IMG/VR virus record: IMGVR_UViG_3300032334_002567 | Location: 248,001 to 312,000 of that record | DNA length: 64,000 nucleotides | Direction: 5' to 3' (one strand) | Shown: positions 1 to 64,000 of the stretch, piece after piece | Numbering within the stretch: the stretch's first letter is position 1 | How the letters are laid out: the number at the start of each line of letters is the position of its first letter | Notes under the pieces: generated by a model | What the model saw: the letters and a program-made list of their open reading frames with translations, nothing else | Database searches by the model: none | Told to the model about the DNA's origin: nothing | Translations under genes and position numbers: made by a program

Positions 1-113
1 TGGGTTCATTTTATCCTTTAATTTGGTTATTTATATCTATCAGAGTAAATATCTTTTTAGATTGAAAAGCATAAATAAGAATGAATTATTTATAGATTTG
101 GAGTTTTTAAACT

Positions 114-650
114 ATGCAAAATAAACAAAATATTAATGAAATGTGGCCGTTTTCAACATCAGATCTTTATCATCCTGATGCTATGAAAAAGATTAATCTT
201 AAAGACCTAGAACGTAGAATATACAAATCAATAAATAGCTATAAAGACATGCTTTTAGATGCGTCTAGGAAGCAAGGAGAAACGGACGATAATATCCATC
301 ATGATGTGATTAGGAAGGATCAAGAACATAGAAGCATAGTAAAGTTTATTGCACAACTCTTTGCTCAGGTTTACGATTACGAGAAAGGTTCTACGAAACT
401 AAAGCCAAGTTTTTTTAGCGACACAGTTTTTGAAAAAGTAGCTCGTTACGCAAAGAACAAGCTCGGATATCATGCAGATGAGATCGCAGACCACCTCAGA
501 CAATTAAATCCAGCTTCTTTAGAGGATCTATACAACATTTGGCGTCCAGGTTCTTGGACTGGAATGAGGGAAAATATGAGCTTTTATAAAATGATGCAAA
601 TCATGGAATCGAAATCTGCCCCTCAAGGTAAAAGCATTAGAAAAAAATAA
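114..650 (+). CDS. hypothetical phage protein
   Basis: 178-aa ORF with GGAG RBS upstream; no recognisable motif. Confidence 0.7.
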   Translation: MQNKQNINEMWPFSTSDLYHPDAMKKINLKDLERRIYKSINSYKDMLLDASRKQGETDDNIHHDVIRKDQEHRSIVKFIAQLFAQVYDYEKGSTKLKPSFFSDTVFEKVARYAKNKLGYHADEIADHLRQLNPASLEDLYNIWRPGSWTGMRENMSFYKMMQIMESKSAPQGKSIRKK

Positions 651-742
651 AGTTACTAATATATAAAAATATGTGTTTTTTGCTATTTTGGCAACAATCC
701 ACGCTCTAAAGATCAAGCATCTATTAATGGTTAGTAATTTAT

Positions 743-3700
743 ATGGGAACATTTGCAAACAATAAAGACAATAAAACTACTATCAGAATGTCTGGTGGTA
801 AGTTTTTTATAAAGTACAATAACTCTTTAACACTGGGCGGATATGGATCAACGATAAGCAACTTTAATCTGACCCCTGTTATTAACTACCAAAAATTAAA
901 TTATTCATTAAGCGTTTCTGGTTCTTCTCTCACGTTAACCGATACACAAATAAACCAAATACAAGCACTTAATCCTGACGGATTGCTAATAGAAAGCAAC
1001 CAAAACAGTATAGATCTACAAACCGGACAATCAATCAGTTTTAGTCTATATTACCCAACATCTGCCACAAAATTAAGACAAGGTGGAAGTATAGTTTTAT
1101 CTATTCTATCATCATTGTACTACTCGATGGTGAAGAAAGATGTACAGGATATACCCTCAAAAATAAGCGCCAGTTTAGGAATAGATATTTCCCAATATGT
1201 AGGTAGTCAAAATGACACAACACCGTCAGGAACAGTTGCTGAGACTATTAGTAGACTTCAGGTTTTATCAACAGCTTCCCAATCTAATATTTCAAATTCT
1301 ACATTTACTCATGTTCTAGATAGTATCAGTGAAATAATAGGTTCAGGTGTTTCTGCCGCTACACCCACGCAGTTTTTTAGCAATAACGCATCAGATATTG
1401 TTACGAAGATTCAGAAAAAAGCATTGGGTCTAGCAGATAATCAAAGCGTTCCAAATCCAACGGCATTATCGAACTTGGCTCAGAACATAAATTCTATAGC
1501 TCAAAATCAAGTTGACCAAACCAACGCAGGCAATATTGTTTCTTCTATAGTCTATTCTTCTCAAGTATTACAAAGCATAGCAACTCCACTTACAAATTCT
1601 ATAACTTCACAACAGATAAATTCTGCGGCATCAAGTGTTATATCGAGTTTGACACCAACAGCCACACCAACACTAACTAATACACCGATACCAGCAACAA
1701 ATACACCTACGCCAACTAATACACCCATACCAGCAACAAGCACACCTACACCGACTAACACACCCATACCAGCAACAAGCACACCTACGCCAACTGCCGC
1801 AGTGTCGATTTCATATGCTAACAAGTTTGGTTACGGTAACGGCAGCGTTGATGCAGCGTACTCGGTTAGCGGCACTGGAACGATAACCGCTAGCCTGACA
1901 GGAGGTGGTGACAACTCTGACACTCGGCTCTGGCTTCTGATCGGAAGCTCTGGATCTCTCAGTTACACGGTGACAGCCAACAGCGAGGACGGTTACGACG
2001 GTGGGCGGTTGTACTTGACATCGGCATCACCGGCTGTGCACTCCTTTGGTCAGCATTGGGCTATCCCGTCAATCTCTGGGCTGACGAATGTGTCGGGGGC
2101 TGTTTCTGGTACATCAACTTCTAGTGGCACGATAGCAGTGACCGCCGGTCAATATTTGGTACTGCGGTACACCAAGGATGATAGTTCGGTGCAAGGCACA
2201 GACAGTATCACGGCAACTTTGACGCTCACGGCTGGCACACCTACACCGACTAACACACCGACTAACACACCGACCAACACACCTGTACCACCAACAGCCA
2301 CACCTACACCAACTAACACACCTATACCAGCAACAAATACACCTACACCAACTAGTACGCCGATACCACCAACACCAACACCAACCAACACACCAACCAA
2401 CACACCAACCAACACACCAACAAATACACCTACACCAACTAGTACGCCGATACCACCAACACCAACACCAACCAACACACCAACCAATACACCAACTAAC
2501 ACACCCACACCAACTAACACACCCACACCAACTAGTACGCCGATACCAGCAACAAATACGCCTACACCAACTAATACACCTATACCAGCAACAAATACAC
2601 CTACACCAACACCTACATCTGCACCATCTGGCATTATTCTTAGTACAAACACAACGCCAAGAGCACTAATGGGTGGTGGAGTAAATTATAATCCAACATT
2701 CATAAACAGCGACTACAGAGCATACTATTCTTCTTCAATTGTGAACTACCAAAACACTAGCATACTAAACGGCACACTTCCTCTACAGAATTGGAACAAC
2801 ATAAACAATTACGGATTGAACATAAGTCCATATGTATTCAATTTTATGATTCCTACGGTTTTGACAAAATATAGGTTGTGGAATGGATTTATGGCCAATG
2901 TCTACAGAGAATTCGGAGAAGGTCGTCAATATTCCGACATTGGCAATCAGACGCCCCAAGGCTGGACGATACAGGGAAGTAATGATGATCTGAATTGGAC
3001 AACAATAGACACAAGGACAAGCCAGGCAAGACTGCCATACGCAACAAGCGTTGATCCATCCGTAAGTCCGTATAGTGAATTCACTATCGCATCTCCAGCG
3101 GCATACAAATCCTACAGAATGAACATAACTGATACCGGTAGAGATGCTTACGATTGTGGAAAGGGCGGATGCTCGTATGACACGCAAATAGGAGAAATAC
3201 AGTTATGGGGCTATGAAAGCCCGAGTACAAGTTGTGCATTGCACGGCTACAATACCAATCTTCCATTCGTAAAGTATCTTAACAGTTCGGGTGCCGTTAG
3301 CGACTCCGTGTTTGTAAACGCATTTAGACAGTCCACATCAAGAGGAAACCTTTCCAACACTTGGACTTGGTGGAATACGGGCAAGCCAGTCGGAACAATA
3401 ATAGATACCGGATATATGGGGGTTGATTATCCTATCACGATCACTTCCTACAAGATGTGGACTTCGGGCATCAATAGTTGGAAGTGGTATGGAGCAAACA
3501 CGTTTGGAAGTTGGACCTTGTTTGATACAAGAACAAGTGTGTCATCTGGCTCCAATGTTACCTTTTCTATAAGCTCTCCTACTTCTTACAAATATTACAA
3601 GATAGAACTTACAGGATCTTCTAACCAACCTTGTTATAAGTCTGGGTGTTGGAATGAAGGAAGAGTGAACGACATACAAATAAACGGATATTTAACATAA
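743..3700 (+). CDS. Pro/Thr-repeat virion adhesin/fibre-like protein with C-terminal discoidin (F5/8 type C)-like domains
   Basis: 985 aa; two PTNTP/PTPT repeat blocks; C-terminal domains with [20 protein letters not shown]...IGEIQLWG pattern typical of galactose-binding-like folds. Confidence 0.65.
1653..2625 (+). repeat. two blocks of low-complexity ACACC(A/T)AC repeats encoding Pro-Thr linkers
   Basis: tandem ACACCAACC/ACTAACACA units at about 1653-1795 and 2236-2625. Confidence 0.9.
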
Positions 3701-3709
3701 AGGTGATAT

Positions 3710-5119
3710 ATGCCAACAGCAAGAGCATTGGTCGGAGGAGGCGTAGTTTATGACAATACAAATGTTGATTCAAAATATCAACCATACTACCAGTTCAGAG
3801 CAACAGACAGATATCAGATGTATACAGGTAGAAATAATGGTTATATGTATCACGGAAGTGCGAGCATAATGCCCGCATCAACTCTGTACGACGGCAAACC
3901 CGGAGGGAATTATTACTGTAGCAATTTGTTCTCCGGGATTCTTCCGTACCAGAATCCGAACAACCAATGCTATCTGCTCGACAACCTAGGTCAATTAAAT
4001 AGTCCGAGTATCTCTTACTACATGATGTTCGGATTGCCCGTTACCATAACAAAGTACAGATTGTGGAATGGATTTATAGCCAATGTTAAAGCAAATTTGA
4101 GATGGGCATCGGTAAATGATTTCGGCAATGAAACTCCTCAAGACTGGGCGCTTTATGGCACGAACGACGGATTTTCTTGGAATCTTATTGATTCAAGATC
4201 AAGTCAGGCAAGATTGCCGTATGCGACAGCCAATCATGCAAAAGATAGTTCATACAGCGAATTCACAATATCCAATCCGACTCCGTACAAAACCTACAAA
4301 CTTGCTGTGACCAAAGGGGGGAGAACAGCCACCGATTGTAGAAAAAGCGGTTGTAGTTACGCCATGTATCAACTTGGAGAAATGCAACTTTGGGGATATG
4401 AAAGTCCAGACACCAATTGTTCCATACATGGAATTGATACGATATTCCCAAAAGCTGTATATCCCACAAGCAACGGATCTTTAAGTACAGAATCAGTAAT
4501 AACTTACCAAGGAATTAGTTCCTTTTCAAAGATTTTTACTTTATGTCCATCTTACATTGAAGTTAGATCTGATGCCAAGGATGGCGGGGGTAACGCTTGG
4601 CCAGGAAGAGACTCTCACCCTCAAAGCGAATTCGTAAATGGCTCATGGGTGTCCAAATATTGCATACAATCAATTTATTACTATGGATACGGTGTGCCCA
4701 GCAGAATATCTTATGCGTGGGCGAGATCATATGAAGGATGGGGATTTAATTCTAGTCTAACATATGTTCCTATTGGCACCATATGGGGAACAGGCTACAT
4801 AGACTTTGGAGCGTCCGTAACCATTTCTTCTTACAAAATCAGAGGGGGAGCAGAGTGGTATAATGGAGATATTTCTCCCAATTCTTGGACATTATATGGA
4901 TCCAACGATTTCTCGTCCTGGACCAGCATAAGCAACATATCTTCCAATTCCGCCATGAATTATTTGACATACACAAATTTCACTATATCATCCCCATCAT
5001 CGTACAGGTATTATAAAATGGAAATAAAAGGTGGCAAAGCTCAACAATGCGGAAAAAGCGGATGCACCGCATACACGGCCAGAATTTACGACATGCAGAT
5101 AGTGGGGAAAATATCATGA
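3710..5119 (+). CDS. tandem discoidin-like domain protein, paralogous to the C-terminus of 743..3700
   Basis: shares [35 protein letters not shown] and CxKSGC segments with the upstream gene. Confidence 0.7.
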   Translation: MPTARALVGGGVVYDNTNVDSKYQPYYQFRATDRYQMYTGRNNGYMYHGSASIMPASTLYDGKPGGNYYCSNLFSGILPYQNPNNQCYLLDNLGQLNSPSISYYMMFGLPVTITKYRLWNGFIANVKANLRWASVNDFGNETPQDWALYGTNDGFSWNLIDSRSSQARLPYATANHAKDSSYSEFTISNPTPYKTYKLAVTKGGRTATDCRKSGCSYAMYQLGEMQLWGYESPDTNCSIHGIDTIFPKAVYPTSNGSLSTESVITYQGISSFSKIFTLCPSYIEVRSDAKDGGGNAWPGRDSHPQSEFVNGSWVSKYCIQSIYYYGYGVPSRISYAWARSYEGWGFNSSLTYVPIGTIWGTGYIDFGASVTISSYKIRGGAEWYNGDISPNSWTLYGSNDFSSWTSISNISSNSAMNYLTYTNFTISSPSSYRYYKMEIKGGKAQQCGKSGCTAYTARIYDMQIVGKIS

Positions 5120-5646
5120 GAGGCGTCTGTGCAATATATAACGGTAAGGCTCTCGCCCTCGTCACAAGAAGCGGCAGTCACGCCTTGATGAATTTGATGT
5201 TGCCAGAGGATCATATAAAAACCCATCCAGAACACCTGAAAGAAGAGCTTTGGCACCCAATAATGAATTTGCAAGGTCACGATCTGATTCTAGGACTCCC
5301 AGAATGCGAAGTCTGTTGCATGATAAGAAATCCCGTAGATAGATTTAGAAGTGCTTGTGCGAGAAGAAATAAGACTGTAGAAGAAGGTTTGTTGGAAGAT
5401 GAAGTTCACTTTTGGACTATGGAAAGTATGGGCCTTTTAAATGATAAAATTAAATACTTTCTATTTCCAGAACAAATTAATGAGTGTGCGGATTGGTTAG
5501 GATTACCAACTCCAGTACCAAGACTGAACGAAGAAAAAGACGAAAAAAAGCCATTTCTAAATGAAAAGCAACTTAAATTAGTAATCGAACAATACTATAA
5601 TGATAATGAGTTATATCAAAAATTAAGGGAGAATTATTATGAGTAA
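5116..5646 (+). CDS. sulfotransferase-like protein
   Basis: TRSGS (5'-PSB-like) and RNPVDRFRS (3'-PB-like) motifs; start moved to the ATGA overlap at 5116. Confidence 0.6.
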   Translation: MRGVCAIYNGKALALVTRSGSHALMNLMLPEDHIKTHPEHLKEELWHPIMNLQGHDLILGLPECEVCCMIRNPVDRFRSACARRNKTVEEGLLEDEVHFWTMESMGLLNDKIKYFLFPEQINECADWLGLPTPVPRLNEEKDEKKPFLNEKQLKLVIEQYYNDNELYQKLRENYYE

Positions 5647-6169
5647 AGGTTATATGTGGCATAATGGATCTGTGGGTTTGGCCTTTGTTTCAAGAAGCGG
5701 AACACAAATATTGTTTAAGGAAATTATTTCTAAATACAGCCCAGAATCAACAGCAGATTTCGTTGTATCAGACACAGAATGGAAGCCGCTGTCTAATTTA
5801 GAATCCGTAAAGAACTTGGATTCTTTAAATACTTCTGATTTAGGTTTTGCTGTTATTGTCAGAGATCCAGTTGAAAGATTTAGAAGTTCTTGTGTAAGAT
5901 TAAATTACTCTGTTGAACAAGCTCTAAATGATCTAGAAAATGTTCACTTGATATCACTCAAAAACATGGGTTTATTGGATTCACCCAATGCCAAATGTTT
6001 TCCTTACTCAAACGAAGGTTTAGCTAGTTGTTCTTCGTATTTGGGCTTGGATAGCAGTCCATCAGTCCCAGAAGAAGATGAAAGCAAAAAACCAGTTCTA
6101 ACACAGGAACAGATAGACTTAATTAAATCAGCATATTCATACGACTATGAGGTTTTCAGTAATTTATGA
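5639..6169 (+). CDS. sulfotransferase-like protein (paralog)
   Basis: SRSGT and RDPVERFRS motifs; similar to 5116..5646 and 19711..20223. Confidence 0.6.
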   Translation: MSKGYMWHNGSVGLAFVSRSGTQILFKEIISKYSPESTADFVVSDTEWKPLSNLESVKNLDSLNTSDLGFAVIVRDPVERFRSSCVRLNYSVEQALNDLENVHLISLKNMGLLDSPNAKCFPYSNEGLASCSSYLGLDSSPSVPEEDESKKPVLTQEQIDLIKSAYSYDYEVFSNL

Positions 6170-6666
6170 AAATATTTGGTATAGGATTAACAAGAACTGG
6201 AACTACATCTCTAACTGAAGCATTAAAATTACTTGGCTACTCAGCAGTTCATTGTCCTATGTCATATGAAGAAATAGAAACTCACGAAGTAAGCACAGAT
6301 ACTGCTGTTGCTGCAAGATTTGAGTTTCTAGATCTGCTTTATCCCGGATCCAAGTTTATACTAACGTTCAGAGATTTAGATTCTTGGATAGAAAGTGCAG
6401 CTTTTTTAAGAAGATCAGATAAAGATCCAATTTGGCAACTTGAGACTAGAGCTAAACTTTGGGGTTCGCTTGTTTTTGATAAAGAAAAATTCATTGAGGG
6501 ATATCACAAACACCATTCAAAAGTTCTGCATCACTTTAGAAACAGACCTAATGATTTTTTGATTTTAGACTTAAAAGCAACAGAAAAATTCAAAAAGCTT
6601 TGCAGTTTTCTGGATAAGCCAATTCCAAGTGCCGACTATCCACATCTAAATAAAAGAGGATTATGA
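6166..6666 (+). CDS. sulfotransferase family protein (Sulfotransfer_4-like)
   Basis: IGLTRTGTTSL..AL..LGY, KFILTFRD..SW..S, LC.FL..P.P...YPH.N pattern. Confidence 0.8.
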   Translation: MKIFGIGLTRTGTTSLTEALKLLGYSAVHCPMSYEEIETHEVSTDTAVAARFEFLDLLYPGSKFILTFRDLDSWIESAAFLRRSDKDPIWQLETRAKLWGSLVFDKEKFIEGYHKHHSKVLHHFRNRPNDFLILDLKATEKFKKLCSFLDKPIPSADYPHLNKRGL

Positions 6667-7250
6667 TGGAAAAAGATGAAAATGTAATAGTGATAAGAAA
6701 CTTTGCCTCATCAGAGGAGGTTCAAATTCTAAAAGATTGGCAGGTAAAAGCTGTTGAAGAAGGTCAATTTGTTGATGGAATCACTGGAGATTGGGATAAA
6801 AAAACTTTTACTACAACAAAAACTAGACTCACCAATCGCATGAGTCAGAATATCAACTACCCGGAATTAGTAAAGACTTTACAAGACAAGATTCGTCAAA
6901 CATTTCCAATCCTATCAGAAGCCACAGTAATTACTGGTCACGGTAAAGATGGAGTGGTTGTTAGCATTACATACAATGACGGTGACGTTTATAAACACAA
7001 AGATCCAAGTGTGGGAGAGGGAGTTGTCGGATTGAGATGTAATATTCTTGCTAGTAAGGCAGAAAGTGGTGGAACAATTCATGTTGAAGACAAAACATAT
7101 GATCTAAATGAAGGCGATATGATGTGCTATCTGGTCACAGAACTATATCATAGCGTCGAAGTTTGTCATGGAGACAACCCCAGAACGCTCTTTATGTTTG
7201 GTTTTGTGATTAACGAGGAGTCTTGGAAAAATCATATAAATTCTAAATAA
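6663..7250 (+). CDS. 2OG-Fe(II) oxygenase (prolyl-hydroxylase-like)
   Basis: HKD...GG...H.V......R double-stranded beta-helix signature. Confidence 0.75.
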   Translation: MMEKDENVIVIRNFASSEEVQILKDWQVKAVEEGQFVDGITGDWDKKTFTTTKTRLTNRMSQNINYPELVKTLQDKIRQTFPILSEATVITGHGKDGVVVSITYNDGDVYKHKDPSVGEGVVGLRCNILASKAESGGTIHVEDKTYDLNEGDMMCYLVTELYHSVEVCHGDNPRTLFMFGFVINEESWKNHINSK

Positions 7251-7306
7251 ATTCTAAATAAAATCTCTATATAATTGTTAGGATTTCATTAGGAGGGATT
7301 TTTTAT

Positions 7307-7561
7307 ATGAATTCTATACGATATATAACCAGAATTTTGTTTTTAGCGGTTCTTTTTTCTTGGATAGGTACCAGTGTTTCAATGCACGAACTTGATCTGC
7401 TTATACACAGTCCATTTGAAAAACACATGGCCAAAGATCTTTTTTACGGCTATGAATCTGTGCGAACCTATTATGAACTTTTACCTTACGCCACAGCCTT
7501 TCATTTCTGTATAGGCCTTATAGTTGGAATAATTTCTAAACCGGGCGATTTACAAATTTAA
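7307..7561 (+). CDS. small membrane protein
   Basis: two hydrophobic segments; AGGAGG RBS. Confidence 0.65.
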   Translation: MNSIRYITRILFLAVLFSWIGTSVSMHELDLLIHSPFEKHMAKDLFYGYESVRTYYELLPYATAFHFCIGLIVGIISKPGDLQI

Positions 7562-7581
7562 TTAATGTGCTTAAATAAGTT

Positions 7582-8070
7582 ATGATAAACTTTCAAAATT
7601 GGTTAGAAAACAGAATACTACAAGAGAATTACCAACCAGAATTTGGTGGTACTCTAAAGGTAAAACCTAATCCAACTCAGCTTATAGAAATACAAAACAG
7701 AGTTTTAAGCACCTATCCAGACCTTAAACCTCTTCCACAAGACAAATTACATGTCACTATGTTACATCAAAAGTTAGCAAAGCCATTGGCTACAGCTACC
7801 ATACCTCCACTTAATACCGAACTATCTTTTAACCCCACAGAAGTATATTTGGTAGAAAGAGACGGAAGAAAGTCAGTGTTCGCTGTAGTCAACGAACAAA
7901 AACCTATAAGAGATTATATGATGAATCTAAGCCAAATGCTAAGTGTAGCCATGGAGCCAAATAGAGTATATCACGTTACCGTAGCGAATCTAACAGGAAA
8001 TGTGGCAGACTCAGTAGGACACACAGAAGAATCACCAATAATGAATGGTGCAAATAAAGTCAGTGTGTGA
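7582..8070 (+). CDS. 2H phosphoesterase (Acb1/gp57B-like)
   Basis: two HxT motifs (LHVTM, YHVTV) about 75 aa apart in a 162-aa protein. Confidence 0.7.
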   Translation: MINFQNWLENRILQENYQPEFGGTLKVKPNPTQLIEIQNRVLSTYPDLKPLPQDKLHVTMLHQKLAKPLATATIPPLNTELSFNPTEVYLVERDGRKSVFAVVNEQKPIRDYMMNLSQMLSVAMEPNRVYHVTVANLTGNVADSVGHTEESPIMNGANKVSV

Positions 8071-8156
8071 GCCTTCTTTAGCCGGTAGTTCATATAATGG
8101 TGATAAATATACTATAATAATTGAAGACGCCAATGTATCCCAAATTGGCACGACTT

Positions 8157-8229
8157 GCTGGTGTAGCACAATTGGCGGTGCAGCTGACCTGTAATCAGCA
8201 GGCTGTGGGTTCAAATCCCACCGCCAGCT
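8157..8229 (+). tRNA. tRNA-Thr(UGU)
   Basis: cloverleaf: GCTGGTG/CGCCAGC acceptor, GCTGA-CCTGTAA-TCAGC anticodon arm, GTGGG-TTCAAAT-CCCAC T arm. Confidence 0.92.
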
Positions 8230-8297
8230 TTTAAAATTATCGGATTGTTTTCGAAAAACACAATAGGCTAACTCATGTATATCCAAAGGGGATATAC

Positions 8298-8948
8298 ATG
8301 AATATGTCGCAAGCAGGTAAGTTAGGTGCAATTGCATCTTTAAGCACTCACAATAAAAATAAAGAACTAAGAGTAGAAAAATACGACAACAATCCAAATA
8401 GATGCTTTACATGTGATTCTATTTTAGATTATGAGTCAAGAAGTAAAAAATTCTGCAACAGATCCTGTGCAGCAAAAACAAACAATATTGGGGTTACAAG
8501 AAATAAGAAAAATTTTAGTGAATCTTATTGTCCATCATCTAAAAATAAAAAAATTAAGTTCAAACCAGATTGTTTGAATTGTAGTAAGTCACTTAAAAAA
8601 AATGCATCAAAGTTTTGTTCTCTTATTTGTTTCGCTGATTATCAGTGGAGAACAAAAAAAGAAAAAATTTCTTTAAACAGCAAAGTAGAAGGAATTAACC
8701 AGGCTAAAAGGTATCTAAAAGAAGTAAGGGGAAATTCGTGTGAAATGTGTGGAATAGACACATGGGCAGGAAAGCCAATCCTACTTATTTGCGATCACAT
8801 AGACGGAAATTCAAGTAATTGGGAATTAAAAAACCTAAGACTAATTTGTTCTAATTGTGATGCTACAACACCTTTCTATAAAAATAAAAATAAAGGAAAT
8901 GGAAGATCATATAGGAGAGAAAGATATAAACTAGGTAAAAGTTTTTAA
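8298..8948 (+). CDS. HNH homing endonuclease with N-terminal Zn-binding repeats
   Basis: CxxC...KFCxxxC repeats; CEMCG...DHIDGN..N....NLRLICSNC HNH core. Confidence 0.85.
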   Translation: MNMSQAGKLGAIASLSTHNKNKELRVEKYDNNPNRCFTCDSILDYESRSKKFCNRSCAAKTNNIGVTRNKKNFSESYCPSSKNKKIKFKPDCLNCSKSLKKNASKFCSLICFADYQWRTKKEKISLNSKVEGINQAKRYLKEVRGNSCEMCGIDTWAGKPILLICDHIDGNSSNWELKNLRLICSNCDATTPFYKNKNKGNGRSYRRERYKLGKSF

Positions 8949-9027
8949 ATATACGTCGGCTAAGATATTGAAGGTTTATTGACTATATAATTTGTGATGA
9001 AAATGCACCCTCATAAAACAAATTAAT

Positions 9028-10110
9028 ATGCGAATATACCTCAATAACATAGGCGGCAAAAGACTCGTTAGAAGAGCTAATGATAAGAATTATTTAAAGG
9101 CAGTAGTCGCATACTTTGATAATTTCACAACACAATGGACAGCTTTAGGTCTTACGGGACTCGGTAGCGTTGTATCGAAAGTCACCAAAGCTCAACCCGG
9201 TTACGGTCAATATAGCGGCAACATTGCTGGTTTGGGTGCAAAAGTCATGGTTAATGGAACCATTCACATTAATGGAACTATGTACTCAGACGATGAAATT
9301 AATATTTACAAAAATGAAACCATAGTATACGCAACTGGCAGCAGTAGCGGTACTGATTTTACATTTAATGATGTTACATTTTCTGTAATTTATGGAGACA
9401 CTATAAGATTTGGCATACAGCCTCTGCCAGGCTTTGGTGGTGATTATTATGGCACTACTGGTGGCAGTAATGCACCTCTTAGTATTTGGATAGTACCATC
9501 GGGTCCAACACCAACTCCAACACCTGCACCAACATCAACACCAACTCCAACTCCTGGCCCAACTAATACTCCAACCAATACACCAATACCCCCAACTGAT
9601 ACACCAACACCTGGCCCAACTGATACACCAACACCTGTGCCTCCAACTCCAACTCCTGGCCCAACAAATACTCCCACATTAACACCAACTGCTACGCCAA
9701 CACCTGGCCCAGCACCATTTAATAATTTTAATTCTACTTGGAACGCTGTTGGATTTACTGGTTCTGGATCGTCAGGAGACCCATATACGAGAACTTATGC
9801 TCAATACTCCGGCGATATTGGAGGAGCACAGTTTACTGTTATATCTACCGGTACTCTACGCATAACCGGCTTAGTGGGAGAAGATTTTGGTGTAAATATA
9901 TATAAGCAAACTAACGGCGTTGGATCCTTTACTTCTATCTCTTCGTCCGGCGATAATTGGAGTGGCGGCGGTGGTTACTACATTCTTGACTTAACTCTCA
10001 GCGTTTCGGCTAATGACGTTATTCAACTAGATGATACCGGTAATGGATTTAGTATCTGGGGCGGCGGCTTAGGTCAGCCTGCTGGAGCACTTAACATTTG
10101 GTGGCAGTAG
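9028..10110 (+). CDS. Pro/Thr-linker protein with two related beta-rich domains (virion appendage-like)
   Basis: central PTPTP repeat; both flanking domains share FN/F..W.A.G.TG.GS and YSG.I.G segments. Confidence 0.6.
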
Positions 10111-10145
10111 TCTATTATTTCACAAATAACAAACTCTTTTAGAGT

Positions 10146-10334
10146 ATGCTAAAACCAATAATAGTCATACTTTCTATAACACAGCCATTAACAGCTTCAC
10201 CTAAACCAAAAGAGCCGTATACAATCAAATATAATACTTTATCTCAAGAGCAGCTCATCAAAGAGCAAAACCAAAGTATATTAAAAATGATGTTTAAACA
10301 AATGATAAAAGAAAATAATAAACCTAATCCTTAG
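10146..10334 (+). CDS. hypothetical protein
   Basis: short ORF with hydrophobic N-terminus. Confidence 0.4.
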   Translation: MLKPIIVILSITQPLTASPKPKEPYTIKYNTLSQEQLIKEQNQSILKMMFKQMIKENNKPNP

Positions 10335-10773
10335 GTGCTTGTTTAATCATATTTTTCAACATTACTTCATTTTTTTCTTCAATTACTTTGTTGAAATCTT
10401 TGGTATGATAATTATATTCCCAAGGTCTCCATCTTATTTTTGTGCTAATTATAGTTTTTACCTGTTCATTAGTCTTTATATCAGTATATTTGACTATAGC
10501 CCAATAATACTCTTCTGATTTAACAACATCTTCAAGAATTTGAAAATCTGACGGTTGACCCAACTCAGTCCATACTTTTTGCCTACCCATCATTTTAACA
10601 TAATTTTCTATGTTATCATTGTATTTTATAGGAAAGAATATATGATTAATTGATCTTCTTACAATAACAGCCTTTTCTCCAACATATTCTGAATTGCATA
10701 TGAATCCTATGGCAATTCCCGCAAATAGAAATAACCAATGATAGAAAATTGATCTAATAATAATCCTGTGCAT
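10324..10773 (-). CDS. membrane-anchored hypothetical protein
   Basis: N-terminal hydrophobic helix. Confidence 0.6.
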   Translation of the reverse strand: MHRIIIRSIFYHWLFLFAGIAIGFICNSEYVGEKAVIVRRSINHIFFPIKYNDNIENYVKMMGRQKVWTELGQPSDFQILEDVVKSEEYYWAIVKYTDIKTNEQVKTIISTKIRWRPWEYNYHTKDFNKVIEEKNEVMLKNMIKQAPKD

Positions 10774-10847
10774 AAAAATCCTTATAAAATAGATATTTTA
10801 TGTAGGTCAGACAGACATAATTAAATAGACTCAAAACCCGCTAACCT

Positions 10848-11645
10848 TTAAACTAAAACTTTAAACCCTGCTGGCGGACTAGATATTGAGTTGTTTATTG
10901 ATATTTGACCAAATACCCCATCATAAGCATATGGACAAGCTCCCGGATAAACATCGCCAGTTATGGCTGATATGTCTATTCCACCTGTTGCTGTTTCTGG
11001 GTTTTGATTGTTGTCGCCATTCCAATCTCCACCATCAACTCTAAACCAAATCAAATTATTTACTCTATCAACTGCAACATCTATAACGCTGCCGTCTCTT
11101 TTAAAACTTAAGTCTAAACTAATTATATCATCACCATCAAACCAAACCCTGCCATCATCATAAAAACCAATAGTATTAGTGTCACTACCCAGATAATCAT
11201 TCATATCAGCTTCATGGTTTGATATGCCTACACCGGTATAGCCGTCAGTATTACCATAAACTGTTACCATGCTGAACACTACTTTTTCGCCACTCTTTAT
11301 TGCATAGTTTGTTAAAACTGATGTTTCGGTTTCATCAGCATCAGATGTGAACGAAGCGGTGCAATTATTATTGCTTAATTCTATGAACTCTCCAATATAA
11401 TTTGGATCAAAAGCAAAGGTGACAGCTTCAAATGTTCCAATTCCAAGTATGTCTTGGAACGTTGTGTCATTAAAAGTATCACCATCCTCAACAGCAACAA
11501 TAACCTTTCTATTGCCAGCGTTGTCTACTTCATACATGTTTACTGTGCGTTGTATGCTTTTACCATTCAATATAGATGAATCCAAACTACCTTCTGTAGT
11601 TGGATCAATGAGATCTGGGGTTATTTTAATGTTATAATTTGTCAT
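10848..11645 (-). CDS. SPRY/B30.2-like domain protein
   Basis: LSNNN.TA...GVG........YLG.D....G.Y.DG...VI.VAVD.....IWFR..GG.WN pattern. Confidence 0.7.
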   Translation of the reverse strand: MTNYNIKITPDLIDPTTEGSLDSSILNGKSIQRTVNMYEVDNAGNRKVIVAVEDGDTFNDTTFQDILGIGTFEAVTFAFDPNYIGEFIELSNNNCTASFTSDADETETSVLTNYAIKSGEKVVFSMVTVYGNTDGYTGVGISNHEADMNDYLGSDTNTIGFYDDGRVWFDGDDIISLDLSFKRDGSVIDVAVDRVNNLIWFRVDGGDWNGDNNQNPETATGGIDISAITGDVYPGACPYAYDGVFGQISINNSISSPPAGFKVLV

Positions 11646-11692
11646 ATAATCCTTTAATGTTGCATTTGCAAGGCCTATACAGTTTATATATT

Positions 11693-11878
11693 ATGAACAA
11701 ACCAGATAAAAACAGTAAAAAAATTGAAGAAGTTATAAAGATGTGCCAAGCCGCTATATCAAAACAAATAGATAAAAACAAAAAAGGCGGATTCGGAATA
11801 GATGACTATACAGATGGTCGAATCATAGGCGGTGCCAGCTTAGCTAGAAATATACTAAGACTTCTTAGCACATTATAA
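11693..11878 (+). CDS. hypothetical protein
   Basis: ORF from ATG 11693 after a TATATA box. Confidence 0.5.
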   Translation: MNKPDKNSKKIEEVIKMCQAAISKQIDKNKKGGFGIDDYTDGRIIGGASLARNILRLLSTL

Positions 11879-12110
11879 GAATATCTATGAAGCGTCATTC
11901 CTATTTAAATACCTATCCCAAAAATAAATAAATATAGGAATAAAAAGTTCTATAAATAATATACCACAAATTATTGATAATATCTCATTCATGATTTCTT
12001 CTTTTAAAAAAGCCCCCTTCGGGAACCTAATTATTAATTTGGAGACTTTTACACCAAAAATATCACCACCCCCCCTAAATATAGTAAAATCAATAAATTT
12101 GGAGATATTT

Positions 12111-12869
12111 ATGAAATCATTTTCTGAAATGCTAAAAATATTAGAAGAAAGCAATCTATCATCGGGTCCTGTAAAAGACTTTCTTAAATCTACAAGCCGT
12201 CAAAACGACTATCGATTTTCAAGTCGCCAAGGCTTGCGACCTGCCGCCGATGTGAGACGCAGAGCAGCAAGATTTGCTGGACTTCCTACAGAGAAAAAAG
12301 ATGATAAATCACTACAAATAAAGAGCAGCTTTGAAAGATTAAGACATCATCTCACTACAGTTGGCGGCGATCTTAAAAAAGAACTTTCTAAAGCCAGAGT
12401 AAAGGGCATGTATCCAGACCTTTTTCCAAGTGAAAACGATATTTTTGCCGGGTTCACCCCAGAACAAATCAGAATGCTACAAACAGCGATAAAAAATAGT
12501 TACAGTTTTGGTGGTTCAAGAGGAATGGGGTCATCCCCTTTAAATAGAGAAATTGATAGCAAGGTAGGTTTGATAAAATTTAAAAGAGCTGCTGCTAGGG
12601 TTCCTTTTGAAGTTCGTCTTCAAAAAGCCGCAGAGGAAAGTGGCACGTTTGTTAGTGTAGACATGGATGAAGATGAATTAAAACAATATGACATAAGGGA
12701 TTACGATGGTCAAGAAATTATAATGCCAAAAGATTTAGATCCAAGCTCGCCAAAATATAAAGATACAATAATTCTATTGAAGAAAAAAGGATTTTTGGGA
12801 CCGGATGCTAAAGAACTAAGCTCTCATAGAACGATAAAATGGCTTAAACAAAACGGATATTGGCAGTAA
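12111..12869 (+). CDS. hypothetical protein with N-terminus resembling a T4 capsid-targeting sequence
   Basis: GGAG RBS before ATG 12111; MKSFSEMLKILEE resembles T4 internal-protein MKTYQEFIAE. Confidence 0.6.
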   Translation: MKSFSEMLKILEESNLSSGPVKDFLKSTSRQNDYRFSSRQGLRPAADVRRRAARFAGLPTEKKDDKSLQIKSSFERLRHHLTTVGGDLKKELSKARVKGMYPDLFPSENDIFAGFTPEQIRMLQTAIKNSYSFGGSRGMGSSPLNREIDSKVGLIKFKRAAARVPFEVRLQKAAEESGTFVSVDMDEDELKQYDIRDYDGQEIIMPKDLDPSSPKYKDTIILLKKKGFLGPDAKELSSHRTIKWLKQNGYWQ

Positions 12870-13065
12870 GATTTTACTTCATGTCCCGCCAACCACCACT
12901 AGTATCCTGAACATTTATAGCATCAGGAGATATTTCCTTATCTCCAACATACTTCCAAGCTCTAGGCTTCGCCCTACCCTCCGCAGTCCTTTTCATAATA
13001 GACCTTACATACTTTCAAGAAAACTCTGAAATGATAAGTCGCTCATAGTTTTATATACGAACTTA

Positions 13066-13911
13066 TTATCTTTTGTTCTTTCTTGTTGATCTGTATTTAT
13101 TGTTTTTTGCTATGATGCTATATGGCTTTTTCTCAATTTTCTCAATTTTTTCTATAGTTTTTGCTTTTTTATTCTTAACTTTATCTATAGTCGTTATTTT
13201 CTTATATTCCTCTGCGTTTATTAATACCTTATCATTTAAACCATTCTTCAATAGGTTTTTCATAAAGTCTTGTCTATAAATTTCAGATCTACCGCACAAA
13301 TGAACAAACAGAGCATCCTGTATAGGGTAGAAACGTTCTAAACAATTTAGGACATATGGTTTGTGTATAATAATTCTATCTAAATTATTAGGTATAATTT
13401 TCTCAACCATCACCCTTTGCTCATATGGGAATATTCTCCACATTTTATCATTGCGTAGATCCCAGATATCTGACTCAATTTTAATTGCTGCCTTGCTTAC
13501 AAATTTGACTCCTGTATTAACTTTGTTTTCTGTTTTTATTTTATATTTGAAGTCCCACACAGAAGGATAATCTTTTTCTGGCTTTTCATAAAACAAATGA
13601 TATAGTATATTATTATCTGATAAATCAATCGTTTCTTCTATTCTAAGGTTCATGCGATTCGCAAAGATGTCAGTATCAAGCCATACAAACCATTTCGCAT
13701 TAGGAAATCTTAGTGATGCTCTTTTTAGTATTTCACACCTTCTATAGTGTAATTGATGAACCTCTTTTTCAATCGGTTCTAACTCATCATAATAAAAATC
13801 ATAATCGTTTAAAGAGCAATAATGATCAATGGTTTTACGAGTGTTAACTGCAAACTCCACATCAAGCGGCCAATGACCACTAACTAATACAATATCACCT
13901 TTTTTATACAT
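13066..13911 (-). CDS. glycosyltransferase, GT34 (GMA12/MNN10)-like
   Basis: YC..NDY.F, WFVWLDTD (DxD), NTGV, YEQ, FVHLCG. Confidence 0.8.
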   Translation of the reverse strand: MYKKGDIVLVSGHWPLDVEFAVNTRKTIDHYCSLNDYDFYYDELEPIEKEVHQLHYRRCEILKRASLRFPNAKWFVWLDTDIFANRMNLRIEETIDLSDNNILYHLFYEKPEKDYPSVWDFKYKIKTENKVNTGVKFVSKAAIKIESDIWDLRNDKMWRIFPYEQRVMVEKIIPNNLDRIIIHKPYVLNCLERFYPIQDALFVHLCGRSEIYRQDFMKNLLKNGLNDKVLINAEEYKKITTIDKVKNKKAKTIEKIEKIEKKPYSIIAKNNKYRSTRKNKR

Positions 13912-14225
13912 AAAATCCTTGATATGTGATAAATTATATTTTATATATGAACTTTAGACTATTTATCTCTTGATGGCATTTGTGACTTGGCCCGTACCAC
14001 ACATACAAAAAATCAAAGATTATATACAGGATAGATAGTTCAACAATCCAAAGCACTATAAACCGGACCATCATTATTTGTCATAAATTCTCCTAATAAT
14101 GGATATCTATCACATCAATATAAAGAAATATTTTGTGTAACAGTTTTTAAATCAATTGGTGAAGCACTATTAAATATATTGTATAAAAAAAGACGGGGGC
14201 ATATATAAGTCAAAAGAGGTATATC

Positions 14226-14285
14226 ATGACATATAATAACAATGATGGGCCGGTTTATGCTAATTTTCATGAAATAATTAAATGA
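14226..14285 (+). pseudogene. truncated DGPIY-leader cassette remnant
   Basis: MTYNNNDGPVY then stop; preceded by the same GGGGCATATATAAGTCAAAAGAGGTATATC block as 17737 and 18762. Confidence 0.65.
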
Positions 14286-15175
14286 AATTTAAAATAATAC
14301 TCAAAACAAAAAATGAAGATAACCTAATAGACATTTGGATAAAATACTACTCCAAAATGGTAGGCAAAGAAAATCTAATCATATTTGATAACAATAGTAC
14401 CAGCCAAAAAGTTTTAGATGTTTACAAACAACACTCAATAGAACCAATAGCTATTGAAAATCCAAATTCAATTAATTTTTTTCATAGACATGCAAATTTT
14501 TATGAAAACATATTTTCTAATTGTGATGCTTTTGCTATTTTAGATACAGATGAATTTTTGTGTGTTTATGAAGATGGTGTATTCAGAGCAGATAAAGTTT
14601 TAGACACAATACAAAACTCTGAAGCTCAAGTTCTTGGTTCTATTTGGCTAGACCAAATGCATCTAAGCGACAGTATTGAATACTTTTTACCAAATAAAAA
14701 CTGGAAAATTGATCACAATAAAAAATATGGTAAATCTATATTTAAAACATCTTATACAGAAATTAAAAATTATATTTATGGACATAATATATGTTGCAAA
14801 GATGCAGATACAAATACCAATTTAATTTTATTGCATCTAGATAGAACAAACCCTGAAATTAGAATTAAAAATTGCATTGACCTAAGTATAATAGAAAGTA
14901 ATAATCATCAGAAGAAAGAATTGTTTGATGAACTTCAAAACATTAAGCTGACAGGCAAAGCAAGTAATTGGTTTCTAGATAGCAATTTTCCTGATAATTT
15001 TATGACAGGGGTTCATAAATTAAGAGAAATACAAGAATATTATCGAGATAGATATTCTTATTTAAAAAAACGCTATGGAACAAGCGAAGAATATATCAGA
15101 ACAAATGTAATCAATCATTATATTTACGGAGAACAACATAAGCAAGAGATTTTTTATAGAGACAAATTTTTTTAA
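14282..15175 (+). CDS. glycosyltransferase family 2-like (Glyco_tranf_2_4)
   Basis: KNE...I..WI.YY, FDNNST, LDTDEF, GKSIF, GHN. Confidence 0.8.
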   Translation: MKFKIILKTKNEDNLIDIWIKYYSKMVGKENLIIFDNNSTSQKVLDVYKQHSIEPIAIENPNSINFFHRHANFYENIFSNCDAFAILDTDEFLCVYEDGVFRADKVLDTIQNSEAQVLGSIWLDQMHLSDSIEYFLPNKNWKIDHNKKYGKSIFKTSYTEIKNYIYGHNICCKDADTNTNLILLHLDRTNPEIRIKNCIDLSIIESNNHQKKELFDELQNIKLTGKASNWFLDSNFPDNFMTGVHKLREIQEYYRDRYSYLKKRYGTSEEYIRTNVINHYIYGEQHKQEIFYRDKFF

Positions 15176-15199
15176 GAGAAATAATGAGCCATATAAATA

Positions 15200-15421
15200 A
15201 TGAGCCACATATTAGATTTAAAATTTAAATACCACTTAATCATCAATGTTGATAAACAGCTGATTTTTGATGGACCAGATCCTGAAAGACCTTGGTTTTC
15301 TTCTATTGCAATGAATATTAAATTGGTTGATGAAGAAAATAAAGAAATTTTTTTAGACCAACAACAAAAAGATGAAATAATATCTACTCTTTCAAAAATA
15401 GGAAGCATAAATGGAAATTGA
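15200..15421 (+). CDS. hypothetical protein
   Basis: 73-aa ORF overlapping the next gene. Confidence 0.5.
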   Translation: MSHILDLKFKYHLIINVDKQLIFDGPDPERPWFSSIAMNIKLVDEENKEIFLDQQQKDEIISTLSKIGSINGN

Positions 15422-17630
15422 AGTAGAAAACGATTTTAACGAAGAATTCTATGAATTAGTCTTACCTGAGGTACAGGACTATTACAAAGGTTCCCAATTA
15501 TCGAAACGAGAAAGATACTACCATCATTATTTGAATTACGGACAGCATCTTTACAAGAATTGCACGGAAGCAGAGAAAAAACTGTTTGGAGACATTGAAG
15601 TAAAAGATAACTTCAATGAAGATCTTCACGAGAAGAGGCATCCGGAAGTTAAAGAATATATGATCTATATGGGCGATTGGGTAGCACAATTGTCTAAAAG
15701 AAAAAGATACTACCACCATTACTTTAACTATTGTGTGCCTGGTTGCGATACTTCTTCATTGAAAGAAATTAAAGAATATACACAAAATATAAGAAAAAAA
15801 TTGATCGAGAACCAAGAACTATACGAAAAACATAAAGGATCAATTGTTCTTGTTAATCATGTTTCTAATCCTTATGGAGCCACACATTATCTATTAAGCT
15901 TATTCAAGTTGCTTAAAAAAGAAGGAGTTAAAGTCTGTTTATTAGATGAAATAGTAAATGAGAAACTTTACTCAAAATATCAAATAGATACAAAAGATGT
16001 GATTTCATACGAACAAGATCTATTATTCCTCTGTTATATCTACGAAAAAATCAAACCCAAGGTTTTTTACTTAAACTCGATAAGAGGCATATTTGTAGAT
16101 TTCATCAATTTGAAAAATCCGAATGTGATTACACACAGTCATGAAATAGCAGATGTATACGGACGATATGACTTGTTACCGACTTATGTCGTATCCAAAA
16201 GAATCCAAAAGGAATTTGAAGACCAATGTAACCATAAACCAAAAATTCAACCCCCAATATTTTTAGATGAAACTCTTGAACTCATAGACAAAGAGTTTAA
16301 CAAGAAATTACCGAAAGTTTCAAATAGCAAAGGCGACATGGATCTTTCCAAAATAACTATCGGAATGTGCGGCCAGACCGAGACTAGAAAAAACCCAGAG
16401 CTTTTTGAAGCAGTCTCAAAATTATACCCGCAATACAATTTTTTATGGATAGGCGGAGAAAAAGGACACTTCACAGACAGCCATAATCTGTACCATGTTC
16501 CTGTAGTGCAGTTCCCTTTTGTCTACTATAAGCTAATAGACTATTTTATTCTATTTTCTCAGGAAGACCCTTGTCCATATGTGGTATTAGAAAATTTGTA
16601 TGTCAATAATAAAGTAATTACATTCAAAGATAACATATATACCGACCATAAGTGCGAACAAACAAAAGACATATATTTTGAATTTGATGGAAAAGTATCA
16701 CTTGAAAATTTGTGTAAGGTTATAGACCATCAAGTTATTGAAAAAACAAATAGAAAAGGAAATGGTAAAAAATACGTAATAGACAATTTTACTTCAATAA
16801 ATATAAATTGTCTAATTGAAGACATGGAATATTTTATGGTATGTCACGATCAAGAAATAATAATCAAACACATATCTGATAATAACCACAACAATTTTCA
16901 TTATATGTTTGTTGGAAATAAAAATTCAGATAAACTTAATAATACAGATAATAAAATTACGATCTGCCATGAACTGCCTAAGAATTTGGAACAATATCCT
17001 AATTTATGTAGTTTTACCGCATGGTATGCTATTTCTAAAAATTATTTTTCAAAGAATAAAAAAATATGCTTATTAGAGTATGATGTCAACTTATCTGATC
17101 AATTTTATGCATATCATGAAAAAGAAGTATGTAATCATATAGATGATCAAACAGTGGTTGCTTATTTCTATACTTTAACAGATCATTATGTATTTTATAA
17201 AAGCACTCCATATCTTGAAATAGCCTTAAAAAAGATCTATGATATAGATCTTAATAGTTTTGTTCAAAAATTTAAGAGCCAATATCCTTTATGGCCAAAC
17301 ACAACCAATATGTGTATGAGCAAAAATACATTAGATAAATTTGTAGACTGGTTTTTGCCTATGACCGATCTCTTTAAAGAAGATCCATTGGGATCTTATG
17401 TTCATGAAAGGGCGTTTTTTATTTTTTGTGTAATAAATAATATCGAGATTAAATATGTCAAAAGTCCAATATTATCACATAATCAACAGGCATCTCACCA
17501 AAACTTCGATGTTTACGGCAAAGTATTGAATATGTATAAAACTACAGTCTTAAACCAAGATATGATCTCTGATTATGACGAGATTTATGAGGAAGCATAC
17601 CGAATTAGCCTAATTAATTGTTCAAAATAA
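15411..17630 (+). CDS. multidomain glycosyltransferase (GT-B-like plus a second GT-like domain)
   Basis: N-terminal FNE..Y....PEV..RYYHHY repeats; H.S.PYGA, RKNPELF, S.EDPCP.V.LE GT4-like motifs; C-terminal LEYD...HER domain. Confidence 0.75.
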   Translation: MEIEVENDFNEEFYELVLPEVQDYYKGSQLSKRERYYHHYLNYGQHLYKNCTEAEKKLFGDIEVKDNFNEDLHEKRHPEVKEYMIYMGDWVAQLSKRKRYYHHYFNYCVPGCDTSSLKEIKEYTQNIRKKLIENQELYEKHKGSIVLVNHVSNPYGATHYLLSLFKLLKKEGVKVCLLDEIVNEKLYSKYQIDTKDVISYEQDLLFLCYIYEKIKPKVFYLNSIRGIFVDFINLKNPNVITHSHEIADVYGRYDLLPTYVVSKRIQKEFEDQCNHKPKIQPPIFLDETLELIDKEFNKKLPKVSNSKGDMDLSKITIGMCGQTETRKNPELFEAVSKLYPQYNFLWIGGEKGHFTDSHNLYHVPVVQFPFVYYKLIDYFILFSQEDPCPYVVLENLYVNNKVITFKDNIYTDHKCEQTKDIYFEFDGKVSLENLCKVIDHQVIEKTNRKGNGKKYVIDNFTSININCLIEDMEYFMVCHDQEIIIKHISDNNHNNFHYMFVGNKNSDKLNNTDNKITICHELPKNLEQYPNLCSFTAWYAISKNYFSKNKKICLLEYDVNLSDQFYAYHEKEVCNHIDDQTVVAYFYTLTDHYVFYKSTPYLEIALKKIYDIDLNSFVQKFKSQYPLWPNTTNMCMSKNTLDKFVDWFLPMTDLFKEDPLGSYVHERAFFIFCVINNIEIKYVKSPILSHNQQASHQNFDVYGKVLNMYKTTVLNQDMISDYDEIYEEAYRISLINCSK

Positions 17631-17736
17631 TGTTATCTTCCAATAATGGATATCTATCACATCAATATAAATGTGTAACAGTTCTTTAATGATATAAAAA
17701 AGGATGGGGGCATATATAAGTCAAAAGAGGTATATC

Positions 17737-17844
17737 ATGACATATAATAACGAAGATTGGCCGATTTATAGTGTTTTGAATGGTAAACCAGGTTATGTTT
17801 ATGACTATTTTGGTAATTGCAATGCTCAGGGATATCCAATATGA
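17737..17844 (+). pseudogene. short DGPIY-leader cassette (35 aa)
   Basis: MTYNNEDWPIYSVLNGKP leader with the conserved upstream block; body truncated. Confidence 0.65.
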
Positions 17845-17996
17845 ATGAAGCTGCCAAATGGCTGGGCCTGCCCACGCCGCTGCCGCATGAGGACGCCACC
17901 AACGAAGCCGACAAGCCGACTTTGACGCCAGAGCAGGAGGCCCGCGTGCGTGAGATTTACGCCGACGATATCTCGCTCTGGGAAAATCTTCAATAA
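17841..17996 (+). pseudogene. C-terminal fragment of a sulfotransferase-like paralog
   Basis: AKWLGLPTPLPH...KPTLT.EQ...REIY.DD..LWE matches the C-termini of 5116 and 19711; locally high GC. Confidence 0.7.
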
Positions 17997-18044
17997 TATA
18001 TAAAACTTAAAAATATAATTCTAAATAAAAAGAAGTAAAAACCT

Positions 18045-18617
18045 TTAAAAATTACCGCAAGTCTCATACATCGCTTCGTGGTGTTGATAATTATCTCCAT
18101 TATAAAATAAGTGAAACAAGGTTCCTATGCATGTAGAAGATAAAGTTGATGAGTTATTATTATAAAATGAAATTAATGTTGATTTTGTTTCTTCACAATT
18201 AATACCATTAGGCCAAACTAATGGATTTGGTGTTGAAACACTAGAAGATATGGTAGTAAATGTAAGAGGGCTATAATCTTCTGTCGTATCTGCACTAACG
18301 CCAACTTTAACGGTTCTTGTTTTAAAATTAACATATCCAAGATGATCATAATCTGGAGTATAAAGAGTTAATGCTTTATGTTCAACTATCTCAAACACAA
18401 ATGCCCAGCCAGGAGATGAACTCAAACTTGGTCCCCACGCTGCTTGAACAACTGCTGCATAAGCACCAATTGTAATGTCTCCACAAGTTAAAGGATTGTT
18501 ATACTCCCATGCCGTTCCATAATAAGTATCTTGCTGATTCCATCTAAATTCGTAGTTTTGAGGGTCCGCAGGAGACCACTTCCCACTCAACATACTATAA
18601 ATTGGTCCATCACTCAT
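18045..18617 (-). CDS. DGPIY-leader family protein (inverted copy)
   Basis: starts MSDGPIYSMLSGK. Confidence 0.75.
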   Translation of the reverse strand: MSDGPIYSMLSGKWSPADPQNYEFRWNQQDTYYGTAWEYNNPLTCGDITIGAYAAVVQAAWGPSLSSSPGWAFVFEIVEHKALTLYTPDYDHLGYVNFKTRTVKVGVSADTTEDYSPLTFTTISSSVSTPNPLVWPNGINCEETKSTLISFYNNNSSTLSSTCIGTLFHLFYNGDNYQHHEAMYETCGNF

Positions 18618-18761
18618 AACTCCCCCTTTTTAACTATGTATGATATTACAATATTAAAATTGTCCTGATATATGTCGAATTTATTTTCAAATTGTAACTT
18701 ATATAAAAGTTTTTGATGATATAAAAGATAGGGGGCATATATAAGTCAAAAGAGGTATATC

Positions 18762-19700
18762 ATGACATATAATAATGATGGTCCAATTTATAGTGTTTTA
18801 AGTGGAAAACCTCTTTTGTTCTCTGGTTTTGAGAAATACTCAATCAACAGAGGCGGCAGTATTGGGACTATTCAATACCCCGCAACTTGGTCAAGCACCA
18901 GCAATTCTTTTACTTTCACAGCCAATCCCAATAGGTCGCTTGACGTTGTTTTTACTCTCAGCGGAACCTCTTCCCTGACCGCCACTGTGCCTGCTCCCAG
19001 CTATTCCAACAGTTATTATAGACCTCGCATTCGCTCTTATAGTAACAACGGCGGGGATTTAGACAAAGACGGGTGGTACAACTACGGCAACTGGCCGTCA
19101 CTTCCTACTAGTCTGAATGCTGGTTCCTACTGGGTCGATGCTCCGGTTACTGGTGACGGCGGTTATCCCACTGCGCATACAATCACCCTCCAGTTTGCCA
19201 ACTCTGTGCTTACCAGTGCGAAACCGCGTGATATTTACACAGACTACACCCAATCCACACCAGCAGCGCAAGTTAGTGTAAGCGGTCTGGTGACATCGTT
19301 TACGGTTGCCCCCAACGCACAGCCTGGAAAGGTGTTCTTTACTGTACCGGCGGGTTCCGCGCGATCAGTGACTTTTGCCGACACTAGAGTTGCCTATACC
19401 CATCCGATCTCCACGCACTATATCGCAATCAGCAATGTCAATAGAATCTACGATCTCGACGAAAATCGGGGCATAATTCGCTCTGTTGTCAACTATTCAA
19501 ACTCTGGTTGGTATCTTGATGGCACCGGCACTTATTCATCGCCCTATACAGGAAATTCTAACACTATCAATAGTTCTGATTACTTCAAAACTAAGACTAT
19601 GACTCTCAATCCCGGCGATTACATAGTTGATCTGCGGGCTGGCTACGACAGCACCGGATACCCCGGCACCGGATACACCGGGACAATCACAATCACATGA
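18762..19700 (+). CDS. DGPIY-leader family protein, beta-rich body
   Basis: starts MTYNNDGPIYSVLSGKP; S/T/G/Y-rich body. Confidence 0.8.
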   Translation: MTYNNDGPIYSVLSGKPLLFSGFEKYSINRGGSIGTIQYPATWSSTSNSFTFTANPNRSLDVVFTLSGTSSLTATVPAPSYSNSYYRPRIRSYSNNGGDLDKDGWYNYGNWPSLPTSLNAGSYWVDAPVTGDGGYPTAHTITLQFANSVLTSAKPRDIYTDYTQSTPAAQVSVSGLVTSFTVAPNAQPGKVFFTVPAGSARSVTFADTRVAYTHPISTHYIAISNVNRIYDLDENRGIIRSVVNYSNSGWYLDGTGTYSSPYTGNSNTINSSDYFKTKTMTLNPGDYIVDLRAGYDSTGYPGTGYTGTITIT

Positions 19701-19710
19701 GGTGCAGCCA

Positions 19711-20223
19711 ATGAGAGGCGCAAAAATCACACTACCAAATGGGAAAAAGTTTGCTCTGGTACCTCGTAGCGGAAGCTACAGTATCATATGGCAAGCTTTA
19801 CCGACATCTCTAAGAAATCCAGTTGGAGAAAGATGGCATCCTATTAATGCTACTACTCACACTATAGGCTCACCATTAAATAGCGACGATATTTCTGGCT
19901 TATGTTGTTTAGTTAGAGATCCTATTGAAAGATTTAAATCAGCTTGTGCTAGACAACAAAAAACTGTAGAAGAAGGGCTTAACCTAATCGAAACTGATGT
20001 CCACTTTTGGACACTGAAATCTATGGGACTACTGACTGATGGAATAACCCACTTTCGCTTTCCTGATCAAATAGATGATTGTGCGCAATGGTTGGGGTTA
20101 GAGACTCCTGTGCCAATATTGAATAACGAACCTGAAGAAGGCAAGCCAGTTCTAACCGAAGACCAGAAGATTCTTATTCGTGAAGCATACTCTTCTGATG
20201 TAACTTTGTGGGAATCTTTATAA
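19711..20223 (+). CDS. sulfotransferase-like protein (paralog)
   Basis: PRSGS, RDPIERFKSACAR, VHFWTL; start moved to ATG 19711 after GAGG. Confidence 0.65.
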   Translation: MRGAKITLPNGKKFALVPRSGSYSIIWQALPTSLRNPVGERWHPINATTHTIGSPLNSDDISGLCCLVRDPIERFKSACARQQKTVEEGLNLIETDVHFWTLKSMGLLTDGITHFRFPDQIDDCAQWLGLETPVPILNNEPEEGKPVLTEDQKILIREAYSSDVTLWESL

Positions 20224-20239
20224 AAAGGAAAAAATTATT

Positions 20240-20584
20240 ATGGTATATGATACTGATGGGCCGATTTATAGCATGTTAACAGGGAAACCTGACCCATTCT
20301 GTTATTTTTGTGACAGTAACCAGGACGGACCTTATGCAACATGCGGACAAGGACCGCCAAACGGATACTTTAACGGATTTCTTACCAGTGCTGAACGAGA
20401 TAGTTGGTGTTATAGCCCGGTATTTAGAACCTATTGCAACCCTGAAATGGGATGTAGAGATTGCTGTTACTATGGGGACTGCATTGGGAACGCACATTCT
20501 TGCAGTTCTCGCGAAGCACTAGGATATACAGTTTACACGAATGACAACTGCAATGGCGTTGGATGGGGCCAGCCTTGTTCATGA
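20240..20584 (+). CDS. DGPIY-leader family protein, Cys-rich
   Basis: MVYDTDGPIYSMLTGKP followed by many Cys. Confidence 0.75.
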   Translation: MVYDTDGPIYSMLTGKPDPFCYFCDSNQDGPYATCGQGPPNGYFNGFLTSAERDSWCYSPVFRTYCNPEMGCRDCCYYGDCIGNAHSCSSREALGYTVYTNDNCNGVGWGQPCS

Positions 20585-20612
20585 GTTCAACAGTCATTTA
20601 AGGGGTTTAATT

Positions 20613-20987
20613 ATGGTATATGATGATAATGGGCCGATTTATAGCATGTTAAATGGTAAGCCTTGCTCAACAGACTTTTATAGCACAAATTTAAGAGATC
20701 CTGGTTGTCCATGTAGGTGTCTTTGGTTAGTAGGCTATGAAGCAACATACGTGAACAATGCCACAAGTTGTCCACCAGGAGGTTATGTTAATAATGGTTC
20801 TTTGGGTGAAGATAATTATTACAGTTGCTATGTGGTGGCAGACTGCAATTGCAGTAGTCCTTCGTTTTCAGCACCAGGATCAATTTTCACTCAACTTGAT
20901 CCAATGATAGGTGCTTGCAATGGTACTTACGGTATGCAGTGTGGAGTTTGCATTGAAGGACAATGCGCTTATGCAAGCATAGAGTAG
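20613..20987 (+). CDS. DGPIY-leader family protein, Cys-rich
   Basis: MVYDDNGPIYSMLNGKP from ATG 20613. Confidence 0.75.
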   Translation: MVYDDNGPIYSMLNGKPCSTDFYSTNLRDPGCPCRCLWLVGYEATYVNNATSCPPGGYVNNGSLGEDNYYSCYVVADCNCSSPSFSAPGSIFTQLDPMIGACNGTYGMQCGVCIEGQCAYASIE

Positions 20988-21029
20988 ACATCCTATTGGA
21001 ATAAAAATATAAATTAAAAGAGGTATATC

Positions 21030-21563
21030 ATGACATATAATAACGAAGATGGGCCGATTTATAGCATGTTGAGTGGAAAATGTAGTAGTGGATTTGTTTT
21101 ATCCAATTTCCCAGTGCCTAATTGCAACCTAGAAAGTTATCTCTTTAGTTATCAGAATTGCTACGAAGCAGTAAGTGGCTCGGGAGCAAGCGTCACTCAG
21201 AACGGTGACGGAGACATGTTTGACTATGGAAGTCCAAATGGAACCTACAATTTTAGTCCAGATGCTTTCGGGCAAGGAATTGATGGAAGCGAATCCGGCT
21301 ATTTACGCACAGGAAATAATGGCTACTTATTTATGCACAATAAAGATTATTCCTGTAGTGAAGACGGATATACTGGAGAGTTTTGGGTTTTCTTTAAACC
21401 AGGTTGTGATAGTTGGATTATAGCTACAGCACCAGGAACAAGAGGAAACTTCCCTACAACTGGTTGGACATTAACTCAAAAAGCTTTGGGCGTATATAGA
21501 GGTTGCGAAGGATGTGGTGCTAATGATCCAACATCTTTTAATTTGACTTTTAATTGTCTGTAA
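21030..21563 (+). CDS. DGPIY-leader family protein
   Basis: MTYNNEDGPIYSMLSGKC. Confidence 0.75.
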   Translation: MTYNNEDGPIYSMLSGKCSSGFVLSNFPVPNCNLESYLFSYQNCYEAVSGSGASVTQNGDGDMFDYGSPNGTYNFSPDAFGQGIDGSESGYLRTGNNGYLFMHNKDYSCSEDGYTGEFWVFFKPGCDSWIIATAPGTRGNFPTTGWTLTQKALGVYRGCEGCGANDPTSFNLTFNCL

Positions 21564-22421
21564 AGATAAAATACATATAATAACAATGATGGGCCGGATT
21601 ACCTCCTGTTAGCATGGTGACTTCTATGGTTAAGATAAGGCCTATTAATTTTGTGAAGCAATATTAAATATATTGTACAAAAAAGACGTTATTAATTTTG
21701 TGAAGCATTATTAATAATGTCTATTATAAGCTAATCATATGAGATATCCACCGTTTTGTGTAGCTTTTCACATATGATCTGGGAGATGTTTAGAGAGAAT
21801 TTTTAAGCAGTATTTGTGAAGTTAATAAATAGAAAAAACCCGCCCATATATAGTTAACGCAACTAGTATATGGGCAGGGTCCTCTAACAAATAAACAAAA
21901 TACATTTAACAAACAAATTTGTGTAACATAAGGAACAGACGAGCATTTTAACATGAAGATTCATAAGGTTATTAACTTGTGTAGACATTTTATGATTATT
22001 GGGTGTGTAACCCACAATATTGATAAGTAAAGTGGTAGTTTGGGATCATAACCCACAATAAGACTATTTTTCGTATGTTATCAAAAATAAGCTATAATTT
22101 GAATAAAATAGTATTATTGTGAAATATGGGCCAGGTAGTGATGAATGGTTGGGCCTAGCCAGCCTTTGTTTGAACGCTTGTTCACCTCCCAGTTGCTGGG
22201 AGGATTCCATCCTTGAGCCCTTAATTCATCAAATTATATAAGCATCTATTGATGTTATTTTTATATTCTTTTGGTCTTTGGAATCTTTTCACAACCTTTT
22301 TGTGCACCTTTAATTGAATATAAATGGGAGTGAAAAGATTCCAACTTTACCGAGCGGGAAAGTTTGGAACATTGAGGCAGGGTTTCACCCTTAAATGTCC
22401 CGAGCGGGAAGTTTTGACCTA

Positions 22422-22534
22422 CCGGATCTGGGTAGGGACTTTGAAAAGTTCTTCTTTCTCAGTTCCGGATCTGGGTAGCGACTTTGAAAAGTTCTTCTTT
22501 CTCAGTTCCGGATCTGGGTAGCGACTTTGAAAAG
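22422..22534. repeat. 43-bp tandem direct repeat (about 2.6 copies)
   Basis: CCGGATCTGGGTAGSGACTTTGAAAAGTTCTTCTTTCTCAGTT at 22422, 22465 and partial at 22508. Confidence 0.9.
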
Positions 22535-22785
22535 GTTGTGTTCTTAATTTAAAATTAGCGGCAATAACTTTTTGGCACGCATCTGCAGCTCCGGATCTGA
22601 AAAAGATACGAATTGGAGATAACCTAAGTGTCAGGTTCTTTAAGGGTTGAGATTTTGAGGTTCTTTTGCTATGTGAATTGACCCCTCTTGACAGCGACCC
22701 CCTTTTGAGTGATGGTGTGTTGCGGTATTGGAGCCGCACATCATTTTTAGCAGTTTTACTTCTAGGATTCCCATGACAAGAAAAG

Positions 22786-23196
22786 GTGATAACTGTGAAA
22801 TCTCTTATGACGCAGGGCGAAGTAGAAGCCCAGATTGGCTCGACCGTCTTAAAATTCTATGCTGATATGTTTAGTCGTGGTCCTCATCATATTCAGGTGG
22901 ATGTGTATCGGTCATCTGCTGTGGTAATTACACAGAATAATTTCAATAAGTCTGAAAAGCAGATGATGGAACTTAGTCCACAGATGTTTAGGGATATGAG
23001 ATTTCGAATTATTGATTCAAATAGAGCTATTTTGAATGCTTTTATTGAGGCGGCTACTGGTGTGGTTGTGAATTGTTTTCATCATGATGTATCTGTCCTG
23101 ACAGGTGAAGAGGCGTTTATTTTTTCGTTGAAAGGTTCGCCGTCATATAGGCTGAATCATAATAATGGCAAAAGCCATACTAAATGCTTTGCCTGA
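22786..23196 (+). CDS. DUF2294 (MpsC-like) family protein
   Basis: TQGEVEA.I.....KF......RGP..I.V......E......L...IE..TGV.V...HHD.S..TGEE.FIFSL pattern. Confidence 0.8.
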   Translation: MITVKSLMTQGEVEAQIGSTVLKFYADMFSRGPHHIQVDVYRSSAVVITQNNFNKSEKQMMELSPQMFRDMRFRIIDSNRAILNAFIEAATGVVVNCFHHDVSVLTGEEAFIFSLKGSPSYRLNHNNGKSHTKCFA

Positions 23197-24065
23197 TTTA
23201 ACACTTTTTGAGTTAAAGGGTCCGGAAGGTCCACATGGAAAAGTTGAATGGTCCTAAAGGTCCGAAAGGGCCGAAGGGTCCAAAAGGACTTTTCTTGTCT
23301 AATTTTAAATTTGTGTACTGCCCGGATCATCTTTTATACGTTCAGCGCATATCTATATGTCAAAGAAACATGATCTAGGTACATGAAAGATCATGTTTTT
23401 TCGGATAAGTGAGTAAACCGGGTTGCTAAAAAATGAACACTTAAGTGCTTACTGGCATTAGACTTGTGAATATTCTTGCAATGCTGTAAGAATCTGTAAC
23501 CTCCTTATTTTATTGGGGTTATGGCTTGCAAAAATCATGAAGCAATTCCCAGATCTGTTCGTAGTCCTTTATTTGGTTTTTCCCGTTCGGGAATATCGGC
23601 TCTTAAGGGCTTATTTTTTCCCGTTCGGGAGTATTTTGTGAAGTTCTTTTGGACAACCTTGGGTCAGGGCTCTGAGAAAAGATGTTCTTTGGGACAAATT
23701 GTGGACGTGACCATAAGAGATAAAATGAAAACGCCCCCTTGCAATCATCAGTAAGAGTTGAGTTTTGACTGATTATTGGTCTTTTTGATTAAAATTGGTT
23801 TGAAAATTGTGGATTATCAGTAATTATCAGTTGAAACGGAGGTTGTGCAGGCTGAAAAGATGGATTTTAAGACCAACGGACTATGTGCCCATAAGAAAAG
23901 ATGGTGGTTTTTTCCTTTGATTGGTTATTTCCCGAGAAAAGAAGGTTTTTTGGGTCTTGACAGAGTTGGTCAAGGGGTGTGAAAGTTGATTTGTACCCAA
24001 TGGGGGCAATTTATTTGTACCCTAAGGAGATAGGGTATCGAGTAATTTAAAATTAGGGAGGGTTT

Positions 24066-24308
24066 ATGGATGATTCTGAGGCGGTTCGTCGTGCAATGGT
24101 GGAAGAGATCAATAGTTCGCCGGGGGATAGGGCTGAGTTGGAGGCTAGGTATGGGCAGGTGTGGGATACTTCGGAGCTTGGTCGTGATTTTGAGGTGGTG
24201 AGTTTTGCTGCTCCGTTGGTGATTGCTAGGAATAAGGCTACCGGAGAGGTTGGTTCATTGTTTTTCCAGCACATGCCCCGGTTTTATTGGGGATGGAAGG
24301 CTGACTAA
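24066..24308 (+). CDS. hypothetical phage protein
   Basis: GGAGG RBS; WDT.EL..DFEV..F.AP.V......G..GSL.FQH.PRFY. Confidence 0.75.
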   Translation: MDDSEAVRRAMVEEINSSPGDRAELEARYGQVWDTSELGRDFEVVSFAAPLVIARNKATGEVGSLFFQHMPRFYWGWKAD

Positions 24309-24325
24309 TTCCAAATTATACGAAA

Positions 24326-24353
24326 TTGACATTTTGATTGTACCCTATAGACT
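24326..24353 (+). promoter_or_regulatory. sigma70-type promoter with TTGTACCCTA inside the spacer
   Basis: TTGACA-16 bp-TAGACT upstream of the ruvB-like gene and array 1. Confidence 0.65.
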
Positions 24354-24379
24354 TGTTTCGTATAAAAGCAGGAGGTTCT

Positions 24380-25465
24380 ATGATTCCACAGGGTGAGTTG
24401 ATTTTCTGGGGGCCGAAGCATGAGGACAATCTTCCTATGCCTAGTAGGGAGGATAGGTTGAAGCGGGTGGACTCTGGCAATCCTTCTAGTCCGTTTAGCC
24501 GGTTCGTTGGTAATGAGCGGGCTGTTCGGAAGATGCAGGCTGCTGTGTATAGTGCGTTGGGCCGTCCGAATCATATCCAGCGTGATTTGGCGTTTGCCAT
24601 CTTTGGGCCTGCGTCTAGTGGCAAGACTACTTTGGCTCGGCTTTATGCTGATTCTGTAGAGTTGCCGTTGGTGGAGGTTAGTCCCAAGAGTATTCGGACT
24701 ACGGATGATCTTTTGGAGTTCATTCGTGCGACTTTGCTGGAGACAGAGGTTCCGTTGGTGGATTGTGGTACGGATCAGTTTGTGTTGCCTCCGATGGTGG
24801 TGTTTATTGACGAGGTTCATGCACTGAGTCGTTCGGTGGTGGATGGTCTGTTGAAGGCTACGGAATATAAGGATGCCATTCTTGTGACGGACGGTGGTTC
24901 AACCGTTGACTGTCATAACGTGACATGGATGATTGCGACAACGGATGAGGGTCGGTTGTTTGATGCGTTCCGTACTCGTTTTAGCCCGATTATGTTGCAG
25001 TATTTGACTAAGGCCGAAGTGGCGAAGATTGTTAGCATGGCTCATAAGGATTTGCCTTCTGAGGTGTGTATGTTGGTGGCTCACTATAACAGTCGGATTC
25101 CCCGTAAGGCTTTGGAGTTTGCTAGGTACATGAAGATGGTTCGTGATATGCACCCTGAGATGACTTGGGAGGACGTTGCCCGTCAGGTTGCTGGTGATGA
25201 GGGGATTGACGAGTATGGGATGCAGGAGCTTCATTTGAAGGTCTTGCGGGCTTTGGGTCAGGGGCCGGTTGCTCGTAATCGTATAAGTTTGGTTGTGGGC
25301 AGGAAGATTGAGGAAGTGGAGCGGTACATCATGCCGTGGCTGTTGAGTGAGACAGAGGATCAGCCTGCGATGGTTACTGTGTCGAGCAAGGGCTATGTGA
25401 TTACTAGGGCTGGGCTTGACGAATTGGAGAAACGTGGTATAAGCTATGTGGCTGAAGCTGCGTGA
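24380..25465 (+). CDS. ruvB: RuvB-like Holliday junction branch migration AAA+ ATPase
   Basis: F..FVGN, GPASSGKTTLA (Walker A), FIDEVHAL (Walker B), ATT..G.L..AFRTRF, PR.A, GID..G...GP...E.Y..P.L C-terminal winged helix; AGGAGG RBS before ATG 24380. Confidence 0.8.
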   Translation: MIPQGELIFWGPKHEDNLPMPSREDRLKRVDSGNPSSPFSRFVGNERAVRKMQAAVYSALGRPNHIQRDLAFAIFGPASSGKTTLARLYADSVELPLVEVSPKSIRTTDDLLEFIRATLLETEVPLVDCGTDQFVLPPMVVFIDEVHALSRSVVDGLLKATEYKDAILVTDGGSTVDCHNVTWMIATTDEGRLFDAFRTRFSPIMLQYLTKAEVAKIVSMAHKDLPSEVCMLVAHYNSRIPRKALEFARYMKMVRDMHPEMTWEDVARQVAGDEGIDEYGMQELHLKVLRALGQGPVARNRISLVVGRKIEEVERYIMPWLLSETEDQPAMVTVSSKGYVITRAGLDELEKRGISYVAEAA

Positions 25466-26198
25466 ACCAATAAGTTCGATTTTGCACACTGAAGAAGTGA
25501 ACCACTTCCATAGATTTAGCAAGTTCTGTGAGTGAACCACTATAGGGAATTTTACACAAAGCCGTAGTGAACCTTGGATGATGATTTTATATTCGCACTG
25601 AGTGAACCATTAGAAGAGATTTTACATGCCCCACGAGTGAACCATTGAAGCCGATTTTACATGATGAAATAGTGAACCACGGTTTAGGATTTTACATTTT
25701 GACAGAGTGAACCAGCCTCGAAGATTTTACACTGAAGTTGAGTGAACCAGGGACCGGGATTTTACATGGGATCCACAGTGAACCAAGTGGTACGATCTTA
25801 CAGTCAAGAAGAGTGAACCATCAAAAGCAATTTTATAGCGACGTTGAGTGAACCAGACTTTCGGATTTTACATCACGACCGAGTGAACCATATCCGCTGA
25901 TTTAAATAACGGAAAAGAGTGAATCACGCAATACGATTTTTAACACAACGCCCGAGTGAACCAAGAAAACGGATTTCAACATAATCCGATAGTGAACCAT
26001 TGGGCATTTTTTTGCAATGAGAGCGAGTGAACCAAATAGATCGATTTTACATACCGTGCGAGTGAACCAGGGGAGAAGATTTTATAGGTTTGGAGAGTGA
26101 ACCGTGTAGATCGATTTAGCATACAGTTCGAGTGAACCAATTCTTCAGATTTTACATGATGAGTAAGTGAACCATAAATTTGATTTAGCATAAAGGAA
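25460..26198 (+). ncRNA. TIGR-like dual-repeat guide RNA array 1 (about 21 units of 35 nt)
   Basis: alternating (G)AGTGAACCA and GATTTTACA repeats separated by unique 8-nt spacers; edge repeats at 25460, 25495, 25530 ... 26130, 26165. Confidence 0.88.
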
Positions 26199-26209
26199 TT
26201 GTACCCTAT

Positions 26210-26539
26210 ATGGATGCTCGGGTAGCTTTGCATACCATGATGTTGGCACTTGGGCGTGAAGGAGCGACTCCGATGGTCAGGATGGAGTCTGGGTACAGTA
26301 TCAAGAACAACAAGTTCCTAAAAAGATTAAAGAAAAAGTTTAAGAGGCACGGGCCGTGCAGGGTTCCAGAATATGAAGATTATTTTCTTCTAAGTTCGGA
26401 ACCTTATTTTGTTTATAAATATGCGGAGATTATTGGTGCAAACAAAATGCCTGAGCCTTTGCATCGAAAGATGTTAAGTTTTGCTATTATGAATCCGAAT
26501 AATTATTATGTGAAGCGTTATTTAAGTCAAAGGAGTTGA
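26210..26539 (+). CDS. phage helical-repeat family protein
   Basis: C-terminal YA......MPE.LHRKML......NNYYVK.Y shared with paralogs. Confidence 0.6.
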   Translation: MDARVALHTMMLALGREGATPMVRMESGYSIKNNKFLKRLKKKFKRHGPCRVPEYEDYFLLSSEPYFVYKYAEIIGANKMPEPLHRKMLSFAIMNPNNYYVKRYLSQRS

Positions 26540-26543
26540 GAAG

Positions 26544-27377
26544 ATGCCTTACCAGCAAAGATTTTTGGTTTTGGATGGCAGCGAAACTTTTAATTATAAT
26601 AGGGCTTCTTCTGATGTTAAGAGTAAACAACCAGCGGCTAAGTTTTGTCCCATTCTTCTGAGTGTTCCAGATAATATCTTCTCAAATTGTAAAAACATTG
26701 AGGATCGTCTTGAAGATTGGGTGAAGAAGGTTTACGCCCAAAAGAATGAATTGCAGCTTTGGTCTGGACATATGTTGGTTGTAATGACAGAGGAGCAGTG
26801 TAGTTCTAATCATCAGATGAATCTTGTATTTAATAGTTATAATTGGAATAATGTTTTACCTTCTTGGCTGAATGTTCCTACTGATGCTACTACAGCAATT
26901 ACATTTGTTAAGGATGTTGGCGTTAATCTTCCTGAGTTTGAGCCTGTAATTAGTCAAGAATCAAAGACAAGTTACGAGTACGCTATTATCTTGAGGAAGA
27001 GATTTGAGATGGGAGAACCGGCTATTGCTAAGGATGCTGGTTTGAGTTGTCGTTATGCTAAGGAAATTATTGGTGGTAGGTTTTTGCTTGGAGAGCCTAC
27101 TATTGCCCAGCATGAACGTGCTGCTGACTTGTATGCTGAGAAGATCAGGGAGTGGCGTTTGTGGGGAGAGTTCAGTCATGAAACCCTGATGACGAGTCCG
27201 GTTTGGATGTATCATTATGCCAAGGATTTTTGTGGAGGTCGTTTGCCTGAGAATCTCCATAATCGGATGTTGATGATGAGTGTGATGGAACCGAATAATT
27301 ATTGGGTGAAGCGGTATAGTGCCAAGAAGTATCAGAAGAAGAAGCGGGCGCCAAAAGCTAATTTAGAAAATGCTTGA
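26544..27377 (+). CDS. phage helical-repeat family protein
   Basis: YA..I...RF..GEP.IA repeats; GRLPENLHNRML...NYWVK. Confidence 0.75.
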   Translation: MPYQQRFLVLDGSETFNYNRASSDVKSKQPAAKFCPILLSVPDNIFSNCKNIEDRLEDWVKKVYAQKNELQLWSGHMLVVMTEEQCSSNHQMNLVFNSYNWNNVLPSWLNVPTDATTAITFVKDVGVNLPEFEPVISQESKTSYEYAIILRKRFEMGEPAIAKDAGLSCRYAKEIIGGRFLLGEPTIAQHERAADLYAEKIREWRLWGEFSHETLMTSPVWMYHYAKDFCGGRLPENLHNRMLMMSVMEPNNYWVKRYSAKKYQKKKRAPKANLENA

Positions 27378-27401
27378 CAAGTCTATTATCTGTGGTATAA
27401 T
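27374..27401 (+). promoter_or_regulatory. strong sigma70-type promoter of array 2
   Basis: TTGACA-16 bp-TATAAT with extended TGn. Confidence 0.85.
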
Positions 27402-27407
27402 GGTTTT

Positions 27408-27555
27408 AACCAAGGTAGTCGATTTTTTAAGTTCAAATAGTGAACCATATTGCCGGATTTTATATCAGGCTGAAGTGAACCATAGCAAAGGATTTTGCAT
27501 CGGCTGAAGAGTGAACCATCGCCCAGTGATTTCAACAAGATCAACAAGTGAATCA
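27408..27555 (+). ncRNA. TIGR-like array 2 (about 4 units)
   Basis: AACCA-aggtagtc-GATTTTTTA-agttcaaa-TAGTGAACCA-tattgccg-GATTTTATA-tcaggctg-AAGTGAACCA-tagcaaag-GATTTTGCA-tcggctgaa-GAGTGAACCA-tcgcccagt-GATTTCAACA-agatcaac-AAGTGAATCA. Confidence 0.85.
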
Positions 27556-28085
27556 TGAATCTGAAGTTTGGCATTAAACCGAGTGACGACGATTGGACGG
27601 CAGAAAAAGAGCTTTCTTATAAAGCTGCTAAGGCTGCTTTTCAAAAGTTTTTTAATGGTGAAAAATTAAGTCGTGAATTAGAGAAGATTATTGCGTCAGA
27701 CGCTACTTGGAGCTGTCAGTATGCTGCTGCATTAAAGGATAGGTTTATACTGGGCGAACCTATTATTGCTTCTAAAGCGAGAACAGCAGGTTGGTATGCT
27801 CGTCATATTATCCGGGGTCCGTGGCCTGAAGGCGAGTCTGGAATATCCCAAAGTGCATATTTCGTATGTGCATATATTTGTGATGTTTTAAACGGGAGCA
27901 GGGTATCTGATTTAATTCACAGAAATATGTTGGCTTTGCTTATAGAAAACCCATCAGATTATTGGGTGCTTGAATATATGCACTATAGAGAATGGCTTGA
28001 TGGTCACGTTGCAGAGCCTAGTTGGGTTCGTCAGGGAAATTGGAATTATGGCGGGGTTACGCAAGAATATTTAAATTCGAATTAG
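27555..28085 (+). CDS. phage helical-repeat family protein
   Basis: YA..L..RF.LGEP.IA, YA..II.GPWPEGE, IHRNML...DYWV. Confidence 0.75.
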   Translation: MNLKFGIKPSDDDWTAEKELSYKAAKAAFQKFFNGEKLSRELEKIIASDATWSCQYAAALKDRFILGEPIIASKARTAGWYARHIIRGPWPEGESGISQSAYFVCAYICDVLNGSRVSDLIHRNMLALLIENPSDYWVLEYMHYREWLDGHVAEPSWVRQGNWNYGGVTQEYLNSN

Positions 28086-28130
28086 GGCAAATGAATTGTA
28101 CCCTATGAAGTTATCGAAAGGAGATTTCTG

Positions 28131-28850
28131 ATGGACATTCTCACTGATAATTGGGTTCAAGTATTCCCTAATATGCTGCATTATGCTTCTAGGACTGGTG
28201 GGCGGGTTCCTGAATTTGAGCCGCTGTTTATTCAGGATGCTGATGCTGCTTCTAGCTATGCAGCTGGATCTATTCATGGGCGTTGGCCAGAAGCAGAAGA
28301 AATTATAGCTACTAATTCTGGTGCTGCTCTTAATTATGCCCGTAAAGTAATTGCGGGTAAGTGGGAACCCGGAGAGGCTGCTATTGCTACTAATCCTAAA
28401 GATAGCTACTGGTATGCCACTTATGTTCTCAAAGGCAGCTTCCCAGAAGGCGAAGCGGAAATTGCTAAACATCCTGACCTTAGTTTTGATTATGCAAGAA
28501 ATGTGATTTATGGTCGGTTTATTGCTGGTGAAGCTGAGATTGGCAAGTTAGAAGTCACTGGCTTTAATCCCAAGATGGCTTTAGATTATATGAATCTTTG
28601 GGTGAAGGGTAATTGGTCGGGTTGGACTGAAGATCAGATTCGTGTGTGTCCTTGTTGGCTGTATAACTATGCCAAGCAGCATTGTAAGGGTAGGCTTCCA
28701 GATAATCTTCATAATGCTATGCTGACATTTGGCATGACAATTAATGAGAATTATTGGGTGAAGAAGTATTTTAAGGCTGCGAAGTACCAGAAGAAGATTA
28801 AGCGGCGCAATCCACCGGAGATGGCTGCTCCTATTGTTATCCCTGATTAA
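28131..28850 (+). CDS. phage helical-repeat family protein
   Basis: four ~23-aa YA..V..G.W.E.E..IA repeats; GRLPDNLHNAML...NYWVK. Confidence 0.8.
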   Translation: MDILTDNWVQVFPNMLHYASRTGGRVPEFEPLFIQDADAASSYAAGSIHGRWPEAEEIIATNSGAALNYARKVIAGKWEPGEAAIATNPKDSYWYATYVLKGSFPEGEAEIAKHPDLSFDYARNVIYGRFIAGEAEIGKLEVTGFNPKMALDYMNLWVKGNWSGWTEDQIRVCPCWLYNYAKQHCKGRLPDNLHNAMLTFGMTINENYWVKKYFKAAKYQKKIKRRNPPEMAAPIVIPD

Positions 28851-28860
28851 GGAGTATTTT

Positions 28861-29046
28861 ATGAATCTATCCCCTCGGCAGTCTTTAGTTCTTAAGGCAA
28901 TTTTGGTTTATGTGGACAAAGATTTGAGTAATATCAATGATTTCTTCACCCAGTTTGACGGGGCATTTGTAGTTAATGGTGAAGACACTCAGCCCATTGA
29001 AGAATCTGAGATTATTGAGCTTTGGAGTTTAGCGGGTGGAAACTGA
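28861..29046 (+). CDS. hypothetical protein
   Basis: AAGGAG RBS before ATG 28861. Confidence 0.6.
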   Translation: MNLSPRQSLVLKAILVYVDKDLSNINDFFTQFDGAFVVNGEDTQPIEESEIIELWSLAGGN

Positions 29047-29539
29047 AAAAGTTATTTTTGATAATGACGAACATTCTATAACGGTTAAACCCGTTACGTT
29101 AATTTTCAATAATACTTATGGGGAGAGTGTATATCCTGAACGGGTAATGATTGATTCAAATATGACTTTGGATCATTTTAAAACCCTAAAGGAGATTGAT
29201 CCTTATACGGCTGCTTTTTTTAAATTTGTTGTGGATGATTATCCTCATCCTGTGATGAAGAGTTTTCTTGAGAAGTCGGCAATTGGATGTCGTCATTTAA
29301 TTGGATTGTTTTCTTTGAGCTTGGAGCTGCTGAGTCAACAGAAAAAGTTCGGTTGGAAGTATCCAGAGGCTAATCTTCATCCTAGACAACAGTTAAATTT
29401 AGCAGATGCTTTGATTGTTTTTGGGCAACCAGAGCGATTTGTTAAATTGGTGAAATATGTGCAAGCTGGGTTCTTTGACCAGTATCAAATGTGTGCAAAA
29501 GAATCTTGGCGTGATGAAGCGTTCAGGGTGATGTCTTGA
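29036..29539 (+). CDS. hypothetical protein
   Basis: 167-aa ORF, GGAG RBS. Confidence 0.65.
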   Translation: METEKVIFDNDEHSITVKPVTLIFNNTYGESVYPERVMIDSNMTLDHFKTLKEIDPYTAAFFKFVVDDYPHPVMKSFLEKSAIGCRHLIGLFSLSLELLSQQKKFGWKYPEANLHPRQQLNLADALIVFGQPERFVKLVKYVQAGFFDQYQMCAKESWRDEAFRVMS

Positions 29540-29563
29540 CATTAGTGTTTTCTGTGGTATACT
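29536..29563 (+). promoter_or_regulatory. sigma70-type promoter of the putative sRNA
   Basis: TTGACA-16 bp-TATACT with extended TGn. Confidence 0.8.
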
Positions 29564-29569
29564 GATCGG

Positions 29570-29766
29570 GCCGATCAAAACTTACCGTGCTTGTGCTGCT
29601 ATGGCATCCAGCAGAAACGGTGACTCAGCGGAAGGTAGTCGGCTGATCTGCCCGTAAGACTCCGGGCAGTTAGCTAAACGTCCGCAGTTCATAACACATT
29701 CACCCTCCGTCCTTTCTAATGTGTGTATGAATAGGTCTGCCTCCTCAAAAGAGGCAGACTTTTTTT
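29570..29766 (+). ncRNA. putative ~200-nt structured small RNA
   Basis: lies between a promoter and an intrinsic terminator, no convincing ORF; helices ACCGT/ACGGT, CTGCT/AGCAG, GCGGA/TCCGC, CTGCCCG/CGGGCAG, TTCATAACACATT/AATGTGTGTATGAA. Confidence 0.7.
29735..29766 (+). terminator. intrinsic terminator
   Basis: GTCTGCCTC-ctcaaaa-GAGGCAGAC followed by T7. Confidence 0.85.
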
Positions 29767-29809
29767 GTACCCTATAGTTTTGTGTTCTCAACTTTTTAGG
29801 AGCTAAACC

Positions 29810-29965
29810 ATGGCTAAGGATGATAAGCCCCAGTTCGATCCTGATAGTGATGATGAGTATGACTATCTCAAGGAGAATTGGGAACCGGGTGATGAGCCTA
29901 TGAATGATCGTCAGCGTCGTGAAAATGAACAGTTGGATGAAGAGTACCGTCGTAACAAGTTTTAA
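29810..29965 (+). CDS. small acidic protein (51 aa)
   Basis: AGGAG RBS; MAKDDKPQFDPDSDDEYDYLKENWEPGDEPMNDRQRRENEQLDEEYRRNKF; below the ORF-track cutoff. Confidence 0.65.
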   Translation: MAKDDKPQFDPDSDDEYDYLKENWEPGDEPMNDRQRRENEQLDEEYRRNKF

Positions 29966-29986
29966 TTTTACAAAAGGAGTTTAACT

Positions 29987-30898
29987 ATGGGTAAGGCTAA
30001 GAAGGCGACTTTAAGTGAAGATGCAATTGAAGTTTTGAGTGGTCTTGGGGAGATTACTCGACTTGATAAAGATTTGAAAAAGCTAATTCGAACTTTGAAT
30101 CGTGATGAGGTTCGGTGCATTGTGAACTATTATTACAATGTGCAGGAGAACCGGATGAGGTCTTCTAAGCAGATTGATGCTGCCAGTAAGGCTGGTACTC
30201 CGCATGATCTGATGGTTTATCTGAATGCCCAAACTCAAGTTTTGGAAAATCAGATTGCTAAGGCTATGGATGAGTGGACTGAGGGGCATCCTGTAGCTAA
30301 GGCTTTGAAGGACAATGTTTATGGTATTGGCCCGATTATTTCAGCGGGTCTGGTTGCTCATTTTGATATTCGTCGGGCTGCTACTGCTGGTGCATTCTGG
30401 CGATATGCTGGTCTTGACCCCACATCTGAGTGGAACAAGGGTGAGAAGCGGCCTTGGAATGCAGCTTTGAAAACTTTGTGTTGGAAGGTCGGCCAGAGTT
30501 TCATGAAGTTCTCTAATGCTACTGATAAAGATACCGGGGCAGCTAAGTGCTTTTACGGTGATCTTTATCGTCAGAAGAAGGCTGAATTGGTTGCTAAGAA
30601 TCAGGGTGGTGGATTTAAGGGTCTGGCGGATAGTGTGTTGAAGGCTAAGAAGTTTCGTGATGTCGCAACTAAAGCAAAATATGAATCAGGGATGCTTCCT
30701 GATGGTCATATTGATGCTATGGCTCGTCGCTGGGCTGTGAAGCTGTTTCTGAGTAATCTGCATGAACTTTGGTGTGCAGCAGAGGGAATTCCGTGTCCTC
30801 GGCCTTATTCGATGGCGATTCAGGGCCATGCTCATTACATCATGCAGCCTGAACTGGCTGATTTGATTAATGTTTGGAAGAATGAAGCTAGGATTTAA
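29987..30898 (+). CDS. TasA-like Nop-domain RNA-binding protein (IS110/IS116 C-terminal fold, no nuclease domain)
   Basis: coiled-coil then YGIGPIISAGLVAHFDI.R..T.GAFWRYAGLDP...G.K..WN..LK..C, Y..LY...K, H....A.R.AVKLFL..L...W; no DEDD RuvC or HNH; dual-repeat arrays nearby. Confidence 0.82.
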   Translation: MGKAKKATLSEDAIEVLSGLGEITRLDKDLKKLIRTLNRDEVRCIVNYYYNVQENRMRSSKQIDAASKAGTPHDLMVYLNAQTQVLENQIAKAMDEWTEGHPVAKALKDNVYGIGPIISAGLVAHFDIRRAATAGAFWRYAGLDPTSEWNKGEKRPWNAALKTLCWKVGQSFMKFSNATDKDTGAAKCFYGDLYRQKKAELVAKNQGGGFKGLADSVLKAKKFRDVATKAKYESGMLPDGHIDAMARRWAVKLFLSNLHELWCAAEGIPCPRPYSMAIQGHAHYIMQPELADLINVWKNEARI

Positions 30899-31116
30899 TG
30901 AATAAAGAAAACGTCAAGTTGCTCCAATGCTTGATTGATAAAGTTGTTCTTGAGCAGGAATGTATCGAGCAGAGAATTAAGAATGGTACTGTCGAGGAAT
31001 CTGCCACAAATGATGAAGTTGTGGCTTTAGCAAAAGGTTTAATTGCTGATATTACACGGGTCAAAAGAATCATACATATGCTAGAAGATGTCAAAAGTAT
31101 GTGTAGATTAACTTAG
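30898..31116 (+). CDS. hypothetical protein translationally coupled to the TasA-like gene
   Basis: TAATG overlap. Confidence 0.6.
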   Translation: MNKENVKLLQCLIDKVVLEQECIEQRIKNGTVEESATNDEVVALAKGLIADITRVKRIIHMLEDVKSMCRLT

Positions 31117-31118
31117 AT

Positions 31119-31213
31119 TTGACGTAAGTTCTTTTGAATAAAGAACTTACGTCAACAGACTTTTTGCCATTTGACGTAAGTGCAGTCTAACAAACGACTT
31201 ACGTCAAATGGCT
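31119..31213. repeat. two tandem inverted repeats with TTGACGTAAGT/ACTTACGTCAA arms
   Basis: TTGACGTAAGTTCTTT-tgaat-AAAGAACTTACGTCAA and GCCATTTGACGTAAGT...ACTTACGTCAAATGGC. Confidence 0.85.
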
Positions 31214-31397
31214 GAAGTTTTGTGTTCGAGGTGATTTGTCATTGTTTTTTTACACCCAGGGCGATGGTATTTGTCATTGTTTTATGAACCCAATAATTTT
31301 TGGGTCGGTCTAATTTTAAAATAGATTGTGGTATACTTAGGGTCACATAAAAAAATTGTACCCTATGAATTTGTTGTCTACTTAAAAGGGAAAAAAG

Positions 31398-31577
31398 ATG
31401 GGACGTAGAACGCTAATTTTAACTTTGCTGGCTGTTGCTTTGGGAAGCACCGCAGTTTTTGCGGCGAATAAGGTCTATAAATACCGCTGCCCTAAGTGCA
31501 AGTTAATTCAAGAATATGAAATTCCCGGTTCAAAGAAATGTCCGAATGACGGACGAATGATGATTCGTGTAAATTAA
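31398..31577 (+). CDS. small exported Zn-ribbon-like protein (59 aa)
   Basis: signal-peptide-like N-terminus, CPKC and CPND motifs. Confidence 0.6.
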   Translation: MGRRTLILTLLAVALGSTAVFAANKVYKYRCPKCKLIQEYEIPGSKKCPNDGRMMIRVN

Positions 31578-31588
31578 GGGGCTTAATC

Positions 31589-31777
31589 ATGGAGGACAGT
31601 ATGGACGCTTCTCCTTTGTGGAGACTTCGGATTCCTGAATCTGAAATCAAAGAAATTATTGCTAAACATCTCAAGGAAGAAAAAGGATATTTCGTATATC
31701 CTGAGATGATTGATATTGTTCCTTTAACTAATTCAAAATATGAAATTTTAGTCAAAGCCGCCACCAAGATCGACTAA
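31589..31777 (+). CDS. hypothetical protein
   Basis: short ORF ending before a motif copy. Confidence 0.5.
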   Translation: MEDSMDASPLWRLRIPESEIKEIIAKHLKEEKGYFVYPEMIDIVPLTNSKYEILVKAATKID

Positions 31778-31829
31778 TTTTAAAATATCCATAAAAGAAT
31801 TGTACCCTATAGGTGCAAGGAGAACCCAC

Positions 31830-33173
31830 ATGCCAAGAGCGAAAAAGGTTACGAAGAACGAGCAAGAGATTGTTGATGCTGTCAAGCAGACTCTTGCATC
31901 TTTTAGTGTTTCAGAAGCGGAATACGTCGAGTTCAAGAAAGATATTGAGAACATTGGCTACCGCTATAGCTTGGAGTTCCCTTTTTGGGGAGTGCTGTCG
32001 GAGCGGTGTTCTTTTAGTCTGACTAAGCATCTTGTGCCGACTGCCGGTATTACCAAGACGGGCCATATTATTTTTAATGTGGACTTTGTGAAGGAACTGC
32101 GTGAGAAGCACGGCAAGCTGTATCATAAGAAGATGCTGTTTCTGATTGCACATGAGATTGCCCACTTTGCTTTTGAACACGCCGAGCGGCAGGGTCAGCG
32201 TGATGCCAAAATCTTCAATATTGCTGCTGACTATGCAATCAACCTGCTGTTGCACTACCAGTTCAATGGTAATAGCGATTACTTTATCGAAGGTGGTATG
32301 CTTGATACTTCGTATGACGGCATGAGTGCCGAGCAGATTTACGAACTTATCAAGGATAATTATAAAGGTCGTGGCCGAAGTGATGGTGGTGACGGTGGCG
32401 ACGGTATTGGTAACGATCTTCGTCCTGATCTTACGGAAGAAGATATTGCCAATGGTTCTGCTTCGGTTCGTGAGCGTCGGATTCCTCTTCCTGATCTTCG
32501 TGGGAAGAGTCCCGAGCAAGCGAGGAAGGAACTTGCAGACTGGATTGGTCGTGGAACGCAAGAGGCTTTTGCTGTTGCAAAGTCACAGGGCAAGTTGCCA
32601 TCTGATCTTGAGCGGGCTATTGCCAAGTTGCTCAAGCCACAGATTGACTGGCTGCGGGCTTTGAAGCAGAAGTTGCGTTTCGGTGTTAGCAGGACAGAGA
32701 AGCGGGACGTTACTTGGTCTGTACCTAACCGTCGTTTTCTTGGTGCTGATTTTATTATGCCAAGCAACGTCGGCCCGGATAAGCCCAAGATTGTTTATGC
32801 TATTGACACTAGCGGTAGCATGAGCGAAAGTGATTTGTCACAGGCTGTTAGTGAGTTGGAAGAAATCCGTGTCAAGTACGGTGCTAAGGTTTATATGCTT
32901 GATTGTGACGCTGATGTTCAATCAAGCCGTTGGATCGAACCGCATGAGCCGCTTCCTAAGTTGAAGGGTGGTGGTGGAACTGATTTTGTTCCAGTGTTCA
33001 ACCATCTGATTGAGAAGCGTATCAGGCCGGATTACTGCTGCTTCTTTACTGACGGTTATGGGAACTTCGGTGACGAAAAGCCACCGTTTGAAGTTCTCTG
33101 GGTCATGACGAGTCAGGTTGACCCGCCGTTTGGAGAAGTAGTCAGGGTGAATGTCCCGTATGAGGGGCAATAA
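31830..33173 (+). CDS. DUF2201-type metallopeptidase plus vWA domain protein
   Basis: HEIAH, NIAADYAIN, DTSGSM (MIDAS), GGGGTDF, FTDGYG. Confidence 0.88.
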   Translation: MPRAKKVTKNEQEIVDAVKQTLASFSVSEAEYVEFKKDIENIGYRYSLEFPFWGVLSERCSFSLTKHLVPTAGITKTGHIIFNVDFVKELREKHGKLYHKKMLFLIAHEIAHFAFEHAERQGQRDAKIFNIAADYAINLLLHYQFNGNSDYFIEGGMLDTSYDGMSAEQIYELIKDNYKGRGRSDGGDGGDGIGNDLRPDLTEEDIANGSASVRERRIPLPDLRGKSPEQARKELADWIGRGTQEAFAVAKSQGKLPSDLERAIAKLLKPQIDWLRALKQKLRFGVSRTEKRDVTWSVPNRRFLGADFIMPSNVGPDKPKIVYAIDTSGSMSESDLSQAVSELEEIRVKYGAKVYMLDCDADVQSSRWIEPHEPLPKLKGGGGTDFVPVFNHLIEKRIRPDYCCFFTDGYGNFGDEKPPFEVLWVMTSQVDPPFGEVVRVNVPYEGQ

Positions 33174-33209
33174 AAATTGTACCCTAAAGGTTTGTGAAGG
33201 AGATACCTT

Positions 33210-33596
33210 ATGGCTAAGAAAACTGCTAAGAAGAAGAAACCTGATCTCAGGGAGCTTTATATGCAGGCTTTCAGGGATAAGAAAAGACTTCCAGAGGATC
33301 AAGAAAAGTTGATGGCTAGTGATCCTGAGTTCGCTTATATGTATGCCAAGTATCTTCGTAAGCCTGCGGGCCTACCGAATAATGGTGCTTGGAGTGAAGA
33401 AGAGGAAACCATCTTCTTCAAAAGTCCTAAATGGGCTTATATGTATAGCCTGTTCGTCAGGAAGTCTGACGCTATATGCCGATATATGATGGCTAATGCC
33501 ATTGTTGATGTTGAAGATGATTGGACTAAGCGTTTCTTTGACTTTCACACGGGAGTTGATAAAATCCGTGAAGAGTTAGAGAAAGTCGGAAAATAA
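33210..33596 (+). CDS. phage helical-repeat family protein
   Basis: P..AYMYA repeats; C-terminal D.WTKRF resembling paralogs. Confidence 0.6.
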   Translation: MAKKTAKKKKPDLRELYMQAFRDKKRLPEDQEKLMASDPEFAYMYAKYLRKPAGLPNNGAWSEEEETIFFKSPKWAYMYSLFVRKSDAICRYMMANAIVDVEDDWTKRFFDFHTGVDKIREELEKVGK

Positions 33597-33652
33597 TTGT
33601 ACCCTATAAGTTTGTTCTCGGGGTTTGATTTTTAAACTAAGGAGTTGATTAA

Positions 33653-34732
33653 ATGGCTGAAAAGCTCTTGAGCAGTGCTAATGTCATCACCGGCAGTCTG
33701 GTGAATGAGATTCGTAAGTGCCGGTCTGTTAAGACGAGCAAGGGGAATGGTATCCCCATGTTTATTTATGGTTCGCCTGGTGTGGGCAAGTCAGAGCAGG
33801 TTCATCAGGCTTGTGAGGCCGATGAAACCATGATCGACCTGCGGCTGAATACTCTTGATTCTATTGACCTTCGTGGTCTGCCTGTGGTGAAGAAGGACGA
33901 TAAGGGCAACCCGACTCAGGTGGAGTGGGTTCGTCCTGAGTTTATCCCGTGGAATGGCAAGGGCATTTTGTTCCTTGACGAGATGAACACGGCTGCACCG
34001 TCTGTGCAGAATCCTGCCCTTCAACTGGTGCTTGACCGTAAGGTTGGTTCGCATCATCTTGGGCCGGATTGGTACATCGTTGCGGCTGGCAACAAGGCTG
34101 ATGATCGGGCGCATACCCATCCTCTGTCTGCTGCTCTGCGTCAGCGGTTTGCCATCTATCACTATGAGCCGGATAAGGATACTTGGAGCAACTGGGCGGT
34201 CAAGAACAACATTCACCCGAACGTCATCGGGTTTATTAGTTTCAAGCCCGACCTGTTGATCCAGCCGCCTCTGGATGATGAGGGTGCTAACCCGAGTCCC
34301 CGTAGCTGGTATTACGTTTCGCAGCGGCTTTATGCCGACCAGTGCGAAACCAGTGATATTCGTGCGATGGTGGGTAGTGCTGCTAACGAGTTCATGGCTT
34401 ATCAGGCTGTCTGTGCCAAGATTCCGAACATTTCGGAAATTATCAATGGTAAGACTACGTTCAAGGAAGATAACAAGAACGTAACCATGAGCTATGCTGT
34501 CAGCACGGCGTTGTCGATTCATCTGCTTCGGTCAAAGTATACGACCGAGCATGTGAATAACTGCTTCAAGGGTGCTATCAACAACATGGCCGGTGAGCCG
34601 AGCATGGTGTTTATGCGGCAGTGCTTGATTCAGGGTGATGAGAAGATGAAGGCCGTCATCATCTCTTGCGACGAAGGCAAGAAGTGGTTCGACAAGCACG
34701 GCGAACATCTCCAGAAGGCTGTCAACTTCTAA
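33653..34732 (+). CDS. MoxR-like AAA+ ATPase
   Basis: GSPGVGKS, DLRGLP, LFLDEMN, AAGN, L.AALRQRF, PSPRSW. Confidence 0.9.
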   Translation: MAEKLLSSANVITGSLVNEIRKCRSVKTSKGNGIPMFIYGSPGVGKSEQVHQACEADETMIDLRLNTLDSIDLRGLPVVKKDDKGNPTQVEWVRPEFIPWNGKGILFLDEMNTAAPSVQNPALQLVLDRKVGSHHLGPDWYIVAAGNKADDRAHTHPLSAALRQRFAIYHYEPDKDTWSNWAVKNNIHPNVIGFISFKPDLLIQPPLDDEGANPSPRSWYYVSQRLYADQCETSDIRAMVGSAANEFMAYQAVCAKIPNISEIINGKTTFKEDNKNVTMSYAVSTALSIHLLRSKYTTEHVNNCFKGAINNMAGEPSMVFMRQCLIQGDEKMKAVIISCDEGKKWFDKHGEHLQKAVNF

Positions 34733-34747
34733 TAGCCCCCGAGAACC

Positions 34748-34791
34748 ACCGGCCCCAGATGAATAGTCTGGGGCCGGTGATGGGCTTTTCT
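34748..34791 (+). terminator. GC-rich hairpin/terminator; near-duplicate at 55398
   Basis: CACCGGCCCCAGA-tgaatag-TCTGGGGCCGGTG then GGGCTTTTCT. Confidence 0.6.
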
Positions 34792-34806
34792 AACAAGGGA
34801 CATATA

Positions 34807-35043
34807 ATGAAAAATAATATAACTTTTCCTGCGTTGATTACCGCCAACGATTATCATGAGTTTGATTACATTGCTAATGCCTTGAGGCAGTTCAAGGTGA
34901 AGTGTAGGTTCAAAGAAGTTGGGTTTGCTGACAGGGGCTACATGGCTGTTTTTTATGACACCAAAATGAGTGACCCCAAAGTTGTGAAACTGGTTTCTTT
35001 GGCTGAAAAGAAAGTAAAGGAGTTCGATAGCTTTTATGTCTAA
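34807..35043 (+). CDS. hypothetical protein
   Basis: AAGGGA RBS before ATG 34807. Confidence 0.6.
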   Translation: MKNNITFPALITANDYHEFDYIANALRQFKVKCRFKEVGFADRGYMAVFYDTKMSDPKVVKLVSLAEKKVKEFDSFYV

Positions 35044-35311
35044 GAAAAAACCCAAAAAGAAGAAGGTAAAAGTTTGGACTCCCGAGGAGCAGATGGCTGA
35101 TCTGAGGGAAAGGTATGGTCACGATTCTAACTGGGTGGAATTAAACCTGCCGTTGACACATCACGAAGTCACAAGTTACTTCGGCCCAGAGTGTAAAGAA
35201 TACGAACCTACTTGTGGCTGTTGCCGAGCTTGGGTTGAATGGCATACCAAAAGTCAAAAGGTAACTGTTACACTAGAGAGACATCAAATTATCAAAGCAC
35301 TTTTGGAGTAA
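35036..35311 (+). CDS. hypothetical protein
   Basis: FG..C.EY...C.CC.AW Cys motif. Confidence 0.65.
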   Translation: MSKKKPKKKKVKVWTPEEQMADLRERYGHDSNWVELNLPLTHHEVTSYFGPECKEYEPTCGCCRAWVEWHTKSQKVTVTLERHQIIKALLE

Positions 35312-35318
35312 GGCAATA

Positions 35319-35789
35319 ATGGCTAAGAAGAAGTCTAAAAAGAAGATTGCTAGAGATCCAAATTATTGCATTGTCTGTGGTTCATCAGAAGGTGATGATG
35401 ATGTTCCCGGTACAAAAGTCGAGGTTAGGAAAGGACTTAATTTCGGAGATAATGAACCTGTTTACATCTGTAAACCTTGTGACGGATTCTTTCAGCCAGT
35501 ATCAGACTACACTAACAAGCAGATTGTTGAACTCTATAAAAATGAACCCGTTTTAAGACTTTATACAAGGGCAATGCGTTTGGCATCTCTTTCTTCTATG
35601 CGTGCTCCTGAGTGTATTCTTACAAATGAGGTTATGCAAAGCGTCAGAAGTCTTGTCCATCATATGAATGCTTATGAAGATATTAAAAGAGCTCTATTTG
35701 AAACCAATGTGCCAATTTTTTCTGACACGCAGTTGGTAGATTTAATTGTTGCAGCAGAACTTGCTTTGGGTAAAAAGAAAAGAACATGA
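35319..35789 (+). CDS. Zn-finger hypothetical protein
   Basis: CIVC...ICKPC. Confidence 0.65.
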   Translation: MAKKKSKKKIARDPNYCIVCGSSEGDDDVPGTKVEVRKGLNFGDNEPVYICKPCDGFFQPVSDYTNKQIVELYKNEPVLRLYTRAMRLASLSSMRAPECILTNEVMQSVRSLVHHMNAYEDIKRALFETNVPIFSDTQLVDLIVAAELALGKKKRT

Positions 35790-35798
35790 GGATTCTTC

Positions 35799-36122
35799 AT
35801 GGTATTTCTGGGGGCCGAGTACGATATTGTGTATATGGATGATAGCAAGGTATATTTGATTGACTTGAATTTGGGCGCCAAATCAATAACAAATGATGCC
35901 GAGCGGGTTTATGAGGAGATTCAAAAGAAATTCCCCGGCAAAAGACTCATATACAGAGATAGCATGGGGCAATGGGATGAAATTGTTTTATTAGAGCAGT
36001 ATTTATATGACCAATCCACGTCACCAGAGCATTGGCTATGTCATCAATCTATAGACTTCAAACCTTATAAGGGAGAAATCCCAGACGTATCAGGAAGAGT
36101 TAAAAACCATGAAGAATCCTGA
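35799..36122 (+). CDS. hypothetical phage protein
   Basis: DL..G..SITNDAE.V.......R.IYRDS.G.WDEI. Confidence 0.7.
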   Translation: MVFLGAEYDIVYMDDSKVYLIDLNLGAKSITNDAERVYEEIQKKFPGKRLIYRDSMGQWDEIVLLEQYLYDQSTSPEHWLCHQSIDFKPYKGEIPDVSGRVKNHEES

Positions 36123-36534
36123 AGACTATGTATTTCTTAAAATTAGTGAGGAATATGGATTTCAAAGTTGGTATGCTTTTCTTACCAATGAGGAGTTTGA
36201 AGAAGCAAAAAGGCGCTGGCAGACAATAAAAGGTTTGAATTGTCTGGTTCCAGTGCAATTTATTTTCCCCCAAGCCAAAATGTATGACAGAGGGGTAGAA
36301 CGCTGGAATCTACGTTTTACGGACGAGAGATTTCAGCCTGAAGATTATGAATTCGAAAACATTTGGGGCCAAATAGCAATAGTTTGTGCCCATGTCCACC
36401 AGTCAGATGACAGCTACCTTGATTGTGTGGAATATGAAATTCCTGAATCTGATTATTTCGAAATGGACGGAAAAATATATTCCGATAGTGATATTACGAC
36501 GATTAGAGATGGCATTTTAAAAAATCTAGAATAA
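36109..36534 (+). CDS. hypothetical protein
   Basis: 141-aa ORF in the operon. Confidence 0.65.
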   Translation: MKNPEDYVFLKISEEYGFQSWYAFLTNEEFEEAKRRWQTIKGLNCLVPVQFIFPQAKMYDRGVERWNLRFTDERFQPEDYEFENIWGQIAIVCAHVHQSDDSYLDCVEYEIPESDYFEMDGKIYSDSDITTIRDGILKNLE

Positions 36535-36552
36535 TGCTATAATGATTTGTAT

Positions 36553-36624
36553 GCCCCGTTAGTCTAGAAGTTAGGACGCGGCCCTTTCAAGGCCGAGACG
36601 CCGGAGCGTTACCGGCACGGGGTA
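36553..36624 (+). tRNA. tRNA-Glu(UUC), atypical T-loop
   Basis: GCCCCGT/ACGGGGT acceptor, CGGCC-CTTTCAA-GGCCG anticodon arm, GCCGG-AGCGTTA-CCGGC T arm; TGCTATAAT upstream. Confidence 0.8.
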
Positions 36625-36839
36625 TTTTGAGTATTTAGAACATTTTTTTCATGGCTTAAATTGGGGTTCAATTTGGAATTAGATTATGAATTCATTGTCA
36701 AATTCCTGATGAATGTGAAAGAGAATCGTAGAGTATTCCCGTTGAATAAGGCATTTGAAGAAACAGCGAAAGTTTTTAAAATGACTCCTGAAGAGGCGGA
36801 GAGAAAATACGTTGAATTGAAAGATTTGCTTTAGGTCAC

Positions 36840-36910
36840 TCCGGGATGGTGAAACGGTATCACAAAGGATTTTGGTTCCTTTTTTCTACGTTCGAATCGT
36901 AGTCCCGGAA
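36840..36910 (+). tRNA. tRNA-Gln(UUG)
   Basis: TCCGGGA/TCCCGGA acceptor, AAGGA-TTTTGGT-TCCTT, CTACG-TTCGAAT-CGTAG. Confidence 0.9.
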
Positions 36911-36979
36911 TTTAAAATTAGAATTATGCTTATTAATTGTACCCTAGAGCTATGTGCTAAAAGCTAAGGAGAAACTATT

Positions 36980-37555
36980 GTGGACGACGACGTAATTGTG
37001 AAATTCAATGTTGAACCAATTGGAAATAATGATCACTACAACGAAATCCGAGCCCACATATTCCTTTCTGATGAAGATTGCATAAGGACTAAAATTGGAT
37101 TTGCCGAACTTGTGCAGTTTAATTTTTCAAACGCACTCAACGAAAATCATGGATGGATCAGTCTGATTGACGAGGTGGATGATGATATTTTAGCCCTATT
37201 CGAACCGCTAGTAGCCACGCAAAAAGAATTTACAGATGAATTTATAGACATTCTTGTTGATGAACTAGAGGACCCAAAGTCTGTAATTGCAATCCAAAGA
37301 CTCTTCATCAAGAAAGAATACAGAGGGAGAAGGCTTCTCAAACACATACTGAGGGCGATCAGAAAGTTCAACTATTGCCCAATAGCCTTGTCTCCCGTGC
37401 CTTTGCAACACGCCACAGGAGATTCAAATAAGAAACTGATGGGTTGTGAAGGAAAAAAGAAAGAAACCAAAAGAGATTTCAAGAAACTTATTAATTATTA
37501 TGAGAAAAATGGATTTAAGAGAGTAGGAAAATCCAAAACTTGGGTTTTGATATGA
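36980..37555 (+). CDS. GNAT-like acetyltransferase
   Basis: I.RLFIKKEYRGRRL (motif A-like) and LINYYEKNGFK (motif B). Confidence 0.7.
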   Translation: MDDDVIVKFNVEPIGNNDHYNEIRAHIFLSDEDCIRTKIGFAELVQFNFSNALNENHGWISLIDEVDDDILALFEPLVATQKEFTDEFIDILVDELEDPKSVIAIQRLFIKKEYRGRRLLKHILRAIRKFNYCPIALSPVPLQHATGDSNKKLMGCEGKKKETKRDFKKLINYYEKNGFKRVGKSKTWVLI

Positions 37556-37593
37556 TAGAGAATATGCGTTTTTAAAATCAGGAGTTCTAAATT

Positions 37594-37782
37594 GTGAAGT
37601 ATAAATTGAAGGGTTTTTGTGAAACTTGCTCCCAGAACACATGGGTCAGAAGCGACAGTATGCAGGGAGTAGTCTGTAAGAATTGTGACGAGCCAGTTCT
37701 AAAGTTCAAAAACCAAAAGACCGAATATCAGGTAGAAACTTATTCTCAGGAACTTTATCCAAAAAGACGTAGGGCCGTATAA
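37594..37782 (+). CDS. Zn-ribbon small protein
   Basis: CETC...CKNC; AGGAG RBS. Confidence 0.6.
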   Translation: MKYKLKGFCETCSQNTWVRSDSMQGVVCKNCDEPVLKFKNQKTEYQVETYSQELYPKRRRAV

Positions 37783-37892
37783 TGACTTATGTTTTTTGGA
37801 TAATTGCTTTTTTATGTATGGGACTTATTTGGTACATTAAAAGTAATGAGTAAATGATTTGAACAGTTCTTGATACAAGGAGGTATCAAGCC

Positions 37893-38123
37893 ATGAAAAC
37901 CAATAAAGGCAAAGGAGTTGCTTCTGTGGTTGGATTTGTGACTGCGTTGTTGACGTTTTTTGCAGTTGTGCTTCAGGGAGTTCAGCAATATCAAAAAGAA
38001 CATCCTGTGGTAGAACAAAAGCAAGTTCAGAGTATTCAACAACCTTATTACTGGTATGATCAAAGAACAAACCAGTGGTTCTGCTGTGCTAATAATCAGG
38101 TTTATGTTTGGAGACAAAGATGA
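37893..38123 (+). CDS. small membrane-anchored protein
   Basis: AGGAGG RBS; one TM segment. Confidence 0.65.
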   Translation: MKTNKGKGVASVVGFVTALLTFFAVVLQGVQQYQKEHPVVEQKQVQSIQQPYYWYDQRTNQWFCCANNQVYVWRQR

Positions 38124-38725
38124 TTTCAACGGATGAATTTGAAAAAGCTGTAGCAGGAAAGTTCTCCCAGATTTGTGAAAGTGGGTTCAAGGACTTTGAA
38201 CCTGTATACGACAAGGTTTGTGAAAGTTTCGGCACTAGCCTTATTGGGCTTGGAGCTGATCCAACCACTTATCAATTTGTTGTGAATGATAACAATATCA
38301 GCTATTACGCAGAGATTTTCATTACTGAAGTAGCTCACAACTTATTGAACATCTTTAGAAAGTTTCACGAGAATCAGCACAATGAAATTGTTTGTGAAAC
38401 AGATCTAGAAATCTTTTTGCTTGGTATGGTTCTGGGCAACACTATTGATAAAGAAGGTCAGGTCGGAGCAGGACTTCCCAGAATTATGAGGAGCAATGAG
38501 ATTTTTAATACTGGTTTAGAATACATCAGCAGAGAACAAGTTCAAAGTTTGATTAGACATAAGGCTCAAGGAACTCTCACTAAAGAAAATATCCTTGAGA
38601 TTTGGAATGAAACATTTCAAATTATGTTTGATGGTCTTTTGAGTAGATGTTCTGCCAAAGGTGAGCTAGAATGTGCTTTTGATGACGAGAAAAATAAGTT
38701 TGTTCACTGGATTGACCCAAAATAA
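38120..38725 (+). CDS. hypothetical protein
   Basis: ATGA overlap; stop lies within the TTGTACCCT element flank. Confidence 0.7.
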   Translation: MISTDEFEKAVAGKFSQICESGFKDFEPVYDKVCESFGTSLIGLGADPTTYQFVVNDNNISYYAEIFITEVAHNLLNIFRKFHENQHNEIVCETDLEIFLLGMVLGNTIDKEGQVGAGLPRIMRSNEIFNTGLEYISREQVQSLIRHKAQGTLTKENILEIWNETFQIMFDGLLSRCSAKGELECAFDDEKNKFVHWIDPK

Positions 38726-38757
38726 TTGTACCCTAATCGTTTAAGGAGAATCGAAAA

Positions 38758-39054
38758 ATGAACATTCCTGCTCAGTCTCTTATTCATTATGTTCGTGAAA
38801 AGAATGGCACCCCCCGTGGTGTTCTGGTTGCTGTGAAGATGGATTCATCGGAATTTGGGGCGTTGGGTCAGGGGCGTTTTATTGGTTGGTCTTATTGCCG
38901 TAAGACTGACCGCTTTACCAAGGAAAGAGCAATTGATATTGCTGTTGGACGGGCTATGGCTGGTACGTCTCTTGATGATGGTCAAATGCCCCATCAGTTA
39001 AGCCGACACTTGCCCGTTTTTATTGAACGGTGCAGGAAGTATTATAAAGTTTGA
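38758..39054 (+). CDS. hypothetical phage protein
   Basis: GWS.C.K.D.F.K.....IA.GRA motif common in phage small proteins. Confidence 0.7.
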   Translation: MNIPAQSLIHYVREKNGTPRGVLVAVKMDSSEFGALGQGRFIGWSYCRKTDRFTKERAIDIAVGRAMAGTSLDDGQMPHQLSRHLPVFIERCRKYYKV

Positions 39055-39119
39055 TTTAGCAGACGGTAGCCCAGATAAGAACCGATATATCGGACGTTAA
39101 CCCAGATAAGGACTCATAT

Positions 39120-39458
39120 ATGAAGGTTAAAGTTTACTTTAATTTGAGGAAGAAGTGCTTCAGTGTTCAGCATAAAGGTCTGGTAGTTGCTCATACTGAT
39201 AAAATTGGCCTTAGAGATGTTGTTTTTCGTGTTAGTGAGGCAGGAAGACAGCGTGTTTTGAGGGAAAAGCGTAAGAATGTTCATGCTTATGTGATCGGCT
39301 TTATTGACAAATTTAAACCCCTCAAGGGCTCTGAAATCACCTATAATCCCTATAAATGGGCTAATTTTGTTAAAAAGAGAGGAAAAAAGCCTGTATTTGA
39401 GGCTCGTTTTGCACAATTGACATGTGAAAACGAAAAAGGTAAGATCATCGCTCTATAA
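39120..39458 (+). CDS. hypothetical phage protein
   Basis: VYFNL.K..FSV...F.VSEAGRQRVLREKRKNVHA.V.G...YNPYK. Confidence 0.8.
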   Translation: MKVKVYFNLRKKCFSVQHKGLVVAHTDKIGLRDVVFRVSEAGRQRVLREKRKNVHAYVIGFIDKFKPLKGSEITYNPYKWANFVKKRGKKPVFEARFAQLTCENEKGKIIAL

Positions 39459-39660
39459 TAGTTGTACCCTAGCCATTTGAAAGGAATCTTATGGGGCCAC
39501 AAATCGGTGCTATCGTTCTGACTGATCCTGCTAACCACTCGCATATCAATAGCGATGCGTTTGTTGCTATGGTTAAAGAGCAAAAATACTTAGTTGGCTC
39601 TGTTCAAACGAACGATCAGGGTGTGAAATACATCCCGATTCATAAGGCTGGCTAAGGTGA

Positions 39661-39732
39661 GGCCCCATAGTTTAACGGATAAAATAAGGGATTTCTAATC
39701 CCTTGATAGTGGTTCGATTCCACTTGGGGCTA
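39661..39732 (+). tRNA. tRNA-Arg(UCU)
   Basis: GGCCCCA/TGGGGCT acceptor, AGGGA-TTTCTAA-TCCCT, AGTGG-TTCGATT-CCACT. Confidence 0.9.
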
Positions 39733-39784
39733 GTATTTTATTTGTACCCTAAGACTTCGGTTCGATAACTTTGGAGATTTTATA

Positions 39785-40135
39785 ATGGGTTACAGCGGCC
39801 TAGAAACGTGGGCGTACAGCGATAATGCTGCCGAGTTGCGGCAGATAATTGAAGAAGCCCGTGAGAAGAGAAAGCCATTAGATAAGGTTTTCTATGGCAA
39901 GGTTGTGAAGCAAAGAGACAATGAGTGGAATACTGAAGGTTGTGTGAATTTGGCTCTTTTGTTAGAAGACGGTTTTATAACTGTCAAAGATCTGGGTAAA
40001 AAAAATACTCAGGAAGTTTTGTATCGGCTGGGTGAGCTTCTAGAAAATCCTGATAATGATAAGTATCACGATAAGGCATATCTTAGAATGGTTCATTCTG
40101 TAACAAGTATGATCGCTAAAAAAGGAACCAAATGA
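39785..40135 (+). CDS. hypothetical protein
   Basis: GGAG RBS after a motif copy. Confidence 0.7.
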   Translation: MGYSGLETWAYSDNAAELRQIIEEAREKRKPLDKVFYGKVVKQRDNEWNTEGCVNLALLLEDGFITVKDLGKKNTQEVLYRLGELLENPDNDKYHDKAYLRMVHSVTSMIAKKGTK

Positions 40136-40390
40136 GTCTTTTTGAAAAACATCACGCTTCTATTCAGAAAAGCAATAACGAACCTATCAATCCTCCTTTA
40201 AACAAGAACCACATCTTAGCCAGAGGTGTTCCAACTAGAGGTATTCCGCCACTAAAGGAGCTGAAGCAATTACTTAAAAATAGGAAGAGAATTCGGTAGC
40301 TAATTTAAAATTTGAATAATTGCATTGTATTTTAATTGTACCCTAGCGGTTTGTCGTCAATAACATTCCCTTCCTTTGATGGGTAAACAA

Positions 40391-40609
40391 ATGACCAAGA
40401 CTAAGACCACTATGGCGGACGAGAACTGTGAGTTTCATGATGAAGTCGGTTTCTTTTGGCATCGGAACTACAACAGCGTGGCTAACGTGACTCTTTTGGC
40501 CGATGGCACTCTGGTGTTTAGCGGCTCTAACTACAATCTGGAAATCCAGAACATCGGTACGGATCAGGAGAAGGTGGTTGTAAAGAATGCTGCTGATCTG
40601 GTTCTGTAA
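40391..40609 (+). CDS. hypothetical protein
   Basis: ORF after a motif copy, followed by a GC-rich hairpin at 40616-40672. Confidence 0.6.
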   Translation: MTKTKTTMADENCEFHDEVGFFWHRNYNSVANVTLLADGTLVFSGSNYNLEIQNIGTDQEKVVVKNAADLVL

Positions 40610-40775
40610 ACGTGTGCTAGGGGCGGCAAGGCTCTACGGCCAAAAGCTGCGAAACTGCTAGCCGCCCCTAGCCGCTAATTCAAATTTTGAATAATAGCAA
40701 TCAAAATAATTGTACCCTAAACAGGTACGACGTTCTTCGATAAACTTGTTTTTCTAACCTTTCTAGGAGTTTCTC

Positions 40776-41924
40776 ATGGCTCGGACGAAGTCTGCCGAAG
40801 CGGTGTTGATTGAGGCTTGCTTGGCTGCTGGCACTGCTCACAACTACCGTATGTTTCAAAGGACGAACGAGTATCAGCTTTATACTGACAACAATCCCGG
40901 CAAGGATATCAGCCAGCCGTTCTTCAATAGCGTGAAGAATCGTTGGGTTCGTAACCGTCCCGGCACTACTGTTACCGCCGCCCCGGCTGTTGGTTCGGCT
41001 GTGGCTGTGGATGCTCCTTCTGTCCCGTCTCTCCCCCCTGCATTCGCTTTTGAGCCTGCGACTTGGACATACGATGCGGAGGCCATTGATATGATTCCTA
41101 CGTTGGATAAGCACTTCGTTATTACCGAAGAGAACAAGGCACTCGTTGACCTTGTTCAGAAGCGTAGCAAGGTTAGCAACGTCAACGTGCGGCTTGTCGG
41201 CCCCGCTGGCTGCGGCAAGACCAGCTTCGCTATGCAGTACGCAGCTAACCGTAAGCTGCCTGCGATGGTGATGGACTGTGCCAACGTGCGTGAGCCGCGA
41301 GACTGGTTCGGCTACCGTAAGTTCGGTGCCGATACCAAGGACATTGTGTGGCATGAAAGTATGTTCATCAAGATGATCGAAACGGCTGGAAGCGTTGTTG
41401 TGCTGGACGAGTTGAATCGTGTCAGTCCGATGGTTGTGAATACGCTGATCCCGCTGCTCGACCATCGTCGGTCAACGTATCTGGAAGAGGCTGGGCGCCG
41501 GATCACGGTGGCAGAGGGCGTTACCTTCTGGGCTGCGTTGAATGAAGGCAACCAATTCACCGGAACTATCGCTCTGGACGAGGCTCTTAGCGACCGCTTC
41601 GGCCTTGTCGTGGAGTGCAAGTTTCTTGAGTCCAAGACCGAAAGCCATGTTCTTCGCCAGAAGACCGGCCTCGACCTTGATAGCTGCAAGAAGTTGGTAG
41701 ACGTTGCCAACCAAGTGCGGGCTAAGTCGCAGTCGGACAGCGTGGATGCCTTTAGCAAGCCTATCAGCACCCGTATGCTGGAAGAGGCTGCGATGGCAAT
41801 GAGCATCGGTGGTACTAAGACCATGCACTACACGCTGCTGAACCACTTCAGTGCGGACGGTGGTGTGACTAGCCAGCGAGACGGCCTGCGGAAGCTGCTG
41901 GTTGGCAAGTTCGGGGAGATTTGA
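40776..41924 (+). CDS. CobS/CbbQ/NirQ-like AAA+ ATPase
   Basis: GPAGCGKTS, VLDELNR, ALNEG..FTGT..LD.AL.DRF, ISTR. Confidence 0.88.
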   Translation: MARTKSAEAVLIEACLAAGTAHNYRMFQRTNEYQLYTDNNPGKDISQPFFNSVKNRWVRNRPGTTVTAAPAVGSAVAVDAPSVPSLPPAFAFEPATWTYDAEAIDMIPTLDKHFVITEENKALVDLVQKRSKVSNVNVRLVGPAGCGKTSFAMQYAANRKLPAMVMDCANVREPRDWFGYRKFGADTKDIVWHESMFIKMIETAGSVVVLDELNRVSPMVVNTLIPLLDHRRSTYLEEAGRRITVAEGVTFWAALNEGNQFTGTIALDEALSDRFGLVVECKFLESKTESHVLRQKTGLDLDSCKKLVDVANQVRAKSQSDSVDAFSKPISTRMLEEAAMAMSIGGTKTMHYTLLNHFSADGGVTSQRDGLRKLLVGKFGEI

Positions 41925-41931
41925 TCGACGC

Positions 41932-41968
41932 TGCCTGCCGGGGGAGACTAATAACCCCCGGCAGGCAG
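41932..41968. terminator. GC-rich hairpin between the AAA and vWA genes
   Basis: TGCCTGCCGGGGG...CCCCCGGCAGGCA. Confidence 0.55.
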
Positions 41969-42051
41969 GCTAATTTTAAATAATTGTCCTCTAATTTTAT
42001 TGTACCCTAACAAACTACAGTTCAACGGCACTCACTCTCAGGAGACGAACG

Positions 42052-44259
42052 ATGAAGGCTGAATGGTTCAAGCGGTGGGACGATAAGGCCGAGGATGATG
42101 TTGAAATCATCGAGGTTGATTCTTCTACTGGCTACTTCGGTCAGGAGGAGGAAGAGGAGACGGACAATCGGTCTGGCTGGTGGAGCCAGTTCCACGGTGG
42201 CGGCAAGTCCCGGTCTTATACCCCCGTCAAGAGTACCAGTGCGTACCTTCGGTCTCATTCGGGTTCTCAGGACAATGGTCGCCGTGCTGATCGTAACGAA
42301 GACCTTCTGGAGGTTATCAAGGAGGTCAGCAAGACGATCAATCTCACCATCAATAGCGATGGTGGCAAGGATGAGAAGAATCTCAGTGTCCGGTATAGCG
42401 ACGGGTGCGTTGTGAATGACCTGTCCTCACCGATTCTGTATGTCTCTCCCAAGGTTCTCATGGACGATAGCGGTGTTGTTCACGACAAGTCCAGCGATGC
42501 TTACTATGCTGGGCTTGATGCCTTGAACGGTCAGGCCATGCTGTGCAGCTTCATGCGAAAGAGCGTTGGCCGTAGGGCTAACTATCAGTACCAGTCTTGT
42601 GACAACTGGGCTGTTCGTAATCTTTACATGACCGATCTTCAGAGTACGGCTGGCAATGAGATTTATTCTGATTGGCCCGGCTTTCGCTCCTATGTCGATT
42701 CCCAGCAGAAGGTTTTCAACCAGAGCAGGGAAGCGATCATGGGTGCGTTCGCTAGCCCCGATCAGAACATTGACAACTTTGTCAATCTGATTTGTCACAA
42801 CCGTCTGTCTCAGGATCGTATTGACTATCACGATTACTTCCAGACAGAGATTGCCGACCGGCTTGATGCAGCGGATTGTCTTCTCAATGAGACGATGGAC
42901 ACGCCGTGCGAGAATGACGAGCGGTTCCAGCGGTCTAGCGATCTGTACAATCAGATTCAGCAGCTTCTTGATCTGACTCAGCCGCCCCCGCAGCAGCAGC
43001 CGCAGGACGGTGATGACGAGCAGGATGATGATCAGCAGCAGGACGGCCAGCCGCAGGGCAGCAAGGGCCAGAATGACGATGACAGCGATTCCGATGGTCA
43101 GGATGGGGATGCTGATGGGGATGCTGATGGTGACGGTCAGGATGCTGACGGTGATGGTGATAGTGACTCTGATAGCGATGCCGATGGTGGCAATAGTAAC
43201 AACCCCGGTAAGGGTCGTAGCACTCCCGGCAACGGGAAGGGCAAGCCCAAGACCGACATTCAGAGCATCGACACCAACTCCAACAGCCCGAAGAATCGGG
43301 AGTTCACTGGTGACAATAGTTACAATGAGACTACTGTCGCTGGTGACTATGCTGCTAGTCACATTGACCCCAGCCAGCAGTTGAGGGAGCGGGAGCAGCA
43401 TCAGCCGGATGCACTCCGGTCGATTCAAGATAAGCAGCTTGAAGGTGCGACTTACACTCGCATCGTGCCGCCAGTGAATCCCGAAACGAGGGAGCGGTAC
43501 AAGCGAGTTGTTAGTGCTAATCGTGGAGCGATCAGTCGTGTAAAGAACTGCTTCGACTTCCATAACACTGACTTCGCTCTGTCAAGCTATGGTTTGACGG
43601 TTGGCGGTCTTGACGAGCAGAGCCTTCATAAGGTTCAGTTCGGTGAGACAGAGCGGCTGTACGAGCGTAAGGATATCCTTTCGAAGAAGAAGTGGCTGGT
43701 GACGCTGCTTATCGACCAGAGCGGTTCGATGGCAGGCCGGAAGATGGAACAGGCTAGGGAGTTGGCGATCATCTTCTCCGAAGCTTTGAAGTCTCTCCGT
43801 GACACTGACTTCAGCGTGTACGGTTTCTCTACGGGTGGTAACACTAGGATTAACACCTATTGTTACAAAGACACCCAGACGAAGAAACTGGAAGCGTTGA
43901 GCGAGGCGTGTGAACACCAGAACACGGGTCTTGGGTTCCATATCGCTCATGTTGGGGATAAGATGCTCAAGCAGTATCCCAACCATGAGAATCGGATTCT
44001 GTTTGTGATTACTGACGGTGAACCTAACATGACTCCCACTCCGACAATGAATGGGTATCAGCATACGGCTCACTGTTGTAATCTCTTGCGGAAGCGTGGT
44101 ATCAACGTGTACGGCATCGGCATTGCCAATGCGTTCGGTGATCCCACTGGTCAGCAGTTGTTCGGCAACGGTAACTACACCGTGTTGAACGATGTTCGGT
44201 CTACGCTGAACGTGCTTACCAATCGGTTGCGGAACTTCTTCAAGAAGATGAAGAGGTAG
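42052..44259 (+). CDS. CobT-like vWA domain protein
   Basis: acidic D/G/Q linker; IDQSGSM (MIDAS), VITDGEP, GIGI. Confidence 0.85.
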   Translation: MKAEWFKRWDDKAEDDVEIIEVDSSTGYFGQEEEEETDNRSGWWSQFHGGGKSRSYTPVKSTSAYLRSHSGSQDNGRRADRNEDLLEVIKEVSKTINLTINSDGGKDEKNLSVRYSDGCVVNDLSSPILYVSPKVLMDDSGVVHDKSSDAYYAGLDALNGQAMLCSFMRKSVGRRANYQYQSCDNWAVRNLYMTDLQSTAGNEIYSDWPGFRSYVDSQQKVFNQSREAIMGAFASPDQNIDNFVNLICHNRLSQDRIDYHDYFQTEIADRLDAADCLLNETMDTPCENDERFQRSSDLYNQIQQLLDLTQPPPQQQPQDGDDEQDDDQQQDGQPQGSKGQNDDDSDSDGQDGDADGDADGDGQDADGDGDSDSDSDADGGNSNNPGKGRSTPGNGKGKPKTDIQSIDTNSNSPKNREFTGDNSYNETTVAGDYAASHIDPSQQLREREQHQPDALRSIQDKQLEGATYTRIVPPVNPETRERYKRVVSANRGAISRVKNCFDFHNTDFALSSYGLTVGGLDEQSLHKVQFGETERLYERKDILSKKKWLVTLLIDQSGSMAGRKMEQARELAIIFSEALKSLRDTDFSVYGFSTGGNTRINTYCYKDTQTKKLEALSEACEHQNTGLGFHIAHVGDKMLKQYPNHENRILFVITDGEPNMTPTPTMNGYQHTAHCCNLLRKRGINVYGIGIANAFGDPTGQQLFGNGNYTVLNDVRSTLNVLTNRLRNFFKKMKR

Positions 44260-44281
44260 ACTTGGTAAGATGGGCAAGACC

Positions 44282-44309
44282 TTTACAAAGTCTTGTTCTG
44301 TGTTATGAT
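44282..44309 (+). promoter_or_regulatory. sigma70-type promoter
   Basis: TTTACA-16 bp-TATGAT with extended TG. Confidence 0.55.
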
Positions 44310-44356
44310 GTTCGTCGGTTTTGTTTTCGGTTGTACCCTACTAGGAAAGGAATCTT

Positions 44357-44737
44357 ATGAGGACGTTTGTTATTGTCGCTGTTGCTGTTGTGATCGGTGG
44401 TCTTTGCCAGCAGGATGCTCATGCTTGGCCCCGATATCGCAACAGTAATAGCAATTACACTACGCAGTCTTCTTCGACACCGAAGGTGACTTCGTACACC
44501 AACAGCTACGGTGCTAATGATACTAGCTCCGCCCAAGGCGTGGCTGAGATCATGGCTCGTACTGGTCGTGTTGGCCACTGGGGTGGCAACCGTGGTTACG
44601 AGGGTTGTGGTTCTGGCTCTTCGCAGGAAGCTGCCTACAGGAACTGCTGCTTTTCAAACAGCGGTATGACTACGGTCGATGTTGGTTATGCCCAAGGTAG
44701 CAATGGTCAGTGGTATTGTTGCCGTCGATATCGATAG
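44357..44737 (+). CDS. secreted Cys/Gly-rich protein of a type I associate with Planctomycetota
   Basis: signal peptide; AQGVAE.MA..G..GH.GG..GYEG.G.GSS...A..NCCF......D.G.A.G..G.WY.C.RY. Confidence 0.7.
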   Translation: MRTFVIVAVAVVIGGLCQQDAHAWPRYRNSNSNYTTQSSSTPKVTSYTNSYGANDTSSAQGVAEIMARTGRVGHWGGNRGYEGCGSGSSQEAAYRNCCFSNSGMTTVDVGYAQGSNGQWYCCRRYR

Positions 44738-44792
44738 TCAGTTCAGGATTAATCCCGTCAGGATGACTGCATCTAATAACAAGGAGAACATA

Positions 44793-45383
44793 ATGTCCGA
44801 CAATAATTATAATGAAGTATACGTGGCTGTTCGAATCAAGGGCAGTCATCCTGACGGGGATCCCGACAAGTCGATTGAGGTGGTGGAGGTTGTCAAGGGA
44901 CATCGGCTCAGCAAGAGTTATGCAAAACTTCTTGCAAGCCCAACGTTTGCTATGAACATTGGTATCAATGACGTAGTGGAACTTGGACCTGCTGACCCAG
45001 ATTTCTTGGATGAGAATCCTGACTTCTCCAGCAATTTATATGATCCAGACGAGATGAAACAGAAGGCAGCTCAGGGTCTGCTCTTTGAAGCGAAGAAGGT
45101 TATCACCCACGGCACGTATAAAATCGGCGTTCGTTTCGTCACAGCAAAAGATGAAGACGTAGGGATGATTTCTGATCATTTCAATAAGAACAATGCAATT
45201 TTTGAAATGTGTATGCCAAGTGTTGGCACGGTCAGCTTCACCAGAGAGACTCCTTTTTCGTCAGCGGTAGAGACTTTACAGGCCGCACCATATGTGGTAA
45301 CCTGTGCCGTCTGTTTTGATCCCAGTTGTTTTCCAGAAATTGGATTCAGCGAGGATCTAATTCCAAAAAATGATGAAGACTGA
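44793..45383 (+). CDS. hypothetical protein
   Basis: AAGGAG RBS before ATG 44793. Confidence 0.65.
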   Translation: MSDNNYNEVYVAVRIKGSHPDGDPDKSIEVVEVVKGHRLSKSYAKLLASPTFAMNIGINDVVELGPADPDFLDENPDFSSNLYDPDEMKQKAAQGLLFEAKKVITHGTYKIGVRFVTAKDEDVGMISDHFNKNNAIFEMCMPSVGTVSFTRETPFSSAVETLQAAPYVVTCAVCFDPSCFPEIGFSEDLIPKNDED

Positions 45384-45388
45384 TCACT

Positions 45389-45606
45389 TCCGCTGCGAAA
45401 GCAGCCACCTTGCCTGAGGTGCCCTTTCCGCAGGGAATCAGGCCGTCGTGTTCATGAGGCGTACCCTTTCCGTCGTCGGGGTGCATGAACTCACTTTGAT
45501 ATTGCATGTGCTGTTTGGACTCGACAGTAAATATCATGGTCAACCCGTACCAGTGTCACTGTGGACTCATACCCCACGGTGTGTCCGTGCGACTCGGATG
45601 ACGGGC
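45389..45606 (+). ncRNA. candidate multi-hairpin structured RNA upstream of tRNA-Lys
   Basis: five consecutive helices including GCTGC-GAAA-GCAGC, GCCTGA/TCAGGC, GTTCATG/CATGAAC, TGATATT/AATATCA, CCCGT/ACGGG. Confidence 0.5.
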
Positions 45607-45638
45607 ATAAATGGATTTATGGGACTGATACTGCAAAA

Positions 45639-45907
45639 GGAAGCGTAGCTCAGTTGGTAGAGCATCGGACTTCAAATAGGAGTGCTTATCGGGAAACTGA
45701 TAAAGTAGAACTGCTCAAATTCGGTGAACGCTTAACTGCCAATACCGAGCCAAGCCTAGAAATAGGAAGGTGTAGAGACTTGACGGGCAGCACCTAAAGT
45801 TGAAAAACAATGGTGAAGGTAAAGTCCAGACCACAAACAGAAATGGTAACGAAAGTTATAGTGGTAAGTTAATCCGTTGGTCCTGGGTTCGAGTCCCAGC
45901 GCTTCCA
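45639..45907 (+). tRNA. tRNA-Lys(UUU) interrupted by a group I intron (exons 45639-45672 and 45869-45907)
   Basis: GGAAGCG/CGCTTCC acceptor; spliced loop CT-TTT-AA; T arm CTGGG-TTCGAGT-CCCAG. Confidence 0.85.
45673..45868 (+). ncRNA. self-splicing group I intron (IC3-like), 196 nt, no ORF
   Basis: P1 ACTTC/GGAGT with U.G at the 5' splice site; CAAATTCGGTGAA, ATACCGAGCCAAG, GTGTAGAGACTTGACGG and AAGGTAAAGTCC core elements; terminal G. Confidence 0.85.
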
Positions 45908-45939
45908 TTGTTATTGTTTTCAAGGACGTAAGGACAACA

Positions 45940-46116
45940 ATGAAAAAGAAAAAGCCAAGCTATAAGAAATTGAAGAAGGCGTTTTTGGCGGTTGTAAACA
46001 ATACGAATCTTGATAGTGAAAAATGTGCTGAGTATTCTTTCGTGCTTAAGATCTGGGAGCGTTTGAAGAAAGAACAAAAGAAGAAGCAGGACAACGAACC
46101 GCTTTTACCTGTGTGA
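45940..46116 (+). CDS. small basic hypothetical protein
   Basis: AAGGA RBS before ATG 45940. Confidence 0.5.
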   Translation: MKKKKPSYKKLKKAFLAVVNNTNLDSEKCAEYSFVLKIWERLKKEQKKKQDNEPLLPV

Positions 46117-46123
46117 TTAGGTT

Positions 46124-46208
46124 GCCGAAGTGGCGAAATTGGCGAAACGCAAGGGACTTAAAATCCCTCACATTAGAAACACTGCGGGTTCGAATCCCGC
46201 CTTCGGCA
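46124..46208 (+). tRNA. tRNA-Leu(UAA)
   Basis: GCCGAAG/CTTCGGC acceptor, AGGGA-CTTAAAA-TCCCT, long variable arm. Confidence 0.92.
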
Positions 46209-46246
46209 CTGGTTTGATTTTTATAACTTGTGAATAAGGAGATAAC

Positions 46247-46516
46247 ATGAAGTATGCTATTGCGTTCTTGACTATGTTTGGCGCTTTTAATGTTTGCAAT
46301 TATGTGAACGCTGATCAGATTCAAATCAATGACGATGAGATCAATAAGATTCTTAAGGCTAAAGAGATTGTTCGGGGGATGGTAAACTTTCCCGATACCC
46401 TTGTGTTCCATGAGTTCTATACCAAGGTCAGCGGAAACACTGTGACGCTTAAGTTTACCGCTAAGAATGCTTTTGGTGTGCCAGAGACGCATATCAAAGA
46501 TATTAAAGTCAATTGA
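46247..46516 (+). CDS. small exported protein
   Basis: signal-like N-terminus; P.T..F...V...F.AKNAFG motif. Confidence 0.65.
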   Translation: MKYAIAFLTMFGAFNVCNYVNADQIQINDDEINKILKAKEIVRGMVNFPDTLVFHEFYTKVSGNTVTLKFTAKNAFGVPETHIKDIKVN

Positions 46517-46668
46517 TATTAAATCCGGCCTACCGCAGATAGCATTCACTGTTCGCTCGGTGAGTACGTCCCGGCAGGCCGGATTTCTCTTAATTTAGAA
46601 TTAGGGTGCATAAAATAATTGTACCCTATAATTCTAGCGGTCTCTCTAAACTTTACCCGGAGTATCCT

Positions 46669-46968
46669 GTGAAACTTCTAACTAAAGAACTGCGGAACAA
46701 GCTGCCTCCCCTCTATGCTAATGATGGAAAGGGTGAGGACGCTGTGGCAATCGTCAAGTTTTTCGATGCTTTTGGAAGCTGGACTTGGTGGGCTTCTGAG
46801 TTTGATGGTGATGACACATTCTTCGGGGTTGTTGAGGGACACGAACGAGAGTTCGGCTATTTCAGCTTGAGTGAGTTGGAAAGTTTGAAGATTGGTGGGG
46901 GGTGCCCACGAATCGAAAGAGATTTATATTTTGTCCCCAAGCCTTTGAAGGAATGTAAAAATGAGTAA
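46669..46968 (+). CDS. DUF2958 family protein
   Basis: LP.LY.......A.VKFF...SWTW.ASE.D....FFG.V.G.E.E.GYFSL.EL...IERDLYF.P. Confidence 0.8.
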   Translation: MKLLTKELRNKLPPLYANDGKGEDAVAIVKFFDAFGSWTWWASEFDGDDTFFGVVEGHEREFGYFSLSELESLKIGGGCPRIERDLYFVPKPLKECKNE

Positions 46969-47434
46969 CCTTGTATTGTACCCTTATTATCTTGATGAGT
47001 ATCAGCTTTATTGCTTCGATGATGAACGAACAAACTTGAAGGAAGAGCTTTTTGTTGAAACGATTACAGCAATGATTCATAAGTTGCTAGATTTGAAGGG
47101 GGTAAAGAATCCCCGAGAAGGATTTGAACTAACATTTAGCACAAGTCCTATGAGTGATGCTGACGCTACTTTGACTTGGGTAAGAAGTAACAACCCAACA
47201 GTCAAGCCAGATACTCCCCGAAGTGGAGAAGCAGGCAATTTCTACGCTGTAGAATTAGAAGGTCAGTATATGGAAGGTTGGCTGTGTCCTGCTCTTGCTA
47301 AGTATATGAATGGATATGCACCTTCTAAGATTTATGTGAAGGTTGATAATCTTCCCAAGGGTGTCAATCCGATTTGGGACATTTCTGAGTCTGATAGTCC
47401 TACCGCTTATGTTGGGCCTTACGCTAAGGAGTAA
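46961..47434 (+). CDS. DUF6717-like protein
   Basis: PY......FDD....L.EE.FV...F.L.FS..P...G..Y......GWLCPAL.KY...AP..IYV. Confidence 0.7.
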   Translation: MSNLVLYPYYLDEYQLYCFDDERTNLKEELFVETITAMIHKLLDLKGVKNPREGFELTFSTSPMSDADATLTWVRSNNPTVKPDTPRSGEAGNFYAVELEGQYMEGWLCPALAKYMNGYAPSKIYVKVDNLPKGVNPIWDISESDSPTAYVGPYAKE

Positions 47435-47439
47435 ATGTG

Positions 47440-47688
47440 ATGGAAACTGTTTCGCAGACAGAGAAAAGATGGACTGATGTTGCTAAGAGTCAATTTCTAA
47501 ATAAGAAGATTGTTGCCGTCAGGTATCTTTCTCAAAAAGAAGCAGATTCATTAGGGTGGTACCATCGTCCAATTGTTTTGCAGTTGGACGATGGTAACCT
47601 CATTTTCCCCAGCAGAGATGATGAGGGAAATGATGGTGGTTCACTTTTTACGAATGATGATAAACAACCAGTAATCCCTGTTATTTAA
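47440..47688 (+). CDS. hypothetical phage protein
   Basis: VRY....E....GW..RP....LDDG....PS.DDEGNDGG.LF. Confidence 0.7.
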   Translation: METVSQTEKRWTDVAKSQFLNKKIVAVRYLSQKEADSLGWYHRPIVLQLDDGNLIFPSRDDEGNDGGSLFTNDDKQPVIPVI

Positions 47689-47700
47689 GAAGAGGAAACT

Positions 47701-48204
47701 ATGGGAACAAGATCAATGCACGTTTTCCCTTCAGCTACGAAGGGCAAGTGGATTACTCAGTATTTTCAGTTTGATGGTTCTCCTGCTTATCAGCTTGAGA
47801 AGTTTCTTAGAGATAGTCAGTGCTTTCTAAGAAATCTGACGCTGATTATTGCTTCTGAAAAGAAGATGTCTCCAGATAATGTGCAATTGTTTACAGATTA
47901 TCTTCGTAAGTATTATGCTTGGCGCAGTTTTGATACCCATCATTCAATTGGTAATTCTTGTGAAGTCGATTCTTATGCACTAAAAGACTTTCAAGATCAG
48001 TGGTGTGAATGGGCCTATGAATGGGACAATAACGCTAATCTGAAGATTACCCGTCTTGAGGGTGATTACCCAGCAGTTATTTGTCCTTTGACTGATCTAA
48101 CAAAGTTCCAGTTAGATGGCCCTACAGGCTGGTTTGACGAGTCCAACTTTAAAAAGATGCCTGAAATCATTATGGAAGAGTTTGATGCTCTTTCGGAAAT
48201 CTAG
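47701..48204 (+). CDS. hypothetical phage protein
   Basis: MGTRS....Y.Q.DG.P ... EWAY pattern. Confidence 0.7.
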   Translation: MGTRSMHVFPSATKGKWITQYFQFDGSPAYQLEKFLRDSQCFLRNLTLIIASEKKMSPDNVQLFTDYLRKYYAWRSFDTHHSIGNSCEVDSYALKDFQDQWCEWAYEWDNNANLKITRLEGDYPAVICPLTDLTKFQLDGPTGWFDESNFKKMPEIIMEEFDALSEI

Positions 48205-48290
48205 CTAATTTGGATAAAATAGATGATTTAGACCCTGTAAAATAATTGTACCCTAAGAAAAAAGTTTGTGATCTAAAAAAGGGACAAATA

Positions 48291-48764
48291 ATGCCGAAAA
48301 CAAAAGTAGACAAGCTAAAGGGTGATGACGGCAAGGCTCTTTCAAAGCTCCCTAATGCTACTAGGGCTTTTATTCTTGATCTATTTGAAAAGAATGGATT
48401 CAAGGAAGTCACTATTAGCTTTAGTGGAGAAGGTGATGACGGTCAAATTGATGACCTTGACGTTCATGGTGGTGTAAGGGAATCTTTGCAGGATTTGATC
48501 ACAGTTCCCGATGAAGTCCTCAATGAGCTTGAGAAGTGGCCTTTGTCGCATGACGGGTATAAGATAAATCCACTGGTGAGCATCAGTGATTTTCTTGAGC
48601 AAGTCAGTGGTTTTTGGATCAACTACTGTGGAGTTGATTGGGTGAATGGTGAGGGCGGAACAGGATACATCAGGTATTCTGTTGATAAAAAAGGTTTGAA
48701 AGTTCGTATGGAGGTTTCGGAATGGGAGCGGGTTGAAGGATATACCCAAGCTGGTGATCTCTAA
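48291..48764 (+). CDS. DUF6878-like protein
   Basis: V.I.FSG.GDDGQI ... W.N.EGG.G. Confidence 0.65.
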   Translation: MPKTKVDKLKGDDGKALSKLPNATRAFILDLFEKNGFKEVTISFSGEGDDGQIDDLDVHGGVRESLQDLITVPDEVLNELEKWPLSHDGYKINPLVSISDFLEQVSGFWINYCGVDWVNGEGGTGYIRYSVDKKGLKVRMEVSEWERVEGYTQAGDL

Positions 48765-48836
48765 AATAATTGTACCCTATTGAACCGTTGGCACTGTGCT
48801 AACGGTTGAGTTTTTTGATACCTTGGAGAGATAAAT

Positions 48837-49115
48837 ATGGCTCGTACTAAGAACGACGGTCGGAAGAACAATGCTCGTCCCGAAAAGACCTATAAGTATA
48901 ATTCTGCTACTGAGGCAGCTATTGTGAAGGTTCTTCGTGAGCATGGTCTTACGGGTGGTTATAACTGGATTCGTAAGAACAAGCTGGTTGGTGTTCGTCG
49001 CTGCGGCGAGTTGGAGGGTCAGGAAGAGCGTGTTGAACTGTCGCTCCCTGCTCTGCAACAGCTTGCCAAGCGACACCGTGTCAAGTTTGCTCGCGGCCCA
49101 CGCAAGGCTGCTTGA
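48837..49115 (+). CDS. small basic DNA-binding-like protein
   Basis: paralog of 49859..50107 (YKY...AI..VLR.HGLTGG...LSLPAL.QLA...V.F..G.RKAA). Confidence 0.75.
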   Translation: MARTKNDGRKNNARPEKTYKYNSATEAAIVKVLREHGLTGGYNWIRKNKLVGVRRCGELEGQEERVELSLPALQQLAKRHRVKFARGPRKAA

Positions 49116-49130
49116 GCCAACTGACACGTT

Positions 49131-49180
49131 TAGCCAGCCGGAGGAACCCCGCCACACATTCCTCCGGCTGGCTATTTTTA
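49131..49180 (+). terminator. intrinsic terminator
   Basis: TAGCCAGCCGGAGGAA/TTCCTCCGGCTGGCTA followed by a T-tract. Confidence 0.8.
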
Positions 49181-49212
49181 TTTGTACCCTAAAGAATCAA
49201 GGAGATAACCAA

Positions 49213-49791
49213 ATGATTGAACTTCCTGTTGGTTCTAGCGTCAAGGGTTTTGCAAAGCTCGGTCTGCAAAAGAAAGAGAATTGGGTTAGAGGAACTTATC
49301 TCGGCAACAACAAGGTCGAGTTCTGGACAGGCGCAGTATTGACCCTTGAGGATCGCAATATCAAGGAATACAGGCGACTCAAATCAAATAGCACTGAGCA
49401 GGCCGATTTTATCAATAGTTCTTGGGAAGCACTCAAGAATAATGTGCAGCAAGCTGTCTCTGCTTTTTTCCCTGATGTCAGCGTTCAGTTCGATGAGGAT
49501 GAACACATCATTTACGCTCTGGATAACTGCCTTTCTATCTGTCCTGCGATTGTAGAAAAGAATACTTTTTGCTCTATCATTGAGATTCCCACATGGCAGG
49601 TTTGTGAAGAAGTTTATTATTCTTCTACCCAGTGGGAGCCCAGTGGTTCTGATCTTTGTGAAGTGGCAGATTCCCCGAATCCCATTTCAGCAGCAAAGTT
49701 GTTTGTTGACAGGATTTGGTCATATAAGACCGATGGTTTTTGGCAGAATAAGTATGATGATGCTTATGCTAAAGATTTCTGCGAAGACTAA
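49213..49791 (+). CDS. hypothetical protein
   Basis: AAGGAG RBS before ATG 49213. Confidence 0.7.
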   Translation: MIELPVGSSVKGFAKLGLQKKENWVRGTYLGNNKVEFWTGAVLTLEDRNIKEYRRLKSNSTEQADFINSSWEALKNNVQQAVSAFFPDVSVQFDEDEHIIYALDNCLSICPAIVEKNTFCSIIEIPTWQVCEEVYYSSTQWEPSGSDLCEVADSPNPISAAKLFVDRIWSYKTDGFWQNKYDDAYAKDFCED

Positions 49792-49858
49792 AATAATTGT
49801 ACCCTAGAAGTTTGTGGCTCGTTGTAACCTTGTCTAAATCCTAAAAGGAGGAATTAGA

Positions 49859-50107
49859 ATGGCGAAGAAGAAGGATGGTCGTGGGCGTCCGGCTGGGACG
49901 TTCAAGTACGCTGGTAAGACCAGTCGTGCGATTGCTTCTGTTCTGCGGAAGCATGGTCTGACGGGTGGCGCCACGGTGCTTGCAAAGAGCGGCGTGGTGG
50001 TTGGTGGCAAGAAGGTCAAGGTGAGCCTGAGCCTTCCGGCTCTTGGTCAGCTTGCCACCCGTGAGGGTGTGACGTTTTCGGCAGGTCGGCCTCGCAAGGC
50101 GGCTTGA
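49859..50107 (+). CDS. small basic protein with AT-hook-like GRP motifs
   Basis: GRGRPAG and GRPRK; AGGAGG RBS. Confidence 0.75.
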   Translation: MAKKKDGRGRPAGTFKYAGKTSRAIASVLRKHGLTGGATVLAKSGVVVGGKKVKVSLSLPALGQLATREGVTFSAGRPRKAA

Positions 50108-50200
50108 TTTTGTGGTAGCGGGGCGAGCAATATCGCCGCCCCTGCTACCATAAAAATTGTACCCTAGAAAGCTGTCCTAATCCTAAATTGGAGCAATTCG

Positions 50201-50623
50201 ATGGCTAATCCTTACCACCATGCACTTTCTAGCGTCAAGAAGTGGGGCGGCACCACCACTGATTATCAAGCCATTCACGATTGGTTTGATGAATCCAAGA
50301 TGATGTATGCTAATTTTCGGCATCGTGCTTTGCGGCATCATGCCGAGGGCATTTTTATGTGTGAAAAGTTTTTTGGTCACACCATCACCAATAGCGATGG
50401 ACGTGTAATTCCTGTTCGTTGGGTTGGAGAACAGCACGTCAAAGAAGATTGCGGTTTTATTCCGTCTATTCAAGATTGGTTCCAGCATATCCAGCCGCAG
50501 CGTTGGATGGGCGAACCTCCGGTCAAGCTGGAGAAGGAACTGGATAAGATGGAGAACGCAGATAACGCTAGTTGGTCAGAGCATTTGGATAAGAAGTTTG
50601 GCAACAGTCCAGAGCGACTTTGA
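50201..50623 (+). CDS. DUF6915-like protein
   Basis: P.HHA.SS.K.WGG...DY..IH.WFD.SK...RHRALRHH.EGIF...GEQHV.ED.G.IP...DW. Confidence 0.8.
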   Translation: MANPYHHALSSVKKWGGTTTDYQAIHDWFDESKMMYANFRHRALRHHAEGIFMCEKFFGHTITNSDGRVIPVRWVGEQHVKEDCGFIPSIQDWFQHIQPQRWMGEPPVKLEKELDKMENADNASWSEHLDKKFGNSPERL

Positions 50624-50657
50624 TAAGATAGGTAGTTTAGGTAAAATAATTGTACCC

Positions 50658-50685
50658 TAGACAACTACCTTTATCGTGGTATACT
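50658..50685 (+). promoter_or_regulatory. sigma70-type promoter between two TTGTACCCTA copies
   Basis: TAGACA-16 bp-TATACT with extended TG. Confidence 0.6.
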
Positions 50686-50753
50686 AGGCACCGGGGCCAA
50701 TTCTAAATTGTACCCTATGAATACGTTGATCTCACTAAACGAAAGGTTCCTTT

Positions 50754-51023
50754 ATGAAGATTACTGCACGGGACGTTGCTGAACATCTTGGTTGCGATTA
50801 TGTTGTAGCATCCGGCCTTCTAACTGTTCTTGTTGAAAAGGGTATCGTCAAACACGCTGAGAATCGTAAGCACTCTAGTGGTAAGGGAAAGCCGACTCGG
50901 GTTTTTGAAGTTGACCGTGTTATTCAAATTGAATTAGCACCAGCACCACCCGCTGTTGCTACTGAAACGACCGAAACACCGGCAGTTGATTCTGTGGCTG
51001 AACCCGCTGCGGAAGCTGCCTGA
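50754..51023 (+). CDS. winged-HTH DNA-binding protein
   Basis: TA.DVAEHLG......S..L..LVEKG.V.......GKP..VF. Confidence 0.7.
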   Translation: MKITARDVAEHLGCDYVVASGLLTVLVEKGIVKHAENRKHSSGKGKPTRVFEVDRVIQIELAPAPPAVATETTETPAVDSVAEPAAEAA

Positions 51024-51031
51024 CAATAATT

Positions 51032-51209
51032 AGACCATTTCTAGCGGTGCGTGATTGAATGCAAGGAGCGACAGCTGCGCAAACCTTGTGGCAGTCCTAA
51101 ACGTGAATCTGTCTCCGGGGATCTGAGATTCCCGTCACGGGTTCGTTGGGTAAAAAAGATGCTTTATGGGTGTCTGGCCGATTTTATCCAACCACCGCTA
51201 GAATGGTCT
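51032..51209 (+). ncRNA. candidate ~180-nt multi-branch structured RNA
   Basis: closing stem AGACCATT(T)CTAGCGGTG/CACCGCTAGAATGGTCT enclosing three hairpins. Confidence 0.6.
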
Positions 51210-51265
51210 CTCGATTTTATTTGTACCCTATAAAGTTGTAATAAATAACTCCCAAGGAATAAAAA

Positions 51266-52402
51266 ATGGCTGCTACGGCTACTGTGGTTGATTCCGCTAG
51301 TCTTTATTTCCGTGAGGGTACGAGCGATAAGGTTTATCATGCTACCCTTGAGGACGCTGGTTCCGGTTATGTCGTGAACTTCTCTTATGGTCGCCGGGGA
51401 AGCACTCTCAAGACTGGTTCCAAGACGGCCCGCCCTGTTTCTATGGCAGAGGCTAGGAAGGTCTTTGATCGGCTTGTTGCCGAAAAGACTGGCAAGGGCT
51501 ACCAGTATATGACTTCTTCTAGTCACGGTACTCCCGGTGGAGTTGCTGCCTCTAATCGTCATATCCCCACCGTTGTGCAGACCGCTCCTGCTGTTAGCCA
51601 GTGCGTTCTTCTCAACCCCATCAACCCGGATCACATTGAAACCTATTTGCGGGGAGATGAGTGGGTTGCCCAGCCCAAGTTGGACGGCGTTCGCTTTATG
51701 CTTCGTAATGAAAGCGGAGGCATCACAGCTATCAACCGCAAGGGTGGATCAGTGGCAGTTCCCAATGAAATTATTGAATGTATCGAAGCTGCGAGTTCCT
51801 ACTACGAGGAAGGTCTGCCTGACTTCTTTATCGACGGCGAGTTGATCGGTAGCACCTACTACGTTTTCGATATTCTTGAGCATGAAGGCGACAAGATTAC
51901 CGGACTGAATGTGGTGAACCGAATGGAGATTCTTCGGACTCTGTTCGATGATCTGGAATCGGACAATTTGAAGCTGGTGGATATTGTCGAAGGTAGGGAA
52001 AATAAGACGAAGCTCTATGTGCAGCTTCAAAGAGATAAGAAGGAAGGGGTTGTTTTCAAGTATAGGGAAGCGGCTTATACGACTGGTCGCCCTGCCAGCG
52101 GTGGCAACTACATGAAGCACAAGTTTTATGACACCGCTAGTTGCATCGTTTCAATGACGAATGGAACCAAGCGTAGTGTTGCTTTGAAGGTTCTTGAAAA
52201 AGGCATGAATGTTGCGATTGGGAACGTCACCATTCCGGCGAACCACCCGATCCCAAGTATGGGCGATATTGTGGAAATCAAGTATCTCTATGCCTATAAG
52301 AACGGCTCTCTTTACCAGCCGATCTATTTGGGAAAGAGAACTGATCTGACTTATTCGGACTGCAAGTACGATCAACTCAAGTTCAAGTCAGAAGATGACT
52401 GA
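51266..52402 (+). CDS. WGR-domain ATP-dependent DNA ligase
   Basis: N-terminal SDKVY...YGRRG...KGY WGR domain; QPKLDGVR (motif I), IDGEL, YVFDIL, EGVVFK, K.KF and C-terminal OB fold. Confidence 0.88.
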   Translation: MAATATVVDSASLYFREGTSDKVYHATLEDAGSGYVVNFSYGRRGSTLKTGSKTARPVSMAEARKVFDRLVAEKTGKGYQYMTSSSHGTPGGVAASNRHIPTVVQTAPAVSQCVLLNPINPDHIETYLRGDEWVAQPKLDGVRFMLRNESGGITAINRKGGSVAVPNEIIECIEAASSYYEEGLPDFFIDGELIGSTYYVFDILEHEGDKITGLNVVNRMEILRTLFDDLESDNLKLVDIVEGRENKTKLYVQLQRDKKEGVVFKYREAAYTTGRPASGGNYMKHKFYDTASCIVSMTNGTKRSVALKVLEKGMNVAIGNVTIPANHPIPSMGDIVEIKYLYAYKNGSLYQPIYLGKRTDLTYSDCKYDQLKFKSEDD

Positions 52403-52711
52403 AAATAATTGTACCCTAATTTCAACATGGAGGGTCACTATGGCCGACGCTGAAAACAAGTACGAAGATTACGCTGAGTTCACTGACAAGCCAGAGTACG
52501 CTTGGAGCAATTTGCCTAAGATTGAACTTACCCCTGTGTCTAAAAAGAGAGAGGTGGTTGTTGAGTCGTGACGTAATCCCGTTCCCAACATGGGAACCAA
52601 TGATTATTCGTGGCCCGTGGTTCCCGAAGCCAGATTTGAAGATTTTTTCTGAGCCTGAGGAACAGAATTGTACCCTACAAGATCAGTCTAATTCCTAACT
52701 TGGAGATAACG

Positions 52712-53317
52712 ATGGACGCTGCAACTTTTGACAAGCTGACTCGGGGTGACGAATACCAGACTTTCTTTGCTCTTATGGAGTCTCTTGGCTATAAAAAGGT
52801 TCATGTGAACTACAGTGGTGGTGGTGATAGTGGTGGTACTGACAGTATTGACTTTTTGCCAGTTCCTAAAGACAAAAACAAGGACGAGAAGTACGATATT
52901 CAGCGACGTATTTCAGAGCATTTTGAGGAGTTTCTTTCCAATCCCATCTACAGCCGTCACGGCAGCTTTGCAGACGGTGGTGGCTATAGCGTCGATGGCG
53001 TGGTTGTTTGGGACATTCCCAACAAAGCAGTGACCATTGAAGGCACTGAGCATAATTGGGGATACAACGACAGCGAGGAAGATGATGAAGAGGAAGTTTG
53101 TGAAGATACGGGGTTTGAAGAGCCTGTCTATTCTTTTGACGAAGGCAGTCCCGATCATGCTCGTAGCTTTGAAGTTCTTTGCTTTTATGTTCGTAATATC
53201 TTGAAGAAGAAGTTGCCCGAGGTTCTCCATAATCGGGTTCTTGCCGCTATCATTGAGGGCGATGAGAGTGCTAAGGATTACGTTGCTTTCTTGGAAGAAC
53301 AGAAGGAGAAGGTGTAA
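52712..53317 (+). CDS. DUF6878-like domain fused to the helical-repeat family C-terminal motif
   Basis: YSGGGDSG; C-terminal KKLPEVLHNRVLA......AKDY. Confidence 0.65.
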   Translation: MDAATFDKLTRGDEYQTFFALMESLGYKKVHVNYSGGGDSGGTDSIDFLPVPKDKNKDEKYDIQRRISEHFEEFLSNPIYSRHGSFADGGGYSVDGVVVWDIPNKAVTIEGTEHNWGYNDSEEDDEEEVCEDTGFEEPVYSFDEGSPDHARSFEVLCFYVRNILKKKLPEVLHNRVLAAIIEGDESAKDYVAFLEEQKEKV

Positions 53318-53667
53318 TGGGATTTCTTACTACTCTGACTTTTTATAACGACGGAGTTCATCTTCTTACGGAACACGCAGAGGACTTTTCCAAGCGTGTG
53401 CATGAAGTTGCAACAAGTTTCAATCACACCCCGGTAGAGATTCCATTGGGGAGTTTTGCTAATTTTGCAAAAGTCCAACGGAGCCGCCATGCAGATGACA
53501 ACACGGTTTATGTCCATTGTGGCAATACCGTTTGTGAAATGAATTGCAATTCAGAAGAAACGAAACGGATTATGAAACAAAATCCTGCTTTCTTTGCTAA
53601 AATGCTGGAAGAAATGAAAAAGCAGGTCGAGATTTTGGAAGGAATGAAGAATGGAAATGTTCGATAG
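53317..53667 (+). CDS. hypothetical protein
   Basis: MGF.TT...YND...HADD..VY...GN. Confidence 0.7.
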   Translation: MGFLTTLTFYNDGVHLLTEHAEDFSKRVHEVATSFNHTPVEIPLGSFANFAKVQRSRHADDNTVYVHCGNTVCEMNCNSEETKRIMKQNPAFFAKMLEEMKKQVEILEGMKNGNVR

Positions 53668-53839
53668 AGCGTTATCGCAGATTATCCTAAAGCAACGAGG
53701 CCAAAATCAAAAATTGGTCACTGAGCTATTGGATAAGATTTCTGAGGAGAGCAAAGAACGTCTTCATCGTATTATTCAAGACTTAGAATCAGATTTGGCA
53801 GTTGCAAAAAGAAAAGCAAGATTGCCTTGGATTCGATAG
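53651..53839 (+). CDS. hypothetical protein
   Basis: overlapping ORF in the operon. Confidence 0.55.
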   Translation: MEMFDRALSQIILKQRGQNQKLVTELLDKISEESKERLHRIIQDLESDLAVAKRKARLPWIR

Positions 53840-53907
53840 ATTTACAAAAAGTGAATTTTTTTGTAAGATAGCCCGGCGAGGCTAAAAAACAGTTGAAAGG
53901 AACTCAA

Positions 53908-54252
53908 ATGAAGAACTCTACAGTTTGCTGGGTTTTGGTTGTTTTTGCTATTTTTCAATTTGCTATTTTTCAAAATTACGAAATCAATCGACTTCATCAA
54001 GAAATCCGTTTGGCACAGCAAGCAAAGCAAATTGACTCCGACCAGATTCGTGATTTGATGTATACTTTGACTAATTCCAAAATGGAACAAGAGTCCATTG
54101 GAAATCGTCAATTTGTCGCTGGCGTTGTTGAAGCTGTGACGAAGCCTGACCATTATTCTGAGATATGGCACAACGGCTACGACCGAGGAACAGCGATTCA
54201 GCAATATGCTGATTCTTTAGATAAAAAGGTCACGCTAACCGGCAATAAATAA
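53908..54252 (+). CDS. membrane-anchored hypothetical protein
   Basis: N-terminal TM segment, coiled coil. Confidence 0.65.
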   Translation: MKNSTVCWVLVVFAIFQFAIFQNYEINRLHQEIRLAQQAKQIDSDQIRDLMYTLTNSKMEQESIGNRQFVAGVVEAVTKPDHYSEIWHNGYDRGTAIQQYADSLDKKVTLTGNK

Positions 54253-54327
54253 TTTTGGCCGCAATTTTGGCCGCTTATTTTTTGTACCCTATAAGGTTGT
54301 TCTTCTAACTTATACAAGGAATAAATC

Positions 54328-54804
54328 ATGATTCGTGAGCAGTGCCAGATCGGTATGACCGTTTCTTTTGGCCGGGAAAATGGCCAGACTACAACTGGTA
54401 TTATTGAGAAGCTAAATCCCAAGAGTGCCAAGGTTCGTTCTAATGAATCCCGTGGCCGTGCTACCGCTGGAACCATTTGGCGTGTTCCTTATAGCCTTCT
54501 TTCTCCCGCTGGTACGACCGTAGTCCCCCAACCAGCAGCAATTCCCCAAATTACCTATCACCCTTTTCAAGACTATGTTGAGCAGTGTGTTCTGGAAGGT
54601 ATCAACGCTTGTTATAACGCCCTTAGTCCAGAGAACCTGACTTGCGATGGTGAGGCTCCCCTTCATATGGTCAATGCCCGACGCAGTAAGTTGCAACGTC
54701 AACTCCGAGGTCTTTTTCAGGCATTTGGACGAGAAGTTGATGAAATGGAAGCCTTCAACTGGATTCAGCAAAAAGAGGCACAACAGAAAGTGGAAAGAAC
54801 GTAA
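54328..54804 (+). CDS. hypothetical protein with SH3/Tudor-like N-terminus
   Basis: G..V.F......G.I.K.N.K.A.V.....W.VPYSLL. Confidence 0.7.
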   Translation: MIREQCQIGMTVSFGRENGQTTTGIIEKLNPKSAKVRSNESRGRATAGTIWRVPYSLLSPAGTTVVPQPAAIPQITYHPFQDYVEQCVLEGINACYNALSPENLTCDGEAPLHMVNARRSKLQRQLRGLFQAFGREVDEMEAFNWIQQKEAQQKVERT

Positions 54805-54810
54805 AACAAA

Positions 54811-55386
54811 ATGACCCTAATTCCCATGATAAAGGACAATATAATGTTTACCTTTGAAAATGCAGTTCTCTCCAGTAACTCAGTCAAAGAAGAGGGAGTT
54901 TTGATTGTCCCTAATGGCATTAAAGGCTTACACCCTCTTTTTGTTCCAAAAGATAGAGCTGTTCCGTTTTTCCTAAAGCCCAACGAAGGGTATGTTCTTG
55001 AAGATTACTTTAATAGAGATAGTGATGAACTTCATAACATTTTTACAAAATCTTCTAATCTCTTAAGCCTTTGGACAGAGTTAGAGGAGGCAGAGATAGT
55101 TGGTAATGAGTGTTCTATTTGGACTGTTTTAGACATTAATTCTAATATCATTTTAGAAGTGTCTCAAATAAATGGTTATTATGATAATATGCTAGAAGTT
55201 CGTGTCGGAAATGAATCTGCTTTTCACACTTTGATTGCGATTGCTTATGAGCATAACTTTGTTCTTAGCAAAGTTATGTATAATAAATACATTGAGATTA
55301 CTAAAACAGATCTTTTTGAAGAACTAAAGAATCTTGGCGATGATGGCACATACACAGCAAAAGTCGATAAGGCTTTGAATGAATAG
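54811..55386 (+). CDS. hypothetical protein
   Basis: 191-aa ORF. Confidence 0.65.
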   Translation: MTLIPMIKDNIMFTFENAVLSSNSVKEEGVLIVPNGIKGLHPLFVPKDRAVPFFLKPNEGYVLEDYFNRDSDELHNIFTKSSNLLSLWTELEEAEIVGNECSIWTVLDINSNIILEVSQINGYYDNMLEVRVGNESAFHTLIAIAYEHNFVLSKVMYNKYIEITKTDLFEELKNLGDDGTYTAKVDKALNE

Positions 55387-55492
55387 GCGTCAATAATCAC
55401 CGGCTCTAGATGAATAGTCTGGAGCCGGTGAAGGGCTTTTCTATCCAAACTTCTAATTAAAAATTGTACCCTAAGAGACTAAGGAGCAAACA

Positions 55493-56413
55493 ATGAAATA
55501 TGGTTTGTGTTGCATTAGTCTCGACCTTCAAGAAGTTGAAACCCCTCTAAAGTTTCAAAAGATAACTTATAAGCGTTTCTCTCAATTGCCCCGAGAAGAA
55601 GCTCTTTCTATTCTTGGAGACAGAATCCACAACAACTTGATTGTGACAAATGAAACAATCAAGTATTGCTCTAAGAATGATCTTTGCTACAGGCTTTCTA
55701 GCGATCTCTTTCCGCTAATTACTTATGACACGGCAGGTGTGGATCTTACCGACTTGCCGAACCACGATGATATTCAAGATGCTTTTGATGCAATTGAAAA
55801 CACTATCATCGAAACTAAAGTTAGAATTAGCTGTCACCCGAGTGAATTCAATGTTTTGGCTTCCAGGAACCAGGTAGCTGTCAATAAAACTATTGACGAA
55901 TTGAACTTCTACTCATCTTTTATGGACAGAATTGGATGTCCAGCCAATTACGATTCCCCAATGAATCTCCACATTCACAATAAAGAAGGTGAATATAGCG
56001 AGATTATTGGCCGGTTTTTAGATAATTTTTCTAAGCTCGATGACAATTGCAAAGCTCGATTGGTTATTGAGAACGATGACAAATTAGGATGTTGGTCTGT
56101 GAAAGAACTCGTCGAGGAATTTCATTCAAAGACGAATATCCCAATTACATTCGATTATCTCCATCATAAATGTCATCCAAATGGATTGTCTGAAAGTGAA
56201 GCTTTTTTGCTCTGCTATGACACATGGAAAGACTATAAACCACTTTTTCATTACAGCGAGAGCAGAATCGGCAACAACCCGAGGGCTCATGCAGATTATG
56301 CAGAAAATGTTTTTGAAGTTTATAAAGAGGTGGACGTAGATTTTGAATTGAAAATGAAGGATAAGGCTATTTCAAAATATAAAGAAGCCTACCCTAAAAA
56401 CATTGTACCCTAA
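55493..56413 (+). CDS. uvsE: UV damage endonuclease UvsE/UVDE
   Basis: GLCCIS, YRLSSDLFP, R.S.HP.EFNVLAS, LVIENDDK, PITFDYLHH, PLFHYSE, RAHADY, E.KMKD.A. Confidence 0.92.
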   Translation: MKYGLCCISLDLQEVETPLKFQKITYKRFSQLPREEALSILGDRIHNNLIVTNETIKYCSKNDLCYRLSSDLFPLITYDTAGVDLTDLPNHDDIQDAFDAIENTIIETKVRISCHPSEFNVLASRNQVAVNKTIDELNFYSSFMDRIGCPANYDSPMNLHIHNKEGEYSEIIGRFLDNFSKLDDNCKARLVIENDDKLGCWSVKELVEEFHSKTNIPITFDYLHHKCHPNGLSESEAFLLCYDTWKDYKPLFHYSESRIGNNPRAHADYAENVFEVYKEVDVDFELKMKDKAISKYKEAYPKNIVP

Positions 56414-56419
56414 AAGACC

Positions 56420-56662
56420 ATGTTCAAAATTGAAGATTTATGGATTGATTTGTCCCGTGCAAAAGATACGCAGGCACGGGGACTGAGCATGGGGAATCCT
56501 CCCTCTGGCAAAGATTTGGGTTTTAGTTGTGGAATAGGCAAGAATGTTGGTGGATTTTATCACTTAGATGTTTTTGATAGCAGAAAGACATTAGTTCTTT
56601 CGCTATGTCTGACCAAAGATGAGCTTATAAACCTTGTGATCGACGCAGAAAATACCATTTGA
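56420..56662 (+). CDS. hypothetical protein
   Basis: 80-aa ORF. Confidence 0.55.
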   Translation: MFKIEDLWIDLSRAKDTQARGLSMGNPPSGKDLGFSCGIGKNVGGFYHLDVFDSRKTLVLSLCLTKDELINLVIDAENTI

Positions 56663-56669
56663 GGACATA

Positions 56670-57440
56670 ATGGCTAAAACACCTACAAAGAATTATACGA
56701 ATCTTGATGTTCGAGTGAAAGTCTATAATAAGTGCAAAAAAGCTGAGAGACTTATTCTTCATGGTATCCCTTGGCCCCGTTATGCCGCTGATCGGGCTTA
56801 TCAATATGCTCGTTTTGTATTAAAGCATCGGTGGACAGCGGGCGAGAGGGTTATTCTCAAGTGCCCCCGGTCTGCCTATCTTTATGCTCGTCACGTTATT
56901 GGTGGTCGCTGGGAGAAGGCAGAGAAAATTATTGCTACTTCTTCTTATGCTTCTTATCAATATGCAAAGTATGTGTTGAAGGGTCGATTTCTTCGTGCAG
57001 AAAAGTATGCAAAGCAAACAAGAGCTGGCTGGATTGAATATGATGCCTCTAGGTATGCTTTCTATTATGCTAGAGACATTATCAAGGGACGTTGGAAAGA
57101 GGGTGAGAAACATATAGCCGCAGGTGGCGAAGTTGCTTGTCTTTATGCTAAGAACTTTCTGAAAGCACGGTTCAAAATTGCTGAGGACTGCATTATTCAT
57201 AGTGCCGAAAGTGCTGCTGAATATGCTATCTTCGTTTTAGGTAAGCGATGGAAGAATGCAGAAGATAGAATTCTTCGCAATGAGAGAGCTTTGACTAAGT
57301 ATATGGATTTCTTGAAAGGCGAAGATAAGATTGAGATGCACAACAAGATTCTGGCGGAGGTTATAAAGTATCCGAGTAGTTATAGTGCTGCTAAGCAATG
57401 GGTACAGAGTCATCCTGATTTTTCTAGGGACGCTTGTTGA
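56670..57440 (+). CDS. phage helical-repeat family protein
   Basis: six or more AY.YA..V...RW..AE..I repeats; MHNKIL. Confidence 0.8.
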   Translation: MAKTPTKNYTNLDVRVKVYNKCKKAERLILHGIPWPRYAADRAYQYARFVLKHRWTAGERVILKCPRSAYLYARHVIGGRWEKAEKIIATSSYASYQYAKYVLKGRFLRAEKYAKQTRAGWIEYDASRYAFYYARDIIKGRWKEGEKHIAAGGEVACLYAKNFLKARFKIAEDCIIHSAESAAEYAIFVLGKRWKNAEDRILRNERALTKYMDFLKGEDKIEMHNKILAEVIKYPSSYSAAKQWVQSHPDFSRDAC

Positions 57441-57452
57441 AAGGAATCAAAC

Positions 57453-57638
57453 ATGAAGTTTGCTGCCCTGTATAGATTTGCTTTGGAAAGAGGTTATACT
57501 ATCCACAAGACCAAAGCTTATGTAGAATGGATTCGAAATATAGATGGCACCAAAGGAATGTGTGAAACGTTGCAGGAGGCATATGATGAAATCCACCACG
57601 ATTACGAAGTCCGAAGAAACAAATTCCTTCAAGTATGA
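57453..57638 (+). CDS. hypothetical protein
   Basis: AAGGA RBS. Confidence 0.55.
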   Translation: MKFAALYRFALERGYTIHKTKAYVEWIRNIDGTKGMCETLQEAYDEIHHDYEVRRNKFLQV

Positions 57639-57814
57639 GGTTGGAGATTTTGTAATTCTGAAAATTGGCGATAAAAGATTTATCAATTGCCAGATTTTAG
57701 AAAGAATAAAAAAAGAAAAGAAATCGTATTACCGGGTTGATTGGACGCTATCAGGTCATCAGCAAATTCTAAATTCAGTTTTTGTTTGTGAAACAGCTAT
57801 AAAGGAGATCATTA

Positions 57815-58240
57815 ATGGAATATAGATACAATGATGGAGGACGAAAAGATACTGGATATAAAGGCAAAACTGGTGATTGCGTTACTCGATCCATTGCTAT
57901 TGCTACAGGGCTGCCCTATCAGCAGGTATACGACGACTTGAATGTTATTGCTGAAAGTGAGCGACCACGAGGAGAGAAAAAGCGTTCAAATGCTAGAACT
58001 GGTGTTCACAAACAAACTATAAAGAAGTATCTTGAGAGTCTTGGTTGGACATGGACACCCACCATGCACGTTGGTTCTGGCTGCAAAGTCCATCTTTGTG
58101 CAGATGAATTGCCGTCTGGTATTCTAATTGTTTCTGTGAGCAAGCATCTTACCGCTGTAATTTATGGTGTTATTCACGACACCCATGATTGCTCTAGGGA
58201 CGGCAAAAGATGTGTGTACGGATACTGGACTAAATCCTAA
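57815..58240 (+). CDS. hypothetical phage protein
   Basis: NDGGR..GYKG..GDCV.RSIAIA...Y..VY..L...H..AV..G.I.DT.D....RCVYGYW. Confidence 0.8.
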   Translation: MEYRYNDGGRKDTGYKGKTGDCVTRSIAIATGLPYQQVYDDLNVIAESERPRGEKKRSNARTGVHKQTIKKYLESLGWTWTPTMHVGSGCKVHLCADELPSGILIVSVSKHLTAVIYGVIHDTHDCSRDGKRCVYGYWTKS

Positions 58241-58260
58241 TTTTGAAAAAGGAACAATAT

Positions 58261-58476
58261 ATGGAACCACACTATCAGCCTGAAGATGATTTGCTATTGG
58301 TTCAAGAGGAAATGACAACGCCAATAAAATACATGGCAGTTTGTCAAAATGAAGGAAAGAACTTTCCTCTGACATATATTGTTGTTGATGCTACTTGTGA
58401 AGCAGATGCAATTCAGAATATTTTAGAAATGCACCCGAGCTTGAAGGTTCTAAAAGCGTATCCTTCAAAGGGGTAA
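58261..58476 (+). CDS. hypothetical protein
   Basis: AAGGA RBS before ATG 58261. Confidence 0.55.
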   Translation: MEPHYQPEDDLLLVQEEMTTPIKYMAVCQNEGKNFPLTYIVVDATCEADAIQNILEMHPSLKVLKAYPSKG

Positions 58477-58555
58477 TTAGGCAATATAGGCAATTTGTCT
58501 CTCTAAATAAATTGTACCCTAAAAGTGTGTTGGATCTAAACCCCGGAGCTATAAA

Positions 58556-58765
58556 ATGTCGAATCATACGAAGGATGCAGTGTTCATGCACACAAACACG
58601 GCTATGCAGGCCGCTGTGATCATGATGCAGCTTCCCAGCTTTTCTGAGCTTTCCGATGAGGAAAAGACTAAGCTGATGATGACGATTGCCATAAAGAGCA
58701 CGGATCGTATTATGGCTGTCATTGACCACGATGCCCGTGAAATTCCAGAGCCAAGTCTAAATTAG
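58556..58765 (+). CDS. hypothetical protein
   Basis: GGAG RBS after a motif copy. Confidence 0.6.
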   Translation: MSNHTKDAVFMHTNTAMQAAVIMMQLPSFSELSDEEKTKLMMTIAIKSTDRIMAVIDHDAREIPEPSLN

Positions 58766-58851
58766 TCATGAGAAGGCTCTACCCGTTTACGGACGAAAAC
58801 TTACGTCCAGTTGATATTTATAAACCCCTACTATCTTGTTGGAGAACTAAA

Positions 58852-59244
58852 ATGGGTCTTGATATGTTTGTCTATTCCGTTCCCGAAAGTCTTGTTGCCG
58901 ACAAAGGTGACACCGATGTTGTTCTTGAACTAGCTAGGGAAGTAAAGGAAGACGTTCACTATTGGCGCAAGCACCATGACCTTCATGGATGGATGGAAAA
59001 TCTGTATCGTGAGAAGGGTGGAGTCGCCCAATCTTTCAATTGCACCAATGTTCGATTGACCGAGGAAGACCTCGACAATTTGAAGAAAGACCTTCTTGAA
59101 CAACATCTGCCTAAAACAGAGGGATTCTTTTTTGGGAATAATCCTCCTGATGACGAAACCCTTGTTGATGATCTAGAGTTTATTGTGAAGGCAAGAGATG
59201 CTATAAAGAGCGGGAAGGCTGTTTTCTACGATAGTTGGTGGTAA
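58852..59244 (+). CDS. hypothetical phage protein
   Basis: MGLDM...YWRKH..LHGWM......FNC..V.LT.EDL..L...LP.TEGFFFG...FYDSWW. Confidence 0.8.
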   Translation: MGLDMFVYSVPESLVADKGDTDVVLELAREVKEDVHYWRKHHDLHGWMENLYREKGGVAQSFNCTNVRLTEEDLDNLKKDLLEQHLPKTEGFFFGNNPPDDETLVDDLEFIVKARDAIKSGKAVFYDSWW

Positions 59245-59473
59245 AGGAATAAATGGTGGAACTAAAAAAAGTTCAGTCTTGGGTAGAAGAATTCCCACCC
59301 CATTGGGATCTCTTTATTGACAAAACTGGTCGATTTCTAATCATTTCCAGTCCTGGCGGAACAACAATTTCTACATTGGAAATATCTGGAAATATAGAGA
59401 GATTTGATATTGGAACTTTGAAAGATAATTGTACCCTATCAGATTGCAAATTATAACTTTACCGGAGATACCA

Positions 59474-59710
59474 ATGAGCGGCTACAACGGATGGAAAAAT
59501 TGGGAAACTTGGAACGTAGTTCTCTGGATTGACAACGATGAGGGACTTTATAGCCTTCGCAAAGAGTGCGGAAACAATTATAATCGCTTCGTTTCAACCC
59601 TTGAAGAAATCTCTGAGGGTGAAATACGATACCGCACTCCAGACGGCGTGAGCTGGAATGATAGCGGAATCGACGTAGAAGAAATCAATAGCCACTGGGA
59701 GGATGAATAA
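59474..59710 (+). CDS. hypothetical phage protein
   Basis: YNGW.N.ETWNV.LWI.NDEGLY...TPDGV.W. Confidence 0.75.
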   Translation: MSGYNGWKNWETWNVVLWIDNDEGLYSLRKECGNNYNRFVSTLEEISEGEIRYRTPDGVSWNDSGIDVEEINSHWEDE

Positions 59711-59712
59711 GG

Positions 59713-59973
59713 ATGCACTCTCTGAAAGAAACACTTTGCAAAACACTGGATGACATCTTTTGCGACGTTTGTGGCGGATCTTGCAAAAAGATGATTGACG
59801 ATGAAGCATTCAACATCGAAAGTGCTTGTTTATCCGCAAATTGGGGATACGGCTCGCAACTTGATGGCGAAATGTATAGAATTGATATTTGTGAAGGTTG
59901 TTTTCAAAAGACCATTGGCTTTCTAAACAACAATCGAACTGTTGCGAACCCTTTAGCACCGCTAAACAACTAA
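59713..59973 (+). CDS. Zn-finger hypothetical protein
   Basis: CDVCG...WGYGS..DG.....DICE.C. Confidence 0.7.
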   Translation: MHSLKETLCKTLDDIFCDVCGGSCKKMIDDEAFNIESACLSANWGYGSQLDGEMYRIDICEGCFQKTIGFLNNNRTVANPLAPLNN

Positions 59974-60112
59974 AAGATAGCTTTAGGGTACAATTTGTGA
60001 ATGATTTCTTTGGAATCCTTGTAGTCGGTATTTGTGCAGTTATCGGTCAGGTTATCGGTCAGATCATCGTTAGAAGATAATTGTACCCTAAATCTAAAAC
60101 TAAGGAGCTAAT

Positions 60113-60322
60113 ATGGAAATCAAGATTTTTATTGGCGACATCGATGAGTTTTATAGTGATGCAAAAGAGGGAAACCGTCGCTGGGCGGTCTGGTCTAATT
60201 ATGGTGATAGTGGCAAGTTAGTAGAAAAACTTCTTGGCCGCTTTGAAACAGAAGAAGAAGCAGTTCAGTTTGCCAACGAATACGATCCTGGTGAGGGAAA
60301 GACTAAAGTAATTGTACCCTAA
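60113..60322 (+). CDS. hypothetical protein
   Basis: AAGGAG RBS; C-terminus (IVP) encoded by the motif. Confidence 0.65.
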   Translation: MEIKIFIGDIDEFYSDAKEGNRRWAVWSNYGDSGKLVEKLLGRFETEEEAVQFANEYDPGEGKTKVIVP

Positions 60323-60347
60323 ATCTATACCACTACAGGGGAAATAA

Positions 60348-61040
60348 ATGGAACGCCTTTACCACGGTACGTCTTCTAAGAATCTCAATAAAATCCTCGA
60401 AAACGGAATCCAGCCCCGAGGAAAGCGAAAAAGCAACTGGAAAGAATATCCCAGTCGCTCAGACATGGTTTATCTGACCAATGCTTATGCTCCCTTTTTT
60501 GCAGTTCAGAGCTGCAAGAAAAATGAAAAAGCATTGGTTCTGGAACTTGATAGAGATTCTCTGGATGCCAGCAATGTTTATCCTGATGAAGATTTCATTG
60601 CTCAAGCAATCGCCCAACAAACAAATGGCTCAATCGAAGATGTGCATGAGGCAGTTCGTGAGAATCTGGAAGATTACCAGCACCACACAGATGATAGCTT
60701 GGGTGGTCTGGGTAATGCTTGCTACAAGGGAACGGTTCCCCAGAATGCAATTACTCGTTATTGTTTGATTGATATAAAAGAGCGGCCTGATCTTGGAATG
60801 ACCGTCCTTGACCCTTCAATTAGCCTCTTAAACTATAAGTTTTGTGGAAGTCGGTATCGTTCGATTATAGCTTGGCTATTTGGTGATAGAGCCGATTTTG
60901 AAATTAGTATTGGGTCAAACGATACTTGGTTTCAAATGATGGAAACACAACAGCCCGGATATACTGAAAACATTAAAACGTTTTTCACAAATCGAGCTGG
61001 TATCGAGGTTGTCGAATCTAAAATAATTGTACCCTGCTAA
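60348..61040 (+). CDS. ADP-ribosyltransferase-fold (Tpt1/KptA-like) protein
   Basis: LYHGTS..NL..IL..GI.P ... VYLT ... VLE.D ... Y.G.VP..AI. Confidence 0.6.
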   Translation: MERLYHGTSSKNLNKILENGIQPRGKRKSNWKEYPSRSDMVYLTNAYAPFFAVQSCKKNEKALVLELDRDSLDASNVYPDEDFIAQAIAQQTNGSIEDVHEAVRENLEDYQHHTDDSLGGLGNACYKGTVPQNAITRYCLIDIKERPDLGMTVLDPSISLLNYKFCGSRYRSIIAWLFGDRADFEISIGSNDTWFQMMETQQPGYTENIKTFFTNRAGIEVVESKIIVPC

Positions 61041-61056
61041 GGTAAGGAGAAACCGA

Positions 61057-61452
61057 ATGACTTTCAATCTCAATGAGTATTTTGCTAATCCGGCTAATTT
61101 CACTAAGCATGGCAGTAGCTTTGTCATGTTCAAGCGGATTTTTTGTGCCGATGGTCTGACTTTTTCTGCTCAAGTTAGGGAGAGTGCTTACTGCACTCCC
61201 CGGCAAGACAATGGCCCATGGACTGCCGTGGAAGTCGGCTTTCCCAGTGAGAAGGTCGATGAGTTTATGCAGTACGCAGAGAATGCCGATGACCCCACTG
61301 GCACTGTGTATGGTTGGGTTCCGGTCGAGGTTGTGGAGCAAGTTGTTGAGAAGCATGGTGGTCTTATGCTCCAAGAGAGTAAGGAAGCAAAAATCACTGA
61401 ACTCAACAAGCAAATCAAAGAGCTTCAGAGTAAAGTCAAAGAGCTGTCTTGA
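61057..61452 (+). CDS. hypothetical phage protein
   Basis: I.CADG..FS.Q.....YC.PR...GP...VEVGFPS...YAE....PT.TVYG.VP. Confidence 0.75.
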   Translation: MTFNLNEYFANPANFTKHGSSFVMFKRIFCADGLTFSAQVRESAYCTPRQDNGPWTAVEVGFPSEKVDEFMQYAENADDPTGTVYGWVPVEVVEQVVEKHGGLMLQESKEAKITELNKQIKELQSKVKELS

Positions 61453-61496
61453 TTTGTACCCTATGTTTTTGTGAATAACCCCCTTTGGAGATAATC

Positions 61497-61736
61497 ATGA
61501 AAGCTATTGTTGCCGGACAGACTAGCCGGGGAAACGATTACTATAAGTTTGAAATGAGCGAGCAAGAGTTTGTTGCTTGCGACAATGACAATGAAGGCTT
61601 GTGCGTCTTTTGCGGCGAGCCAGCTTATGATGTTGAACCCGATGCTCGTAAGTATGCTTGCGAAAGCTGTGAGAAGAACGGTGTTTACGGTACGCAGGAA
61701 CTCTTGATGATGGGATACATCAAGTTCACTGAATAG
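61497..61736 (+). CDS. Zn-finger hypothetical protein
   Basis: G.C..CG.....VEPDARKY.CE.C....VYG. Confidence 0.75.
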   Translation: MKAIVAGQTSRGNDYYKFEMSEQEFVACDNDNEGLCVFCGEPAYDVEPDARKYACESCEKNGVYGTQELLMMGYIKFTE

Positions 61737-61917
61737 CCAGTTGTAGGTCGGCCCATATGGTAAGGGTCACGGCAAGGGTTGAATTATATGGGAAAACAAA
61801 AGGTTTGCTGAAATAAAATGGGCTAAGCCCGGCGACACTCCCGCCCCGTGACTACCCGCAACTGCTAAATATAAATTGTACCCTAAAAGTTTGTTCGATC
61901 CCCAAAGGAGATAAGCA

Positions 61918-62226
61918 ATGACTTGCTACATCATTGACGAAAACAACGAGCTTGGCCTTGGCGATGATGTTGAAATCGGTGTTGAAGTGAATTACACCGC
62001 CAACAGTGCTTCCGGCCCTAGCTGGAATGAATGGAGCGGTGGAGATCCGGGTTCCTCGGCTTTCCTCGACATTCATGGTTGGTCTGTCGATTCGATCACG
62101 GTCGGAAAGACTCTGGTTGATTATGACACTCTGCCTGAGGAAACTAAGAAAAAGATCGACGGTTTTATCGATAGCAGCTTCGATGACATCGAAGCTCAAA
62201 TCTGGGCTTCAGTGAGCGATGGGTGA
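61918..62226 (+). CDS. acidic hypothetical protein
   Basis: AAGGAG RBS after a motif copy. Confidence 0.65.
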   Translation: MTCYIIDENNELGLGDDVEIGVEVNYTANSASGPSWNEWSGGDPGSSAFLDIHGWSVDSITVGKTLVDYDTLPEETKKKIDGFIDSSFDDIEAQIWASVSDG

Positions 62227-62232
62227 AGGGGC

Positions 62233-62260
62233 TTGACAAACTAATTGTACCCTGTAAAAT
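62233..62260 (+). promoter_or_regulatory. sigma70-type promoter with TTGTACCCT inside the spacer
   Basis: TTGACA-16 bp-TAAAAT. Confidence 0.65.
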
Positions 62261-62285
62261 GGAAGCAACACCCCCCGGAGATCCA

Positions 62286-62558
62286 ATGATGACAAGCGTT
62301 TATGCGAAGATTACTGGTCGTGGCGAGTTTCCAATGGATATGCTGCGGTATGACAGTTGCAGCCCTGCTACTGAGTCCGACAGCTATTTGATTGCTCGCA
62401 CCTTTCATGACTTTGATAGGTGGGAGATTTTTGTGAAGTGCCGCCCGCTGGAGAAGAGGCGTTCTCCTTGGACGGTTGGCAGGTGGGAGAGCTTCGGTTG
62501 CAAGATCGAAGAAATTGACTATCATCCGCCACTTACCCGCAACACACAGCTTGCCTAA
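62286..62558 (+). CDS. hypothetical phage protein
   Basis: G.G.FP.DMLRYD.C.P...T..RW.SFG. Confidence 0.7.
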   Translation: MMTSVYAKITGRGEFPMDMLRYDSCSPATESDSYLIARTFHDFDRWEIFVKCRPLEKRRSPWTVGRWESFGCKIEEIDYHPPLTRNTQLA

Positions 62559-62564
62559 GCTGTT

Positions 62565-62647
62565 GCCGAAGTGGTGAAATTGGCATACACGCCAGACTCA
62601 AAATCTGGTGCCCAAAAGGCGTGTGGGTTCGACCCCCACCTTCGGCA
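62565..62647 (+). tRNA. tRNA-Leu(CAA)
   Basis: GCCGAAG/CTTCGGC acceptor, CCAGA-CTCAAAA-TCTGG, long variable arm. Confidence 0.92.
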
Positions 62648-62777
62648 TATTTAAATTGTACCCTAACAAAACGTTCCGATGGTGCCAACGCATTCGCTAG
62701 GTGTTGGGCTTGGGTAAATGGTTGCCTTCTCAACCAGCCAACGGAACACTGATCTTAACCCCAACGGAGATAACCAA

Positions 62778-63035
62778 ATGGATAACTATGTTCATTTTGA
62801 TGGTGAGTACGCTGATATTCCTGAGCTTACCCAAGGTGCTATCTTGCGGTATGTGCTTCAAAAGATTCCCCCCGGCAGTTTTCTGACGGCGGTTCTTTGC
62901 AATGACCTCTATAACGCAACGGGTAGGGCAGATGCAAATAATCTGGTAGCTCTGCCTCTTATCGTGCGATGGTTTGCTAACAAGTGTCCGCATCTTTACG
63001 GTGCAGATAATATGTACAAGTACCTCGGCACCTAA
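62778..63035 (+). CDS. hypothetical phage protein
   Basis: RY....IPPGSFL.AVL.NDL..A..RAD..N. Confidence 0.75.
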   Translation: MDNYVHFDGEYADIPELTQGAILRYVLQKIPPGSFLTAVLCNDLYNATGRADANNLVALPLIVRWFANKCPHLYGADNMYKYLGT

Positions 63036-63088
63036 ATAAAAATTGTACCCTATAAAGTTGTCCTTCTAACCCCCAACGGAGCTAACTT

Positions 63089-63400
63089 ATGCGTTATGCT
63101 GATTCCCGCTGTGAGATGATCGAAACTTACCAGCCTGATCACACCTACACCTTTGTCGGCCCGTGCATCGTGACCGGCAAGGAGCAGCGTGTCACGGTCA
63201 AAGCTCCCGACCTTTTCAAGTATCGGACGGGAGCATATGTTCAGGACGCTTTCCCCTACCTTGATGCCGCTGATCGTGAGTTTCTCATGACCGGCATGAG
63301 TGCAGAAGGTTGGCTTTTGACCTTCGGTGACGGTGCGGAAGACGATGAAGATTATGAAGATGATTGGGATGATGATGGAGAGCTTGGGGATCGGGATTGA
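63089..63400 (+). CDS. hypothetical phage protein
   Basis: G...QDAFP.L.A..REFL.TG....W...FG with acidic tail. Confidence 0.75.
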   Translation: MRYADSRCEMIETYQPDHTYTFVGPCIVTGKEQRVTVKAPDLFKYRTGAYVQDAFPYLDAADREFLMTGMSAEGWLLTFGDGAEDDEDYEDDWDDDGELGDRD

Positions 63401-63440
63401 TTTGTACCCTAACTCTAACTCTACTCCCAAAGGATTATCT

Positions 63441-63902
63441 ATGACAGTTCACGATAAGATGTGCACACCTAGTGGCTTACAGGAATTGGCAAAAGAATGG
63501 TGGGACTGTCTTGTCTCTGATGAGCTAGCTTTGAGCCTAAGTACAGCTTATATAAAAGCAACTGAAGGATTCGAACCTGAAGCGGGCTCGTTCTCTGTTC
63601 CTTGTCTATGCTCCTCCGGCACAGGCCAGATTGTTTGGTTGAAAAACAGAATCAATGATTTGAATCTATTGCCCGTAGGCGAAGCACGAATGCACGACGA
63701 TATCCCAGCTGTTACAACAGCTGTATTGCATGTAGGTTTTTTGTCTGTGTTCGAAACAGAAGAAATGGTTTGCCGATTACGCAACGAGCCTCTACGTCAA
63801 AATTGTGAAAACCCAGCAAGGTCGAAGATGTTTGCGACAGCTCAAAAGCAGGATGTGGCTCCGATAGATCGTACTGCGTCAATCGTTTCTAGATCAAATT
63901 GA
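63441..63902 (+). CDS. hypothetical protein
   Basis: AAGGA RBS after a motif copy; ATG 63441. Confidence 0.55.
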   Translation: MTVHDKMCTPSGLQELAKEWWDCLVSDELALSLSTAYIKATEGFEPEAGSFSVPCLCSSGTGQIVWLKNRINDLNLLPVGEARMHDDIPAVTTAVLHVGFLSVFETEEMVCRLRNEPLRQNCENPARSKMFATAQKQDVAPIDRTASIVSRSN

Positions 63903-64000
63903 TTTGGGAGTATCAAATGTCAATGAAAGTTTCTGAACTATCTGATTGGATCAAAACTCTTGAAAAAGATGATGTAGTCTGGATAGATGAGGGTGGACTA

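What the first reader, a model, noticed from the sequence alone, without database searches (positions are those of the whole stretch)
27374..27555. Second mini-array has its own promoter, and the predicted start site suggests the guide 5' end
Seen: TTGACA-16bp-TATAAT (27374-27401). Seven nt downstream the sequence begins AACCA, which is only the 3' half of the edge repeat, followed by four units. The last edge repeat overlaps the ATG of the gene at 27555. Inference: transcription starting at A27408 would give a first guide beginning AACCA. This predicts that the other units are processed at GAGTG|AACCA, giving AACCA-N8-GATTTTACA-N8-GAGTG.
Basis: partly seen in the sequence, partly recalled or inferred. 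Interest (0 to 1): 0.75.

Follow-up and report, generated by a model that had tools for sequence, protein, structure and literature searches.

The report
Promoter-driven TIGR guide mini-array in phage
A four-guide TIGR array (a known kind of phage guide-RNA array) in a freshwater jumbo phage has its own conserved bacterial-type promoter, placed so that transcription should begin exactly where the first mature guide RNA begins.

Summary
TTGACA-16-TGgTATAAT lies at 27374-27401. Six bases later, at A27408, four 35-37-nt units begin (27408-27550). The last edge repeat (27546-27555) shares its final A with the ATG of a 176-aa ORF.

The feature is a dual-repeat TIGR array (Faure 2025). Its Tas protein is at 29987-30898. 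It matches solved TasR and TasH by sequence and fold, shows no nuclease domain (TasA-like), and keeps the Tyr/His pair that processes guides in SpTasH.

Six distinct versions of the orthologous region, from eight related metagenome contigs, keep both hexamers, the TG and both spacings. All seven variable sites fall in the promoter spacer and in the six bases before AACCA. One lineage has a different upstream gene but the same promoter.

The predicted cut GAGUG|AACCA corresponds position for position to the ends of the mature-form guides synthesised in the original study (AAGCG|AGCCA in SpTasH, UGCG|AGCCA in TaTasR).

No RNA data could be found, so the start site and the RNA ends remain inferences. 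[quoted passage not shown] What is new is a well-supported native promoter whose start site replaces the first cut. This is a new member of a known kind, of moderate interest.

The parts
27351..27373 (+). A/T-rich block upstream of the -35, UP-element-like. It is coding in the window (C-terminus of ORF 26544-27377).
   Evidence: One variable site (27357 G/T) across the six versions. It is kept in L030/L031, where a different upstream ORF ends earlier and the block is non-coding. UP-element function is an inference.
27374..27379 (+). -35 hexamer TTGACA. It overlaps the TGA stop codon (27375-27377) of ORF 26544-27377.
   Evidence: Invariant in all relatives, including those where it is not under coding constraint.
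27380..27395 (+). 16-nt promoter spacer ending in TGG (extended -10 TG at 27393-27394).
   Evidence: The length never changes. Four positions vary (27388, 27389, 27390, 27392). The TG is invariant.
27396..27401 (+). -10 hexamer TATAAT.
   Evidence: Invariant in all relatives.
27402..27407 (+). 6-nt discriminator (GGTTTT). It is not an edge-repeat half.
   Evidence: The letters vary (GGTTTT, GTTTTT, GTGTTT, TTGTTT) but the length is always 6.
27408..27408 (+). Predicted transcription start, equal to the predicted mature 5' end of guide 1.
   Evidence: It is the 7th base after the -10 and the first purine after a run of T. It is the first base of AACCA, which corresponds to the 5' AGCCA of the published SpTasH and TaTasR guides. 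Inferred, not measured.
27408..27442 (+). Unit 1 (35 nt): AACCA, spacer A AGGTAGTC, loop GATTTTTTA, spacer B AGTTCAAA, TAGTG.
   Evidence: Present in all relatives (spacer B differs by one base in L032/L033), with small changes in the loop.
27443..27477 (+). Unit 2 (35 nt): spacers TATTGCCG / TCAGGCTG.
   Evidence: Spacers identical in all relatives.
27478..27513 (+). Unit 3 (36 nt): spacers TAGCAAAG / TCGGCTGAA.
   Evidence: This is the variable inner slot: relatives carry 1 to 3 other units here, giving arrays of 4, 5 or 6 units.
27514..27550 (+). Unit 4 (37 nt): spacers TCGCCCAGT / AGATCAAC, with a longer loop GATTTCAACA.
   Evidence: Spacers identical in all relatives; one loop base differs (C/T).
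27546..27555 (+). Terminal edge repeat AAGTGAATCA. Its last A is the A of the ATG at 27555. The predicted cut would leave an mRNA starting AAUCAUG.
   Evidence: The same junction is present in all relatives. No terminator follows.
27555..28085 (+). 176-aa ORF that the same promoter would transcribe. All-helical, function unknown, paralogous to the neighbouring repeat proteins.
   Evidence: An intact ORF of 175-176 aa in a cluster of 10 sequences; its representative is 91% identical. No Pfam or PHROG hit. The single-sequence structure model is poor.
25460..26169 (+). Main TIGR array of 20 units. Its first edge repeat GCGTGAACCA is nearly full length and overlaps the TGA stop (25463-25465) of the AAA+ gene.
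   Evidence: It varies by whole units between strains.
29987..30898 (+). tas gene, TasA-like: coiled coil plus Nop domain, no nuclease domain detected. It is the only tas in the 381-kb record.
   Evidence: Sequence matches to solved structures: 9mty TasR 1.1e-11, TasH 5.5e-10. Model pLDDT 84, best folds TasR and TasH, then IS110 recombinases. Y274/H281 conserved. Single copy.

Best explanation
Window 27374-27555 is a separate four-guide TIGR array with its own transcription unit. It belongs to the TasA-type TIGR-Tas system of a 381-kb freshwater jumbo phage.

Proposed mechanism:
1. Host RNA polymerase with its primary sigma factor uses the consensus promoter at 27374-27401 (extended -10, A/T-rich upstream block).
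2. Transcription starts at A27408 (or one base either side), which is the first base of AACCA. Guide 1 is therefore born with its mature 5' end as a primary, triphosphorylated end. It needs no upstream half of an edge repeat and no 5' cut.
3. The transcript runs through four units into the 176-aa ORF.
4. The Tas dimer binds each unit and, through its conserved Tyr274/His281 loop, cuts every full edge repeat at GAGUG|AACCA.
5. This releases guides of 35-37 nt with the form AACCA, spacer A (8 nt, often followed by G), loop GAUUUUACA, spacer B (8 nt, often followed by G), AGUG.
6. The last cut leaves an mRNA that begins AAUCAUG.
7. Without a nuclease domain, the guide-protein complex most likely binds DNA and blocks transcription rather than cutting.

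Shown here: the array anatomy, Tas identity and fold, conservation of the processing residues, conservation of the promoter and its spacing, and the match to published guide ends.

Inferred: promoter use, the exact start site, the RNA ends and their chemistry, the fate of the downstream mRNA, and the DNA targets.
For: - Anatomy of the promoter and units.
- It is the only perfect sigma-70 match in the genome and has an extended -10.
- Six distinct versions of the orthologous region keep both hexamers, the TG, the 16-nt spacer and the 6-nt discriminator length. All 7 variable sites fall between them.
- The promoter block is kept behind a different upstream gene in L030/L031.
- The phage has three sigma-factor-like genes and no detected RNA polymerase gene (Rpb2-type or T7-type). 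One of those sigma genes has a similar TTGTCA-16-TGcTATAAT promoter. Host-type promoters are therefore plausible in this phage.
- Tas matches solved TasR and TasH by sequence and fold.
- Y274/H281 align with the SpTasH catalytic residues Y289/H296 and are invariant in 13 homologues.
- The guides that Faure et al. synthesised as mature tigRNAs start two bases before CCA, implying AAGCG|AGCCA and UGCG|AGCCA. The window edge repeat GAGUG|AACCA is the same position for position.
- Faure et al. report that arrays need full edge repeats to be processed and that arrays typically begin with a truncated edge repeat.
- Their T7 templates add one G before AGCCA, and U6-driven 36-nt guides were used for editing in human cells, so unprocessed primary 5' ends appear to be tolerated.
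- Internal contrast: the main array starts with a nearly full edge repeat (GCGTG|AACCA) and has no consensus promoter at that distance.
Against: - No transcript data exist: no RNA run was listed and only DNA contigs could be laid.
- The host is unknown, so use of TTGACA/TATAAT is inferred from conservation only (one search gave no close isolate).
- The start could be A27409 or elsewhere within 1-2 nt.
- The promoter spacer is 16 nt rather than the optimal 17.
- The loop of unit 1 is off consensus (GATTTTTTA, and variable between strains), so guide 1 may bind poorly.
- There is no terminator after the array, so the promoter may mainly serve the downstream ORF.
- Read-through from the phage-type promoter at 26200 could also transcribe the array.
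- No similarly placed -10 was seen before the arrays of more distant relatives, so this is not a general TIGR rule.
Confidence: 0.62

Rival explanations
1. The promoter is real but exists for the 176-aa ORF, and perhaps the genes after it. The four units are then a 5' leader, either a decaying array remnant or a translation signal. The match between start site and AACCA would have no role in guide biogenesis.
For: No terminator separates the array from the ORF, and the last edge repeat is fused to the ATG. The ORF has no Shine-Dalgarno sequence of its own. Units 3 and 4 have off-consensus lengths. Promoter, array and ORF travel together as one block in L030/L031.
Against: The repeats are kept intact and inner units are exchanged as whole 35-36-nt units between strains, as in the main array. 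The distance from the -10 to AACCA is fixed at 6 nt while the letters change, which a mere leader would not require. The two readings are not exclusive, since one transcript can serve both.
Confidence: 0.2
2. The mini-array is mostly transcribed by read-through from upstream phage-type promoters (aatTGTACCCTa at 26200). The 5' end of guide 1 would then be made by trimming back to the Tas-protected boundary. The sigma-70-like site would add little.
For: This region of the genome has dozens of phage-type promoters, all on the + strand. No terminator was found between 26200 and 27374. In the Salicola phage, guide 1 also lacks an upstream half edge repeat and has no consensus promoter.
Against: The hexamers, the TG and both spacings are invariant while the bases between them vary. 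The -35 is conserved even where it is not coding (L030/L031). A sister promoter with the same CTTGACA...TGTGGTATA frame at 29536 drives a terminated small RNA.
Confidence: 0.12
3. The promoter-like sequence is a chance match in A/T-rich DNA.
For: One perfect 12/12 match per 381 kb is about what base composition predicts (0.79 expected).
Against: The expectation at this particular position is about 4e-6. An extended -10 TG is present. Functional positions are selectively conserved across six versions (p = 0.014).
Confidence: 0.03

Closest known systems
Dual-repeat TIGR-Tas system of Salicola phage CGphi29 (SpTIGR/SpTasH; Faure et al. 2025, PMC12045711; NAR 2026, PMC13421893)
   Same: - Alternating edge and loop repeats with 8-nt variable spacers, each followed by one semi-conserved base.
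- The edge repeats correspond position for position: (A)AGCG|AGCCA there, (G)AGUG|AACCA here.
- The first unit lacks the 5' half of the edge repeat.
- The Nop-domain protein carries the Tyr/His processing pair.
- Both are phage-borne.
   Different: - The protein here has no HNH domain (TasA-like).
- Units are 35 nt, not 36, because the loop repeat is one base shorter and lacks a clear CCA (GAUUUUACA).
- There are three separate array loci (20, 4 and 1 units).
- The mini-array has its own consensus promoter and no terminator.
- Arrays sit flush against neighbouring ORFs.
Nuclease-free TasA systems (FpTasA, PlTasA, MbTasA; bioRxiv 10.64898/2026.09.09.750476 and 10.64898/2026.08.11.744272)
   Same: A Nop-only Tas protein of about 300 aa. 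The papers report guide-dependent DNA binding and transcriptional repression, which is the most likely activity here.
   Different: DNA binding and repression have not been tested for this protein. MbTasA belongs to the stem-loop class, whereas this is a dual-repeat system with the Y/H loop. No natural target was found here.
Type II-C CRISPR arrays of Neisseria and Campylobacter, where promoters inside the repeats set the crRNA 5' ends (from my own knowledge: Zhang et al. 2013; Dugar et al. 2013)
   Same: The 5' end of a guide is defined by transcription initiation rather than by nuclease processing.
   Different: In those arrays every repeat carries a promoter. Here only the first unit is promoter-defined and the rest are expected to be cut by Tas. 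The protein family and guide architecture are unrelated.
Archaeal and eukaryotic box C/D sRNPs (Nop5/Nop56/58) and IS110 bridge-RNA recombinases
   Same: A Nop-type RNA-binding fold and two-part guides flanked by box C/D-like motifs. The IS110 recombinases IS621 and ISCro4 are the next-best fold matches after TasR and TasH.
   Different: No methyltransferase or L7Ae partner and no DEDD/RuvC or Tnp domain. Guides come from a tandem array.

Membership tests
TIGR array (dual-repeat class) | Two distinct alternating repeats of 8-12 nt separated by two spacers of about 9 nt, repeated in tandem with a 35-36-nt period | tested here: met
   Edge repeat (G)AGTGAACCA, loop repeat GATTTTACA, variable positions 6-13 and 23-30, period 35-37 nt. 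There are 20 + 4 + 1 units in the genome.
TIGR array (dual-repeat class) | Both repeats carry box D (UG/AG) at the start and box C (CCA) at the end | tested here: inconclusive
   The edge repeat has AG/UG ... CCA, as in SpTIGR. The loop repeat GAUUUUACA ends in ACA, not CCA, and starts with GA. Faure et al. note that these motifs can diverge.
TIGR array (dual-repeat class) | Adjacent gene for a Nop-domain Tas protein | tested here: met
   The ORF at 29987-30898 lies 2.4 kb downstream on the same strand. Sequence matches to solved TasR (1.1e-11) and TasH (5.5e-10). Fold matches to TasR and TasH rank first.
TIGR array (dual-repeat class) | [quoted passage not shown] | tested here: met
   The mini-array starts GGTTTT|AACCA. 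The main array differs: it has a nearly full first edge repeat, GCGTGAACCA.
TIGR array (dual-repeat class) | [quoted passage not shown] | tested here: not met
   The last edge repeat is full length (AAGTGAATCA) and fused to an ATG, and no terminator follows. The paper describes this feature as 'typical', not obligatory.
TIGR array (dual-repeat class) | Transcribed and processed into guides of about 36 nt that start and end in the middle of edge repeats | not testable with these tools
   No RNA run was listed. Supported only by positional correspondence with the published SpTasH and TaTasR guides.
Self-processing dual-repeat Tas | Tyr/His catalytic pair on a flexible loop at the C-terminal end of the Nop domain (SpTasH Y289/H296) | tested here: met
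   Y274 and H281 align with them. They are invariant in 13 homologues and lie in a low-confidence loop of the model. TaTasR, reported not to cut by itself, has W at the Tyr position.
TasA subtype | No HNH or RuvC nuclease domain N-terminal to the coiled coil and Nop domain | tested here: met
   No nuclease domain by Pfam or PHROGs. The model is all-helical, with a helical hairpin at 39-99 followed by the Nop domain.
Sigma-70-type (primary sigma) promoter | -35 TTGACA, spacer of 16-18 nt, -10 TATAAT, optional TG, purine start about 7 nt downstream | tested here: met
   12/12 match with TG. The spacer is 16 nt and A is at +7 after a run of T.
Sigma-70-type (primary sigma) promoter | Functional positions conserved more than the bases between them | tested here: met
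   0 of 14 functional positions vary, against 7 of 20 others, across six versions (p = 0.014).
Sigma-70-type (primary sigma) promoter | Drives transcription in the host | not testable with these tools
   The host is unknown and no RNA data were available.

The most novel reading that the evidence does not exclude
In this clade of phage TIGR-Tas systems the arrays are built into mRNAs, so that Tas processing also decides the fate of the neighbouring genes.

- The first cut of the main array falls inside the UGA stop codon of the upstream gene (UG|A). The same geometry holds for the tas gene itself in L005, and probably in L009. This would leave a message without a stop codon.
- The last cut frees an almost leaderless mRNA for the next gene (AAUCAUG here).
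- The mini-array would then be a host-sigma-driven cassette, possibly expressed early. Its first guide needs no processing, while its last cut switches the downstream repeat-protein gene on or off, depending on whether Tas is present.
Probability: 0.15. Interest if true: 0.7.

Novelty: new member of a known kind. Interest (0 to 1): 0.42.

Why it matters
TIGR-Tas systems were described in 2025. The field says openly that sequence alone has not shown whether arrays have their own promoters, and that start-site mapping is needed (Xu et al. 2026).

This locus offers an unusually clean natural case: a consensus promoter, conserved in relatives, with a fixed 6-nt distance to the first guide. It gives a specific, cheap test of how the first guide of an array gets its 5' end when the upstream half edge repeat is missing.

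If confirmed, three things follow:
- It would explain the published '5'-truncated first edge repeat' rule for at least some arrays.
- It would show that a guide with a primary, triphosphorylated 5' end is used naturally.
- It would suggest that different arrays of one phage are expressed by different sigma factors.

The strain-to-strain comparison also bears on how TIGR arrays gain and lose units, which is unknown.

Tried and rejected
- **RNA evidence.** No RNA run was listed for the mini-array and ORF. The nine runs that hold the region are DNA metagenomes. Laying four of them showed only strain variation and whole-unit gain and loss in the main array. The variant table was cut off before the mini-array.
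- **Targets in the phage's own genome.** I searched spacer A + 0-3 nt + reverse complement of spacer B, plus three control geometries. There was no hit with 1 mismatch or fewer in the expected geometry, and the 2-mismatch hits are at background level. I did not scan for host targets, because a 16-nt pattern would give hundreds of chance hits in the genome collection.
- **Nucleotide search of the phage collection.** No match.
- **First metagenome scan with the 176-aa protein.** Nothing found. The orthologues came from the protein-cluster route instead.
- **A similarly placed -10 before arrays of more distant relatives.** None seen in L004-L018, L020, L025, the Salicola phage or the Microcystis phage. 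Most of those arrays start on a stop codon.
- **A possible internal promoter before the main array** (TTGACG-16-TGgTATAAG, 25416-25443). It lacks the final T of the -10 and lies in conserved coding sequence, so it cannot be judged.
- **Spacer match to the nearby small RNA.** Spacer A of mini-array unit 1 (AGGTAGTC) also occurs in the small RNA at 29625-29632, with a 7/8 match to spacer B about 50 nt further on the same strand. This is the wrong geometry and shows no covariation in relatives, so I judge it chance.
- **Rfam.** Nothing relevant in 25300-31300.
- **Function of the neighbouring repeat proteins.** No Pfam or PHROG hit, only unnamed viral helical-repeat clusters in the protein atlas, and a poor single-sequence model.
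- **Host inference from a conserved protein.** No close isolate.

Full report
**Where the window comes from**

The window is bases 248001-312000 of a single 381,443-bp virus record with 36.5% G+C. Near-identical DNA occurs in freshwater and lake metagenomes. The record carries scattered tRNA genes and a group I intron. It has three sigma-factor-like genes and no detected RNA polymerase gene, whether Rpb2-type or T7-type. This is a jumbo phage that relies on the host polymerase.

**Check of the observation**

| Element | Coordinates |
|---|---|
| -35 TTGACA | 27374-27379 |
| 16-nt spacer ending TGG (extended -10 TG) | 27380-27395 |
| -10 TATAAT | 27396-27401 |
| GGTTTT | 27402-27407 |
| AACCA begins | 27408 |

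Four units follow, at 27408-27442, 27443-27477, 27478-27513 and 27514-27550. They are 35, 35, 36 and 37 nt long. The last edge repeat AAGTGAATCA (27546-27555) shares its final A with the ATG of a 176-aa ORF. The -35 overlaps the TGA stop codon of the upstream ORF (27375-27377).

The promoter is the best hit of the local scan and the only perfect 12/12 match in the whole record on either strand. One such match per genome is roughly what composition predicts (0.79 expected). What chance does not give is its position, about 4e-6 expected, or its conservation in relatives.

**What the repeats are**

The 35-nt period is shared with a 20-unit array at 25465-26169 and a solitary unit at genome position 171,247.

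- The edge repeat is (G)AGTGAACCA and the loop repeat is GATTTTACA.
- Positions 6-13 and 23-30 of a unit are fully variable.
- Positions 14 and 31 are semi-conserved G.

This is the architecture of dual-repeat TIGR arrays (Faure et al. 2025, PMC12045711).

The ORF at 29987-30898 (303 aa) is the associated Tas protein.

- By sequence it matches solved TasR (9mty, 1.1e-11) and Salicola phage TasH (5.5e-10).
- An alignment-based model (pLDDT 84) has TasR and TasH as its best folds, followed by IS110 recombinases.
- It is all-helical and shows no nuclease domain, so it is TasA-like.
- It is the only tas gene in the record.

**Is the promoter real?**

I found orthologues of the 176-aa ORF through its protein cluster, whose representative is 91% identical. 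I then fetched eight metagenome contigs that carry them, L026-L033. They give six distinct versions of the region.

- TTGACA, the TG and TATAAT never change in any version.
- The spacer is always 16 nt, and the -10 is always 6 nt from AACCA.
- All seven variable sites lie in the spacer (27388, 27389, 27390, 27392) or the discriminator (27402-27404).
- The probability that all seven miss the 14 functional positions is 0.014.
- In L030 and L031 a different ORF lies upstream and ends earlier, so the -35 and the A/T-rich block before it are non-coding there. They are still identical.

A sister promoter at 29536-29563 shares the CTTGACA...TGTGGTATA frame and is conserved in the same way. One of the phage's sigma-like genes also has a TTGTCA-16-TGcTATAAT promoter. 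I conclude that this is a working promoter for the host's primary sigma factor. That is an inference, since the host is unknown.

**Start site and guide ends**

The six bases after the -10 are G/T-rich and end in a run of T. The first suitably placed purine is A27408, at the 7th position and preceded by a pyrimidine. By established knowledge of bacterial start-site selection, this is the favoured arrangement.

The supplement of Faure et al. lists the guides the authors synthesised as mature tigRNAs after small-RNA sequencing:

- TaTasR: AGCCA-N9-UGAAACCCA-N9-UGCG
- SpTasH: AGCCA-N8-AAGACAACCA-N8-AAGCG

Mapped onto the native Salicola phage array, SpTasH guide 5 has AAGCG|AGCCA at both ends. 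Guide 1 starts at AGTCA with no half edge repeat before it.

The window's edge repeat lines up base for base: (G)AGUG|AACCA against (A)AGCG|AGCCA. The predicted start site coincides with the predicted mature 5' end.

The processing residues of SpTasH, Y289 and H296 (PMC13421893), align with Y274 and H281 here. These are invariant in 13 clade members. TaTasR, reported not to cut by itself, has W at the Tyr position.

Faure et al. report that minimal arrays are processed only if they have full edge repeats. A first unit without the upstream half would then need another way to get its 5' end, and a precisely placed promoter is such a way.

There is also an internal contrast. The main array begins with a nearly complete edge repeat (GCGTG|AACCA) and has no consensus promoter at that distance.

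The T7 templates of Faure et al. add one G before AGCCA, and U6-driven 36-nt guides were used for editing in human cells. Unprocessed primary 5' ends therefore appear to be tolerated.

**What is not shown**

No RNA run could be listed. The DNA runs I laid show only strain variation. The start site, the RNA ends and the end chemistry are therefore predictions.

No terminator follows the array, so the same promoter also transcribes the 176-aa ORF. A role mainly as that gene's promoter cannot be excluded and may coexist with guide production.

More distant relatives do not show a similarly placed -10. The arrangement is a property of this lineage, not a general TIGR rule.

No guide has a convincing target in the phage's own genome. 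The targets are unknown, as for most TIGR systems.

**Comparison with what is known**

This is a member of the known TIGR-Tas family, closest in guide format to the Salicola phage system but with a nuclease-free TasA-like protein. [quoted passage not shown]

What has not been described, as far as the library shows, is a native array promoter whose start site stands in for the first cut. Xu et al. (2026) state that sequence alone has not resolved whether arrays have separate promoters and call for start-site mapping. The nearest analogy outside the family is the promoter-defined crRNA 5' end of type II-C CRISPR arrays (from my own knowledge).

**Verdict**

This is a new member of a known kind with one new, testable detail, and the interest is moderate.

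Noticed in passing
window 29536-29768: A second host-type promoter (TTGACA-16-TGgTATACT) whose -35 again overlaps the TGA stop of the upstream ORF. It is followed by a structured non-coding RNA of about 200 nt (z = -4.8) and an intrinsic terminator at 29733-29761, just upstream of the small ORF and tas. There is no Rfam match. It is conserved in L026-L033, with hairpin insertions and deletions and one compensatory pair. Any link to the TIGR-Tas system is unknown.
   Followed up: partly
window 24339, 26200, 28097, 29766, 31357 and many more (genome 272-322 kb): A phage-specific promoter-like motif, aatTGTACCCTa. It occurs 78 times on the + strand and 6 times on the - strand, nearly always in the short gaps before genes. 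It is probably read by one of the three phage-encoded sigma-like factors. The tas operon and the AAA+ gene with the main array have this motif. In this locus only the mini-array and the small RNA have near-consensus host-type promoters.
   Followed up: partly
window 25460-25469; L005 6829-6842: The first edge repeat of the main array (GCGTGAACCA) contains the TGA stop codon of the upstream AAA+ (RuvB-like or clamp-loader-like) gene. The predicted Tas cut (UG|A) falls inside that stop codon. In L005 the stop codon of tas itself sits in the same position (GATTGAACCA). L009 looks the same, but its edge and loop repeats were not assigned. Processing could therefore leave these messages without a stop codon.
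   Followed up: partly
window 27546-27557; genome 171,277-171,294; L005 8484-8496; L007, L008, L014 array ends: Arrays of this Tas clade often end directly on or a few bases before the next start codon, without a Shine-Dalgarno sequence. Examples: AATCATG, AACCATAAAAATG, AACCAAAATG, CACCATG, CACCAATG, AACCATG. The last cut would give nearly leaderless mRNAs.
   Followed up: partly
window 25465-26169 and 27408-27550, compared with L026-L033: Between strains about 90% identical, both arrays keep their first and last units but differ in their inner units (main array 12-20 units, mini-array 4-6). Some units share one spacer with a different partner. L028 unit 3 (TATCCGAG / TCCAACAT) looks like a recombinant across the loop repeat of L026 units 3 and 5. 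This points to turnover by recombination between repeats, not addition at one end.
   Followed up: partly
window 25886-25921 and L005 8451-8486: One guide (spacers TATCCGCT / ACGGAAAA) is shared with a phage whose Tas is only about 62% identical. Some spacers are therefore old and conserved, which suggests conserved targets.
   Followed up: no
genome 171,212-171,294 (outside the window): A third TIGR locus: one canonical unit (spacers AAAGCAAA / TCACCACC) preceded by an irregular 42-nt unit. It lies directly after a terminator hairpin and directly before an ORF, about 100 kb from tas.
   Followed up: partly
window 26210-28850; L004/L006 4800-5150; L005 8902-10209: Four paralogous helical-repeat proteins (repeats of about 26 aa, with shared C-terminal motifs such as NYWVKRY) flank the arrays. 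Similar repeat proteins lie next to tas in related jumbo phages. There is no Pfam or PHROG match, only unnamed viral clusters.
   Followed up: partly
window 25416-25443: TTGACG-16-TGgTATAAG lies inside the 3' end of the AAA+ gene, about 21 nt before the main array. It resembles the two host-type promoters but lacks the final T of the -10. It sits in conserved coding sequence, so it cannot be judged.
   Followed up: no
window 45662-45849: Rfam match to a group I intron, just above threshold (52 bits; threshold 50). There are also six tRNA genes in the window.
   Followed up: no

Follow-up and report, generated by a model that had tools for sequence, protein, structure and literature searches.

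Among described RNAs, the closest in kind to the one reported here are the small RNAs (sRNAs) with C/U-rich, anti-Shine-Dalgarno (anti-SD) loops, namely NfeR1, AbcR1/2 of rhizobia, the CcsR 'cuckoo' RNAs and RsaE/RoxS of Firmicutes. These are stand-alone RNAs of 100–200 nt with a sigma-70-type promoter, an intrinsic terminator, several hairpins and a loop complementary to ribosome binding sites (RBSs). Phages carry 'morons', independent promoter-gene-terminator units that lie between unrelated genes and at different places in related phages, and also make stable RNAs without a known function, such as RNAs C and D of T4. Two further systems are relevant because of what lies next to this locus: the tigRNAs, which bind the Tas protein and are processed to ~36 nt from TIGR arrays, where edge and loop repeats alternate around two 8–9-nt spacers in tandem units of 35–36 nt, and the IS110 bridge RNA, a multi-hairpin RNA of ~180–200 nt with internal loops, encoded upstream of a gene for a Nop-like RNA-binding fold. 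The bridge RNA comes from the non-coding end of an IS110 element, adjacent to a DEDD + Tnp recombinase, and two of its internal loops have halves that complement target and donor DNA.

Here we describe an RNA gene at positions 29536–29766 of a 64,000-nt stretch of DNA (hereafter the window, positions 248,001 to 312,000 of its record) from an uncultured 381-kb jumbo phage (IMGVR_UViG_3300032334_002567). The RNA has all of the listed attributes of the anti-SD sRNAs, but differs from NfeR1, AbcR, CcsR and RsaE in having no sequence or structure match in Rfam, in bearing the motif in one loop where theirs is usually repeated, and in being encoded by a phage. It is organized and distributed like a moron, but its cargo is a non-coding RNA, not a protein, and the family is new. 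Like the tigRNAs, it is encoded within 3–4 kb of genuine TIGR arrays, directly upstream of a tasA unit, with a promoter like that of one array; unlike them, it has no edge or loop repeats, no 35–36-nt periodicity and no dual-spacer layout, and its distribution is uncoupled from tas genes. It shares size, architecture and position with the bridge RNA, but there is no DEDD/Tnp recombinase, there are no element ends, no guide-like complementarity to flanking DNA was found, and nothing IS110-like adjoins the second copy of the RNA.

Our preferred reading, to which we assign a probability of about 0.5, is that this is an autonomous phage sRNA (an 'RNA moron') that probably acts in trans via the pyrimidine-rich loop of its third hairpin. 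It represents a real, new, lineage-restricted phage sRNA family of a familiar general type.

Results

A self-contained RNA gene upstream of tasA

The features of the locus are as follows.

29536–29563, + strand: sigma-70-type promoter, TTGACA, extended -10 TG and TATACT, 11/12 matches
29564–29581, + strand: variable 5' leader, including the palindrome GATCGGGCCGATC (29564–29576)
29582–29623, + strand: hairpin 1, built of a 7-bp outer stem (invariant), an internal loop and a 5-bp inner stem (CUGCU/AGCAG) below a tip that varies
29610–29645, + strand: 36-nt core, CAGCAGAAACGGTGACTCAGCGGAAGGTAGTCGGCT, identical in both phage lineages
29624–29627, + strand: single-stranded linker CUCA, invariant, inside the 36-nt core
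29628–29685, + strand: hairpin 2, with conserved outer stem (GCGGA/UCCGC) and internal loops (AG; AGUC/AA)
29687–29732, + strand: hairpin 3, a 14-bp stem with one bulged G
29701–29717, + strand: apical loop of hairpin 3, CACCCUCCGUCCUUUCU, pyrimidine-rich and anti-SD-like, with three alleles
29733–29766, + strand: intrinsic terminator, 11-bp stem, 7-nt loop and U7 tail, almost invariant, second phage included
29765–29775, + strand: outside the RNA, phage-specific promoter-like motif TTGTACCCTAT, at the start of the 51-aa ORF/tasA unit

The promoter consists of a -35 TTGACA (29536–29541), which overlaps the stop codon of an upstream 167-aa ORF, a 16-nt spacer, the TG (29555–29556) and a -10 TATACT (29558–29563). 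Only two + strand sites in the 64-kb window have at least 11/12 matches together with the TG, this promoter and a site at 27374. We compared eight distinct variants of the RNA: seven are strain versions of the window phage, drawn from metagenome contigs of one phage species, and the eighth lies in a related jumbo phage (L089/L090). The -35 and the TG are fixed in 8/8 variants and the -10 is fixed in the seven strain variants, while the spacer varies; the L089 copy has the -10 TATGTT in a promoter of the same type as in the window phage (TTGACA-16-TGgTATGTT). Transcription is predicted to start near 29570, and 9 nt of the 5' leader are missing in most strains. At the other end, the terminator stem-loop (29733–29761) has 11 bp, six of them G-C pairs, followed by seven T, and is the strongest of the terminator-like sites in 27–32 kb. 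The motif TTGTACCCTAT comes directly after the T-run; thus, the 51-aa ORF and tasA appear to have a phage-type promoter of their own, and the RNA to be a separate unit. The predicted product is ~165–200 nt long, with three conserved hairpins and the terminator hairpin.

No ORF in the region is conserved among the variants, because indels of 5, 9 and 19–20 nt break all reading frames. A small ORF of 18 aa from the ATG at 29601 was rejected, as it has no RBS and its frame is broken by indels in other variants. A type I toxin-antitoxin arrangement was likewise rejected: the terminator is one-directional, and the adjacent 51-aa protein is acidic and soluble-looking, unlike a membrane peptide. ARAGORN found no tRNA or tmRNA in the RNA region, and a search of the region with Rfam 15 at the gathering threshold (riboswitches, 6S, tmRNA, SRP, known sRNAs, ribozymes) gave no match; permissive thresholds yielded noise, the best sub-threshold matches inside the RNA scoring ~16 bits with E values of at least 3. 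An initial sequence-only reading of this DNA had proposed a consensus promoter, a strong terminator and no convincing ORF at 29536–29766, and each of these is borne out (11/12 matches with the TG; 11 bp with T7; broken frames), as is its view that the region encodes a stand-alone structured non-coding RNA, without a match to a housekeeping RNA or any Rfam family. A promoter, an intrinsic terminator, the lack of an ORF and a conserved secondary structure are marks of the class of stand-alone, trans-encoded sRNA genes, and all four are present here. Judged by comparison of sequences, 29536–29766 is a real structured RNA gene, predicted to be transcribed independently from its own promoter to its own terminator.

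The structure has an invariant core and variable tips

The + strand of the region (~200 nt) folds with a predicted energy of -75.2 kcal/mol (z = -4.4), a value equalled in 0/200 shuffled sequences, and the fold of the - strand is clearly weaker (z = -2.4). The L089 copy, folded alone, forms the identical four hairpins (z = -3.5), with a nearly unchanged terminator. In the eight-sequence alignments, standard pairing is seen in 98.9% of cells for the 59 modelled pairs, which include 12 additional pair types. Changes in the stems are mostly transitions that preserve pairing (U-A to U.G, G.U to A-U, C-G to U.G), and the C-to-U and A-to-G changes that yield G.U pairs fit the + strand only. Paired columns vary less often than unpaired ones, 17/107 (16%) versus 23/67 (34%; Fisher p = 0.009). 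The basal stem of hairpin 2 is maintained via G.U/A-U/U.G exchanges, and the stem of hairpin 3 has a compensatory series, U-A / U.G / C-G, at 29692:29727. Covariation among homologs had been suggested as a check on the structure; the standard pairing and this one series support it, but changes on both sides are limited to a single pair, and a shuffle control for covariation was not significant. Since, in addition, seven of the variants come from one species, the covariation is supportive rather than compelling, and it lends the predicted structure modest support.

The three stem-loops initially proposed stand as three conserved hairpins, but the 5' palindrome does not belong with them: it overlaps the expected start and is absent from most strains, so the conserved RNA comprises hairpins 1–3 and the terminator. 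Within it, the core CAGCAGAAACGGUGACUCAGCGGAAGGUAGUCGGCU (36 nt) reaches across the linker from the 3' arm of hairpin 1 to the 5' arm of hairpin 2. Hairpins 1 and 2 have unconstrained tips, which are freely deleted or replaced by 5-nt and 19–20-nt indels. The tip of hairpin 1 is AUGGCAUCC, or 14 nt, or 12 nt, and the distal 19–20 nt of hairpin 2 (29648–29667) are dispensable, being deleted or replaced in 6/8 variants. RNA alleles are shuffled among strains; compared with strain L068, the RNA has 10–12 substitutions per 100 nt plus indels, and the flanking coding DNA 2–12 per 100 nt. By inspection we recognised no K-turn or box C/D in the invariant core and no repeated GGA.

The RNA occurs in two phages, in unrelated contexts

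The second phage, L089/L090, is a different but related jumbo phage, found by a scan with an invariant 26-mer. Against the covariance model its RNA reaches 101 bits, and the identity is 77.5% over 240 nt; other nucleotide matches between the L089 locus and the window are shorter, have 68–76% identity and lie in protein-coding regions. By this measure two related freshwater jumbo phages have the RNA in common; a recent horizontal transfer, and not long-term constraint, may explain why the whole module is nearly identical in both. In L089 the RNA sits between a gene for an SNF2-family helicase and one for an AAA ATPase. There is no tas gene, TIGR repeat or TTGTACCCTA motif within 8.6–11 kb of the RNA in L089/L090, and no tas relative was detected on the 144-kb contig of the second phage.

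Two covariance models (R1 and R2), run over about 100 loci (roughly 450 kb), matched the RNA itself and L089/L090 only; with these models about 60 other Tas loci gave no match to the RNA. Contigs of 187–323 kb that carry the closest tasA relatives (63–64% identity) lack both conserved RNA blocks, and the aligned regions upstream of those tasA genes show no conservation and contain nothing similar within 3–4 kb. No RNA lies behind the helicase homologues of nine further phages, a set that includes tasA-bearing contigs of 251 kb and 323 kb, and synteny searches via the upstream 167-aa protein, the L089 ATPase and the L089 helicase gave no more copies. In the viral collection, the 26-nt core is found in the window phage and L089/L090, and the second conserved block in the identical set of contigs; none of 185,579 bacterial and archaeal genomes contains the core. 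An exact-pattern scan found the hairpin-2 tip in the window phage only. Searches of GenBank phages (blastn/tblastn) gave no relative of the RNA region or of a 985-aa protein, and only distant matches (<40% identity) for the helicase and a MoxR-like ATPase.

The patchy distribution points to a mobile promoter-RNA-terminator unit that is uncoupled from TIGR-Tas in both directions. In this comparison the promoter, the terminator, the stems and the 36-nt core are conserved, coding capacity is lacking, and the two contexts are unrelated. The RNA is a compact, apparently mobile module in which an invariant core is clearly divided from variable tips, which recommends it for simple genetics and as the founder of a new Rfam family. 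Jumbo-phage small RNAs are still nearly unexplored.

A pyrimidine-rich loop and the search for its targets

The loop of hairpin 3 was correctly described by the sequence-only reading as 17 nt long at 29701–29717; its sequence, CACCCTCCGTCCTTTCT, is unique within the window. The first of its three alleles is CACCCUCCGUCCUUUCU or CCCCUCCGUCCUUUCU, the second, CYAACUCUGACCUUUYCU, has lost the CCUCC pentamer, and in the third, (U)CUGCCUCUUUCUU(U), CCUCC is shortened. Because the alleles differ in this way, CCUCC itself is not conserved, and the initial designation of the loop as anti-SD-like must be narrowed: what all three alleles retain is a pyrimidine content of 78–92%, UUUCU and a 4–6-nt complement of AAAGGAG. 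The RBS consensus of the phage is AAGGAG/AAAGGAG, with AAGGAG ahead of 16/69 long ORFs and the AAAGGAG type commonest. It is also conceivable that the conserved UUUCU could instead contact the invariant AGAAA at 29613–29617 within the RNA.

We propose that the RNA is a self-contained promoter-RNA-terminator gene, the RNA equivalent of a phage moron, in an uncultured freshwater jumbo phage clade. Host sigma-70 RNA polymerase would transcribe it from the extended -10 promoter and halt at the intrinsic terminator. The product would form a rigid scaffold presenting one long pyrimidine-rich apical loop (CUCC..UCCUUUCU and variants), through which we infer action in trans: the loop may pair with purine-rich, SD-like sequences (AAAGGAG type) of host or phage mRNAs and so block initiation of translation. 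The invariant core (the base of hairpin 1, the linker and the internal loops of hairpin 2) may additionally serve as a platform for a protein.

Antisense matches of 10–11 nt to the RNA in the 64-kb window are at chance level, and duplex prediction for five unpaired segments against 177 start regions in the window gave no outlier, the best duplex energies falling on spurious small ORFs. An exact scan with the 17-mer loop gave one chance match, inside a CDS. Guide-like complementarity of the internal loops in the 64-kb window is not above chance, and guides of 4–7 nt are beyond statistical assessment. RBS-like sequences quoted initially as partners of the loop do exist in the window, but such short complementarities are no commoner than chance. 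An sRNA that occludes RBSs in trans had also been proposed; the stand-alone sRNA gene is upheld, but the antisense and duplex searches showed no specific RBS target.

The failure of the window searches to find an mRNA target is one of three observations that fit a protein-binding or decoy RNA, in which the core, the loop or both would titrate a host or phage protein; candidates are pyrimidine binders of the Hfq or S1 type, and nucleases or toxins directed at the anti-SD end of 16S rRNA. The others are that the best conserved segment is the mostly structured 36-nt core, identical in two lineages, and that the hairpin-3 loop resembles, in all alleles, a stretched copy of the 3' end of 16S rRNA (..CACCUCCUUUCU). 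Toxins that cut away the anti-SD have been described (for example, PMC12274833). That conservation is highest in a largely paired core is at least as compatible with protein binding as with base pairing. No partner protein, however, consistently adjoins the RNA, the neighbours being entirely different in its two contexts; no known motif such as a K-turn or repeated GGA was recognised, and the likeness to 16S rRNA is confined to short, low-complexity sequence. We regard a protein-binding or decoy role as the main rival, but as distinctly less probable than the trans-acting sRNA.

A further reading, which we consider unlikely, is that the RNA displays on a rigid hairpin a mimic of the 16S 3' tail (the anti-SD sequence), either as a decoy for a host factor that recognises the tail or as a general sponge for SD-bearing host mRNAs. 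As a decoy, such a mimic would protect ribosomes from, or titrate, a factor such as a toxin or defence nuclease that cleaves the anti-SD. On this view the three alleles of the loop would follow host-to-host differences or differences in host defences, and true mimicry of the anti-SD tail would be an unusual phage strategy against the initiation of translation.

The RNA and the neighbouring TIGR-TasA system

The 303-aa protein encoded downstream of the RNA (29987–30898) matches phrog_4285 and, weakly, Pfam Transposase_20, and in sequence matches the solved TasR (9mty, E 1e-11) and TasH (9w04 and others, E 5e-10) structures; its relatives number more than 3,000. By these matches it is a genuine TasA, with the Transposase_20/Nop region only and no recombinase domain. 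The window has two dual-repeat TIGR arrays: a main array (~25460–26170) of about 20 units, and a mini-array (27402–27557) of four units behind a perfect sigma-70 promoter, TTGACA-16-TGgTATAAT, at 27374. The TIGR unit is AGTGAACCA + 8 nt + GATTTTAMMW + 8 nt, and related phages have arrays of 16–45 units with identical repeats. The matches to TasR and TasH and the two arrays confirm the labels 'TasA-like operon' and 'Nop protein' given in the sequence-only reading.

That reading had also offered the RNA as a second RNA partner of the Nop protein, and an accessory or second guide RNA of TIGR-TasA, whether like a bridge RNA or like a tracrRNA, is suggested by its position between the two arrays (~25460–26170 and 27402–27557) and tasA (29987–30898). 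Its promoter closely resembles that of the mini-array, TCTGTGGTATA being common to both, an 8-nt stretch of the RNA, AGGTAGTC, is identical to spacer A of mini-array unit 1, and flanking sequence is known to improve and sharpen tigRNA processing (PMC12045711; bioRxiv 10.64898/2026.09.09.750476). In the same TIGR literature no accessory RNA is reported (PMC12045711; bioRxiv 10.64898/2026.09.09.750476). If the RNA were a conserved partner of TasA, we expected the two to occur together; yet it is absent from the ~60 other Tas loci and from the contigs with the closest tasA relatives, and L089/L090 has the RNA without tas or a TIGR repeat within 8.6–11 kb.

The RNA itself also differs from a tigRNA. 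Neither the edge repeat AGTGAACCA, nor the loop repeat GATTTTAMMW, nor the 35–36-nt periodicity is found in 29564–29766, and the sole CUGA (box-D-like) of the RNA, at 29642–29645, is lost in 6/8 variants. A stem-loop tigRNA, usually one of a tandem series, has a hairpin around box C, spacer A, a loop of ~9 nt, spacer B and box D (at least ~28 nt); in contrast, the loop of hairpin 3 is only 13–19 nt long and the interior of hairpin 1 is asymmetric (7 nt versus 2 nt). The identity of AGGTAGTC is at chance level, since we estimate that ~2 exact 8-mers are expected per target with 254 spacers, and 2–4 are seen; of 127 distinct TIGR units from the window phage and relatives, none fits the RNA gene in tandem, opposite-strand geometry any better than it fits control DNA. 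The promoter style marked by TCTGTGGTATA may simply denote host-polymerase (early) promoters amid a region run by phage motifs. Nor is a bridge-RNA analogue supported: TasA lacks a recombinase domain, and the neighbours in L089 are a helicase and an ATPase. We consider a partnership with TasA improbable: the RNA appears not to be a component of the neighbouring TIGR-TasA system, and nothing here favours a lineage-specific role. The RNA is the one structured RNA between the arrays and tasA in this phage; as it is not a conserved accessory of TIGR-Tas, it should not be taken for a missing processing or partner RNA.

The order of promoter, structured leader, terminator and genes on the same strand is what a cis-acting 5' leader, a riboswitch or attenuator governing read-through into the 51-aa ORF/tasA operon, would show. 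Such a leader is also expected to keep an alternative (antiterminator) pairing and the same gene downstream. We consider this reading highly unlikely: a separate phage promoter motif lies between the terminator and the genes, the downstream gene in the second phage encodes an unrelated AAA ATPase, the only competitor of the terminator stem, CGGGCAG, sits in the strain-variable tip of hairpin 2, and Rfam has no matching riboswitch or leader family. Least credible of all is an RNA anti-CRISPR mimicking a host CRISPR repeat, for although the hairpin-2 tip (CUGCCCG-loop-CGGGCAG, then UUAGCUAAAC) is loosely like type I-F repeats (CUGCC-loop-GGCAG-CUAAGAAA), 6/8 variants have lost or replaced this tip.

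Other features of the arrays, the tasA unit and the window

The mini-array runs straight into an ORF at 27555. In strain L068, both spacers of its unit 2 are replaced and the repeats are kept. No tandem match to the mini-array units with at most one mismatch occurs in the window. In the TIGR array of a related phage, L003 (5919–6026 and 6170–6205), two units have a common spacer B, AGGTAGTT, and different spacers A. The pentamer GGTAG occurs in five of the spacers read from the window, L003 and L004 arrays, where we estimate ~0.5 by chance; a target for these spacers was looked for and not found.

The highly acidic 51-aa ORF (29810–29965) between the RNA and tasA is also present in other phages (L074–L077 and L082–L083), without an adjoining RNA or tasA. 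Four archaeal C/D-box sRNA families gave sub-threshold Rfam matches inside this ORF (best 19 bits, E 0.05), for which its GAT GAT Asp codons are the simplest explanation. A 72-aa ORF after tasA (30898–31116) is present in some strains and cleanly absent in L068, L078 and L080. Beyond the tasA unit, two hairpins (31119–31155 and 31171–31207) have identical 11-bp stems, TTGACGTAAGT/ACTTACGTCAA, and different interiors, with two copies of CGAKGTRATTTGTCATTGTTTT (31227 and 31262) downstream; the pair at 31119–31207 may be an operator or a pair of terminators.

The motif TTGTACCCTA occurs 44 times in 23991–63412, compared with 0.84 expected, and 42 of the copies lie on the + strand, immediately ahead of genes; neither the first 13 kb of the window nor the L089 locus contains it. 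Its placement suggests that it is probably a phage-specific promoter (middle or late, or for a phage polymerase). The window also contains a group I intron at 45662–45849, scoring 52 bits, just over the gathering score, and six tRNA genes (8157, 36552, 36840, 39661, 46124 and 62564) scattered among the phage genes.

Follow-up and report, generated by a model that had tools for sequence, protein, structure and literature searches.

A putative phage-borne dual-repeat TIGR-TasA system predicted to bind DNA without cutting it

In this study, we found that a large phage contig very likely carries a complete dual-repeat TIGR-TasA system, which would bind DNA without cutting it. The record, an IMG/VR virus contig, is 381,443 bp long, has a G+C content of 36.5% and is estimated to be 79% complete. 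The window, the whole stretch of 64,000 nucleotides that was analyzed, corresponds to positions 248001-312000 of this record. The protein component, designated TasA, is encoded by an ORF that the original prediction had placed at 29987-30898, with its own ribosome-binding site, a GIGP...YAGLDP motif and the residues TSEWNKGEK. All of these were confirmed in the sequence. The ribosome-binding site is AAGGAG, 7-8 nt 5' of the ATG; residues 113-145 read GIGPIISAGLVAHFDIRRAATAGAFWRYAGLDP and are followed by TSEWNKGEK. The features of the locus are listed in Table 1.

Table 1. Features of the tasA locus and its guide arrays (positions in the window unless stated otherwise)
Feature	Position	Strand	Remarks
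Phage-specific promoter-like motif TTGTACCCTAT	24338..24348	+	Precedes the ruvB-like gene and main array
RuvB-like AAA+ gene	24380..25465	+	Pfam RuvB_N 1.5e-10; RuvB_C weak, sub-threshold (17.7 bits, cut-off 24.7)
Main dual-repeat TIGR array	25461..26200	+	21 head-to-tail units; 35-nt period, four units of 36-37
Sigma70-type promoter TTGACA-16-TGTGGTATAAT (TATAAT)	27374..27401	+	Extended -10 TG; 12/12 consensus; upstream of the mini-array
Mini-array	27439..27555	+	3 units; final edge repeat AGTGAATCA terminates at the A of the start codon of ORF 27555-28085
Phage promoter-like motif TTGTACCCTATAG	29765..29777	+	Immediately 3' of a terminator, 33 nt 5' of the 51-aa ORF
51-aa ORF	29810-29965	+	Acidic (pI 4.2); operon gene 1; 3' end 21 nt 5' of tasA
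tasA	29987..30898	+	303 aa; short N-terminus, coiled-coil dimerization region (~39-100), Nop-type RNA-binding domain (~101-303) with Y274/H281 loop; without nuclease domain
72-aa ORF	30898-31116	+	Overlaps the tasA stop (TAATG); variable
Terminator-like hairpin	31119..31155	+	16-bp stem, then T-run; operon end
Remote single unit between two edge repeats	Genome 171243-171287 (~100 kb off, outside the window)		Abuts the start codon of another ORF

Results

TasA matches the Tas family and not IS110 transposases

The placement of the protein between the IS110 and Tas families was judged from curated HMM scores and structure matches. TasA scored 176.6 bits against NCBIfam NF052498.1 (TIGR_Tas_endo, 'TIGR-Tas system RNA-guided endonuclease'; cut-off 100), with the match covering profile positions 2-214 of 215. 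Its score against the NCBIfam IS110 model NF033542 was 25.6 bits, with a cut-off of 140. The sole Pfam match was Transposase_20, which remained sub-threshold (19.9 bits, cut-off 21.3). NF052498 was matched by 47/47 sampled homologues, and these behaved like TasA on the Tas and IS110 models. The original prediction had proposed that the protein is not a mobile IS110 but an RNA-guided module. The family scores, together with the TIGR arrays described below, agreed with this proposal.

We then looked for catalytic domains. No nuclease domain was detected in TasA by Pfam, no HNH motif was present, and the part N-terminal to the coiled coil is only about 38 residues long. PF01548 (DEDD_Tnp_IS110) was absent from the protein, as expected from the earlier claim that an N-terminal DEDD RuvC domain is missing. 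A PF01548 search in all six frames of the 381-kb record, with stops read through, gave nothing at E<=1, which leaves no room for a hidden or frameshifted RuvC part. Grouping with IS110 transposases and an upstream frameshifted RuvC domain had been named in the original prediction as findings that would refute it; the HMM scores spoke against the first and the empty six-frame search against the second. The sequence past YAGLDP is YAGLDPTSEWNKGEKRPWN, and inspection revealed no SSG/QSG-type serine motif in it, as had been claimed. Judged from the sequence, none of the three features of IS110 proteins (the DEDD domain, a passing family score and the catalytic serine motif) is present.

Database proteins of similar length matched TasA at E<=1e-3 in more than 3000 cases, so the ORF is real and well above chance. 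Among the 47 sampled homologues, 34 positions were invariant. The longer homologues (365-408 aa) owe their extra length to insertions within the Nop domain, one of them zinc-ribbon-like, and no nuclease has been added. As had been anticipated, annotation pipelines mislabel the family: PHROG 4285 is named 'transposase', and JGI and NCBI homologues are called 'Transposase IS116/IS110/IS902 family' or 'transposase'.

These labels in PHROG and some source annotations, and the weak matches to Transposase_20 and the NCBIfam IS110 model, would fit a decayed or truncated IS110-family transposase, that is, a non-functional remnant without the DEDD domain and the catalytic serine. However, the IS110 scores fall below their cut-offs while the Tas score is well above its own. 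The ORF is intact, and no DEDD trace occurs in any frame of the record. The number of similar-length matches and the invariant positions also argue against a remnant, as do the cognate TIGR arrays found here and in relatives. We consider a decayed IS110 transposase extremely improbable. The view that TasA was domesticated from IS110 is unsupported as well. In the published proposal the order is reversed, solo-Nop TasA being the ancestral form and IS110 a fusion that arose later (PMC12045711, Discussion), and no result of this study speaks against it.

The predicted structure was examined next to the family scores. An AlphaFold2 model built on the 47 homologues reached a pLDDT of 89.7 and a pTM of 0.86. 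It consists of two long helices (39-69 and 74-100) and, C-terminal to them, a helical domain. The top 11 PDB matches in Foldseek were all TasR or TasH chains (E 2e-7 to 7.5e-4); the best was TIGR-TasR 9mty (E 2e-7), and seven TasH chains stood beside it among the best matches. The IS621 and ISCro4 bridge recombinases ranked next, at E ~3e-3 or weaker. A phmmer search against the PDB returned TasR and TasH chains only, and tblastn in the phage collection led to the TasH gene of Salicola phage CGphi29. The protein is TasA by the published definition (PMC12045711).

Homodimer prediction gave an ipSAE of 0.54, the best control reaching 0.00, and the interface comprised residues 33-93 in the coiled coil. 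An ipSAE of 0.54 was reached by 21/30 solved homodimers and by 0/23 monomers. TasA is predicted to dimerize via this coiled coil. Since solved Tas dimers exist, the prediction expresses likeness to them and is not proof.

Guide arrays lie in mRNA untranslated regions upstream of tasA

Column statistics of the main array gave the layout of its units: an edge repeat (g)AGTGAACCA, an 8-nt spacer A, a loop repeat GATTTTACA, an 8-nt spacer B and a semi-conserved G. Both repeats are 9 nt long, and the 8 + 8 nt of spacer make up 16 nt of guide sequence. TRF reported a period of 35 for this array, whose final unit is not closed by an edge repeat. An alternation of edge and loop repeats with two spacers constitutes the dual-repeat TIGR architecture (PMC12045711, section 4). 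The guide sequence of SpTIGR from the Salicola phage is also 16 nt (PMC12045711, sections 4 and 6).

As shown in Table 1, further units form a mini-array and a remote single unit, giving a total of 25 guides over three sites (21 + 3 + 1). The + strand of the genome holds 25 copies of GTGAACCA, 23 of them inside arrays. Another candidate unit, at genome position 212330, was rejected as spurious. The main array and the mini-array lie 3.8 kb and 2.4 kb upstream of tasA on the same strand, with five ORFs between. The main array is in the 3' UTR of the ruvB-like gene, because the stop codon of that gene (25463-25465) falls inside the first edge repeat. The mini-array is the 5' UTR of ORF 27555-28085, since its final edge repeat overlaps the ATG. 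These two arrays, the decisive partner of the protein, lie outside the stretch to which the original prediction referred.

The repeats were also compared with C/D-type boxes. The edge repeat, agUGAACCA, contains both box D (UG) and box C (CCA). The loop repeat, gaUUUUACA, reads UU...ACA versus the canonical UG...CCA, and the NCA-type endings in relatives are ACA, UCA and CCG. The G>U and C>A changes in the loop repeat would together preserve a base pair.

The association of the repeats with tasA is conserved in relatives

Related loci were fetched from IMG/VR (16 loci), and more came from metagenome assemblies. Most of them showed tandem GTGAACC-type repeats near tasA, usually immediately 3' of the gene. 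A consensus unit could be built for 9 loci, examples being L003, L006, L007, L008, L012-L015 and L019. In L007, the array has 46 units, the first of them 3 nt past tasA. The consensus unit had an AG(T/A)GAACC(A/G)-type edge, which equals AGTGAACCA or a close variant such as AGAGAACCA. The loop repeats differed by clade, with GATTTTAACA and GAACGAGTCA as representatives. TasA is the only Tas protein for which a gene was found in the record, and the same edge repeat stands beside tasA in the relatives. By this sequence comparison, the association of repeat and protein is conserved, and only the distance between arrays and tasA is unusual in this phage.

TasA probably retains the RNA-processing dyad

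Previous work showed that SpTasH cuts pre-tigRNA by means of Y289 and H296 on a flexible C-terminal loop (PMC13421893). According to published work, dual-repeat systems conserve this Tyr/His dyad and stem-loop systems lack it (PMC13421893; bioRxiv 10.64898/2026.09.09.750476, section 10). In BLASTP, Y274 and H281 of TasA aligned to these residues of SpTasH without a gap and with the same 7-residue spacing. H281 was invariant in the 47 homologues, and Tyr was the majority residue at position 274. Loop 274-282 was the only internal low-confidence part of the AlphaFold2 model, which is consistent with the flexible catalytic loop described for SpTasH. TasA thus probably keeps the RNA-cutting dyad, as far as the alignment tells. 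The original prediction had held that both catalytic parts are lacking. This is true of the IS110 RuvC domain and serine motif, but not of the pre-tigRNA dyad.

Taken together, the family model, the fold, the alternating arrays, the association of arrays with the protein, the dyad and the lack of a nuclease are all features of a dual-repeat TIGR-TasA system, and the locus, as read from its sequence, has each of them.

Operon structure and promoter-like motifs

The 51-aa ORF, tasA and the 72-aa ORF plausibly form one operon, since they are bracketed by a promoter-like motif at 29765-29777 and a terminator hairpin at 31119-31155. The motif, TTGTACCCTATAG, is probably the promoter of this operon. 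The original prediction had already placed tasA in an operon with the two small ORFs; the arrangement is plausible from the sequence, but neither ORF is conserved. Homologues of the two ORFs were not found by tblastn in the L003 and L004 loci (±6 kb) or in three related phage records. Run X6 contains a near-identical strain from which exactly the 72-aa ORF is missing, position 30896 being joined directly to 31119. On this sequence comparison, neither small ORF is a conserved partner of tasA. Two hairpins at 31119-31208 were tried as stem-loop tigRNA units and rejected, as their loops of 5 and 15 nt cannot fit two spacers. No Rfam match above threshold was present in 25000-31500.

TasA might only deliver the guide, with a separate nuclease or effector of the phage or host being recruited in trans. 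The NCBIfam name 'RNA-guided endonuclease' would suit this, as would the small unconserved ORFs flanking tasA. TasA-ParB operons in other loci also show that partner proteins occur (PMC12045711, section 44). However, tasA has no nuclease or ParB-like gene linked to it in this phage, nor is one conserved next to the gene in the relatives examined, and the TasA proteins that have been characterized bind DNA but do not cleave it (bioRxiv 10.64898/2026.09.09.750476). Recruitment of such an effector therefore seems improbable to us, and a TasA that acts without one is preferred.

The motif upstream of the ruvB-like gene, TTGTACCCTAT, probably marks the start of the transcript that carries the main array. 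In its general form, TTGTACCC(TAT), the motif has 84 copies in the genome. The + strand holds 79 of them, and they cluster at genome positions 272-322 kb. Sites of GTACCCTAT printed with their context (n=28) were mostly intergenic and lay ~25-45 nt 5' of a ribosome-binding site. We infer from this distribution that TTGTACCC would be a phage-specific promoter. A further copy of the motif lies just past the main array, at 26199. With the sigma70-type promoter before the mini-array (Table 1), the guides may be supplied from two promoter classes, one phage-type and one host-type sigma70.

Guides do not match the phage genomes

Targets of the guides were searched with the geometry spacer A + 0-2 nt + reverse complement of spacer B, which was derived from the 8-nt 3' overhangs reported for TasR (PMC12045711, section 7). 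The opposite geometry was also scanned. When the 25 guides were compared with the phage's own 381-kb record (~79% complete) in both geometries, no exact match and one 1-mismatch match were found. Matches with two mismatches numbered 32, versus 21 +/- 4.5 in composition-matched controls, which was not significant. Three related phage records (251, 188 and 323 kb), whose TasA proteins are 63-64% identical and which carry 17 to 45 guides each, were then taken in full. The 106 guides of the four phage records gave no exact match in any of the four genomes in either geometry, and their 1-mismatch counts equaled the wrong-geometry control.

The spacers had a G+C content of 47%, versus 35-36.5% for the phages. 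Spacers rich in G+C fit foreign targets or selection for stable 8-bp pairing. Scans of IMG/VR for four guide targets returned 4, more than 120 and 57 matches, a level expected from chance plus database redundancy. An excess at gap 0 in one of the IMG/VR scans was due to one over-represented isolate-genome prophage family and was rejected as not a plausible target. When longer targets were sought from overlapping guides, no overlap of >=9 nt was found (null mean 0.16). One reverse-complement link between spacers was seen, which is at chance level. The closest genomic homologues are <=48% identical and spread over many phyla, and the phage was found in runs from lake or freshwater metagenomes.

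These searches bear on the possibility that the TasA RNP is a temporal regulator of the phage's own genes, or, in a variant, that processing of the UTR-embedded arrays acts mainly on how stable the ruvB-like and repeat-protein mRNAs are or how they are translated. The arrays lie within mRNAs, their edges overlap the ruvB-like stop codon and the ATG of ORF 27555, and the remote unit abuts a start codon. TasA has also been reported to repress transcription in reporter assays (bioRxiv 10.64898/2026.09.09.750476). Against this stand the lack of an exact target in the phage's own ~79% complete record, the 2-mismatch count given above, the likewise negative result for three relatives searched against their own genomes, and the difference in G+C content between spacers and phage. 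Self-regulation is unlikely in our judgment, and targets in the host or in unrelated mobile elements are preferred.

Guide pairs are shared and swapped between phage lineages

Guides were compared across three lineages, namely this phage, G002 and G001/G003. Five guide pairs agreed within 2/16 nt across lineages, versus 9e-4 expected by chance. One of the five was in the same order: M13, at 25882, corresponds to the last unit of G002. In the other four, spacers A and B were exchanged. Examples are S1 (27439) versus G001_215708/G003_112338, and G002_115587 versus G001_215780/G003_112266. The three putative cross-lineage targets are TATCCGCT/TTTTCCGT, TAYTGCCG/CAGYCTGA and ACCTGMTT/YTCGTCCT. The same cross-lineage test on spacers that flank an edge repeat gave zero pairs. 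Since pairs are shared across the loop repeat and none across the edge repeat, the assignment of GATTTTACA as the repeat inside the guide is independently supported.

It has been reported that swapped tigRNAs are functional (PMC12045711, section 7). Because swapped guides recognize one duplex site, the same or orthologous sites are apparently targeted by different phages. Neither simple inheritance nor inversion appears able to produce one swapped guide from the other. S1 and its counterpart differ at two positions, 9 nt apart, and both differences are synonymous in one frame (TAY TGC CGC AGY CTG). This is suggestive, no more, of a coding sequence as the target of S1. We think it possible, though on balance doubtful, that the shared and swapped pairs mark conserved natural targets, probably in the host or a common competitor element, and that guides are made from the target in either orientation.

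Variation was also seen within the population. On other lake metagenome contigs, the locus is 90-99% identical and differs in array content. Runs X3 and X4 lack two units (25811-25880), and X3 also has 82 different nucleotides in place of a 328-nt stretch. Units with new spacers occur at loose contig ends. Another IMG/VR contig, L005, shows 100% identity along 12.9 kb.

Discussion

On the reading that we favor, the arrays would be transcribed within ordinary mRNAs, the main array via the phage-specific promoter motif and the mini-array via the host-type sigma70 promoter. By analogy with SpTasH, two TasA subunits paired via the coiled coil would read the edge and loop repeats through their Nop domains, and Y274 and H281 would cut the precursor inside the edge repeats to give tigRNAs of ~35 nt with two 8-nt spacers each. 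As in FpTasA, MbTasA, PlTasA, TasR and TasH, the RNP would bind a 16-bp DNA site, with spacer A on one strand and spacer B on the adjacent stretch of the other. The bound RNP would then block transcription or replication without cleavage, as has been shown for MbTasA; a block rather than a cut is expected because there is no HNH or RuvC domain. The host or unrelated mobile elements probably carry the targets. For the nuclease-free MbTasA, both RNA-guided repression and EMSA binding have been demonstrated (bioRxiv 10.64898/2026.09.09.750476, section 12), and from this analogy TasA is most likely a repressor or blocker that binds DNA and does not cut it.

The natural targets of TIGR-Tas systems and the origin of their spacers have been listed as open questions (PMC12045711, Discussion). 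Two results of this study bear on them, namely GC-rich spacers that match none of four phage genomes, and guide pairs that are conserved or swapped across lineages. If the pairs do mark conserved natural targets, this phage family would be a direct route to natural TIGR-Tas targets and to the origin of spacers, and the UTR-embedded arrays, under host-type and phage-type promoters, would also allow the supply of guides to be timed. What deserves the attention of specialists is the splitting of the arrays, their position in UTRs and the guide pairs shared across lineages. The 25 guides described here, the 17 to 45 in each relative and the lake strain variants form a usable comparative set. The label 'transposase', used in PHROGs and several source databases, is wrong for tasA.

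Systems of the TIGR-TasA kind are already known; they were described in 2025 and have a curated NCBI model. One likeness is to the Nop5/Nop56/58 box C/D snoRNP, which by its description (PMC12045711) shares the Nop domain, guides anchored by box C/D-like elements and two guide segments. Here, however, the target would be DNA and not RNA, the system lacks fibrillarin and L7Ae as partners, and compact repeats take the place of K-turns. IS621 (PDB 8wt6) and the IS110/IS1111 proteins share the Nop-like and coiled-coil core (Foldseek E ~3e-3, TM ~0.45) and the GIGP...YAGLDP motif. In contrast to them, the present locus has no DEDD/RuvC domain, serine Tnp motif, bridge RNA or element ends, and its guides are arrayed rather than single.

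MbTasA and PlTasA are, like the present TasA, free of a nuclease, and they bind DNA under RNA guidance as dimers (bioRxiv 10.64898/2026.09.09.750476, 10.64898/2026.08.11.744272); MbTasA represses transcription reversibly. Both belong to the stem-loop TIGR type, whereas TasA here is of the dual-repeat type, with the loop kept. SpTasH (Salicola phage CGphi29; PDB 9w03 and related entries; PMC13421893) resembles the present system in being phage-borne and dual-repeat, with a 16-nt guide and the dyad. Its Nop domain is 27% identical to that of TasA over 190 aa, and it is among the best structural matches. However, SpTasH is a DNA-cutting protein with an HNH nuclease at its N-terminus, while TasA here has no HNH motif.

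FpTasA of Flavonifractor plautii (Faure et al. 2025, PMC12045711) is alike by description, being a solo Nop protein without a nuclease that goes with an alternating edge/loop array and two short spacers, and its binding of 36-nt processed RNAs has been shown (PMC12045711). The FpTIGR spacers are 9 + 9 nt, and the 35-nt units here have 8 + 8. Compared with FpTasA, the arrays here occupy three separate sites within mRNA UTRs, at distances of 2.4-3.8 kb and ~100 kb from the gene, and the element that carries them is a phage of at least 381 kb.

Guide pairs and array variation

A TIGR unit carries two spacers, A and B, which form a guide pair. In this study, we found five guide pairs that are conserved across phage lineages despite a TasA identity of only 63-64%; they lie in units S1 and M13 of the window and in three related phage records (G001, G002 and G003). 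The chance expectation for this conservation between lineages was 9e-4. Spacers A and B were exchanged in four of the five pairs. When pairs spanning the edge repeat were compared between lineages, none was conserved.

Array content was also compared with related strains from other lake metagenome runs (X3, X4 and X6). In the array region 25483-26240, two units were lost and others were exchanged for new spacers. The 72-aa ORF of the tasA operon was precisely missing in one related strain (30896-31119), and flanking genes were still 90-99% identical. A solitary TIGR unit, with the order edge-AAAGCAAA-GATTTAACA-TCACCACC-edge, was located ~100 kb from tasA, flanked by a terminator hairpin and by the next ORF's start codon.

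Interleaved among the TIGR arrays are paralogous helical-repeat proteins with recurring GEPxIA and YA..I..GR motifs. Each of the three related phages has a homologue ~1-1.6 kb 5' of tasA, and further copies were present elsewhere in their genomes. No Pfam or PHROG family was found for these proteins, and their nearest Atlas clusters were viral proteins of unknown function.

Table. Positions of features in the window and, where marked C1, in whole phage records
Feature	Position	Strand	Remark
Conserved guide pairs	S1 (27439), M13 (25882); G001 C1:215708/215780; G002 C1:115587/116949; G003 C1:112266/112338
Solitary TIGR unit	C1:171243-171287		outside window
Helical-repeat paralogues	26544-27377, 27555-28085, 28131-28850, ~26390-26533, ~56787-57356
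Self-contained RNA unit	29536-29770	+	directly 5' of tasA operon; promoter, structured RNA, terminator
Two hairpins	31119-31208	+	common 11-12-bp stem (TTGACGTAAGT ... ACTTACGTCAA)
(A/T)TTGTACCC(TAT) copies	24338, 26199, 28096, 29765, 31356, 31800, 33597, many more	mostly + genome-wide
DUF2201 metallopeptidase-like + VWA protein gene	31800-33173	+	paired with MoxR/AAA_5 gene
MoxR/AAA_5 ATPase gene	33653-34732	+	paired with DUF2201/VWA gene
Group I intron	45662-45849	+	Rfam RF00028, 52 bits, cut-off 50
tRNA-Leu (taa) gene	46124-46209		3' of Group I intron
Long tandem repeats	1656-2625, 9505-9711, 22422-22534

RNA elements and promoter-like motifs around tasA

The self-contained RNA unit preceding the tasA operon is a candidate phage sRNA. 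Its sigma70-type promoter (29536-29563, TTGACA-16-TATACT with TG) is followed by a structured RNA of ~195 nt, with an MFE of -72.3 kcal/mol and a z-score of -4.79 relative to shuffled sequences. The terminator of the unit, at 29733-29761 with a T-run after it, is strong. The unit gave no match in an Rfam search or by blastn against the three related phages, and the region was variable or replaced in the strain from run X6. No sign of a tie to the TIGR system was seen. The two hairpins 3' of the operon have loops of 5 and 15 nt, and the first, followed by a T-run, would act as a terminator. The 11-mer of their stem was found nowhere else in the genome.

Of 84 genomic copies of the motif (A/T)TTGTACCC(TAT), 79 are on the + strand; the copies cluster within a 50-kb stretch (C1:272-322 kb). 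At the sites viewed in context, the motif is mostly intergenic, ~25-45 nt 5' of a ribosome-binding site. It is probably a promoter for one temporal class of phage genes.

Other features and TasA orthologues

The window contains six tRNA genes (Thr, Glu, Gln, Arg and two Leu). For the DUF2201/VWA protein, the PHROG label 'HNH endonuclease' was without support from Pfam domains. Among the long tandem repeats, those of the ACACCAAC type have periods of 39 and 87 and are probably Thr/Pro-rich coding repeats; a 43-nt repeat is present in 2.6 copies with 98% identity.

Insertions within the Nop domain were found in other TasA homologues (57 aa, and 41-48 aa that are Cys-rich). In L006, L007 and L008, from the three large related phage records (188-323 kb), TasA carries an extra N-terminal CPTCG zinc-ribbon-like segment, whereas the TasA of the window is without this segment.
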